DNA from: Candidatus Micrarchaeia archaeon
GTDB taxonomy: Archaea; Micrarchaeota; Micrarchaeia; Anstonellales; J096
Length of the DNA stretch: 32,512 bases
Reading direction: 5' to 3'
Assembly: GCA_041500865.1 (NCBI GenBank)
Contig: JBGQMY010000011.1
Span: 1 to 32,512, forward strand
Positions 1-32,512 of this stretch are shown here, piece after piece (the stretch's first letter is position 1; each line of letters begins with the position of its first letter). Position numbers and translations under genes: made by a program. Below the pieces are notes generated by a model. It searched no databases. It was not told the origin of the DNA and was given only the letters and a program-made list of their open reading frames with translations.

Positions 1-249
1 GCAAAGGACGATGACGGCAGGACCGCGCTCATGCGTGCCGCATACAACGGACGCATCCCAACCTGCGCTTTATTGCTCGAAAAAGGCGCAAGCATCGAGG
101 CAAAGGACAACGACGGCAAGACCGCGCTCATGGAGGCCGCAAGGTGGGGCAACAAGAGAACGGCCGCATTCCTAAAATCCATGGAATGGCTTGCGGGCAT
201 AACCGGAAACGCGTTCATGAAGCCATTCGGCGACTGCATTGCTGCCTGA
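1..249 (+). CDS. Ankyrin repeat protein, C-terminal part (5' end outside window)
   Basis: Frame open from base 1: AKDDDGRTALMRAAYNG..TCALLLEKGASIEAKDNDGKTALMEAARWG are ankyrin consensus repeats; tail AAFLKSMEWL..GNAFMKPFGDCIAA is shared with the ankyrins at 14373 and 16744. Confidence 0.9.
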   Translation, partial: AKDDDGRTALMRAAYNGRIPTCALLLEKGASIEAKDNDGKTALMEAARWGNKRTAAFLKSMEWLAGITGNAFMKPFGDCIAA

Positions 250-250
250 T

Positions 251-279
251 TTTTAACGCCTTTGCCGCACAATGAAGGC
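251..279 (+). promoter_or_regulatory. TATA-like box plus conserved 15-bp element CCTTTGCCGCACAAT (copy 1 of 3)
   Basis: TTTTAA at 251-256 and CCTTTGCCGCACAAT at 259-273, ending 6 bp before ATG 280; the identical 15-mer with identical spacing precedes both full-length ankyrin genes. Confidence 0.7.
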
Positions 280-336
280 ATGGGAAAGGAAACATTCGGC
301 TTGTTCATGGACGCCTTCAGCGGGTGCATTGGCTGA
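280..336 (+). pseudogene. 18-aa mini-ORF equivalent to the ankyrin-family C-terminal tail only (remnant or micro-peptide)
   Basis: ATG GGA AAG...TGC ATT GGC TGA = MGKETFGLFMDAFSGCIG*, aligning with GNIFMKSFSECIGQ / GNAFMKPFGDCIAA / GNSFILSFSDCISQ; preceded by the family upstream element. Confidence 0.6.
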
Positions 337-477
337 CAGGGAATTTAAGACGGAAAAGCCCATCAGGGGCACAATAAAGCGGCAAAGCACATTTGGAAAC
401 ATATACCTTTTTAAACGTTGCTATGGAATTCCCTATAAAAGGGCAGTGTCACTGATGCCTCGTCCACGGGTGGTTCC

Positions 478-726
478 TTGAGCGTATTGAAAAAGAAGAA
501 CATATCGACAGCAAACTATTTTTTGAACCCACAATTCCGGGTTCTTGACGAAAAGGAGAAGAAGGCGGTCCTTGCAAAGTACAGGATAACGGACGAAGGC
601 CTTCCGAAAATCCTTATGGGCGACCCTGTCGCGGTTGAGCTGAAGCTCAAGGCCGGCGACGTAGTCGAAATCAGGAGGAAGGACCCACCTGGGGAGTACC
701 TTTCCTACAGGGTTGCGTTCGAGTGA
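478..726 (+). CDS. rpoH: DNA-directed RNA polymerase subunit H (Rpo5)
   Basis: LPKILMGDPVA...KAGDVVEIRRK...YLSYRV matches Rpb5/RpoH C-terminal motifs; first gene of the canonical archaeal rpo operon; TTG start with GGTGG upstream. Confidence 0.93.
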   Translation: MSVLKKKNISTANYFLNPQFRVLDEKEKKAVLAKYRITDEGLPKILMGDPVAVELKLKAGDVVEIRRKDPPGEYLSYRVAFE

Positions 727-736
727 CGGTGTTAAT

Positions 737-2203
737 ATGGTAAAAGAAATCATGCCAGTCTATTTCAGCTCCAATTCGCTGGTCAAGCAGCAGCTTGACT
801 CCTACAACAAGTTCGCGCTGGAAGGCATCCAGGAGATTGTGGACAGCGTCGGCCAGATAAAGACCAACGTGGAGGGCTTTGAGATAAAGCTGGGGAAGGT
901 GAAGCTTTCGCAGCCGAGGTTCTACGAGGTCAGGGGCGGGTACAGGAACATATTCCCGAGCGAGGCTAGGATAAGGAACATAACGTATGCGGCCCCGGTT
1001 TTCCTGGAAATGATGCCGATATACAACAACGTTGAGACCAACAGGTATGCGGACATATTCGTGGGCGAAATCCCAGTAATGTCAAAATCCGTGCTGTGCC
1101 ACACCAACCAGATGTCAAAGGAGGAATTGGTTGACATAGGCGAGGACCCCATGGACCCCGGCGGATACTTCATCATAAACGGCAGCGAAAGGGTCCTGGT
1201 CAGCCTGGAGGACCTGGTGCCGAACAAGGTCATGACGATAAAGGAGGACAAGGGCGCAGTGTCAAGCAAGATGTTTTCCGTCCATCATGGCTTCAGGGCC
1301 AGGTGCGTCATAAAGAGGAGCGCGGACGGCACGTGGATGGTGGATTTCCCGTCGTCCCCGAACGGCATGTCCCTTTTCTCGCTGATAAGGGCGATAGGCG
1401 TAAAGAAGGACATAGACGTTGAGGAGCTTTTTGACATGGAAATGCTGTCAATAAAGAACGACGTGCTTTTCAACATAGAGAACGACCCGTCCAAGGGGGC
1501 GGAAGAGGAGCCAGAGATATACGTCGCCAAAAGGTTCTCGCCAGGCCAGCCAAAGGAGTACCAGATAACGAGATTCAATTATTTGATAGACAACTACCTG
1601 CTTCCGCACCTCGGCACGCAGCCGGCCATGAGGAAGAGGAAGATACTGTACCTTGCGAAGATGGCAAGTCGTACAACTCTGGTCGCGAACGGCAAGATGT
1701 CTGCCGACGACAGGGACCACTACGGCAACAAGAGGGTGAAGCTCGCGGGGGACCTGATGAGCGAGCTGTTCCGCTATGCGTTCAACTACCTGATAAAGGA
1801 CATCGTGTACCAGGCAAGCAGGGCCGACGTCAGGGGCAGGAAGCTCCAGGTGCACACGATAGTCAGGCAGGACGCATTGACAGACAGGATTCTTTATTCG
1901 ATGGCGACAGGCAACTGGGTCGCAGGCCAGACCGGCGTCAGCCAGCTGCTTGACAGAATCAGCTATCTGTCTTCGCTGAGCCACAGGAGGAGGGTCATAT
2001 CGCCATTGACCAAGAAACATCCGCACTTCAAGGCGAGGGACCTGCACGGCACCCACTACGGCAAGCTCTGCCCCTCGGAGACGCCCGAAGGGCCCAGCAC
2101 CTCCATAGTGAAGAACATGGCCATGTTCTGCGAGATAACGACCGGATATTCCGACAGGGAAGTCGAGGACATTGTCAGGAAGTTCGGGATAGAGGAGGAA
2201 TGA
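737..2203 (+). CDS. rpoB2: DNA-directed RNA polymerase subunit B'' (Rpo2N)
   Basis: Motifs QQLDSYN, PSEARIRNITY, EDPMDPGGYFIINGSERV, DDRDHYGNKRVKLAG, CPSETPEG; ATG 737 after GGTG is preferred over the upstream start. Confidence 0.97.
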   Translation: MVKEIMPVYFSSNSLVKQQLDSYNKFALEGIQEIVDSVGQIKTNVEGFEIKLGKVKLSQPRFYEVRGGYRNIFPSEARIRNITYAAPVFLEMMPIYNNVETNRYADIFVGEIPVMSKSVLCHTNQMSKEELVDIGEDPMDPGGYFIINGSERVLVSLEDLVPNKVMTIKEDKGAVSSKMFSVHHGFRARCVIKRSADGTWMVDFPSSPNGMSLFSLIRAIGVKKDIDVEELFDMEMLSIKNDVLFNIENDPSKGAEEEPEIYVAKRFSPGQPKEYQITRFNYLIDNYLLPHLGTQPAMRKRKILYLAKMASRTTLVANGKMSADDRDHYGNKRVKLAGDLMSELFRYAFNYLIKDIVYQASRADVRGRKLQVHTIVRQDALTDRILYSMATGNWVAGQTGVSQLLDRISYLSSLSHRRRVISPLTKKHPHFKARDLHGTHYGKLCPSETPEGPSTSIVKNMAMFCEITTGYSDREVEDIVRKFGIEEE

Positions 2204-4062
2204 CAACCATGAAAACGCACCCGAATTCCGCGAAGGCAGAAAGATGCGCCATATACATAAACGGCAGGCTCATCGGTTTCCACAAGGACGGCAAGGCGCT
2301 TGTAAGCAGGATAAGGGAGACAAGGCGCAACAGCATGCTTGACTACCAGGTGAATGTCAGGCTCAAGCACGCGACGAACGAGCTGTTCATAAACACGGAC
2401 AGGGGGAGGGCACGGAGGCCCTATATAGTCATTAAGGACGGCAAGAGCACGCTGGGCCCGGAGATAAAAAAACGGCTAACCAACAACCAGCTGAACTGGA
2501 ACCATCTCATCAAGATGGGCATTGTCGAGTACCTGGATGCGGACGAGGAGGAGGACTCATATGTCGCAAGGCGCGAGGAGGAAATAACTAACGAGCATTC
2601 GCACCTCGAGATAGACGGCTCAACGATGTTCGGGGTTGTCGCAAGCATACTCCCGTATCCGGAGCACAACTCAAGCCCGAGGATAACCATGGCGTCGTCC
2701 ATGGCCAAGCAGAGCCTCGGCATGTACCTTTCAAACTACAACCACAGGTATGACACAAGAAGCTACATCATGTACTATCCGCAGCAGCCGCTGGTGCAGA
2801 CTGACGGGTACAAGCACCTGGGCATGAAGAACAGGGCCGCAGGACAGAACCTCGTCGTTGCAGTAATTTCATACAAGGGATGGAACCTGGAGGACGCAGT
2901 GGTAATCAACAGCTCAGCGGTGGACAGGGGCATGGGAAGGACGGCGATGTTCAGGACGTACGAAGTTGAGGAAATCACGTATCCGTCAGGCCAGAAGGAC
3001 GTGATAGAGACGCCCTCGCCAAAGGTCAACGGATTCAGGGGCGAGGAGTCGTATTCAAACTTGGACGAGGACGGAATAGTGATTCCTGAAAGCGCGGTCA
3101 AGGAGGGCGACGTGCTTGTCGGAAAGACGTCCCCGCCGAGGTTCCTTGAGGAGATGTCCATCTTCGGCGTTTACGAGGAAAAGAAGAGGGAAAGCTCAGT
3201 CGCAGTGAAAGAAGGCGAGTACGGAAGGGTGGACTCTGTCATACTTACGGAAGGCGCAAGCGGGAACAAGGTCGTCAAGGTGAGGCTGAGGCTTCCGAAG
3301 GTGCCTGAAATCGGGGACAAGATGGCGTCCAGGCACGGGCAAAAGGGCGTAATAGGGTTCATGGTGCCGCACGAGGACATGCCATTCAGCGAAAGCGGGA
3401 TAGTTCCCGACTTATTGATAAACCCGCACGCGCTGCCAAGCAGGATGACGGTCGGCCACATGCTGGACATGCTCGGCGGAAAGGCAGGATGCGTGGAAGG
3501 CGCGACAATGGACGGCACCGCATTCAGCGGGGACAAGGCGGAGAAGTTCATGGCGATACTGAAGGAGTCGGGCTTCGACGAGTACGGCGAGGAATGGCTC
3601 TATGACGGCATAACCGGAACGAAGATAAAGGCCAAGATATTCGTGGGCGTCATATACTACCAAAGGCTGTACCACCTGGTCTCCAACAAGATGCACGCAA
3701 GGAGCAGGGGCCCGGTGCAGCTGCTCACGCTCCAGCCGACAGAGGGAAGGAGCAGGGAAGGCGGCCTCAGGTTCGGGGAGATGGAAAGGGACACGCTCAT
3801 AGGGTTCGGCGCCGCATCCGTGATAAAGGAAAGGCTCCTTGAAGAGAGCGACAAGTCAACGCAATACATATGCAGGGACTGCGGCAGCATGGCCTACTAC
3901 AACTACCTTGCAAAGAAGCCCGCGTGCCCGCTCTGCCAGAGCGAGAACATAGCGGAGGTGGAGGTAAGCTACGCTTTCAAGCTGCTGCTTGACGAGATAA
4001 GGGCGATAGGCATATTCCCCAAGCTCATTGTGGACAAGAAGGCAAACAGGGAGGTCAATTGA
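2200..4062 (+). CDS. rpoB1: DNA-directed RNA polymerase subunit B' (Rpo2C)
   Basis: GWNLEDA, GDKMASRHGQKG, NPHALPSRMT, GRSREGGLRFGEMERD and a C-terminal CxxC/CxxC zinc site; ATGA overlap with B''. Confidence 0.97.
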   Translation: MTTMKTHPNSAKAERCAIYINGRLIGFHKDGKALVSRIRETRRNSMLDYQVNVRLKHATNELFINTDRGRARRPYIVIKDGKSTLGPEIKKRLTNNQLNWNHLIKMGIVEYLDADEEEDSYVARREEEITNEHSHLEIDGSTMFGVVASILPYPEHNSSPRITMASSMAKQSLGMYLSNYNHRYDTRSYIMYYPQQPLVQTDGYKHLGMKNRAAGQNLVVAVISYKGWNLEDAVVINSSAVDRGMGRTAMFRTYEVEEITYPSGQKDVIETPSPKVNGFRGEESYSNLDEDGIVIPESAVKEGDVLVGKTSPPRFLEEMSIFGVYEEKKRESSVAVKEGEYGRVDSVILTEGASGNKVVKVRLRLPKVPEIGDKMASRHGQKGVIGFMVPHEDMPFSESGIVPDLLINPHALPSRMTVGHMLDMLGGKAGCVEGATMDGTAFSGDKAEKFMAILKESGFDEYGEEWLYDGITGTKIKAKIFVGVIYYQRLYHLVSNKMHARSRGPVQLLTLQPTEGRSREGGLRFGEMERDTLIGFGAASVIKERLLEESDKSTQYICRDCGSMAYYNYLAKKPACPLCQSENIAEVEVSYAFKLLLDEIRAIGIFPKLIVDKKANREVN

Positions 4063-4063
4063 C

Positions 4064-6547
4064 ATGGTGCTTCACTACAACCCGGTCGAGGACGAGATAA
4101 AGAAGGTGCAGTTCGCGGTGTATTCCCCGGAGAACATAAAGAGCATCGGCCAGAGCAGGATAACGGTGCCCGACACGTATGACGACGACGGATACCCGCT
4201 GGACGAAGGGCTGATGGACCAGCACCTTGGGGTCATTGACCCGGGCCTCAGGTGCAAGACCTGCGGCGCGACGTCAAGGGAATGCCCGGGCCATTTCGGC
4301 CATATAGACCTTTTCAGGCCCGTAATCCACCCATTATTTGCGAAGAACATACAGAAGGTGCTCAGCGCAACGTGCGGCAAGTGCTACGGCGTTGTGCTTA
4401 CAAAGGAGAACAAGAGGCCGAAGAAATGCCCGCACTGCAAGGCAGACCTGCCGGACATCAAGTTCATAAGGCCGGTGACGTTCTACGTTGACGCAAAGGA
4501 GATGCTCCCGACCGAGATAAAGGAGTGGCTCAGCGCTGTGAACAATGCGGACCTTAAGAGGCTCGGGTACGACCCGGAGGCCGCAAGGCCCGAATGGATG
4601 GTGCTTTCCGTCCTTCTTGTCCCGCCAGTCAAGATAAGGCCGTCCATCACGCTTGAAAGCGGGGACAAGAGCGAAGATGACTTGACGCACAAGCTTGTGG
4701 AAATCATAAGGGTGAACCAGAAGCTTGAGGCCAACATAAACGCAGGGGCCCCGCAGCTCATCATAGAGGACCTTTGGAAGCTGCTGCAATACCATGTGAT
4801 AACCTATTTCGACAACGAGACGGCCGGCATACCGCCAGCAAGGCACAGGAGCGGAAGGCCGCTCAAGACGATTGCGCAAAGGCTGAAAGGCAAGGAGGGC
4901 CGTTTCAGGTACAACCTGAGCGGAAAGAGGGTCAATTTTTCAGCAAGGACGATAATCTCTCCGGACCCGTACATAAGCCTGAATGAGGTCGGCGTGCCTA
5001 TGCCCATAGCAGAGGAGCTGACGATACCGATACCGGTTACCGAATGGAACGGGGACTACCTGAAGGGCCTGATAAAGGCAAAGGAGTACCCGATGGCAAA
5101 GTACGTCATAAGGAAGGACGGCATAAGGGTCAAGGTGACTGATGCGTCAAGGGACAGGGTGCTTGAAAGCATCGGCGTGGGCTGGATTGTGGAAAGGCAG
5201 CTGATAAACGGGGACATCGTGCTGTTCAACAGGCAGCCGTCGCTGCACAGGGTTTCCATGATGGCGCACCTGGTCAGGGTGCTGCCTGGCAAGACGTTCC
5301 GTATAAACCCGCTGGTCTGTTCGCCGTACAACGCGGACTTCGACGGGGACGAGATGAACCTCCACGCGCTGCAAACGGAAGAGTCGCAGGCGGAGGCTTA
5401 CGAGCTCATGAGGGTAGACAAGCAGATACTCTCGCCAAGGCACGGCCATGCCATAATAAAGCCGCAGCAGGACAACGTGTCAGGCATCTACTTTTTGACA
5501 AGGGACGACGCCATACTCACCAAGGAGGAGGCATCCAACCTCCTGCTGAAGGCAGGCATAAAAAAGCTGCCGAAGCCGGACGTGGACAAGAGGCTCTATT
5601 CCGGAAAGGCGCTGTTCTCCATGCTGATTCCGGAGGACATAAACGCGACCTTCAAGTCAAAGCTGGGCGAAGAGGTCGTCATAAAGGACGGCAAGCTGAT
5701 AAAGGGCGCGATTGAGAGCAAGGGCATAAGCGGCGAGATACTTGAGAAGGTGTTCCTAAGGGATGGGGCCGAGGCAGCAAAGGGTTTCCTGGATTCCGCA
5801 ACGAGGATGGGGCTCAACTACCTTGAGATGTACGGCCTGAGCGTGTCGCTCAAGCAGTACGAGCTGGACCCGAAGGCAACGGAAGAGAGGGACAAGATAC
5901 TGAATAATCTCAACAGGCAGATAGATACGCTGATAGGCAAGTGCAACAGCAAGACGCTGGAGAGGTCGCCGGGCATGAGCATGAAGGAGACGCTTGAGGC
6001 CATGATAATGGCGCTCACGTCAAAGGCAAGGGACTCGACCGGGGACATAGTCATGGACTCGCTGGGCAAGGGGAACCCGTCCATAGTCATGGCGCAGATT
6101 GGGGCAAGGGGCTCTTTGCTTAACGTCGTGCAGATGGCTTCCGTCGTCGGCCAGCAGGCGGTAAGGAACAAGAGGCCAAAGCGCGGCTATGCCGGACGCG
6201 TATTGCCGTTCTTCAAGCCGGGCGTTCTCGGCGGAAGGGAGCGGGGCTTCGTTTACTCGTCCTTCATGAGCGGCCTTGACGTTGACGAGTTTTTCCACCA
6301 CGCAATCGGCGGAAGGGAGTCAATCGTCAACAAGTCCATCAGGACCGCGCGCTCCGGATACATGCAAAGGAGGCTGATTCACGCGCTGCAGGACCTTTCG
6401 GTTGCAAACGACCTGACTGTCAGGGACACGAGCGGAAGGATAATCCAGTTCATATACGGGGGGGACGCAAAGGACCCGATGTTCTCGACGAACACGGCCT
6501 TCATAGACTCGATATCGGAGGACGATGTCGACACGGCGTCCAAATGA
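4064..6547 (+). CDS. rpoA1: DNA-directed RNA polymerase subunit A' (Rpo1N)
   Basis: Catalytic [51 protein letters not shown] 4064 follows SD GGAGGT. Confidence 0.98.
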
Positions 6548-6554
6548 GGCGGTT

Positions 6555-7586
6555 ATGATGACAATGGCAGCAGCGCATCCGAAAAGGAAGTACATGATTA
6601 ACGCCGGGGAGCCGGTGGGCATAGTGGCCGCGCAGAGCCTCGGCGAGCCTGGCACGCAGATGACAATGCGTGCGTTCCACTATGCGGGCGTCGCTGAGCA
6701 GGTGCCGACCGGCCTGCCGAGGATGATAGAGCTCGTCGACATGAGGAAGAGGCCCAAAAAGCCCATCATAGACATCTACCTGAAGCCGGAATTCAGGAAG
6801 GACAGGAAGAAAGCCGAGGACCTTGCGAAAAGGATAGAGATGGTGACCGTTTCGGATGTGTGCGACATAAGGGAAGACCTTGAGCACAGGAGGATACTGC
6901 TCAGGTACAACGAGAATGCGGGAAAGACGTTCGGGACCAAGATGGACGACCTGCTGAAGGCCATAAGCAAGAGGAAAATACGCGTAAAGGGCAACATAGT
7001 AATGATAAAGTTCGAGGGCAAGGAGGCCAAGAAGCCGCTCAAGGCCGCAAGGAAGATGCTTGACAGGCTAAGAGAGGCGATAGTGAAGGGCATAGACGGC
7101 ATAACGATGGCTGTCGTCGTGGAAGAGAAGGGCGAATACTACGTCAGGGCGAAAGGCGACAACATAGAGGGCGTGCTTGACATAGAGACTGTTGACCCGG
7201 GCCACATCTACACGAACAACGTCAAGGAGATAGAAAGGATTTACGGCGTGGAGGCAGCGCGCAACGCAATCATAAAGGAGCTCAAGCAGGTGCTTGACAT
7301 GCAGGGCCTTTACGTGGACGTGAGGCACATCATGCTGCTTGCGGACGCGATGTCCAGCGACGGAAAGATAATAAACGTCGGAAGGAGGGGCCTTGCCGGC
7401 GGAAAGGAGAGCGTGCTGGCGAAGGCCGCTTTCGAGGAGACGATAAGGCACCTGACCGATGCGGCCTCAAGGGGCAGCATAGACCCGCTGAAGGGCGTCA
7501 CTGAAAACATAATCGCGGGAAAGACCGTGCCGCTCGGGACCGGAAACGTGCTCTTGGAGTTCAAGTTCTCCAAGGGAAACAAATAA
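6555..7586 (+). CDS. rpoA2: DNA-directed RNA polymerase subunit A'' (Rpo1C)
   Basis: [28 protein letters not shown] (trigger loop), [41 protein letters not shown]; exact start among nearby ATGs uncertain. Confidence 0.96.
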
Positions 7587-7629
7587 AAATACTATGCGGC
7601 GAGACTAAAAGACTGTCAATGTGATGCTT

Positions 7630-8088
7630 ATGGCAAGGAAGAAGGATGTCGGGGGGAAGAAGGCCGACCTTGAGGAAAAGGAAAAGAAGGAGGAAGAGGC
7701 GGCAGAGGAAGTGCAGGAAACGAAGAAAAAGACGAAAAAGGCCGCAATCAGGAAAAGGGAGAAGAAGGAGAAGATAAGCCCGCTTGAGAAGGAAATCAGG
7801 CTCCTGATTGAAAGCGGGAAGATAGGGTTCGGGACCCGCAAGGGCCTTGCGTCCGTGATGCTTGGAAAAGCTAAGGGAATCATATTTGCAGCCAACATAC
7901 CCCGCGAGACGGTTGAGGACATAACGTATTATTCCTCTATGGAGAAGGGGCTGGCGCAGCTGCCATTTGCAGGCACGTCCATTGAGCTGGGGAAGCTGTG
8001 CGGAAAGCCTTACCCGGTTTCGGTCATCGCCATATACGAATTCGGCGAGACAAGCAAGGAAAAGCTCGAGAAGCTGACAAAAGGATAG
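7630..8088 (+). CDS. rpl30e: 50S ribosomal protein L30e with K/E-rich N-terminal extension
   Basis: SGKIGFGTR..GKAKGIIFAANIP..GTSIELGKLCGKPYPVSVIAIYEFGET is the L30e signature; canonical position after rpoA''; start could be 7621, 7624 or 7630. Confidence 0.9.
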   Translation: MARKKDVGGKKADLEEKEKKEEEAAEEVQETKKKTKKAAIRKREKKEKISPLEKEIRLLIESGKIGFGTRKGLASVMLGKAKGIIFAANIPRETVEDITYYSSMEKGLAQLPFAGTSIELGKLCGKPYPVSVIAIYEFGETSKEKLEKLTKG

Positions 8089-8094
8089 TGCATC

Positions 8095-8529
8095 ATGGAA
8101 CTTAATCCTGACGTTCTTGAGTACTTCAATGTCTTTGAGTCCTTTACCGGCGTGATGCCCCTTGACATGATAGAGTCAAGGGGGGCGCTGTTCTTCGTCG
8201 TCCCGCCAGACAAGATCGGACTTGTCTTGGCGAACCATGGCAGGAAGATAGAGAGCCTTAAGCTGAAAGTGGACAGGAACATCTACGTGGTTGCGAATTC
8301 CCCCGAGCCCATAGCGTTTCTCAAGAACCTTTTCAACAACGTGCGCATACTTGAGACTACGGATGAGAACATCATGGGCGAGACGGTGCTCTACATCATA
8401 GTGGACGAGAAGGACAAGAGCAAGGCCCTTGGGAAGAACAAGGCGCGCCTGGACGGCGCACGCGAGCTTATGAAGCGCAAGTTCAACATTTCGCTGTTTT
8501 TGAAGACAAGGCTTCCGCCGCCGATGTGA
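8095..8529 (+). CDS. nusA: Archaeal NusA-like transcription elongation factor (KH domains)
   Basis: FESFTGV, KIGLVLANHGRKI and DKSKALGKNKARL are degenerate KH motifs; 144 aa; canonical position after rpl30e. Confidence 0.85.
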   Translation: MELNPDVLEYFNVFESFTGVMPLDMIESRGALFFVVPPDKIGLVLANHGRKIESLKLKVDRNIYVVANSPEPIAFLKNLFNNVRILETTDENIMGETVLYIIVDEKDKSKALGKNKARLDGARELMKRKFNISLFLKTRLPPPM

Positions 8530-8569
8530 AGGCGCATTATATTTAAAATGTTTCTTTTCATAGTCAGAT

Positions 8570-9091
8570 ATGGCTGTTCAGCAAGGAAAGCCGGCGTTTG
8601 CACTAAAGGCGAAGGGGAGTGCCAGCGCAATCCGCAGGGAGATATACTGCTTTTACGACCGCGACCCGGCATTGCAGACCGCATTTGACAGCTACAACCT
8701 CAGGTGCAAGGCGATTGGGGACCTGGGCTGCATGAAGTTCGGGGCATTGTGCATGCACATCTTCAACAGGTTCAGGAAGGACAAGGGCAACGGGCCCTTG
8801 AAAATATGCATGCCAAGGAAAATCATTAGAAGGGCCATTCGCGAGATGGGCGGCGTGGCATTCACGGATTATAGGAAGGGGACGCAAACCGTGCGGTTCC
8901 TCATATACGCAGCAGGGGAGATAGCGGACCTTGTCAGGACCGGACGTTCAGGCGAGTGCCGCAAAAGCATCCTTGGACGTATGGATGACAAGGGCAATGC
9001 GCTCATGAGGATGACTGCATTCAGCGAAGATGAGCGGGGGCTCATCAAAAAGTCGCTGGACGAGGATTTCTTCTCCAGGATAACGAAATAA
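8570..9091 (+). CDS. Hypothetical protein
   Basis: 173-aa ORF filling the gap between nusA and the convergent suf genes; TATTTAAAA about 25-30 bp upstream of the ATG; no recognisable motif. Confidence 0.6.
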   Translation: MAVQQGKPAFALKAKGSASAIRREIYCFYDRDPALQTAFDSYNLRCKAIGDLGCMKFGALCMHIFNRFRKDKGNGPLKICMPRKIIRRAIREMGGVAFTDYRKGTQTVRFLIYAAGEIADLVRTGRSGECRKSILGRMDDKGNALMRMTAFSEDERGLIKKSLDEDFFSRITK

Positions 9092-9096
9092 ACCGG

Positions 9097-9570
9097 TCAT
9101 TGCAGAAGGAACCGTTCGCAGAAGAGTTTTTCCGCTTCTTTCCTGCCGATGCCGCGCGCCATCAGGTAATTTATTGTCTCCTTTGGCATTCCCTGTATTG
9201 AGGATTTGTGCGCCGCTTCAACGTCCCCGTTCAGCAGCACCAGCTTCGGGCAGAAGCCTGCCTTTGCCTTTTTGCCTATCTTTATGCCGTTCATGGATAC
9301 CTTTCCTGAGCTGCCTGCGGAATCCTTTTCCATGACGAGCTTTGCGTCCAGCCTGATTTGTGACCTGATTATTGAGTTGAACGTGATGTTTGACCTTCCT
9401 TTTCCCTTGTGGACAACGCTGAGGTTGACCTGCTGGGGCTTCCTGTTCCTGGACGTTATCAGCATGTCCAAATCGCCGCCTTCCTCAATCTGAAGCACTA
9501 TGTCGGCATCGCCTTCCTCCAGCGCGATGTTTTCCGTGGATTTGGATGAAATGGTTTTCATTATTTCCAT
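9097..9570 (-). CDS. sufD: Short SufD-like (SufBD family) protein
   Basis: C-terminal PKLVLLNGDVEAAHKSSIQG..ETINYLMARGIGRKEAEKL is the SufBD signature with the conserved His; only 157 aa; TAATG overlap with sufB. Confidence 0.75.
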   Translation of the reverse strand: MEIMKTISSKSTENIALEEGDADIVLQIEEGGDLDMLITSRNRKPQQVNLSVVHKGKGRSNITFNSIIRSQIRLDAKLVMEKDSAGSSGKVSMNGIKIGKKAKAGFCPKLVLLNGDVEAAHKSSIQGMPKETINYLMARGIGRKEAEKLFCERFLLQ

Positions 9571-10805
9571 TACGCTTCGCCCCTTGCCTTTATGCCAATT
9601 AACCTTTCAAGCTCCCTCCTGTATTCCACTGGCAGCGACAGCGTGAACGGCTTGGCGAAGCCGACGACCATGCTGGCCTTTGCCTCATCCTCTTGGATGC
9701 CCCTTGCCATGAGATACTCAATCGCGTCCTGGCTGAAAACGAATGTTGACGTTTCGTGGCTTGACCACGAGTCCCTTGAATCGTCTGTCACGAGCGGGCT
9801 GCTGGTTGCAGAGCTTCCGGCGTCCAACAGCATGGACTCGCATTCGCCGAAGGCCGAGCAGCCGTTCCCTTCGATGGCAGTCGTGCTTGAGTAGTCAGCC
9901 CTTCCGCCGTTGCCTGCAAGGGACTTGCTTTTCACGTTGGCGCTGCACCCTTTTCCCTTCATCAGTATCTGGTCAACGACCCTGGTTATTTGGCCCCTTG
10001 ATGCGGCTATGAAGGTTGAGACGTCGGCCTTTGCGCCGTCGCCCTCCAGCACCATGGACAGCGTCTTGTGGTTGCTGCTGCCCCCGAAGCTGCCGTCCAT
10101 CCACCTTATGCATGCGCCCTTCTTGAGCACAGCCCTCTTGAAGCCCTTTGTGGCAACATTAGGGCTCCAGTTTTGCATGCTGGCCATCTCCAGCTTGGCA
10201 TTTTTCCCGACCATTATCTCGGTTATGCTCTTGTGGTCGGAATATTCCCTGTATATAGGAGCTACGCAGCCCTCCATGAACTTGACGTCCGTGTTCTCCT
10301 CGCAGACGATGAGCGCCCTCGGAACCTGGGAAAAGCCGCCCTTGTCTATTATGAAGACGACGTTTATCTGGAACGGGATTCTCACGCCTTTTGGCACGTA
10401 GACGAACACGCCGCCGTCCCAGAACGCCGTGTTGTACGCCGCGTATGCGTTCTCTTTGTAGTCAACTATCTTTGACAGGTATCTTTTCACAAGGCTGCCG
10501 TTCTCCCTTATGGCTTCCACCAAAGGCTTGACAATCATGCCCTTGCCGAAGCCTTCAGGAACAGGGTTCATGTACACCTTGTCGTTGACCTGGGAGATGC
10601 CGAGCATGTAATCCTTCTCGTTTTCCCTTACGCCCATCCTGTCAAGCAGCCTTTTTGTCTCGTCCCTGCTGGCGGATGGCGCGGCCCCTGGCCTGGACAG
10701 CGTTCCGCCTATTTCCGTGTAATAGTCGAATGCCTTTAGCCTCAGGTCGGTAAGCCAGTCCGGCTCGCCCCTGGCCTTGCTTCTCTGCTCTATATTGTTT
10801 TCCAT
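9570..10805 (-). CDS. sufB: Fe-S cluster assembly scaffold SufB (SufBD family)
   Basis: EPDWLTDLRLKAF, NTAFWDGGVFVYVPKGV, EGCVAP, MQNWS, CESMLL...SHET, YLMARGIQEDEAKASMVVGF. Confidence 0.92.
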   Translation of the reverse strand: MENNIEQRSKARGEPDWLTDLRLKAFDYYTEIGGTLSRPGAAPSASRDETKRLLDRMGVRENEKDYMLGISQVNDKVYMNPVPEGFGKGMIVKPLVEAIRENGSLVKRYLSKIVDYKENAYAAYNTAFWDGGVFVYVPKGVRIPFQINVVFIIDKGGFSQVPRALIVCEENTDVKFMEGCVAPIYREYSDHKSITEIMVGKNAKLEMASMQNWSPNVATKGFKRAVLKKGACIRWMDGSFGGSSNHKTLSMVLEGDGAKADVSTFIAASRGQITRVVDQILMKGKGCSANVKSKSLAGNGGRADYSSTTAIEGNGCSAFGECESMLLDAGSSATSSPLVTDDSRDSWSSHETSTFVFSQDAIEYLMARGIQEDEAKASMVVGFAKPFTLSLPVEYRRELERLIGIKARGEA

Positions 10806-10820
10806 TGCGGTTATTGGGTT

Positions 10821-10860
10821 GGGTTAAATATTTAAACCCTAATGTTCAATAGTTAAACAT
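10821..10860. promoter_or_regulatory. Bidirectional TATA core and candidate operator between sufB and lrp-sufC
   Basis: Perfect palindrome TTAAATATTTAA at 10824-10835 in a 53-bp divergent gap; imperfect inverted repeat ATGTTCAA-TAG-TTAAACAT at 10842-10860. Confidence 0.55.
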
Positions 10861-11260
10861 GTTGGACAAGAAAGACAACCTCATACTGGCCGCGCTGGCA
10901 AGGAACGCAAGGATGCCCATGACGGAGATGGCAAAAAGGCTCGGCATAAGCAACACTGCAACGAAAAAAAGGATTGGGCGGCTTGAGAAGAACGGCATAA
11001 TACGCGGATACAGGGCAGACATCGACTTCGGGGCAGTCGGCAAAAGCGACTTCATGATAATGGCAAACGTCCCTTCGGGAAAATCCTCTGCAATGGAGAA
11101 GATACTGGCGGAGAGCGACATAGCGCTGTTCAAGGCCAACAACTTCGAGAGGACGATGTACTACGCCTTTGTGGGCGAGGGCATGAAGGAGGCCATCATG
11201 GACAGGCTGAAGAAGGCCGGCCTGGAGTGCCTTGCCGTCAAGGTCTCAAGGGTGGTCTGA
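10859..11260 (+). CDS. Lrp/AsnC family transcriptional regulator
   Basis: LDKKDNLILAALARNARMPMTEMAKRLGISNTATKKRIGRLEKNGIIRGY is the AsnC-type wHTH. Confidence 0.92.
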   Translation: MLDKKDNLILAALARNARMPMTEMAKRLGISNTATKKRIGRLEKNGIIRGYRADIDFGAVGKSDFMIMANVPSGKSSAMEKILAESDIALFKANNFERTMYYAFVGEGMKEAIMDRLKKAGLECLAVKVSRVV

Positions 11261-11949
11261 TGCTGAGGCTGGACAAGTTAAGCGTTTCTTCCGGCAGCAA
11301 AACGATTGTTGACAACGTAAGCCATTCCTTTGGGGCTGGGGTTTATGCAGTGATGGGGCCCAACGGCTCCGGGAAGTCGACCTTGGCTAAAGCGATAATG
11401 GGGATGGCGGACTATTCGGGAAGCGTTTCGCTTGGCGGAAAGAAGCTGGACGGGCTGAAGATTGACGAAAGGGCGCGGCTTGGCGTGTTCCTGCTGTTCC
11501 AGCATACGCCTCATCTTCCGGGCATAAGCCTTCTGGACATCGCAAAGGCGGTTTTCAGGGACAAGACGCTGATGGAAACAATGGATTTGGTTGAGAATGC
11601 GGCGGAAAAGGCCGGGCTGAAGGCGGATTATATCAACAAGCCGATTGACAGGACCTGGTCCGGCGGCGAGCTGAAGAAGGCGGAAGTAATCCAGATGCTC
11701 CTGCTCAAGCCGAAGGTCGTGATAGCGGACGAGGTTGACGCAGGGGTTGACGTTGACTCGCTTGAAAGGATAATGAGGGCGATAACGGAGAGCGGGGCCG
11801 AGACAGTGATTTTCATTTCCCACATACCGGCGACAGTTGAGAGAATAAAACCGGACAGCGTTATTGTACTGAAACACGGAAAGGTCGTGGCAGAAGGAAA
11901 GAAGGAACTGCTGAAGAAGATAGAAAAGGAAGGGTACGATGGATTTTGA
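11260..11949 (+). CDS. sufC: Fe-S assembly ABC-type ATPase SufC
   Basis: MGPNGSGKSTLA, ERARLGVFLLFQ, WSGGELKKAEVIQM, ADEVDAGVDVD, FISH; TGATG overlap with the regulator; adjacent to sufB/sufD. Confidence 0.9.
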   Translation: MLRLDKLSVSSGSKTIVDNVSHSFGAGVYAVMGPNGSGKSTLAKAIMGMADYSGSVSLGGKKLDGLKIDERARLGVFLLFQHTPHLPGISLLDIAKAVFRDKTLMETMDLVENAAEKAGLKADYINKPIDRTWSGGELKKAEVIQMLLLKPKVVIADEVDAGVDVDSLERIMRAITESGAETVIFISHIPATVERIKPDSVIVLKHGKVVAEGKKELLKKIEKEGYDGF

Positions 11950-11971
11950 GATATAAATTTGTAATATTATA

Positions 11972-12622
11972 TTATATCATTTTTCTAAATTTATTTTCTA
12001 AATCTAGAATAGTAATTGTACCTAGAGAACCATAAAGAAAACGATTATATTTTATCGAAGCTACGTCGAATACCGGTGTTCTTTCCGAAATAATATCTTT
12101 TCCATTTATATGGATCGAAATCCATAAATATAATGGTTCTTTATCCCAATTAGGTGTTTCTTCATTAATAAATAGTTCCGGAACTCCTTGATTATAATAG
12201 AGGTGCATATCATCTTTATGTACCGGACTCAAACGAACAATACTTTTTAGATTGTTTATGTTACGGAAATCAAAAGAGAGAGATAAGTTTACTGATTCAC
12301 CAGAACGAATAGTTTGAGGAAGATCTGATAAAAATGGTTTTTCACTATGTATTTTTCCTCCTGAGGTTTGTTTTAACATACCAACTGCATCAGTTATTGA
12401 AATAGTATTAGCTGTTTCATTTAATATTACAACATTTGTTGTGATACTAATACCAACTAATTTATTATCAACTTTTAATTCTTCAAAGGTACCATAAGAG
12501 CTTACGATCTCAACTTTCTTTTTAGAATTTTTCCAGCGATCATATATAAGAAATAAAACACCAAATCCTCCAAGAGCACTTATTATTTGAAAAAGTAAAA
12601 AAATTATATTCCAAATGTCCAT
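11972..12622 (-). CDS. AT-rich hypothetical protein with N-terminal transmembrane helix
   Basis: 216-aa ORF in visibly AT-rich DNA; hydrophobic N-terminus IWNIIFLLFQIISALGGFGVLFLIY followed by DRWKNSKKK. Confidence 0.75.
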   Translation of the reverse strand: MDIWNIIFLLFQIISALGGFGVLFLIYDRWKNSKKKVEIVSSYGTFEELKVDNKLVGISITTNVVILNETANTISITDAVGMLKQTSGGKIHSEKPFLSDLPQTIRSGESVNLSLSFDFRNINNLKSIVRLSPVHKDDMHLYYNQGVPELFINEETPNWDKEPLYLWISIHINGKDIISERTPVFDVASIKYNRFLYGSLGTITILDLENKFRKMI

Positions 12623-12628
12623 ATATAA

Positions 12629-14266
12629 TCATTCCTCGTCCTTCGCGCCCTTCATCTCTTCCCCGCGCTTCCTTGCCGGGGCGATGAGCTTTTCCAGTTC
12701 CGCGTCCTCTATCTTCCTGAAAAGCGGAACCACGTCCTTCAACGCAGCCGGCTTCTTGCCGATGTCGTTCCACGAAAACTTGGCGAACCCGAAGTTGTCC
12801 AGCAGCCTCTGCGATGAAAACGGGATGAACGGGGAAAGCAATATGCTTATGCCTACAACGCCGATGGCGGAGGTCGCGAGCGTCCTGTCCCTGTCTGTTG
12901 GCTCCTGCTTCCACGGCTCGCTGTCGCTGATATACCTATTGAACTCAGAAGAGACCGCCATTATCTTGTCAAGCGCGGCCTTGAACTCAAACGCCTCCAG
13001 GTCCTTGGTTATCTCCGTTTTCGCGGAATCCAGCTTTTTCAGCATCCCGGCGTCCGGCTCAACCGAAGGTACTTTTGAGTCACAGGACTTCTTCAGCAGG
13101 TTCTCAACGCGGAAAACGAGGTTTCCATAGTTGGCAATCAGTTCATTATTCACCTTTGCCTTTAACTCCTGCAGCGAAAAGTCCGCGTCCGTAAGAGAGT
13201 ACGGCGTTATGGACGTCATATAATACCTCAAATAGTCCGGCGGGAACACGGAAAGGTATTCCTTCAGGGTGATATACCAGCCCCTGCTCTTGGAGAACTT
13301 CTTCCCTTCAAGCGTCAGGTGCCCGCGCGTGGGTATCGCATAAGGCAGCGAATAGTTATCTTTCGTTCCGGAAAGCATGGACGGCCAGAACAGGTAGTGA
13401 TGGTATATTATGTCCTTTCCGATGAAATGGACTACTTTTGCGTCGCTCCCTTTCCAGTATTGCTGCCAATCCGTCGTCAACGCGGCGGTTGAGGAAATAT
13501 AGCCGATTGGCGCGTCAAACCAGACATAGAAGACAAGGTCCTTTTCCCCTGGGATGGGAACGCCCCATTTGAGGTTCCTGCTTATGTCCCAGTCTATCAG
13601 CTCGTTTATCCAGTTCAGGACGTATGCCTTGACTTCCTTCTGGAAGCGCGGATTGCCCTCAATATATCCTTTCAGCTCGTCCTTGAACGCGCTGAGCTTG
13701 AAGAAATAATGCTCCGACTCCTTGAGGATTGGCGCAAGCCCGCAGATGGCGCAGTGGGGGTTTTTCAGGTCCTGCGGCCCGAACGTCCTTCCGCAGCTCT
13801 CGCACTGGTCCCCGTATTGGTCCTCGGCCCCGCAGAAGGGGCAGGTGCCCCTGACATACCTGTCAGGAAGGTACATCTTGTCCTTCTCGCAGTAGAACTG
13901 CTTCACCTGCCTCTTGAATATGAAGCCATTTTTCATATTTTTATTGAAGATGTCCTGCGTGATTGCCGTGTTTTCCTTGCTTTCGGTGTGGTGGAATATG
14001 TCAAAGGAGAAACCGAGCGCCGCAAACTCCTTTTTGTCCTTCTCGTGGTAATACTTGACAAACTCCGCAGGGGTTTTTTTCTCCTTGCCGGCATTGACCT
14101 CTATCGGCGTGCCATGCTCGTCGGTCGCGCAGATGTAGAGCGCATCGTTGCCAATTAGCCTGTTGAACCTTGCGCAGATGTCGCCTGGAAGGTAGGTGCT
14201 CCTGATGTGGCCAAGGTGGAGCGGACCGTTTGCGTAAGGCAATGCGGCGGTTATGAGCGTCCTCAT
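12629..14266 (-). CDS. metG: Methionine--tRNA ligase
   Basis: ITAALPYANGPLHLGH, TDEHGTPI, zinc knuckles CPFC/CESC/CAIC, YVWFDAPIGY, HFIGKDI, KFSKS; no C-terminal tRNA-binding domain. Confidence 0.98.
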   Translation of the reverse strand: MRTLITAALPYANGPLHLGHIRSTYLPGDICARFNRLIGNDALYICATDEHGTPIEVNAGKEKKTPAEFVKYYHEKDKKEFAALGFSFDIFHHTESKENTAITQDIFNKNMKNGFIFKRQVKQFYCEKDKMYLPDRYVRGTCPFCGAEDQYGDQCESCGRTFGPQDLKNPHCAICGLAPILKESEHYFFKLSAFKDELKGYIEGNPRFQKEVKAYVLNWINELIDWDISRNLKWGVPIPGEKDLVFYVWFDAPIGYISSTAALTTDWQQYWKGSDAKVVHFIGKDIIYHHYLFWPSMLSGTKDNYSLPYAIPTRGHLTLEGKKFSKSRGWYITLKEYLSVFPPDYLRYYMTSITPYSLTDADFSLQELKAKVNNELIANYGNLVFRVENLLKKSCDSKVPSVEPDAGMLKKLDSAKTEITKDLEAFEFKAALDKIMAVSSEFNRYISDSEPWKQEPTDRDRTLATSAIGVVGISILLSPFIPFSSQRLLDNFGFAKFSWNDIGKKPAALKDVVPLFRKIEDAELEKLIAPARKRGEEMKGAKDEE

Positions 14267-14343
14267 TTGTTAAAACCCTAAAAGGATAGATAAGAAATGC
14301 TTTTTAATGGCTTTCCATTTTGCGCCGAGCAGGGCAATACCGT

Positions 14344-14372
14344 TTTTATTCCCTTTGCCGCACAATAAACCC
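14344..14372 (+). promoter_or_regulatory. TATA-like box plus CCTTTGCCGCACAAT element (copy 2)
   Basis: TTTTAT at 14344-14349; 15-mer at 14352-14366, 6 bp before ATG 14373. Confidence 0.7.
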
Positions 14373-15026
14373 ATGCAGGAAAGGAAGCTCCAGAAGAATA
14401 TTCTGGCAAAGGCGCCAACTAATCTCAAAGCTGATATCATAAAGAGCGGAAAAAGGGCATTATCAGAAGAAAAGCAGAAACAACTCAACGATATGCTATT
14501 GGACGCTGCCAAAGCAGGCAAAACAAAAAGGGCGGAGAGACTGCTGAAGAAAGGCGCAAGCATAGAAGCAAAGGACAATGGCGGCTGGACTGCGCTCATG
14601 TTTGCCGCATGGAACGGAAACACCCCAACCTGCGCGTTCCTGCTTGACAAAGGCGCAAACATCAACGCAAAGGACAATAACGGCGCGACTGCGCTCATGC
14701 GGGCTGCATGGAACGGGCATACTCAAACATGTGCCCTATTGCTTGAGCACAATGCAAGCATCGAGGCAAAGAGCAATGGCGACGGGACTGTGCTCAGGAT
14801 TGCCGCATGGAGAGGACACACCCAAACCTGCATTTTCCTGCTTGAAAAAGGCGCGGATTTGAACGCGGAGGCTGAAAAAGGAGATTGGAAGGGCATGGCC
14901 GCGTCCTCAATTGCTGAAGGAAACGGCGAAAAGGAAACGGCCGCATTCCTCAAATCCATGGAATGGCTTGCTGACGCGACTGGAAACATATTCATGAAAT
15001 CATTTAGCGAGTGCATCGGCCAGTGA
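14373..15026 (+). CDS. Ankyrin repeat protein (about 5 repeats) with conserved Cys-containing tail
   Basis: Repeats KDNGGWTALMFAAWNG, KDNNGATALMRAAWNG, GTVLRIAAWRG; ATG 14373 chosen from the family upstream element. Confidence 0.93.
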   Translation: MQERKLQKNILAKAPTNLKADIIKSGKRALSEEKQKQLNDMLLDAAKAGKTKRAERLLKKGASIEAKDNGGWTALMFAAWNGNTPTCAFLLDKGANINAKDNNGATALMRAAWNGHTQTCALLLEHNASIEAKSNGDGTVLRIAAWRGHTQTCIFLLEKGADLNAEAEKGDWKGMAASSIAEGNGEKETAAFLKSMEWLADATGNIFMKSFSECIGQ

Positions 15027-15051
15027 ACGCAACCGCAGCTGCCCCTTCCGC

Positions 15052-16656
15052 TCATTCCATCTTTTCCGCCAATTCCCTTGTGCCGTCTGAGCATATTGCC
15101 CTGTACATCGTGTTGTAGCTTACGGCATCGTAGTAAACGCTGAAGGGGAATACAGGCGCCTGGCCATAGTATAGTGACGTGAAGATGTCTCCGCCCAGTA
15201 CCGAGTCGTCTGTGCCATCATCCACAAATACTTTCACATGGTCGGGCCGCTGGACGCCAAAGTTCGCATTGACCTCGGCGCTCGCATTCCCAAGGTCCCC
15301 TGAAACCTCGACCGGCACCCACTCGCCGTCGTAAAACTCAACCCACCTGTGGCCCATGTACTGTTCGGGGTTTCTTTCCACCACATACCCTTTGACGAAC
15401 CTGGCCGGGATGCCGTCTGCGCGCAGCACCGATACGTAAAGGTTCGAGAGCTCGTCGCATTTCCCCTTGCCGCTGTGCAGCGTGTCTATCGGCGAGCGCG
15501 TGTAATTGTAGCCCTCAGGGCTGATGTAGTACACGGTGCTGTTCTTGAGCCATATGAACAGCGCTTTCGCGACAGTCCAGGCGTCGTCGCTCCCTGTTTC
15601 GCTTTTCACCCGTTGCGCTATTGACCTTATCTCCGGGTCGTAGGGGTCAATCAGCGCCTGTCCGCCCTTGGTCGTTTCGCTTCCCAGGTAATTGGGCTGC
15701 ATTGATGCGGCGTCCGCGATGCCCATCTCCTTTTGGCTGTAGAGCTGCATGGTCCCTGTCCCGTCCATGTTCATGTAGACGTGCCCCGCAACAGGGAAAT
15801 AGCTCCTTTCGGAGTTGTTGAGCGTCCATTTCAGCATCCGGTTGCCTGCCTGGGATGTGATGCTGAATTTAGAAAGCTTGCCGTCCGCTGCCGGATATAT
15901 GTCGTATGTCGCCCCTTCCGGATATGACACGAAAAACTCCATCTCTGCGCGATTGAGGGTTCCGCTGAATCCGTATTTCAGCACATAGTTGACTGAAGCA
16001 TTGACGGCGTAGTAAAGGCAGTCCCTTGCGATTGTGGCGTTCCAGGCGTAGAAATGCCCGCCAAAAAGGGTAAAGTTGGCGATAGTCACGTTTCTGTATC
16101 CTGCCTTCGAGACGACAATTCCATAGGTGCCTTCAGGAACCCCGCTGATGTTATACTTTCCGCTTGCGTCAGTTACGTCGCTGTAGCTGGAGGCATTGCC
16201 CATGAGCATGACAGAGGCGTTTTCCAAGGGAGCATTTCCCAAGTTTGCCACCGTGCCATAAAGGCCGCCAGTGGAGCCAACAAGAAAGAACATCCAGGAG
16301 CGGGAATATCCGCCAAGGATGGCAAAGTCGGCGAGGGTCTGGTTTGCGTAGCCTGCCTTACGGACGGCAATGGTATAAATGCCTTCAGGCACTTCGCTGA
16401 GGTTATATTTCCCGTTTGCGTCGGTCAAGCCACTATAATTGGAGGCATTGCCCATCAGCAGAATTGAGGCGTTTTCCAAGGGGGCGTTGTCCATGTCCGC
16501 GACCTTGCCATAAACGCCGCCAATCATATCCCTTTGCGGCATGCTATAGTTGTATGTATCGGTTGAGGTGTTTTCCGTGAGGCCGCTCAGGCCGCAGCAT
16601 CCGGCTGCAAGGATAACGGATAAGACCAGGATTATGCCGATTGGAATCTTGCGCAT
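15052..16656 (-). CDS. Predicted surface lipoprotein: two carboxypeptidase-regulatory-like beta-sandwich domains plus transglutaminase-like domain
   Basis: Signal peptide MRKIPIGIILVLSVILAAG-C; two 84-aa repeats (G.V...N APLENAS...TDA.GKYN.S.VPEG.Y.I.V.KAGY; DNA period 252 bp); GKCDELSNLYVSVLRADGIPAR, GHRW, WVPVE; many N-x-S/T sequons. Confidence 0.88.
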   Translation of the reverse strand: MRKIPIGIILVLSVILAAGCCGLSGLTENTSTDTYNYSMPQRDMIGGVYGKVADMDNAPLENASILLMGNASNYSGLTDANGKYNLSEVPEGIYTIAVRKAGYANQTLADFAILGGYSRSWMFFLVGSTGGLYGTVANLGNAPLENASVMLMGNASSYSDVTDASGKYNISGVPEGTYGIVVSKAGYRNVTIANFTLFGGHFYAWNATIARDCLYYAVNASVNYVLKYGFSGTLNRAEMEFFVSYPEGATYDIYPAADGKLSKFSITSQAGNRMLKWTLNNSERSYFPVAGHVYMNMDGTGTMQLYSQKEMGIADAASMQPNYLGSETTKGGQALIDPYDPEIRSIAQRVKSETGSDDAWTVAKALFIWLKNSTVYYISPEGYNYTRSPIDTLHSGKGKCDELSNLYVSVLRADGIPARFVKGYVVERNPEQYMGHRWVEFYDGEWVPVEVSGDLGNASAEVNANFGVQRPDHVKVFVDDGTDDSVLGGDIFTSLYYGQAPVFPFSVYYDAVSYNTMYRAICSDGTRELAEKME

Positions 16657-16714
16657 GTTCCATTATCCCTTGGCAGGTTAAAAAATGCTTGCATCCGGGC
16701 TGGGACCAATAGCA

Positions 16715-16743
16715 TTTTAACCCCTTTGCCGCACAATTGAGGC
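16715..16743 (+). promoter_or_regulatory. TATA-like box plus CCTTTGCCGCACAAT element (copy 3)
   Basis: TTTTAA at 16715-16720; 15-mer at 16723-16737, 6 bp before ATG 16744. Confidence 0.7.
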
Positions 16744-17337
16744 ATGGAGCAGCGGCAGGTTGTGCGCAACAATGGCATAAAACCAGGAATAATGCGCAAA
16801 GGGCAGGAGCCTGTGGAAAGTAATAGTTCAGGCGTTGCACAGCTCCGGCAAAGCAAGCTCAATTCGGGTCTTTGGCGCGCCGTCATAAACAGAAATGAAG
16901 GAAAGGTAATTCGGCTTATCAGCGAAGGCGCGGATGTAAGCGCTAAAGCCGGCGACGGCACGACCGCGCTCATGGAGGCTGCCAAATATGGGTGTGCCGG
17001 GATATGTGCGCTTCTGATGGATGCATGCACAAAGGCAGGCGGGAACATAAAGGAATTGATAACAGCAGACGATAAAAACGGCTGGACGCCGCTGCACTGG
17101 GCCGCGGAACATGGAAAAACCCGGGCCTGCGTACGGATTGTAATGGGATACGCAAAAGCAGGCGGAAACGTAAATGAGCTCATAAATTTATGGGGAAGGG
17201 GGGATGGCTGGACGCCAATTATGCTTGCCGAAAAATATGCAGCTGAAACCGGGCAGGCCCTCAAATCAATCGGGTGGCTTGATTACAAAATAGGAAATTC
17301 ATTTATACTGTCCTTCAGTGATTGCATCAGCCAGTGA
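16744..17337 (+). CDS. Ankyrin repeat protein with conserved Cys-containing tail
   Basis: GDGTTALMEAAKYG, DKNGWTPLHWAAEHG, GDGWTPIMLA; tail LKSIGWL..GNSFILSFSDCISQ. Confidence 0.92.
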   Translation: MEQRQVVRNNGIKPGIMRKGQEPVESNSSGVAQLRQSKLNSGLWRAVINRNEGKVIRLISEGADVSAKAGDGTTALMEAAKYGCAGICALLMDACTKAGGNIKELITADDKNGWTPLHWAAEHGKTRACVRIVMGYAKAGGNVNELINLWGRGDGWTPIMLAEKYAAETGQALKSIGWLDYKIGNSFILSFSDCISQ

Positions 17338-18076
17338 AAGCAATAGCAGAATAACCTACAACACCGCTCTTCGGGCCTGCCGTGTCCCCGGAGTTCTTGT
17401 ACATTATCAGTTTCGGCTTCCATTTCCTTTTCCGCGCGATGTGAATCAAAATCTTTATCGGCTCCCTGCCGCATGCGTCGCCCTCCTGCAAGGCGAAATC
17501 ATCAAGCTTCAGTATCTTGTCAACCGTCTTTTTGTCGGTGTAAACGGCCTCGTCATAAGGCAGGTAGTGGCTCAGGTCCGAGCTGACGACAATGAGGCCC
17601 TTGAAGACCTTGTCAATGTAGTCCTTCATCAGGGTGTTGGGCTGCAATTCACCGACAAGCAAAGGATGAATAGTCACGTCCCCAAAGACGTGCTGGATGA
17701 ACGGGACTTGGACCTCAAGCGAATGCTCAGGCACAAGCGCCTCATTGAAGATTTGGATATTCGGAAAAGGGGATGACTTTATTTCGCCAAGAGGCGTTAC
17801 CCATGAGTCAAAGTCGCCCTGGACAACGTCCGGGAACGGAAAATAGTGCGAGGGCCCCATGAGCGTTATGTCCTTGCCCTTGAAAGCTGATGCTGCCCTG
17901 TACGCGGCCATGGCGACAAGCCCGGAATAGACGTAGCCTGCATGGGGCGCGATTATTGCCTTGACGTTCTCAAGCGGCTTGACAGTGAGAGAAGACTCAA
18001 ACTTGGCGAACATTGAAAGGATTTCTTCCTTTGAGCCGGGATAGAACGAGCCTGCGACGTAAGGCTGGCGCTTCAT
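17327..18076 (-). CDS. amrB: MEMO1 family / AmmeMemoRadiSam system protein B
   Basis: RQPYVAGSFYP, IAPHAGYVYSG, GPSH, EHSLEVQVPF, SSDLSHY, ACG, NSGD..VVGY. Confidence 0.93.
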   Translation of the reverse strand: MKRQPYVAGSFYPGSKEEILSMFAKFESSLTVKPLENVKAIIAPHAGYVYSGLVAMAAYRAASAFKGKDITLMGPSHYFPFPDVVQGDFDSWVTPLGEIKSSPFPNIQIFNEALVPEHSLEVQVPFIQHVFGDVTIHPLLVGELQPNTLMKDYIDKVFKGLIVVSSDLSHYLPYDEAVYTDKKTVDKILKLDDFALQEGDACGREPIKILIHIARKRKWKPKLIMYKNSGDTAGPKSGVVGYSAIAFTG

Positions 18077-18510
18077 TTGGAACCACCGGACGCAAGCTCC
18101 TTCACGAGCGAGATGCCCTTGTCAAGCTCGGACTTCAGGAAGGCGGGCATGTCATCCTGCTTCTTGGAGACCATTAAGTCTAATTCTCCGAAGGCGTTGT
18201 GCGCAATCGCGTTGCGTATGGACTTGAACTTGTCTATCCTGTCCTTCTGCGAAATGGTTATCACGCCGCTTTTGTTCGCTATGCCTGCAAAGGAGGCATT
18301 GGCGCGGGTGTTTGACATAATGGAAACCAGTTCTTGGGCGTCCTTGGACGGGAAGCGGGCCCTAAGCCGGTACTCCAGAACCTTGTCCAGGATGGAGTCA
18401 AGCTTGACAAAGGCCTCCCTAGTGTAGCCGGCGGAGAACGGCTTAAGCACCTCTTCCTGGATGTCAAAGGCCATAATGTGCTTTTCCTTGTCGATGATTA
18501 TGGACGGCAT
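18073..18510 (-). CDS. Hypothetical all-helical protein with HEPN-like RxxxxH motif
   Basis: 145 aa; GYTREAFVKLDSILDKVL near the N-terminus and IRNAIAHN near the C-terminus; ATGA overlap with amrB. Confidence 0.6.
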   Translation of the reverse strand: MPSIIIDKEKHIMAFDIQEEVLKPFSAGYTREAFVKLDSILDKVLEYRLRARFPSKDAQELVSIMSNTRANASFAGIANKSGVITISQKDRIDKFKSIRNAIAHNAFGELDLMVSKKQDDMPAFLKSELDKGISLVKELASGGSK

Positions 18511-18626
18511 GGGTGGATTTGGGGCGGAGCCTTAAAAAAGCATGCCCAAGCACATGTTTTAAAAAGGTTTTGAGGATATATAAACAAAAAAGCAATCTAA
18601 TTGCATGAAACAGAAGAGTGGAAATA

Positions 18627-19898
18627 ATGAAACTGATATCACTTGGAGCCGGCGAGGAGGTCGGCAGGAGCGCATTCATAATAAGCGAGGAAGGCAAGAA
18701 CGTACTTTTGGACTACGGCCTCAAGATTCACGACACAAAGAACAAGGAGAACACGTTCCCGGTGCCGTTCGCGAACTACGGGGTAAGGCCGGACATGGCA
18801 TTGATAACGCACAGCCATCTGGACCACATAGGCTATCTTCCCTCCCTTTTCAAAAGCGGGGAGATTCCATGGTACTGCACGCCGCCTGCGCTTGACATAG
18901 GCGAGGTCCTGTGGAACGACACCATGAAGCTGGCGAAGATACAGGACAGCAGGATACCGTTCACGATGGCGCAGGTGGACAAGGCGAAGCTGCACTGGCA
19001 CCCGATACTGTACAACCAGCACATACACAACAGCGGGGTGGAATTCTCGTTCCATGACGCGGGCCACATCCTCGGAAGCGCCTCAGTCAACCTAAAAATG
19101 GGCAAGAGGAGGATAGTGTACTCCGGGGACTACAAGGGAAGCGAGACGGCGCTGCACGAGCCTTTCAAGAATCCCGGGGAAGCGGATGTCGTCATAAGCG
19201 AAGGGACTTACTGGGAGCAGGACCACCCGCCAAGGAAAGAGGTGGAAAAGAGGCTCATGGACATCATTTACGAAACAAGGGACAACGGCGGGACCGTGCT
19301 GCTGCCTGCGTTCGCGATAGGCAGGACGCAGGAGATATTGACGACTATCAAGAAGTACGACAAGAACATACCCGTGTTCGTTGACGGCATGGGCAAGGAG
19401 ATAACCAAGATATACGACAAGTATCCCAACTATTTGAGGAACTTCAAGGAATTCTCCAAGGCGGTCGACATGTGCACCTTGGTGCAGGGCCAAAGGGACA
19501 GGAGAAAGGCGGCTGCGCCGGGCAACGTAGTGGTCTCCACTGCGGGAATGCTTGAAGGCGGCCCCGCTCTCAGCTACCTGAACGAGCTGCCCCCGAACTC
19601 AAAGATAGTGCTTTCCGGCTACCAGGTTGAGGGAAGCAACGGAAGGTACCTGCTTGACGACGGCAAGATAAAGGACCAGCACGGGACGGGGTTCCTGAGC
19701 GTGGACATAGACGTGGAATACGTTGACTTTTCCGCGCATGCTGGAAGGAGCGAGATAAAGAGGTTCATAAAGGGCACGAACGCGCAAAAAGTCGTAATAG
19801 TCCACTCGGATTACGCAAAGGAGCTCGCCTCCGAGCTGAGGGACGAGGAGGGCTTTGACTCAGTCTCCATAAAGACCGGGGAAGTCATGGAACTCTGA
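18627..19898 (+). CDS. MBL-fold beta-CASP ribonuclease (CPSF-like, no N-terminal KH domains)
   Basis: LGAGEEVGRS, LLDYG, THSHLDH, AGHILGS, YSGD, PAFAIGRTQE, FSAHA, VHS. Confidence 0.92.
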   Translation: MKLISLGAGEEVGRSAFIISEEGKNVLLDYGLKIHDTKNKENTFPVPFANYGVRPDMALITHSHLDHIGYLPSLFKSGEIPWYCTPPALDIGEVLWNDTMKLAKIQDSRIPFTMAQVDKAKLHWHPILYNQHIHNSGVEFSFHDAGHILGSASVNLKMGKRRIVYSGDYKGSETALHEPFKNPGEADVVISEGTYWEQDHPPRKEVEKRLMDIIYETRDNGGTVLLPAFAIGRTQEILTTIKKYDKNIPVFVDGMGKEITKIYDKYPNYLRNFKEFSKAVDMCTLVQGQRDRRKAAAPGNVVVSTAGMLEGGPALSYLNELPPNSKIVLSGYQVEGSNGRYLLDDGKIKDQHGTGFLSVDIDVEYVDFSAHAGRSEIKRFIKGTNAQKVVIVHSDYAKELASELRDEEGFDSVSIKTGEVMEL

Positions 19899-19903
19899 AT
19901 TCC

Positions 19904-20440
19904 ATGGTCAATCCCTGCCTGCTTTGCGACGCCAAATGCTGCAGGGACTATATGGTATGCGTGACGCCCTTTGACGTACTTAGGATAGCGAAGAACACCG
20001 GCTTGAAGCCTGAAAAGTTCTCGGCCCTTTATGCCAAAAACGTCTTCAAGTACGATTTGGACACCGCCATTGAGACAAAGGGCGGAAAGCAGTATCTGCT
20101 TTACCTTAAGTCGCCACCGTGCCCGTTCCTTGCGAAGAACGGCGACTGCACCATTTACGGCTTTTCTCCGCTCGTGTGCAGGGTCTACCCTTACACGGAG
20201 AAGGGGGGGCTGAAGAAGGGCCCGAAATGCGGATTTTTCAACAGGCTGCTTTTCAGGATGTCAAAGCCTGAAGCGGTCGGCCAGTACAACGACGAATATG
20301 CCCTTTACGTCAGGATAGCCGCACGGTGGAACCGCAGGAAGGGGACGAAGGAGGAAGCATTTAGGTTCATAATGGCTGAGGCGGCCAAGGAAACGGAGGC
20401 AAGGAAGTCTGCATTGGACGTATTCAAGGACAGAGACTAA
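19904..20440 (+). CDS. YkgJ/UPF0153 family Cys-cluster (Zn/Fe-chelating) protein
   Basis: CLLCDAKCC ... PCPFL ... CTIYGFSPLVCRVYPY. Confidence 0.85.
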   Translation: MVNPCLLCDAKCCRDYMVCVTPFDVLRIAKNTGLKPEKFSALYAKNVFKYDLDTAIETKGGKQYLLYLKSPPCPFLAKNGDCTIYGFSPLVCRVYPYTEKGGLKKGPKCGFFNRLLFRMSKPEAVGQYNDEYALYVRIAARWNRRKGTKEEAFRFIMAEAAKETEARKSALDVFKDRD

Positions 20441-20479
20441 CCCCTTTTTTAAACATTTCTTCTATTAACCTGTTCTTAG

Positions 20480-20551
20480 GGGCCCTTGGCTCAACGGTAG
20501 AGCGCCCCCATGGCATGGGGGAGGTTACGGGTTCGAATCCCGTAGGGTCCA
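20480..20551 (+). tRNA. tRNA-Ala(GGC)
   Basis: Acceptor GGGCCCT/AGGGTCC with G3:U70, anticodon arm CCCCC-ATGGCAT-GGGGG, T-loop GGTTCGAATCC; no intron, CCA not encoded; TTTTTTAAA upstream. Confidence 0.96.
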
Positions 20552-20567
20552 AAGTCCTTTCTTTCCT

Positions 20568-20611
20568 AAGGGAACCAAGGTCCCCTTGAAGCCTTTTGGG
20601 AAAAGGCTTCA
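20568..20611. repeat. Two adjacent inverted repeats downstream of tRNA-Ala
   Basis: AAGGGAACC-AA-GGTCCCCTT (20568-20587, one mismatch) and perfect TGAAGCCTTTT-GGG-AAAAGGCTTCA (20587-20611). Confidence 0.6.
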
Positions 20612-20713
20612 GCGAAAAACGACAAAGCTCAACCTTCCTTTTGTTTGGCACTTGGGTTCAAAAGAAGGCATTTTGGAAAAAGCCCTTGGGGAAAAAGAAA
20701 CTATTAGCGCCTA

Positions 20714-21034
20714 TTACTGCCCTTTTCCGGCAGCCTTCTTTATCTCAAATAAAATATCGGCATGCATCTTCAGCCAGAATTCCAGCCTTTTCCTGAGCCT
20801 GGGCGCTTCTTCTTCCTCTGCGCTTATCATCCTTATCTTCGAATCCAGGAGCCTTATCCGCTTTGTGGCAGAGACAAGCTCGTCCTGGAGGCTGCTCAGC
20901 ACAACATACCTGTCAAGATAGCGTTTTGATGCGATGGAGGGCTTTATGCGGGCGCCGAACACCGAGCTTATCAGCCTGCGCTTCCTCTGCTTGTTCTGTT
21001 TCTTTACCCTTTGGGCAAACAGATACACGGCCAT
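20714..21034 (-). CDS. Small basic hypothetical protein (possible coiled coil)
   Basis: 106-aa K/R-rich ORF between the two tRNAs, with a TTTTTAAA about 25-30 bp upstream on the minus strand. Confidence 0.5.
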   Translation of the reverse strand: MAVYLFAQRVKKQNKQRKRRLISSVFGARIKPSIASKRYLDRYVVLSSLQDELVSATKRIRLLDSKIRMISAEEEEAPRLRKRLEFWLKMHADILFEIKKAAGKGQ

Positions 21035-21180
21035 CTAAAAATGTACTGTGGCATGGACGGTTTAAAAAACTTGGGCAGGGAATCCCGCGCCTTTTAAGGG
21101 CGGGCATGCCGCAAAACCTGTTGCGACGAAAGGCGGGGCAACGCTTTTAAAATGTTGAATGGGAAATAAGAGCCTGCAAG

Positions 21181-21251
21181 GCGGTTGTAGTCTAGTGGTA
21201 GGATACGAGCTTCCCAAGCTTGTGACCCGGGTTCAAATCCCGGCAGCCGCA
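21181..21251 (+). tRNA. tRNA-Gly(CCC)
   Basis: Acceptor GCGGTTG/CAGCCGC, anticodon arm CGAGC-TTCCCAA-GCTTG, T-loop GGTTCAAATCC; TTTTAAAA upstream; no intron, CCA not encoded. Confidence 0.96.
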
Positions 21252-21307
21252 CTGTGTGTATGCAAGGGGTTTGGGCCCGGAGGGTTCAAATCCCGGCAGC
21301 CGCACTG
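21229..21307 (+). repeat. 26-bp direct repeat of the tRNA-Gly 3' end (att-like)
   Basis: GGGTTCAAATCCCGGCAGCCGCACTG at 21229-21254 and 21282-21307, separated by 27 bp. Confidence 0.9.
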
Positions 21308-21394
21308 AACCAAGGGGGCTCGGCCCCCTCAGGTCCAAGCTCCTCCCGCTCCCCCAACGATTGGGTTTGAGAGCGAAGGAAGGCAGGTGTCAGG

Positions 21395-22993
21395 ATGGAA
21401 TCCAATAGCCAGCTGTATGGGGTGCTCAACAAGGCGTGGAAGAGCACATGCCGGATAGTGCTTGGGGACGAAATCGGGGAGCTGAAGGATTTCGAGCCGT
21501 GGCTAAGGGAGTACCTTGTTTTGCCGCGCAACGAACGCTCCGAGGTTTCGGGAAAGGACATACGCCTTACAAGGGATTCATATTGCAAGGGCGCGAAGTT
21601 TATGAGCTTCGACGAAGTGGACTTCAGCAAAAAGTTCGAGCCGCTCAGCATAAACAAGATAAAGGACATTGATTCCATAGTGGAGGCGCTGCAGGAGCGG
21701 TTCGTCTACACCGGAAACATCATACTCGGAAACTCGCACTTCGTGGAAGGCAGCAGCAATGTCGTTGACAGCCAGTTCGTCTATGACTCCAACATCGTTT
21801 CAGACTCGAAATACATAGGCATCTCAAGCGAGGCGAGATATTCAGAATGCTGCTTCGGCTGCTACGTCATTGTGGAATCCGCATACTCATTGAAAACCAG
21901 CGGCGGCAAGCAGACGCGCTGCTTCGAATGCCATTTCTGCCAAAGGTCAACGGACTCGTACTATTCCGTGCAGAGCCAGGGCTGCAGCAACTGCATGTTC
22001 ACGTTTGGAATGAGGAACGGGACATATTGCATAGGCAACCTGCAGGTTCCGCGCGACAAGTACCTTGAGCTCAAAAAGAAGATCATTGGCGAGGTTTCCG
22101 GAATATTGAAAAAAGAAAAGAGGGTTTTCTCTGTCTTGGACCTGGTTGGGGGCGCACAGAGGCGCAACCCGAAACCGTCCTTGAGGATTGCGCCTCCCCA
22201 GCAGGCAAGGTTCGACATTGGGCCCATAGAGGACGCATTTGAGTCCACATCCTCCATTGTCCTGGGAAAAAAGCTCTCGGGCGTGGATTCGTATGCGGCA
22301 TACCTCCAAAGGAACTCCCTGCCAAACGTATTCGTAAAATCCGCGCTTACAGGAAGGAAAATCGCAATCGGGGGGCATATAGCCCATCTTGTCGGGCTAT
22401 TTGGCATGGGGAACAGGACGATTGACGGAGAGGAGATTGTTGAGATAGGCAAGATGAAGATTGACGAAAAACGGCTCAATGACCTTAGGGCGGAACCGGA
22501 GGTTCTTACAGAGATTCTTGCGCCGATTGCATATGCCGGCCTGGACACTGTGGACGGCAACAACCAGAACATCGGCTCCTCCACGATAATGATAGACAGC
22601 TCCGACTGCTACAACGGCTCCTCCTTCATCAAGGACAAGAAATGCGCGTTTTGCCACTGGCCGCGCGAATCGGAATGCGTGTTCGGGTCATCAGCGCTGT
22701 TCAAGTCCTCATTCTGCATAAACTGTTTCCATTCCAAGAACATCACCAGGGCTTTCGAATTGGACAACTGCAACAACTGCTCCGACGCCTATTTCATGCA
22801 CAACTGCGAGAACGTCCATGATTCCATGTTTTGTTTTAATGTGAAGAACCTCAGGAATGCCATCGGCAATGCGGCGATGCCCCTGGACAAATACAAATCA
22901 GCCAAGAAATCCATATTGGAGCAGATTGTTTCGGAGATTGAGAAGAAGAAAACCCTGAAATGGGATATTTACAACATTGGGTGCGCGAAATGA
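21395..22993 (+). CDS. Cys/Ser-rich bipartite repeat protein, tandem paralog 1 of at least 7 (function unknown)
   Basis: 532 aa; starts LNKAWKSTC..LG.EIGEL; two internal repeat modules; ends HNCENVHDSMFCFNVKNLRNAIGN...LKWDIYNIGCAK; GCAGGTG SD-like sequence upstream. Confidence 0.9.
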   Translation: MESNSQLYGVLNKAWKSTCRIVLGDEIGELKDFEPWLREYLVLPRNERSEVSGKDIRLTRDSYCKGAKFMSFDEVDFSKKFEPLSINKIKDIDSIVEALQERFVYTGNIILGNSHFVEGSSNVVDSQFVYDSNIVSDSKYIGISSEARYSECCFGCYVIVESAYSLKTSGGKQTRCFECHFCQRSTDSYYSVQSQGCSNCMFTFGMRNGTYCIGNLQVPRDKYLELKKKIIGEVSGILKKEKRVFSVLDLVGGAQRRNPKPSLRIAPPQQARFDIGPIEDAFESTSSIVLGKKLSGVDSYAAYLQRNSLPNVFVKSALTGRKIAIGGHIAHLVGLFGMGNRTIDGEEIVEIGKMKIDEKRLNDLRAEPEVLTEILAPIAYAGLDTVDGNNQNIGSSTIMIDSSDCYNGSSFIKDKKCAFCHWPRESECVFGSSALFKSSFCINCFHSKNITRAFELDNCNNCSDAYFMHNCENVHDSMFCFNVKNLRNAIGNAAMPLDKYKSAKKSILEQIVSEIEKKKTLKWDIYNIGCAK

Positions 22994-24579
22994 CATCTGA
23001 AACATATGAGACGCTCAACAAGGCATGGAAGTCCACTTGCAAGGTGCTGCTCGGCGACGAAATAGGGGAGCTTGGCGATTTCAAGGGATACCTGAACCGC
23101 AACATCGAGCCAATCAGCCAAAGAAAGTCCGTTGTTTCCGGCAAGGAGATAACGATTTCCGACGAGGGATTCTGCAAGTCCGCAAGCTTCATCGGCAACG
23201 ACGAGATAGCGCAATTCGAAAAAAGCGTTCCAGGATCCAAGCTGGACATGAACGAGATAAAGGACATAGACTCCATAGCGGATGCCCTGTCCGAAAGGCT
23301 GGCCTATTCGGGAAGCGTGCTGCTGGGGGGATGCAGCTCCATTGAGAGCTCGCACCGTTGCACCGATTCGCATTTCATCATGGATTCGCACGAGATGATA
23401 GGATGCAAGTACGGCGCGTATTGCTCCCTGCTGCGCGACTGCGAATACGCGTTCGGCTGCAACTTCACCGGAGAGGGGAAATTCGGCATAAACTGCACGC
23501 AGTTCTTCCATTCAAGCCGTTGTTTCGAGGCGGTGCTCACCATGGTCAGCTCAGACTGCCATTACACCGCGAACATGGAGGCGTGCGCGAACTGCATGTT
23601 CTCGTTCAACCTGAAAGGCAAGTCCAACTGCATAGGCAACCTCGAGCTTCCCAAGGACAAGTTCAGCGGAATAAAGGCCGGCCTCCTGGCTCAGATAAGG
23701 GACGAACTGAAGGCAAAAAAGGGCGTGATGGGGGTTGCGGAGCTTCTTTCCTGGGGCAAGCCTGCGCCGAAGGCCCTGGCCAAAGGGTTGCAAACGGCGT
23801 TCAGGCCGGGCAAGCCGCCGCAGAAAGAGGTCGAGAAGGCGTTCTCCGACACCGCGGAGATACTGTTCGGCAAGAGGCTTTCCGGCCTTGCGGCATGCCA
23901 AGACTGGCTTTTCAGGCACGTAAGGACCCCGATTTCGCAAACTTCGGCAAGCAGCGGCAAGCTTATCCACGTGAACCCGGTCAGGGGATACACGGCATGG
24001 GCGGGCGCCGCCGTCTCCAGGGACGAGGCGGACGGGCTCGGGAAAAGCGGCATTTCGGCGGAAAATGCGGAAAAAATGTCGCTCTCCGGCGCAAAGGAGG
24101 CCCTGAAGGCCATAAGCTACTCGACTTCCGAGCTTGTCAGGGGGATGAACTCCTCGGTCGAGGAGTGCGTGAACTACTTCGATTCCTCGGACTGCTTCGG
24201 GGGCTGCGCAATCGTCGTGGACAAGAGAAGCGCCTACTCGTTCTACATCCGCGAATGCGAATACATGTTCGGGTGCGAGATGGCGTATTACTCCAAGTTT
24301 TGCATGAAATGCTACCATTCTGCAAGCCTGTCCCGCTGTTTCGAGGTCTTGGACTCCAAATCATCGTCGGACTGCTATTTCTGCCACAACGTGGAGAATG
24401 TCCACGACTCCATGTTCTGCTTCAATGCCAAGAACTTAAGGCACGCGATTGGAAACGTTCAGCTGGCTCCCGAGGCATACAGGCAGGCCAAGAAAGCCAT
24501 CATCGGCCAGATTGCATCAGAGATTGAAAGCAAAAAATCCCTGAAATGGGACATCTACAACATAGGGTGCGCCAAATGA
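22990..24579 (+). CDS. Cys/Ser-rich bipartite repeat protein, paralog 2
   Basis: True start MTSETYETLNKAW at the ATGA overlap (529 aa); same architecture as paralog 1. Confidence 0.9.
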   Translation: MTSETYETLNKAWKSTCKVLLGDEIGELGDFKGYLNRNIEPISQRKSVVSGKEITISDEGFCKSASFIGNDEIAQFEKSVPGSKLDMNEIKDIDSIADALSERLAYSGSVLLGGCSSIESSHRCTDSHFIMDSHEMIGCKYGAYCSLLRDCEYAFGCNFTGEGKFGINCTQFFHSSRCFEAVLTMVSSDCHYTANMEACANCMFSFNLKGKSNCIGNLELPKDKFSGIKAGLLAQIRDELKAKKGVMGVAELLSWGKPAPKALAKGLQTAFRPGKPPQKEVEKAFSDTAEILFGKRLSGLAACQDWLFRHVRTPISQTSASSGKLIHVNPVRGYTAWAGAAVSRDEADGLGKSGISAENAEKMSLSGAKEALKAISYSTSELVRGMNSSVEECVNYFDSSDCFGGCAIVVDKRSAYSFYIRECEYMFGCEMAYYSKFCMKCYHSASLSRCFEVLDSKSSSDCYFCHNVENVHDSMFCFNAKNLRHAIGNVQLAPEAYRQAKKAIIGQIASEIESKKSLKWDIYNIGCAK

Positions 24580-26156
24580 CTTCCCAAACGTATGAGACGT
24601 TGAATAAAGCGTGGAAATCCACGTGCCGGGTCCTGCTTGGCGACGAGCTTGGGGAGCTAAAGGACAACGAAGCATGGCTGTCTGAGTTTATCGAGCCTCG
24701 CGGAACAAGAAAATCTGCAATCTCAGGAAAAGATACTTATCCTTCAGTAGACGATTACTGCAACGGCGCGAAGTTCATAAGCTTCGACGAAATCGACTTT
24801 GGCAGGAAGTTTGAGCCTTTGAACATAAATGAGATAAAGGACATCGACAGCGCCCTTGGCGCGATAAAGGAAAGGATGTATTATGCAGGAAACATAATGC
24901 TCGGCAAGTCCAGGCTGGTCGAGGGCAGCTCAAACGTCACGGACAGCATCGGCATATACAGGTCGTATTTCGCAGACGGGTGCGAGTATGCCGCGCATTG
25001 CATAAACACAAAGGCTTCAAAATACATATTCGGAATCAATGGATCGGCATTTATGGACTACGCGATCCGCTCTATCATGAGCGGGCCAAGATGCCAGAGG
25101 ATTTTCGAGAGCTATTGGGTTTTGGACGCATCTGACATATACTATTCCTCCAACCTGGAAGGATGCAGCGACTGCCTGTTCTGCTTCAACCTGCGCGGCA
25201 GGAGGAACGCGATTGGCAACCTTCAGCTGCCGAAAGACAAGTACCTCCAGCTGAAAAAGAAGCTTGTTGCGGATATGCTTGAGCATGCCAAAAGCAGGAA
25301 AACTTCATTTATGGGCCTGCTGGCAGGATTGGGGAGGGAAAAAGTTGGCATAGACATAGAAAGAAAGGAAAAAGAGCCTTTTGATATTGCTCCTGTCCAG
25401 GAGGCGTTTGAGACGACATACAAGATAATGCTGGGCAGGAAGCCCGGAAACATTGACAGCTACGGCAAATGGTTGGAGAAGAGGCGCATCCCGGAAGTTG
25501 TGGAAATAACGGACACTGCGTCCAATGGGGGACCGATGCAGTTCGGCATGGTTCCAGGGACCGAGAAACTGCCGAGGCACAGGATCATATCCGAGTATGA
25601 GGCAGCGGCGCTTGCCGAGAACCCTATCGCATTGAACGAAAGGGAAGCCGAAGGACTTTCGCTTGACAACCCCGCCCCGCTGTCCAAGCTCGCGTTCTCA
25701 ATAGTGATGTCTTCGCTTGGCAAGAACCGGAACCTTGGAAAGGCGATAGGGAACATGAACGCTTCGGACTGCTATGCCGGCCTAGGATATGTTGAGACAA
25801 AGTACTGCGGATTCTGCTTCTGGCCAAGGGAATCGTCATACATATTCGGCTCGTGCATGGCGTTCAACAGCTCGTTCTGCATAAAGTCCTATTATTCCAA
25901 GAGGATAACGCGCGCATTTGAGGTTGACAGCTGCACAGACTGCGCTGACATCTATTATGCGCACAATTGCGAGAACGTGCATGATTCCATGTTCTGCTTC
26001 AACGTAAAAAACCTGAGGAATGCGATAGGCAACGGAGTTTTGCCTTTGGAAAAATACAAGGCAGTCAAGAAATCATTGGTTGGGCAGATTGCGAATGAGC
26101 TGGAGAAGAAGAAAGACCTAAAATGGGATATTTACAACATTGGGTGCGCGAAATGA
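24576..26156 (+). CDS. Cys/Ser-rich bipartite repeat protein, paralog 3
   Basis: Start MTSQTYETLNKAW at the ATGA overlap (526 aa). Confidence 0.9.
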   Translation: MTSQTYETLNKAWKSTCRVLLGDELGELKDNEAWLSEFIEPRGTRKSAISGKDTYPSVDDYCNGAKFISFDEIDFGRKFEPLNINEIKDIDSALGAIKERMYYAGNIMLGKSRLVEGSSNVTDSIGIYRSYFADGCEYAAHCINTKASKYIFGINGSAFMDYAIRSIMSGPRCQRIFESYWVLDASDIYYSSNLEGCSDCLFCFNLRGRRNAIGNLQLPKDKYLQLKKKLVADMLEHAKSRKTSFMGLLAGLGREKVGIDIERKEKEPFDIAPVQEAFETTYKIMLGRKPGNIDSYGKWLEKRRIPEVVEITDTASNGGPMQFGMVPGTEKLPRHRIISEYEAAALAENPIALNEREAEGLSLDNPAPLSKLAFSIVMSSLGKNRNLGKAIGNMNASDCYAGLGYVETKYCGFCFWPRESSYIFGSCMAFNSSFCIKSYYSKRITRAFEVDSCTDCADIYYAHNCENVHDSMFCFNVKNLRNAIGNGVLPLEKYKAVKKSLVGQIANELEKKKDLKWDIYNIGCAK

Positions 26157-27727
26157 CATCACAGACGTATGAAACGGTCAACAAGGCATGGAAGCAGACA
26201 TGCAAGGTCATATTCGGGGAGGAAATAGGCGAGCTTAAGGAATATGAGGACTGGCTGTGGAAATACAACAAGTCCGAATGGGCAAAAAGGAAATCCGCGT
26301 CAGGGAAGGATGTTTATACTTCCATAAAGCATTATTGCGGCAAGGCAAGGTTCATGTCGCTGGATGATTTGGACTTTTCCAAAAAATACGCGCCGCTGGG
26401 CATAAACGAGATAAAGGACATTGATTCCATAGTTGAAGCCCTGCAGGAGAGGTTCGTCTACACCGGAAACATAGTGTTGGGCAACTCCAAGGACGTGGAT
26501 GGAAGCTCGGACATACACAACTCGTTCCATGTCCTGGACTGCAGCATCGCAAATGATTGCGAATACGTAGCATACAGCTATATTTCCAGGAATGCCAAAT
26601 ACATGTTCGGCTGCTCAACAACAGGCGCATCCCAGTTCATGATAGGGTGCCATAACAGCACGGCAAGCGCAAGGTGCCTTGACAGCTGGAGCGCATATTG
26701 CGCAGACCTGTATTTCTGCTTCAACTGCGACAACGTGCAGGACGCGATGTTCTCGTTTGGCTTAAAGAACAAAAGGAATGCGATAGGCAACCTAGAACTG
26801 CCGAGGGACAGGTATGCAGAGCTGAAAAAGAAGCTTGTCGCAGAGATGGCCGTTGATTTGAAGGGCCGCAAGTCCCTGCCGTCTTTGATAGACATGGTTT
26901 CTGGAGACGGCAGAAAGCCGGACATTGACCGGTCAATCTTCGATAATGCCGAAGAGGAACAGGACATGAAGCCCATGGAAGAGGCTTTCAGCGAAACAAC
27001 TGGCATAATACTGGGCAAGAGGCTTGTCGGGATTGACAAATATGGCAAGTGGCTGGGAAGGTATGCCACTCCGATAGAAATATTGAAATCCGCAATGACT
27101 GGAAGGAAGGTATACCACGGCTCCTTGTCCCCGCCGTATGCGCAATTCCCGAAAGACAGGCTGGTAAAGGAAAGGGAGTCCAGGAAGATCGCGGAAGCCA
27201 TGAGATTGGGGGAAGGAGAGATAAAATCCGTGAAAAGCATAATGGGCAGCATGTGGAAGATAGCATTCTTCACCACCGAGTTCAGAATCAAGGAAAATAG
27301 GAATCTCGTAGACGCTCCGGGAGGATACTCATGCGTAAACTGCTATAGGGGAATATATTGGGGAAATAATGAGAATGCGGCATTCTGCTCAGCGACCAGG
27401 GACTCGAAATACATGTTCGGGTGCAACGTCACGTTCTACTCAAGCTTCTGCATAAGAGGAAATTATTCCAGCAACCTCAGCAGGGTGCTGGAAGCAGACT
27501 GCTGCAGGGACTGCACGGATATATATTATTCGCACAACTGCGAAAACGTCCACGATTCCATGTTCTGCTTTAATGTGAAAAACCTGAGGAACGCGATTGG
27601 CAACGGCGTTCTGCCGCTTGAAAAATACAAGGCTGTTAAGAAATCGTTGCTTGAACAAATCGTCTCCGAACTGGAGAAGAAGAAAGACCTAAAATGGGAC
27701 ATCTACAACATCGGGTGCGCGAAATGA
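26153..27727 (+). CDS. Cys/Ser-rich bipartite repeat protein, paralog 4
   Basis: Start MTSQTYETVNKAW at the ATGA overlap (524 aa). Confidence 0.9.
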   Translation: MTSQTYETVNKAWKQTCKVIFGEEIGELKEYEDWLWKYNKSEWAKRKSASGKDVYTSIKHYCGKARFMSLDDLDFSKKYAPLGINEIKDIDSIVEALQERFVYTGNIVLGNSKDVDGSSDIHNSFHVLDCSIANDCEYVAYSYISRNAKYMFGCSTTGASQFMIGCHNSTASARCLDSWSAYCADLYFCFNCDNVQDAMFSFGLKNKRNAIGNLELPRDRYAELKKKLVAEMAVDLKGRKSLPSLIDMVSGDGRKPDIDRSIFDNAEEEQDMKPMEEAFSETTGIILGKRLVGIDKYGKWLGRYATPIEILKSAMTGRKVYHGSLSPPYAQFPKDRLVKERESRKIAEAMRLGEGEIKSVKSIMGSMWKIAFFTTEFRIKENRNLVDAPGGYSCVNCYRGIYWGNNENAAFCSATRDSKYMFGCNVTFYSSFCIRGNYSSNLSRVLEADCCRDCTDIYYSHNCENVHDSMFCFNVKNLRNAIGNGVLPLEKYKAVKKSLLEQIVSELEKKKDLKWDIYNIGCAK

Positions 27728-29304
27728 CATCTGAAACATATGAAACGCTCAACAAGGCATGGAAACAGACATGCAAAATCATATTCGGCGGGGAAGTCGG
27801 CGAGCTAAAGGACTATGAGGCTTGGCTTACGAAGGGCATGGAAAAGCCAAGGAAAAGCAAATCCGCATTGTCCGGGAAGGACGTCTATTCCGCAGTGCCA
27901 TATTACTGCAAGGACGCGCGGTTCATCTCATTTGACGAGATAGACTTTGGAAAAACGTTCGAGCCGCTTAACATAAACCAGGTCAAGGACATTGATTCTA
28001 TTGTTGAGGCGCTGCAGGAGCGGTTCGTTTACACCGGAAACGTCATACTCGGAAACTCCAAGGACATAGAGGGAAGCTCCAACGTGCAGAACTCGTCCCA
28101 CATCTTCGGCTCCACCTTTGCGTTCAACTGCGAATATAACGCATACTGCTATGGCATGACAAGGACCAACAAATACGCCTTCGGCATATTCATGGCAAGC
28201 GCATCCGAATTCATCATAAACGCATATGTCAGCGGAAGAAAGAGCTCAAGGTGCTTCGAGATATGGCACGTTACCGGAAGCAGCGACTGCTACTACTGCT
28301 TCAACTGCGACGGGATGCACGATGTGCTGTTTTCGTTCAACCAAAGGGGAAAAAAGAACATGATAGGCAACCTTGAGCTGCCCAGGGACAAGTATGCCGG
28401 ATTAAAGGCAAAGCTGCTGGCCGAGATGAGGGAAGGGCTTGTTGCGGAAAAGGGGCTGCCTTCGCTTATGGAGATTGTTTCCGGGAGCAAAAAAAGGCCG
28501 GAAATCCGGGAATCGAATGTCAAGGAAGAGGCCAAAACCGCTGATATGGGGGCAATTGAAAAGGCGTTCGGGGAGACTGCCAGAGTCGTTCTTGGCAAGG
28601 AGCTTCACGGCATCGATTCATATGGGGCATGGCTGATGAGGCATATCCCCAATATTGAAAAGGCCAAGTCGTTCCTTAGCGGCAAAACCATATACCGCGG
28701 GCTATTGGCGCCCCATTCGCTCCTTGCAACAGAAAGGCTGGTTACCGAAAAGGAGGCCTGGGCCATAGGCGGAAGCCTTAAGCTAGCCTCAAATGAAATA
28801 GTGTCCCTGGGCTCCATAAAGGAGAATATAGGAAAGATAGCGCTTTTAACTCCCGAACTAAGCGTCGGGGAGAACAGAAACACCCCAGAGGCAATGATAG
28901 TTGACAATTCCATCAATTGCTACAAGGGCATAATGATGTCGGCTGCGGAGAATGCGGGGTTCTGCTATTACCCGAGGGACTCAAAATACATGTTTGGGGA
29001 CCATACTGCGATAAACTCAAACTTCTGCATGAAAGGCAGCTATTCGTCCAACATCACAAGGGCGTTTGAGGTCGACAGCTGCACAGACTGCGCGGACATC
29101 TATTATGCGCACAACTGCGAGAACGTGCACGACTCCATGTTCTGCTTCAACGTCAAGAACGTGAGGAACGCGATTGGCAACGGGGCTTTGCCTTTGGAAA
29201 AATACAAGGCAGTCAAGAAATCCCTGCTTGAACAGATAGTCTCTGAGCTGGAGAAGAAGAAAACACTCAAATGGGACATCTACAACATAGGGTGCGCGGC
29301 ATGA
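27724..29304 (+). CDS. Cys/Ser-rich bipartite repeat protein, paralog 5
   Basis: Start MTSETYETLNKAW at the ATGA overlap (526 aa). Confidence 0.9.
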   Translation: MTSETYETLNKAWKQTCKIIFGGEVGELKDYEAWLTKGMEKPRKSKSALSGKDVYSAVPYYCKDARFISFDEIDFGKTFEPLNINQVKDIDSIVEALQERFVYTGNVILGNSKDIEGSSNVQNSSHIFGSTFAFNCEYNAYCYGMTRTNKYAFGIFMASASEFIINAYVSGRKSSRCFEIWHVTGSSDCYYCFNCDGMHDVLFSFNQRGKKNMIGNLELPRDKYAGLKAKLLAEMREGLVAEKGLPSLMEIVSGSKKRPEIRESNVKEEAKTADMGAIEKAFGETARVVLGKELHGIDSYGAWLMRHIPNIEKAKSFLSGKTIYRGLLAPHSLLATERLVTEKEAWAIGGSLKLASNEIVSLGSIKENIGKIALLTPELSVGENRNTPEAMIVDNSINCYKGIMMSAAENAGFCYYPRDSKYMFGDHTAINSNFCMKGSYSSNITRAFEVDSCTDCADIYYAHNCENVHDSMFCFNVKNVRNAIGNGALPLEKYKAVKKSLLEQIVSELEKKKTLKWDIYNIGCAA

Positions 29305-30884
29305 GGACAAACACTTACATGACCTTGGACAGGATGTGGAGGTCAACATGCAAAATCATGTTCGGCGAGGACGTTGGAGAGCTCAGCGACTACGCCGAAT
29401 GGCTGGCAAAGGACATCGTTTCCGTCAAGGCCCGCAAATCCGCGGTATCCGGAAAGGACGTCTATTTCGCGATAAAGGATTATTGCGACGATGCGAAATT
29501 CATGTCCATAGACGAAGTCAATTTCAGCAGAAGATACGGCATGCCGCTTGACATAAACGAGATAAAGGACATTGACTCCATAACCGAGGCATTCAAGGAG
29601 AGGTTCGCGTATGCCGGCAGCGTAATACTGATGAATTCCAGGGATGTTGAAGCAAGCTCCAATATCCAAAACTCATTCCATATCCTTGGCTCAACGTTCA
29701 TATACGACTCGGAATACATGGCTTATTGCACATACTCAAGGTATTCCAAAAGCCAGTTCGGGACAATCCACGACTCAAACTCATCCTTCCTTGTCAAGGC
29801 ATATGTCACTGACAAGGATGCAAGGTGCCTCGAAGTCATGAACACGCTAAGTTGCAGCGACTGCTGCTATAGCGTCGGGCTGGAAGGGGTCCAAAACGCC
29901 CTTTTCTGCTTCAACCTCAGAAGCAGGTACAACATGATAGGGAACCTGGAGCTTCCGAGGGACAAGTTCGCGGAACTAAGGACCAAGCTGCTTGCGGAGA
30001 TTAGGGACGAATTAAAACGCAACAAGAGCCTGCCGTCCATAGTCGAGCTGGCGTTGGGCTCCAAAAAGAAGCCAAAAATCCCGAAAATCGAATTCAATGA
30101 AAAGGAAGAGATTACGGACAAGGCGCCGGTGGAAAAGGCGTTCAGGGAAACAACGAAAATCGTGCTTGGGAAGGATCTTTCGGGGCTTGACGCATACGGC
30201 AAATGGCTCAGCCGCGGAATACCCGAAGTAAAGGCCGTTCCGTCCGCCGCGACAGGCAAGGCAGTATACCTGGCCAGGGTGATAGACCCGTATGAACAGT
30301 TCCCGAAAGACAGAATAGTCAGGTCAGGAGAATGCGCGGCCCTGGGCGAAGCCATGAATATGGATGAAAAGGACCTATCCTCCTTGGAAACCATAAGGGA
30401 AAACATAGGGAAGATAGCCCTTTTCACGCCTGAGCTGGAGATGGGTGATAACCGGAACCTGATAAGCACGCCCATGGCCAACTCATGCTCCAACTGCTAC
30501 AGCAACCCGGCGCTGTCAAACAACGAGTACTGCGCGTTCTCCCATTGGCCGCGCAACTCCAAATACATCTTCGGCTCCAACCTTGCGCTTTCGTCAAATT
30601 TCTGCATCAGGAGCAACTATTCCGCAAACCTCTCAAGGAGCTTTGAGGTTGACAGCTGCAGCGGCTGCTCCGACATATACTATTCGCACAACTGCGAGAA
30701 CGTCCACGACTCCATGTTCTGCTTCAACGTCAAGAACTTAAAAAATGCGATTGGCAATGCCGTATTAAAGCCGGAGTCATACAAGGAGATAAAGAAGTCC
30801 ATCCTGGAGCAAATCGTTTCCGAGCTGGAGAAGAAAAAGGACCTGGAATGGAGCATATACAATATAGCATGCGGGGGAAAATGA
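29301..30884 (+). CDS. Cys/Ser-rich bipartite repeat protein, paralog 6
   Basis: Start MRTNTYMTLDRMW at the ATGA overlap (527 aa); ends WSIYNIACGGK. Confidence 0.9.
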   Translation: MRTNTYMTLDRMWRSTCKIMFGEDVGELSDYAEWLAKDIVSVKARKSAVSGKDVYFAIKDYCDDAKFMSIDEVNFSRRYGMPLDINEIKDIDSITEAFKERFAYAGSVILMNSRDVEASSNIQNSFHILGSTFIYDSEYMAYCTYSRYSKSQFGTIHDSNSSFLVKAYVTDKDARCLEVMNTLSCSDCCYSVGLEGVQNALFCFNLRSRYNMIGNLELPRDKFAELRTKLLAEIRDELKRNKSLPSIVELALGSKKKPKIPKIEFNEKEEITDKAPVEKAFRETTKIVLGKDLSGLDAYGKWLSRGIPEVKAVPSAATGKAVYLARVIDPYEQFPKDRIVRSGECAALGEAMNMDEKDLSSLETIRENIGKIALFTPELEMGDNRNLISTPMANSCSNCYSNPALSNNEYCAFSHWPRNSKYIFGSNLALSSNFCIRSNYSANLSRSFEVDSCSGCSDIYYSHNCENVHDSMFCFNVKNLKNAIGNAVLKPESYKEIKKSILEQIVSELEKKKDLEWSIYNIACGGK

Positions 30885-30885
30885 G

Positions 30886-32391
30886 ATGGCATCAAGCCAG
30901 CTGTACGATATGCTGAACAAGGCATGGAAAACCACGTGCAAGGTGCTACTTGGCGAGGAGATAGGCGAGCTAAAGAGCTTTGAGGGCTGGCTGAAGCTGA
31001 ATGCTGAGGGCTTGACAGTAAGGAAGTCTGTTTCAGGCAGGGATATATACTCTGCAGTGCCGCACTACTGCAAAAAAGCGAAATTCGTTTCCTTTGACGA
31101 AATAGACTATGGAAAAAAATTCGAGCATCTGAACATAAATGAGATAAAGGATATAGATTCCATAGCCGAGGCGCTTCAGGGGCGTTTTGCATACACCGGA
31201 AACGTCATCTTGGGGAACTCGAAGGATGTGGAAGAAAGTTCGGATATCCAGAACTCGTTCCACGTGCTCGGCTCCAGCTTCGTGTACGACTCGGAATATG
31301 TGGCGCACTGCTCATACATGAGGGGCTGCAAGTACGCATTCGGCTCGGTCCAGGACGTGGAATCAAGCTTCGGCATAAGGTCAATCAACCCTTACAAGAA
31401 CTCGAGGTGCATGGAGGCATGGAGCTGCTTCGGCTGCAGCGACATATACTTCAGCTGCGGCATAGAGAACTCCCGCAACGTGCTCTTCTCGTTCAATGCC
31501 AAGAGCAGGCAAAACTTAATAGGGAACATCGCCCTGGAAAAGGAGAAATTCGCGGAACTGAAGGCAAAGCTGCTGGCCGAGATAGCGGCCGAGCTTAGGG
31601 CAAAAAAAGCCATGACGCCGCTCGTGGACATGCTCAAGGGCGACAAAAGGAGGCCCAAGCTCGGCAAAATCGACACCGCCGAGAGAAGCGACGAAGGCGA
31701 CAAGGCGCCGATAGAGAAGGCGTTCAGGGACACCACGAGGATAGTGCTCGGCAAGGAGCTGCAGGGCATGGACTCCTATGACAGCTGGATGATGAGATAT
31801 GTTCCGGACGTGGAAACCATCAAGTCGTCCGCGACCGGAAGGACGAGCCACCTTGGGCTCGTGAACCCGTATAAGTTCTTTCCGCGGGACAGGCTTGCGA
31901 AGGAGGGCGAAGCCAGGAAGCTCGGGGAAGAGCTGAAAATGGGAGAAAAGGACATTGTTTCGCTGAAAAGCGTGCTGGACAGCCTGTGGAAGATAGCGTT
32001 CTTCAGCTCGGAGGCCACAGTGGGGGAAATCAGGAATATAGTCGGAGGCATACCAATGGTTAACGCCTCGTCCAACTGCTACAGGAGCGCGCTGGTGTCG
32101 GTTGACGAATACTGCGCGTTCTCGTACTGGCCCCGCAACTCCAAATACATATTCGGCTCGGACGAGGCTTTCTTCTCAAGCTTCTGTATAAGGTCGTTCC
32201 ATTCCGAAAGGGCGACAAGGACCTTTGAGATAGACGGGTGCAGGGACTGCGCTGACCTCTATTATTCCCACAACTGCGAGAACGTCCACGATTCCATGTT
32301 TTGTTTTAACGTGAAAAATCTTAGGAACGCGATAGGAAACGGAGTTTTGCCCTTGGAGAAATACAAGGCTGGTGAACTCTCCCAGCACTAA
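30886..32391 (+). pseudogene. Cys/Ser-rich bipartite repeat protein, paralog 7, C-terminally truncated by IS insertion
   Basis: Homology to the other copies stops at ..LEKYKA (nt 32371); about 30 conserved residues are replaced by GELSQH* read from IS DNA; may still be expressed. Confidence 0.8.
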
Positions 32392-32512
32392 AGTGCTGGG
32401 CTTCTCTGCTGATGCGGGATAAACGACGGCATGAACATCTGGCGGCGCTCCTCACTGATGTCCATCGTCCTTGAAAGCTCTTCCGTCTCGTGGTTTTCGA
32501 TATAGTGCCTCA
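32372..32512 (-). mobile_element. IS200/IS605-family insertion sequence, right end (continues beyond window)
   Basis: Minus strand reads GAAGCCCAGCAC-TTTA-GTGCTGGGAGAGTTCAC|, the subterminal hairpin plus TTCAC end typical of IS200/IS605 right ends; the junction coincides with loss of paralog homology. Confidence 0.8.
32388..32512 (-). CDS. tnpA: IS200-type Y1 transposase TnpA, C-terminal fragment
   Basis: Minus frame gives RHYIENHETEELSRTMDISEERRQMFMPSFIPHQQRSPAL*; YIEN(H) resembles the catalytic-Tyr YIxxQ motif; the stop codon falls in the hairpin. Confidence 0.7.
   Translation of the reverse strand, partial: RHYIENHETEELSRTMDISEERRQMFMPSFIPHQQRSPAL

Follow-up and report, generated by a model that had tools for sequence, protein, structure and literature searches.

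Positions 21395-32391 of the window (the whole stretch of 32,512 nucleotides analysed here, from a Candidatus Micrarchaeia archaeon) are occupied by seven homologous ORFs in one orientation with no genes between them, as the ORF coordinates confirm for the initial annotation. Its count of "at least seven" copies now becomes eight, because one more was found on the adjoining contig (C35:228-1796, 522 aa). We tentatively propose, with somewhat less than even confidence, that the eight paralogs are a selected, diverse set acting as interchangeable cytoplasmic adaptors of one co-occurring ATPase of the HerA/VirB4/TrwB superfamily. This dedicated ATPase is the strongest functional clue; it was absent from the initial annotation, as were the eighth copy and an IS insertion in copy 7.

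The junctions among copies 1-6 are 4-nt stop/start overlaps, and a 1-nt gap separates copies 6 and 7 (Table 1). Pairwise identity across the seven copies is 36-55%. The 3′ limit of the array is the convergent ATPase gene, which lies outside the window.

Table 1. Array and neighbouring features in the window (copies 1-7 are given from their true start codons).
Feature	Position	Strand	Description
tRNA-Gly(CCC)	21181..21252	+	local neighbour of the array, not a conserved system part
Dispersed post-tRNA repeat	21282..21370	+	26-nt copy of the tRNA 3′ end, with some 60 nt in addition
Copy 1	21395..22993	+	532 aa; fused A-B double beta-solenoid protein (predicted fold); own clade, apart from copies 3-7
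Copy 2	22990..24579	+	529 aa; placed apart from the other copies in the tree
Copy 3	24576..26156	+	526 aa; L033 ortholog 75% identical, dN/dS 0.095
Copy 4	26153..27727	+	524 aa; partial orthologs in L033 and L034, 79% identical, dN/dS 0.17-0.19
Copy 5	27724..29304	+	526 aa; used for the model (pLDDT 89.8, pTM 0.89); ortholog 77% identical, dN/dS 0.16
Copy 6	29301..30884	+	527 aa; no close ortholog among the loci examined
Copy 7, 5′ part	30886..32371	+	495 codons; split by the IS; frame enters the element by a few codons, stop at 32391 (501 aa)
IS200-type element end	32372..32512	-	Y1 transposase C-terminus; contig breaks here

The location of the array behind a tRNA-Gly gene, pointed out earlier, is real but not conserved: tRNA-Gly was found in 0 of 120 other family or ATPase loci, and any tRNA in 12/120. 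The repeat that follows this gene also stands behind the other two tRNA-Gly genes and the tRNA-Thr(CGT) gene of the genome and is not array-specific. The tRNA-Gly position looks like an incidental, local link.

Copy 7, recorded before as a truncated copy, is indeed shortened; specifically, it is split at 32372 by a multicopy IS200-type element. Contig C35 carries the other IS end, the last 31 codons of copy 7, copy 8 and the 3′ part of the ATPase gene, the 5′ part of which is C5:1-1399. The element has the hallmarks of IS200/IS605: a Y1 transposase (Pfam Y1_Tnp on the 66-aa fragment, E 1e-4, 22.9 bits vs. a cut-off of 23), a short fixed target beside one end (an identical tetranucleotide follows 6/6 ends of one type; flanks vary at the 7 ends of the other type) and no target duplication. 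The insertion would suit a neutral tandem amplification now decaying, but this explanation is already largely refuted: dN/dS was 0.07-0.19 in 7/7 ortholog comparisons, i.e., not near 1, seven of the eight copies are intact, and an internal stop was seen in 3/150 family genes among the matches listed. The copy 7 ortholog in L033 is intact (525 aa, 92.5% identical, dN/dS 0.069). Purifying selection acts on the orthologs, whereas the number and order of copies change, in line with the earlier suggestion that selection keeps the diverged copies.

The family is unnamed and occurs mostly in Micrarchaeota. The initial annotation had recognised no characterised family, and no match to the family proteins was obtained in Pfam, NCBIfam, PADLOC, PHROGs or PDB. 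Each protein had also been described as an internal duplication, which hhalign of the halves clearly supported (probability 100%, E 2e-55, 238 columns). The copies contain repeats of period 6/12 with a hydrophobic period of 12, and each protein is predicted to form two thin beta-solenoids, A and B, with 12 residues per coil and helical caps; in the model of copy 5, which gave no confident fold match, the caps stand at both solenoid ends. Model confidence is lowest at the conserved end of solenoid B (pLDDT 67-76, residues 411-490), and the terminal motif has pLDDT 93 at 511-520 and 78 at 521-526. A hydropathy scan revealed no hydrophobic segment in 8/8 copies (19-residue Kyte-Doolittle mean, maximum 1.27 or less), which agrees with the signal peptides and TM helices reported as missing; the solenoid proteins are probably cytoplasmic. 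The A and B halves are found fused or as an A-then-B gene pair, and Patescibacteria have single-module relatives of the family.

The 15-27 Cys residues and 2-7 CxxC motifs per copy, the invariant His in the B C-terminal motif and weak fold matches to left-handed beta-helix enzymes (Foldseek E at best 0.008, TM-score at most 0.16; Z at most 4.8) might speak for metal- or Fe-S-binding proteins, or for enzymes (hexapeptide acyltransferases, carbonic anhydrases) with diversified substrates. We regard this as very improbable, given that 3303/4441 Cys in 238 aligned proteins occupy small-residue (predicted inward) repeat positions with no Cys column above 87%, that the single-module relatives have far fewer Cys, and that a coil has 12 residues, vs. 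18 residues per triangular coil in left-handed hexapeptide helices. A Zn-finger/Fe-S Cys cluster was rejected because an invariant Cys ligand set is absent from both 119 sequences, which share no invariant Cys, and the 238. A hexapeptide left-handed beta-helix enzyme (acyltransferase, gamma carbonic anhydrase) was likewise rejected on the missing Pfam match, the period and the Foldseek values. A beetle-type antifreeze beta-helix, a secreted 12-residue Cys coil with a regular Thr-x-Thr face, has a similar coil period but was also rejected: the outward sites here are hypervariable with about 5% Thr, and no hydrophobic leader was found. The Tenebrio antifreeze protein (1ezg), the Lolium ice-binding protein (3ult) and curli CsgA (8c50) share the narrow coil and small inward residues at Z 4.3-4.5, which is within background; unlike them, the family lacks a flat Thr ladder, probably resides in the cytoplasm and combines helical caps with A-B pairs.

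The paralogs had been described as having conserved ends and diverged middles. The divergence is strong, but it is not simply in the middle: it is concentrated in the linker, in the B knuckle and along a single face of the predicted solenoid. Faces were assigned on the model by DSSP and repeat register, which places the variable positions on one predicted outward face. The 14 outward-type sites of this face (face 2) had an entropy of 3.45 bits. They were 12% identical between distant members but 81% identical in 37 close pairs chosen without overlap, vs. 51% for 18 variable helix sites serving as a control, and 33/37 pairs agreed; a broader version of the test gave 73% vs. 59% (32/37 pairs). 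These positions are variable across the family but fixed within lineages. They are Lys-poor (1.6% vs. 10%) and enriched in Tyr and Phe. Judged from sequence, the pattern fits fixed, paralog-specific binding surfaces, although higher conservation of strands than of helices could partly reflect packing constraints. Since each copy keeps its own version of the variable surface, the set likely consists of interchangeable target-grabbing adaptors. Copies 3-5 are 90-93% identical over their last 70 residues despite differences at 45-68% of synonymous sites, which indicates protein-level constraint on a shared module. LRR and ankyrin receptor families are variable-face repeat repertoires, and they resemble the solenoid family, with its aromatic-rich, Lys-poor face, in combining a conserved scaffold with one hypervariable face; the fold is unrelated, and the repertoire here, in prokaryotes whose genomes are about 1 Mb in size, appears coupled to a motor ATPase.

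Co-occurrence with the linked ATPase was counted in 301 genomes of the phylum, which are related to each other, so that the counts are not independent trials. The family was present in 62, the ATPase in 59, both in 57 and neither in 237 (family only 5, ATPase only 2). Inside genera, their distribution is patchy and matched (9/22 for both in g16, 3/7 in g14, 4/7 in g15, 2/6 in g18). Among 20 loci chosen by ATPase position, with exceptions deliberately included, a family gene was nearby in 16 and directly adjacent in 13. Minimal ATPase+A+B operons were found (L043-L047), and in G218 one ATPase is followed by six paralogs of the distant single-module version. In the genome studied here, the ATPase is single-copy, convergent to the array and not co-transcribed with it. 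This orientation, the IS-broken copy 7, four genomes that have the family and still lack an ATPase match at E 1e-8 (G149, G166, G207, G282; 60-170 contigs, 83-97% complete) and two with the ATPase but no family gene (G004, G012; 96-100% complete) are counter-points to the adaptor reading.

Family content ranges from one A+B unit up to long arrays, with birth-and-death turnover, and the close relative L033 differs in copy order and content. HTH regulators lie within about 3 kb in 38/78 family loci, which counts for the adaptor reading, and copies are often scattered, with separate flanking regulators; none of the three regulator kinds searched was found near the array in this genome, a further counter-point. 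The initial annotation had offered two options, a repertoire or a stoichiometric heteropolymer. The variable-face test speaks directly, at the sequence level, for the repertoire. The alternative, a fixed-stoichiometry heteropolymer or cytoskeletal filament of all copies, would accord with the stop/start overlaps, which suggest near-equal synthesis, with the fused or paired halves and with the old subfamilies that the tree shows to be common to several genomes. It is nevertheless disfavoured as quite unlikely because content is so variable, a single A+B unit being enough in L043-L047, and order and content differ in the close relative; the scattering of copies with their own regulators and the predicted caps at both solenoid ends also oppose it.

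The ATPase (dN/dS 0.033) keeps Walker A/B motifs, scores above the cut-off for Pfam DUF87 and matches TrwB_AAD_bind. Its fold matches DndH-C (Z 19.6, rmsd 3.2, 248 aligned), VirB4 (18.1, 3.2, 252), TrwB (16.9, 4.1, 273) and HerA (15.8, 4.2, 242). It belongs to the HerA-FtsK/VirB4/TrwB superfamily (RecA-like P-loop core, Walker A/B, all-alpha insertion). In the model, its unmatched N-terminal region of 170 residues forms a soluble alpha/beta domain and contains no helix long enough to span a membrane (pLDDT mostly 75-94); residues 1-199, the part to compare with the N-terminal HAS barrel of archaeal HerA, have no Pfam match, the fold matches span 172-465 only, and a long low-complexity tail is often present. 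The archaeal HerA-NurA helicase was rejected (HerA equivalog 18 bits vs. a cut-off of 970; no nurA, mre11 or rad50 neighbours seen; a separate HerA-like gene at C12:25885-27390), as was a type IV coupling protein (VirD4/TrwB/TraD) with an N-terminal transmembrane anchor, the N-terminus being modelled as soluble. CedB and CedD are archaeal Ced DNA-import ATPases (PMC11868833). CedD was the best NCBIfam match for 2/3 ATPases tested, yet at 38-52 bits vs. a cut-off of 600, and a CedD/CedB assignment was rejected; a better CedB match in this genome is a different, CedB/VirB4-like gene unlinked to the array.

The closeness to DndH-C, together with Z 11.7-14.4 to Sir2-HerA, HerA-DUF and TdpAB structures, weak PADLOC matches to mad8 and HerA, the patchy distribution and the birth-and-death turnover, raises an unlikely alternative: a sensor repertoire against viruses or mobile elements, in which every solenoid recognises an invader molecule of its own and then activates the HerA-like motor, as in HerA-partner defence systems. 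However, no effector nuclease or NADase recurs beside the ATPase in the loci examined, neighbouring genes mostly serve housekeeping and metabolism, orthologs share the same variable face with no evident arms-race change, and the solenoids match no PADLOC or PHROGs model. An anti-phage HerA system (Sir2-HerA, DUF4297-HerA, MADS, Dnd) was rejected as an assignment (20-29 bits vs. cut-offs of 800-850; PADLOC 47 bits or less; no recurring effector). HerA with a dedicated partner (HerA-NurA, Sir2-HerA, DUF4297-HerA, DndH, TdpAB) shares the ATPase core fold (Z 11-20) and the tight genetic linkage to a partner gene, but the partner there is a nuclease or NADase and here a repertoire of non-enzymatic-looking solenoids, and the linked ATPase scores far under HerA cut-offs.

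Type IV coupling proteins with adaptors, such as the Legionella DotL complex and H. pylori Cag-beta with CagZ, follow a motor-plus-adaptor logic like the one proposed here. TrwB/VirD4 and these complexes have the core fold and the TrwB_AAD_bind match in common with the linked ATPase; unlike them, it has an N-terminus modelled as soluble, its surroundings showed neither relaxase nor channel genes, and its adaptor-like partners all come from one new family, with 1 to more than 8 paralogs. The likeness (TrwB as above, Cag-beta Z 16.0, Legionella T4CC Z 15.4) suggests another explanation of low probability, that the solenoids are exported effectors or adhesins. The ATPase would be an anchor-less type IV coupling protein that reads their shared C-terminal module and passes them through the core CedB/VirB4-like channel, and the variable face would do its work in a host or neighbouring cell. 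The protein-level conservation of the module, six tandem multi-TM genes on contig C1 and a CedB/VirB4-like ATPase in 261/301 genomes would fit, as would the many VirD4-type coupling proteins, distant from virB4, that PMC12102498 describes for Patescibacteria. But the channel ATPase says little because it is near-universal, no family gene stands beside channel genes among the loci listed, and the terminal motif corresponds in position to the end of the A half and has largely confident model scores, so that it may be structural rather than a free signal.

For the adaptor reading, we envisage that a conserved solenoid surface would dock on an ATPase ring and that the variable face would bind a target, most probably a protein, that differs from copy to copy and that the motor would then remodel or translocate. 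The eight-copy set would be expressed, and a link to the core CedB/VirB4-like membrane machinery of the cell may exist.

The dealings of DPANN archaea and Patescibacteria with hosts, viruses and neighbours are largely unknown, and their small genomes rarely retain paralogs; one paper inferred that duplications make up about 2% of gene events in Micrarchaeota (PMC12892359). Here, 1.2% of a 1.04-Mb assembly is devoted to a single unnamed, motor-linked family with eight paralogs under selection. From the analysis come a minimal operon of three genes, a defined set of positions that are candidates for specificity, and a conserved module that is a candidate for docking. Should the adaptor reading be right, the system would represent a new class of recognition repertoire coupled to a motor, as well as a compact scaffold for binding. 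More speculatively, ultrasmall symbiotic archaea and bacteria could possess an undescribed cross-domain "one motor, many readers" system, in which expandable, individually regulated beta-solenoid receptors with fixed recognition faces supply one ring translocase with specific macromolecules from a host, a virus or the cell itself. Such a system would be a prokaryotic counterpart of the variable-face receptor families, built on a new scaffold.

The window constitutes the entire contig C11 of the source assembly (1.04 Mb, 36 contigs, 92% complete), and an RNA polymerase operon lies at its start. As the initial annotation had proposed, it carries seven head-to-tail paralogs, which encode proteins of 532, 529, 526, 524, 526, 527 and 501 aa with 36-55% pairwise identity and are joined by stop/start overlaps. 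The last one, copy 7, is indeed truncated, being interrupted at 32372 by an inserted element. The element end cutting copy 7 is present at seven sites in the assembly, while the opposite end occurs six times, next to the same tetranucleotide in all six cases; this constancy and the encoded C-terminus of a Y1 transposase assign the element to the IS200 type. Its recent spread accounts for several assembly breaks. Contig C35 begins with the other IS end, followed by the remaining 31 codons of copy 7, by copy 8 (522 aa) and by the 3′ portion of an ATPase gene in convergent orientation, whose 5′ portion opens contig C5; the two ATPase parts meet at the same residue, with a contig overlap of 9 nt. 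We infer the order C11-IS-C35-C5, which is supported by L033, a locus of a close relative, where a single contig carries the convergent ATPase together with orthologs of copy 7 (intact) and copy 8. The array (~12.6 kb, 1.2% of the assembly) comprises every family member found in the genome. No plus-strand terminator-like sites were found within it by a sigma-70 promoter/terminator scan, whose models are ill-suited to archaea. Four DNA runs, one of them possibly the source, covered as contigs 30 of 30 bins of the window, and no RNA run was among those listed as containing it.

The internal duplication noticed earlier was found in each copy as an A and a B half; in other genomes, the halves are also encoded by neighbouring genes of ~255 aa, A first. 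The AlphaFold2 model (119 sequences; pLDDT 89.8, falling to 67-76 at residues 411-490; pTM 0.89) predicts a solenoid in each half, with one short strand per six residues, together with a helical cap, a small beta knuckle and a closing helix. Small residues recur with a period of 6 and hydrophobic residues with a period of 12, a pattern suggesting a 12-residue coil that has two sides. In the alignment of 238 proteins, about 60% of residues at rung positions 3 and 6 are Cys, Ser or Ala. Since the cysteines are concentrated there (3303 of 4441) and no Cys column exceeds 87%, they most likely pack the solenoid core; a metal-binding protein or an enzyme fits poorly and appears to us very improbable. 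The absence of a characterised family, suspected from the sequence, held in all searches. Pfam gave no family for any of the seven window copies and one sub-cut-off chance match for copy 8; NCBIfam, PDB sequences, PADLOC and PHROGs gave no match to the family; Foldseek found nothing in PDB and BFVD at E 0.001 or better; and a wide structural search reached a top Z of 5.3, to generic beta-helices and within background. The structure searches used the whole 526-residue model, undivided, and their blanks are not proof of a new fold. With an E cut-off of 0.001, the family profile matched 1439 cluster representatives (50% clustering), 333 of which had an E of 1e-30 or lower. The label "CaiB/BaiF family protein", which we take to be the one databases attach to Cys-rich CPR proteins, did not occur in the papers listed by our literature search.

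The Nei-Gojobori dN/dS values were obtained for the window copies vs. the loci L033 and L034. Four clear full-length ortholog pairs gave 0.069, 0.162, 0.158 and 0.095, three copy-4 comparisons gave 0.11-0.19, and the ATPase gave 0.033. The range for the family orthologs (0.069-0.19) thus lies far from the value near 1 that would have indicated neutral decay, a poorly fitting explanation to which we give almost no credence. Comparing array content, as the initial annotation proposed for close strains, revealed the order 4, 5, 3, 7, 4′, 8, 8′ in L033 vs. 1-8 here. A FastTree analysis of 89 full-length members, excluding the split forms, groups copies 3-7 locally with the relative's proteins (support 0.83) and places copies 1, 2 and 8 among proteins of other genomes; support for deep branches is often weak. 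Taken together, the purifying dN/dS, the changed order and content and the tree indicate birth-and-death evolution of individually maintained genes. A fixed heteropolymer, in which the copies would be parts of one assembly, is a poor fit and very unlikely in our view. We rejected gene conversion as an explanation for the C-terminal conservation because the synonymous divergence among the window copies amounts to 45-91% over the last 70 codons.

To compare the two sides of the solenoid, alternate rungs were assigned to two faces from the strands of the model. In solenoid A, paralogs are 46% identical on face 1 and 24% on face 2; orthologs are 88% identical on both. For 37 close pairs, picked using the rest of the protein and non-overlapping, though not fully independent, identity was 73% at 32 hypervariable face-2 sites vs. 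59% at 105 equally variable sites elsewhere, with the same direction in 32 of the 37; in distant pairs, the corresponding values were 10% and 12%. A narrower comparison gave 81% at 14 face-2 sites of the outward type (orientation inferred from register) vs. 51% at 18 ungapped variable helix sites (33 of 37 pairs), where packing may constrain strand sites more than helix sites. Face 2 is Lys-poor and enriched in Tyr, Phe and Asn. At the outward sites of face 1, residues are conserved and aromatic in 39% of cases, and protein-level constraint extends over the last 70 residues. Judged on the predicted fold, the face-2 pattern combined with the conserved face 1 and the constrained C-terminus is the signature expected if one side serves all copies as a scaffold or docking surface and the other side binds in a copy-specific way.

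By motif and fold, the linked ATPase belongs to the HerA/VirB4/TrwB superfamily, although it fails all named equivalogs; no match was found for its N-terminal 170 residues, and its tail is often long and of low complexity. A survey of 301 genomes from the phylum found the family in 62 and the linked ATPase in 59: both in 57 (two family matches, in G032 and G138, being short fragments), the family only in 5, the ATPase only in 2 and neither in 237. One of the five family-only genomes (G218) has a divergent ATPase (E 1e-58), and four have no match at 1e-8. Within genera the distribution is patchy, and the ATPase and family patterns match. When 20 loci were picked by ATPase position, a family gene was nearby in 16 and directly adjacent in 13; a co-oriented ATPase-A-B operon is a frequent arrangement. 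The linked ATPase differs from the genome's HerA-like gene, which is a separate gene, and from the CedB/VirB4-like ATPase; the latter occurs in 261 of the 301 genomes, so that co-occurrence with it is uninformative. The CedB/VirB4-like ATPase and six tandem multi-TM genes are a candidate core transfer machinery. The solenoid-free ATPases may have a partner-independent role or may have recently lost their solenoids. At 38 of 78 family loci, a regulator of the HTH_10, TrmB or tandem-Lrp type is located within ~3 kb; such regulators number 24 in the 127 kb surrounding family genes vs. 9 in 362 kb further away, a contrast inflated because the models were built from family neighbours; none was found near the array in this genome. 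The recurring PALP and CxxCxxCC neighbours may reflect loci of common ancestry.

Family relatives were not found in plasmid and phage collections, and none of 352 pattern hits in viral contigs was confirmed. An island integrated at tRNA-Gly was also rejected, since the duplicated tRNA end is part of a dispersed repeat behind four tRNAs, no integrase was seen in the window and the other family/ATPase loci have no tRNA-Gly. An empty-site search over five relatives gave no information either way; the same-genus G211 lacks the module, but both flanks stop at contig ends, so this provides no evidence. The ~90-nt repeat itself matches no Rfam family other than tRNA (fold z-score -1.8) and is possibly a small tRNA-targeting element.

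All named relatives among the best 120 of 435 matches to the array proteins are Micrarchaeota, and the 78 best genome loci, out of 409 confirmed stretches, are all titled as Micrarchaeota-lineage or unclassified archaeon; the phylum was assigned from these matches. A single-module, Cys-poorer version, which aligns to the A half (probability 99.7%), immediately follows a related ATPase, as one copy in G042 and as six in G218. The system is missing from most of the taxonomic family of G218 (matches in 2 of 54). Among the best 120 of 225 matches, 3 of which carry a taxon name, the single-module relatives include Patescibacteria proteins with 52-55% identity; because of this closeness, cross-domain transfer of the single-module type is possible. 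In the Atlas, the B solenoid matched unnamed bacterial clusters at 0.92. The literature, mainly that outside subscription journals, yielded no description of the family or of the family-ATPase pair; supplements might contain the genes as orthogroups. PMC12102498, which reports VirD4-type coupling proteins of Patescibacteria, mentions neither a solenoid nor a beta-helix in its text, and PMC12892359, which infers few duplications in Micrarchaeota, and PMC8561730 do not mention HerA.

Coordinates of features in the window, in other contigs (C) of this genome (G000) and in extracted loci (L)
Feature	Location	Remarks
ORF of 216 aa	window 11972-12622	minus strand; no Pfam match; sole low-GC kilobase of the window (39%)
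CxxCxxCC genes	window 19904-20440; L023; L024	recur near arrays in a few genomes
Second dispersed repeat	window 20552-20713	behind tRNA-Ala; dozens of partial copies genome-wide and in G211
~90-nt repeat opening with a tRNA 3′-end copy	window 21282-21370; C13:23804-23893; C16:4532-4603; C2:39974-40119	behind 3 of 3 tRNA-Gly genes and tRNA-Thr(CGT); also in G211
IS200-type copies	window 32372-32512; ends of C3, C4, C10, C16, C25, C28, C30, C34, C35	99-100% identical; diverged relatives on C2, C9, C14
PLP-dependent (PALP) genes	L020:890-2389; L025:13729-15189; L032:12835-14217	recur near arrays in a few genomes
Acidic/Pro-rich ATPase tail	L135:1800-2350; homologs, e.g., L023:13845-14900	highly variable, 0 to ~350 aa, often ending in a Lys run
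ATPase, intact, solenoid-free	L036:6237-8273; L037:7141-9480; L038:7302-9038	no solenoid in G004 and G012; G032 retains just a distant 43-codon remnant
CedB/VirB4-like ATPase	L136:4634-7063 (C1:83633-86062)	behind a small membrane gene
Six tandem multi-TM genes	L137:2768-10364 (C1:6767-14363)	no NCBIfam match
Related ATPase, then six single-module paralogs	L152:3431-9645 (G218 C8)	common C-terminus

We tentatively propose a mechanism of "one motor, many adaptors", whose chances we put somewhat below even. The conserved side of the solenoids would dock, presumably on the ATPase, the variable face would bind distinct targets, copy by copy, and the ATPase would then remodel or move the target. 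The solenoids might instead be exported effectors, which seems unlikely, or defence sensors, to which we assign the same low probability; both alternatives share the repertoire logic with the motor-adaptor scheme, so that the sequences and the model probably reflect some sort of binding repertoire. As far as comparative sequence data allow us to conclude, the ATPase-plus-solenoid set is a real, selected and undescribed putative repertoire.
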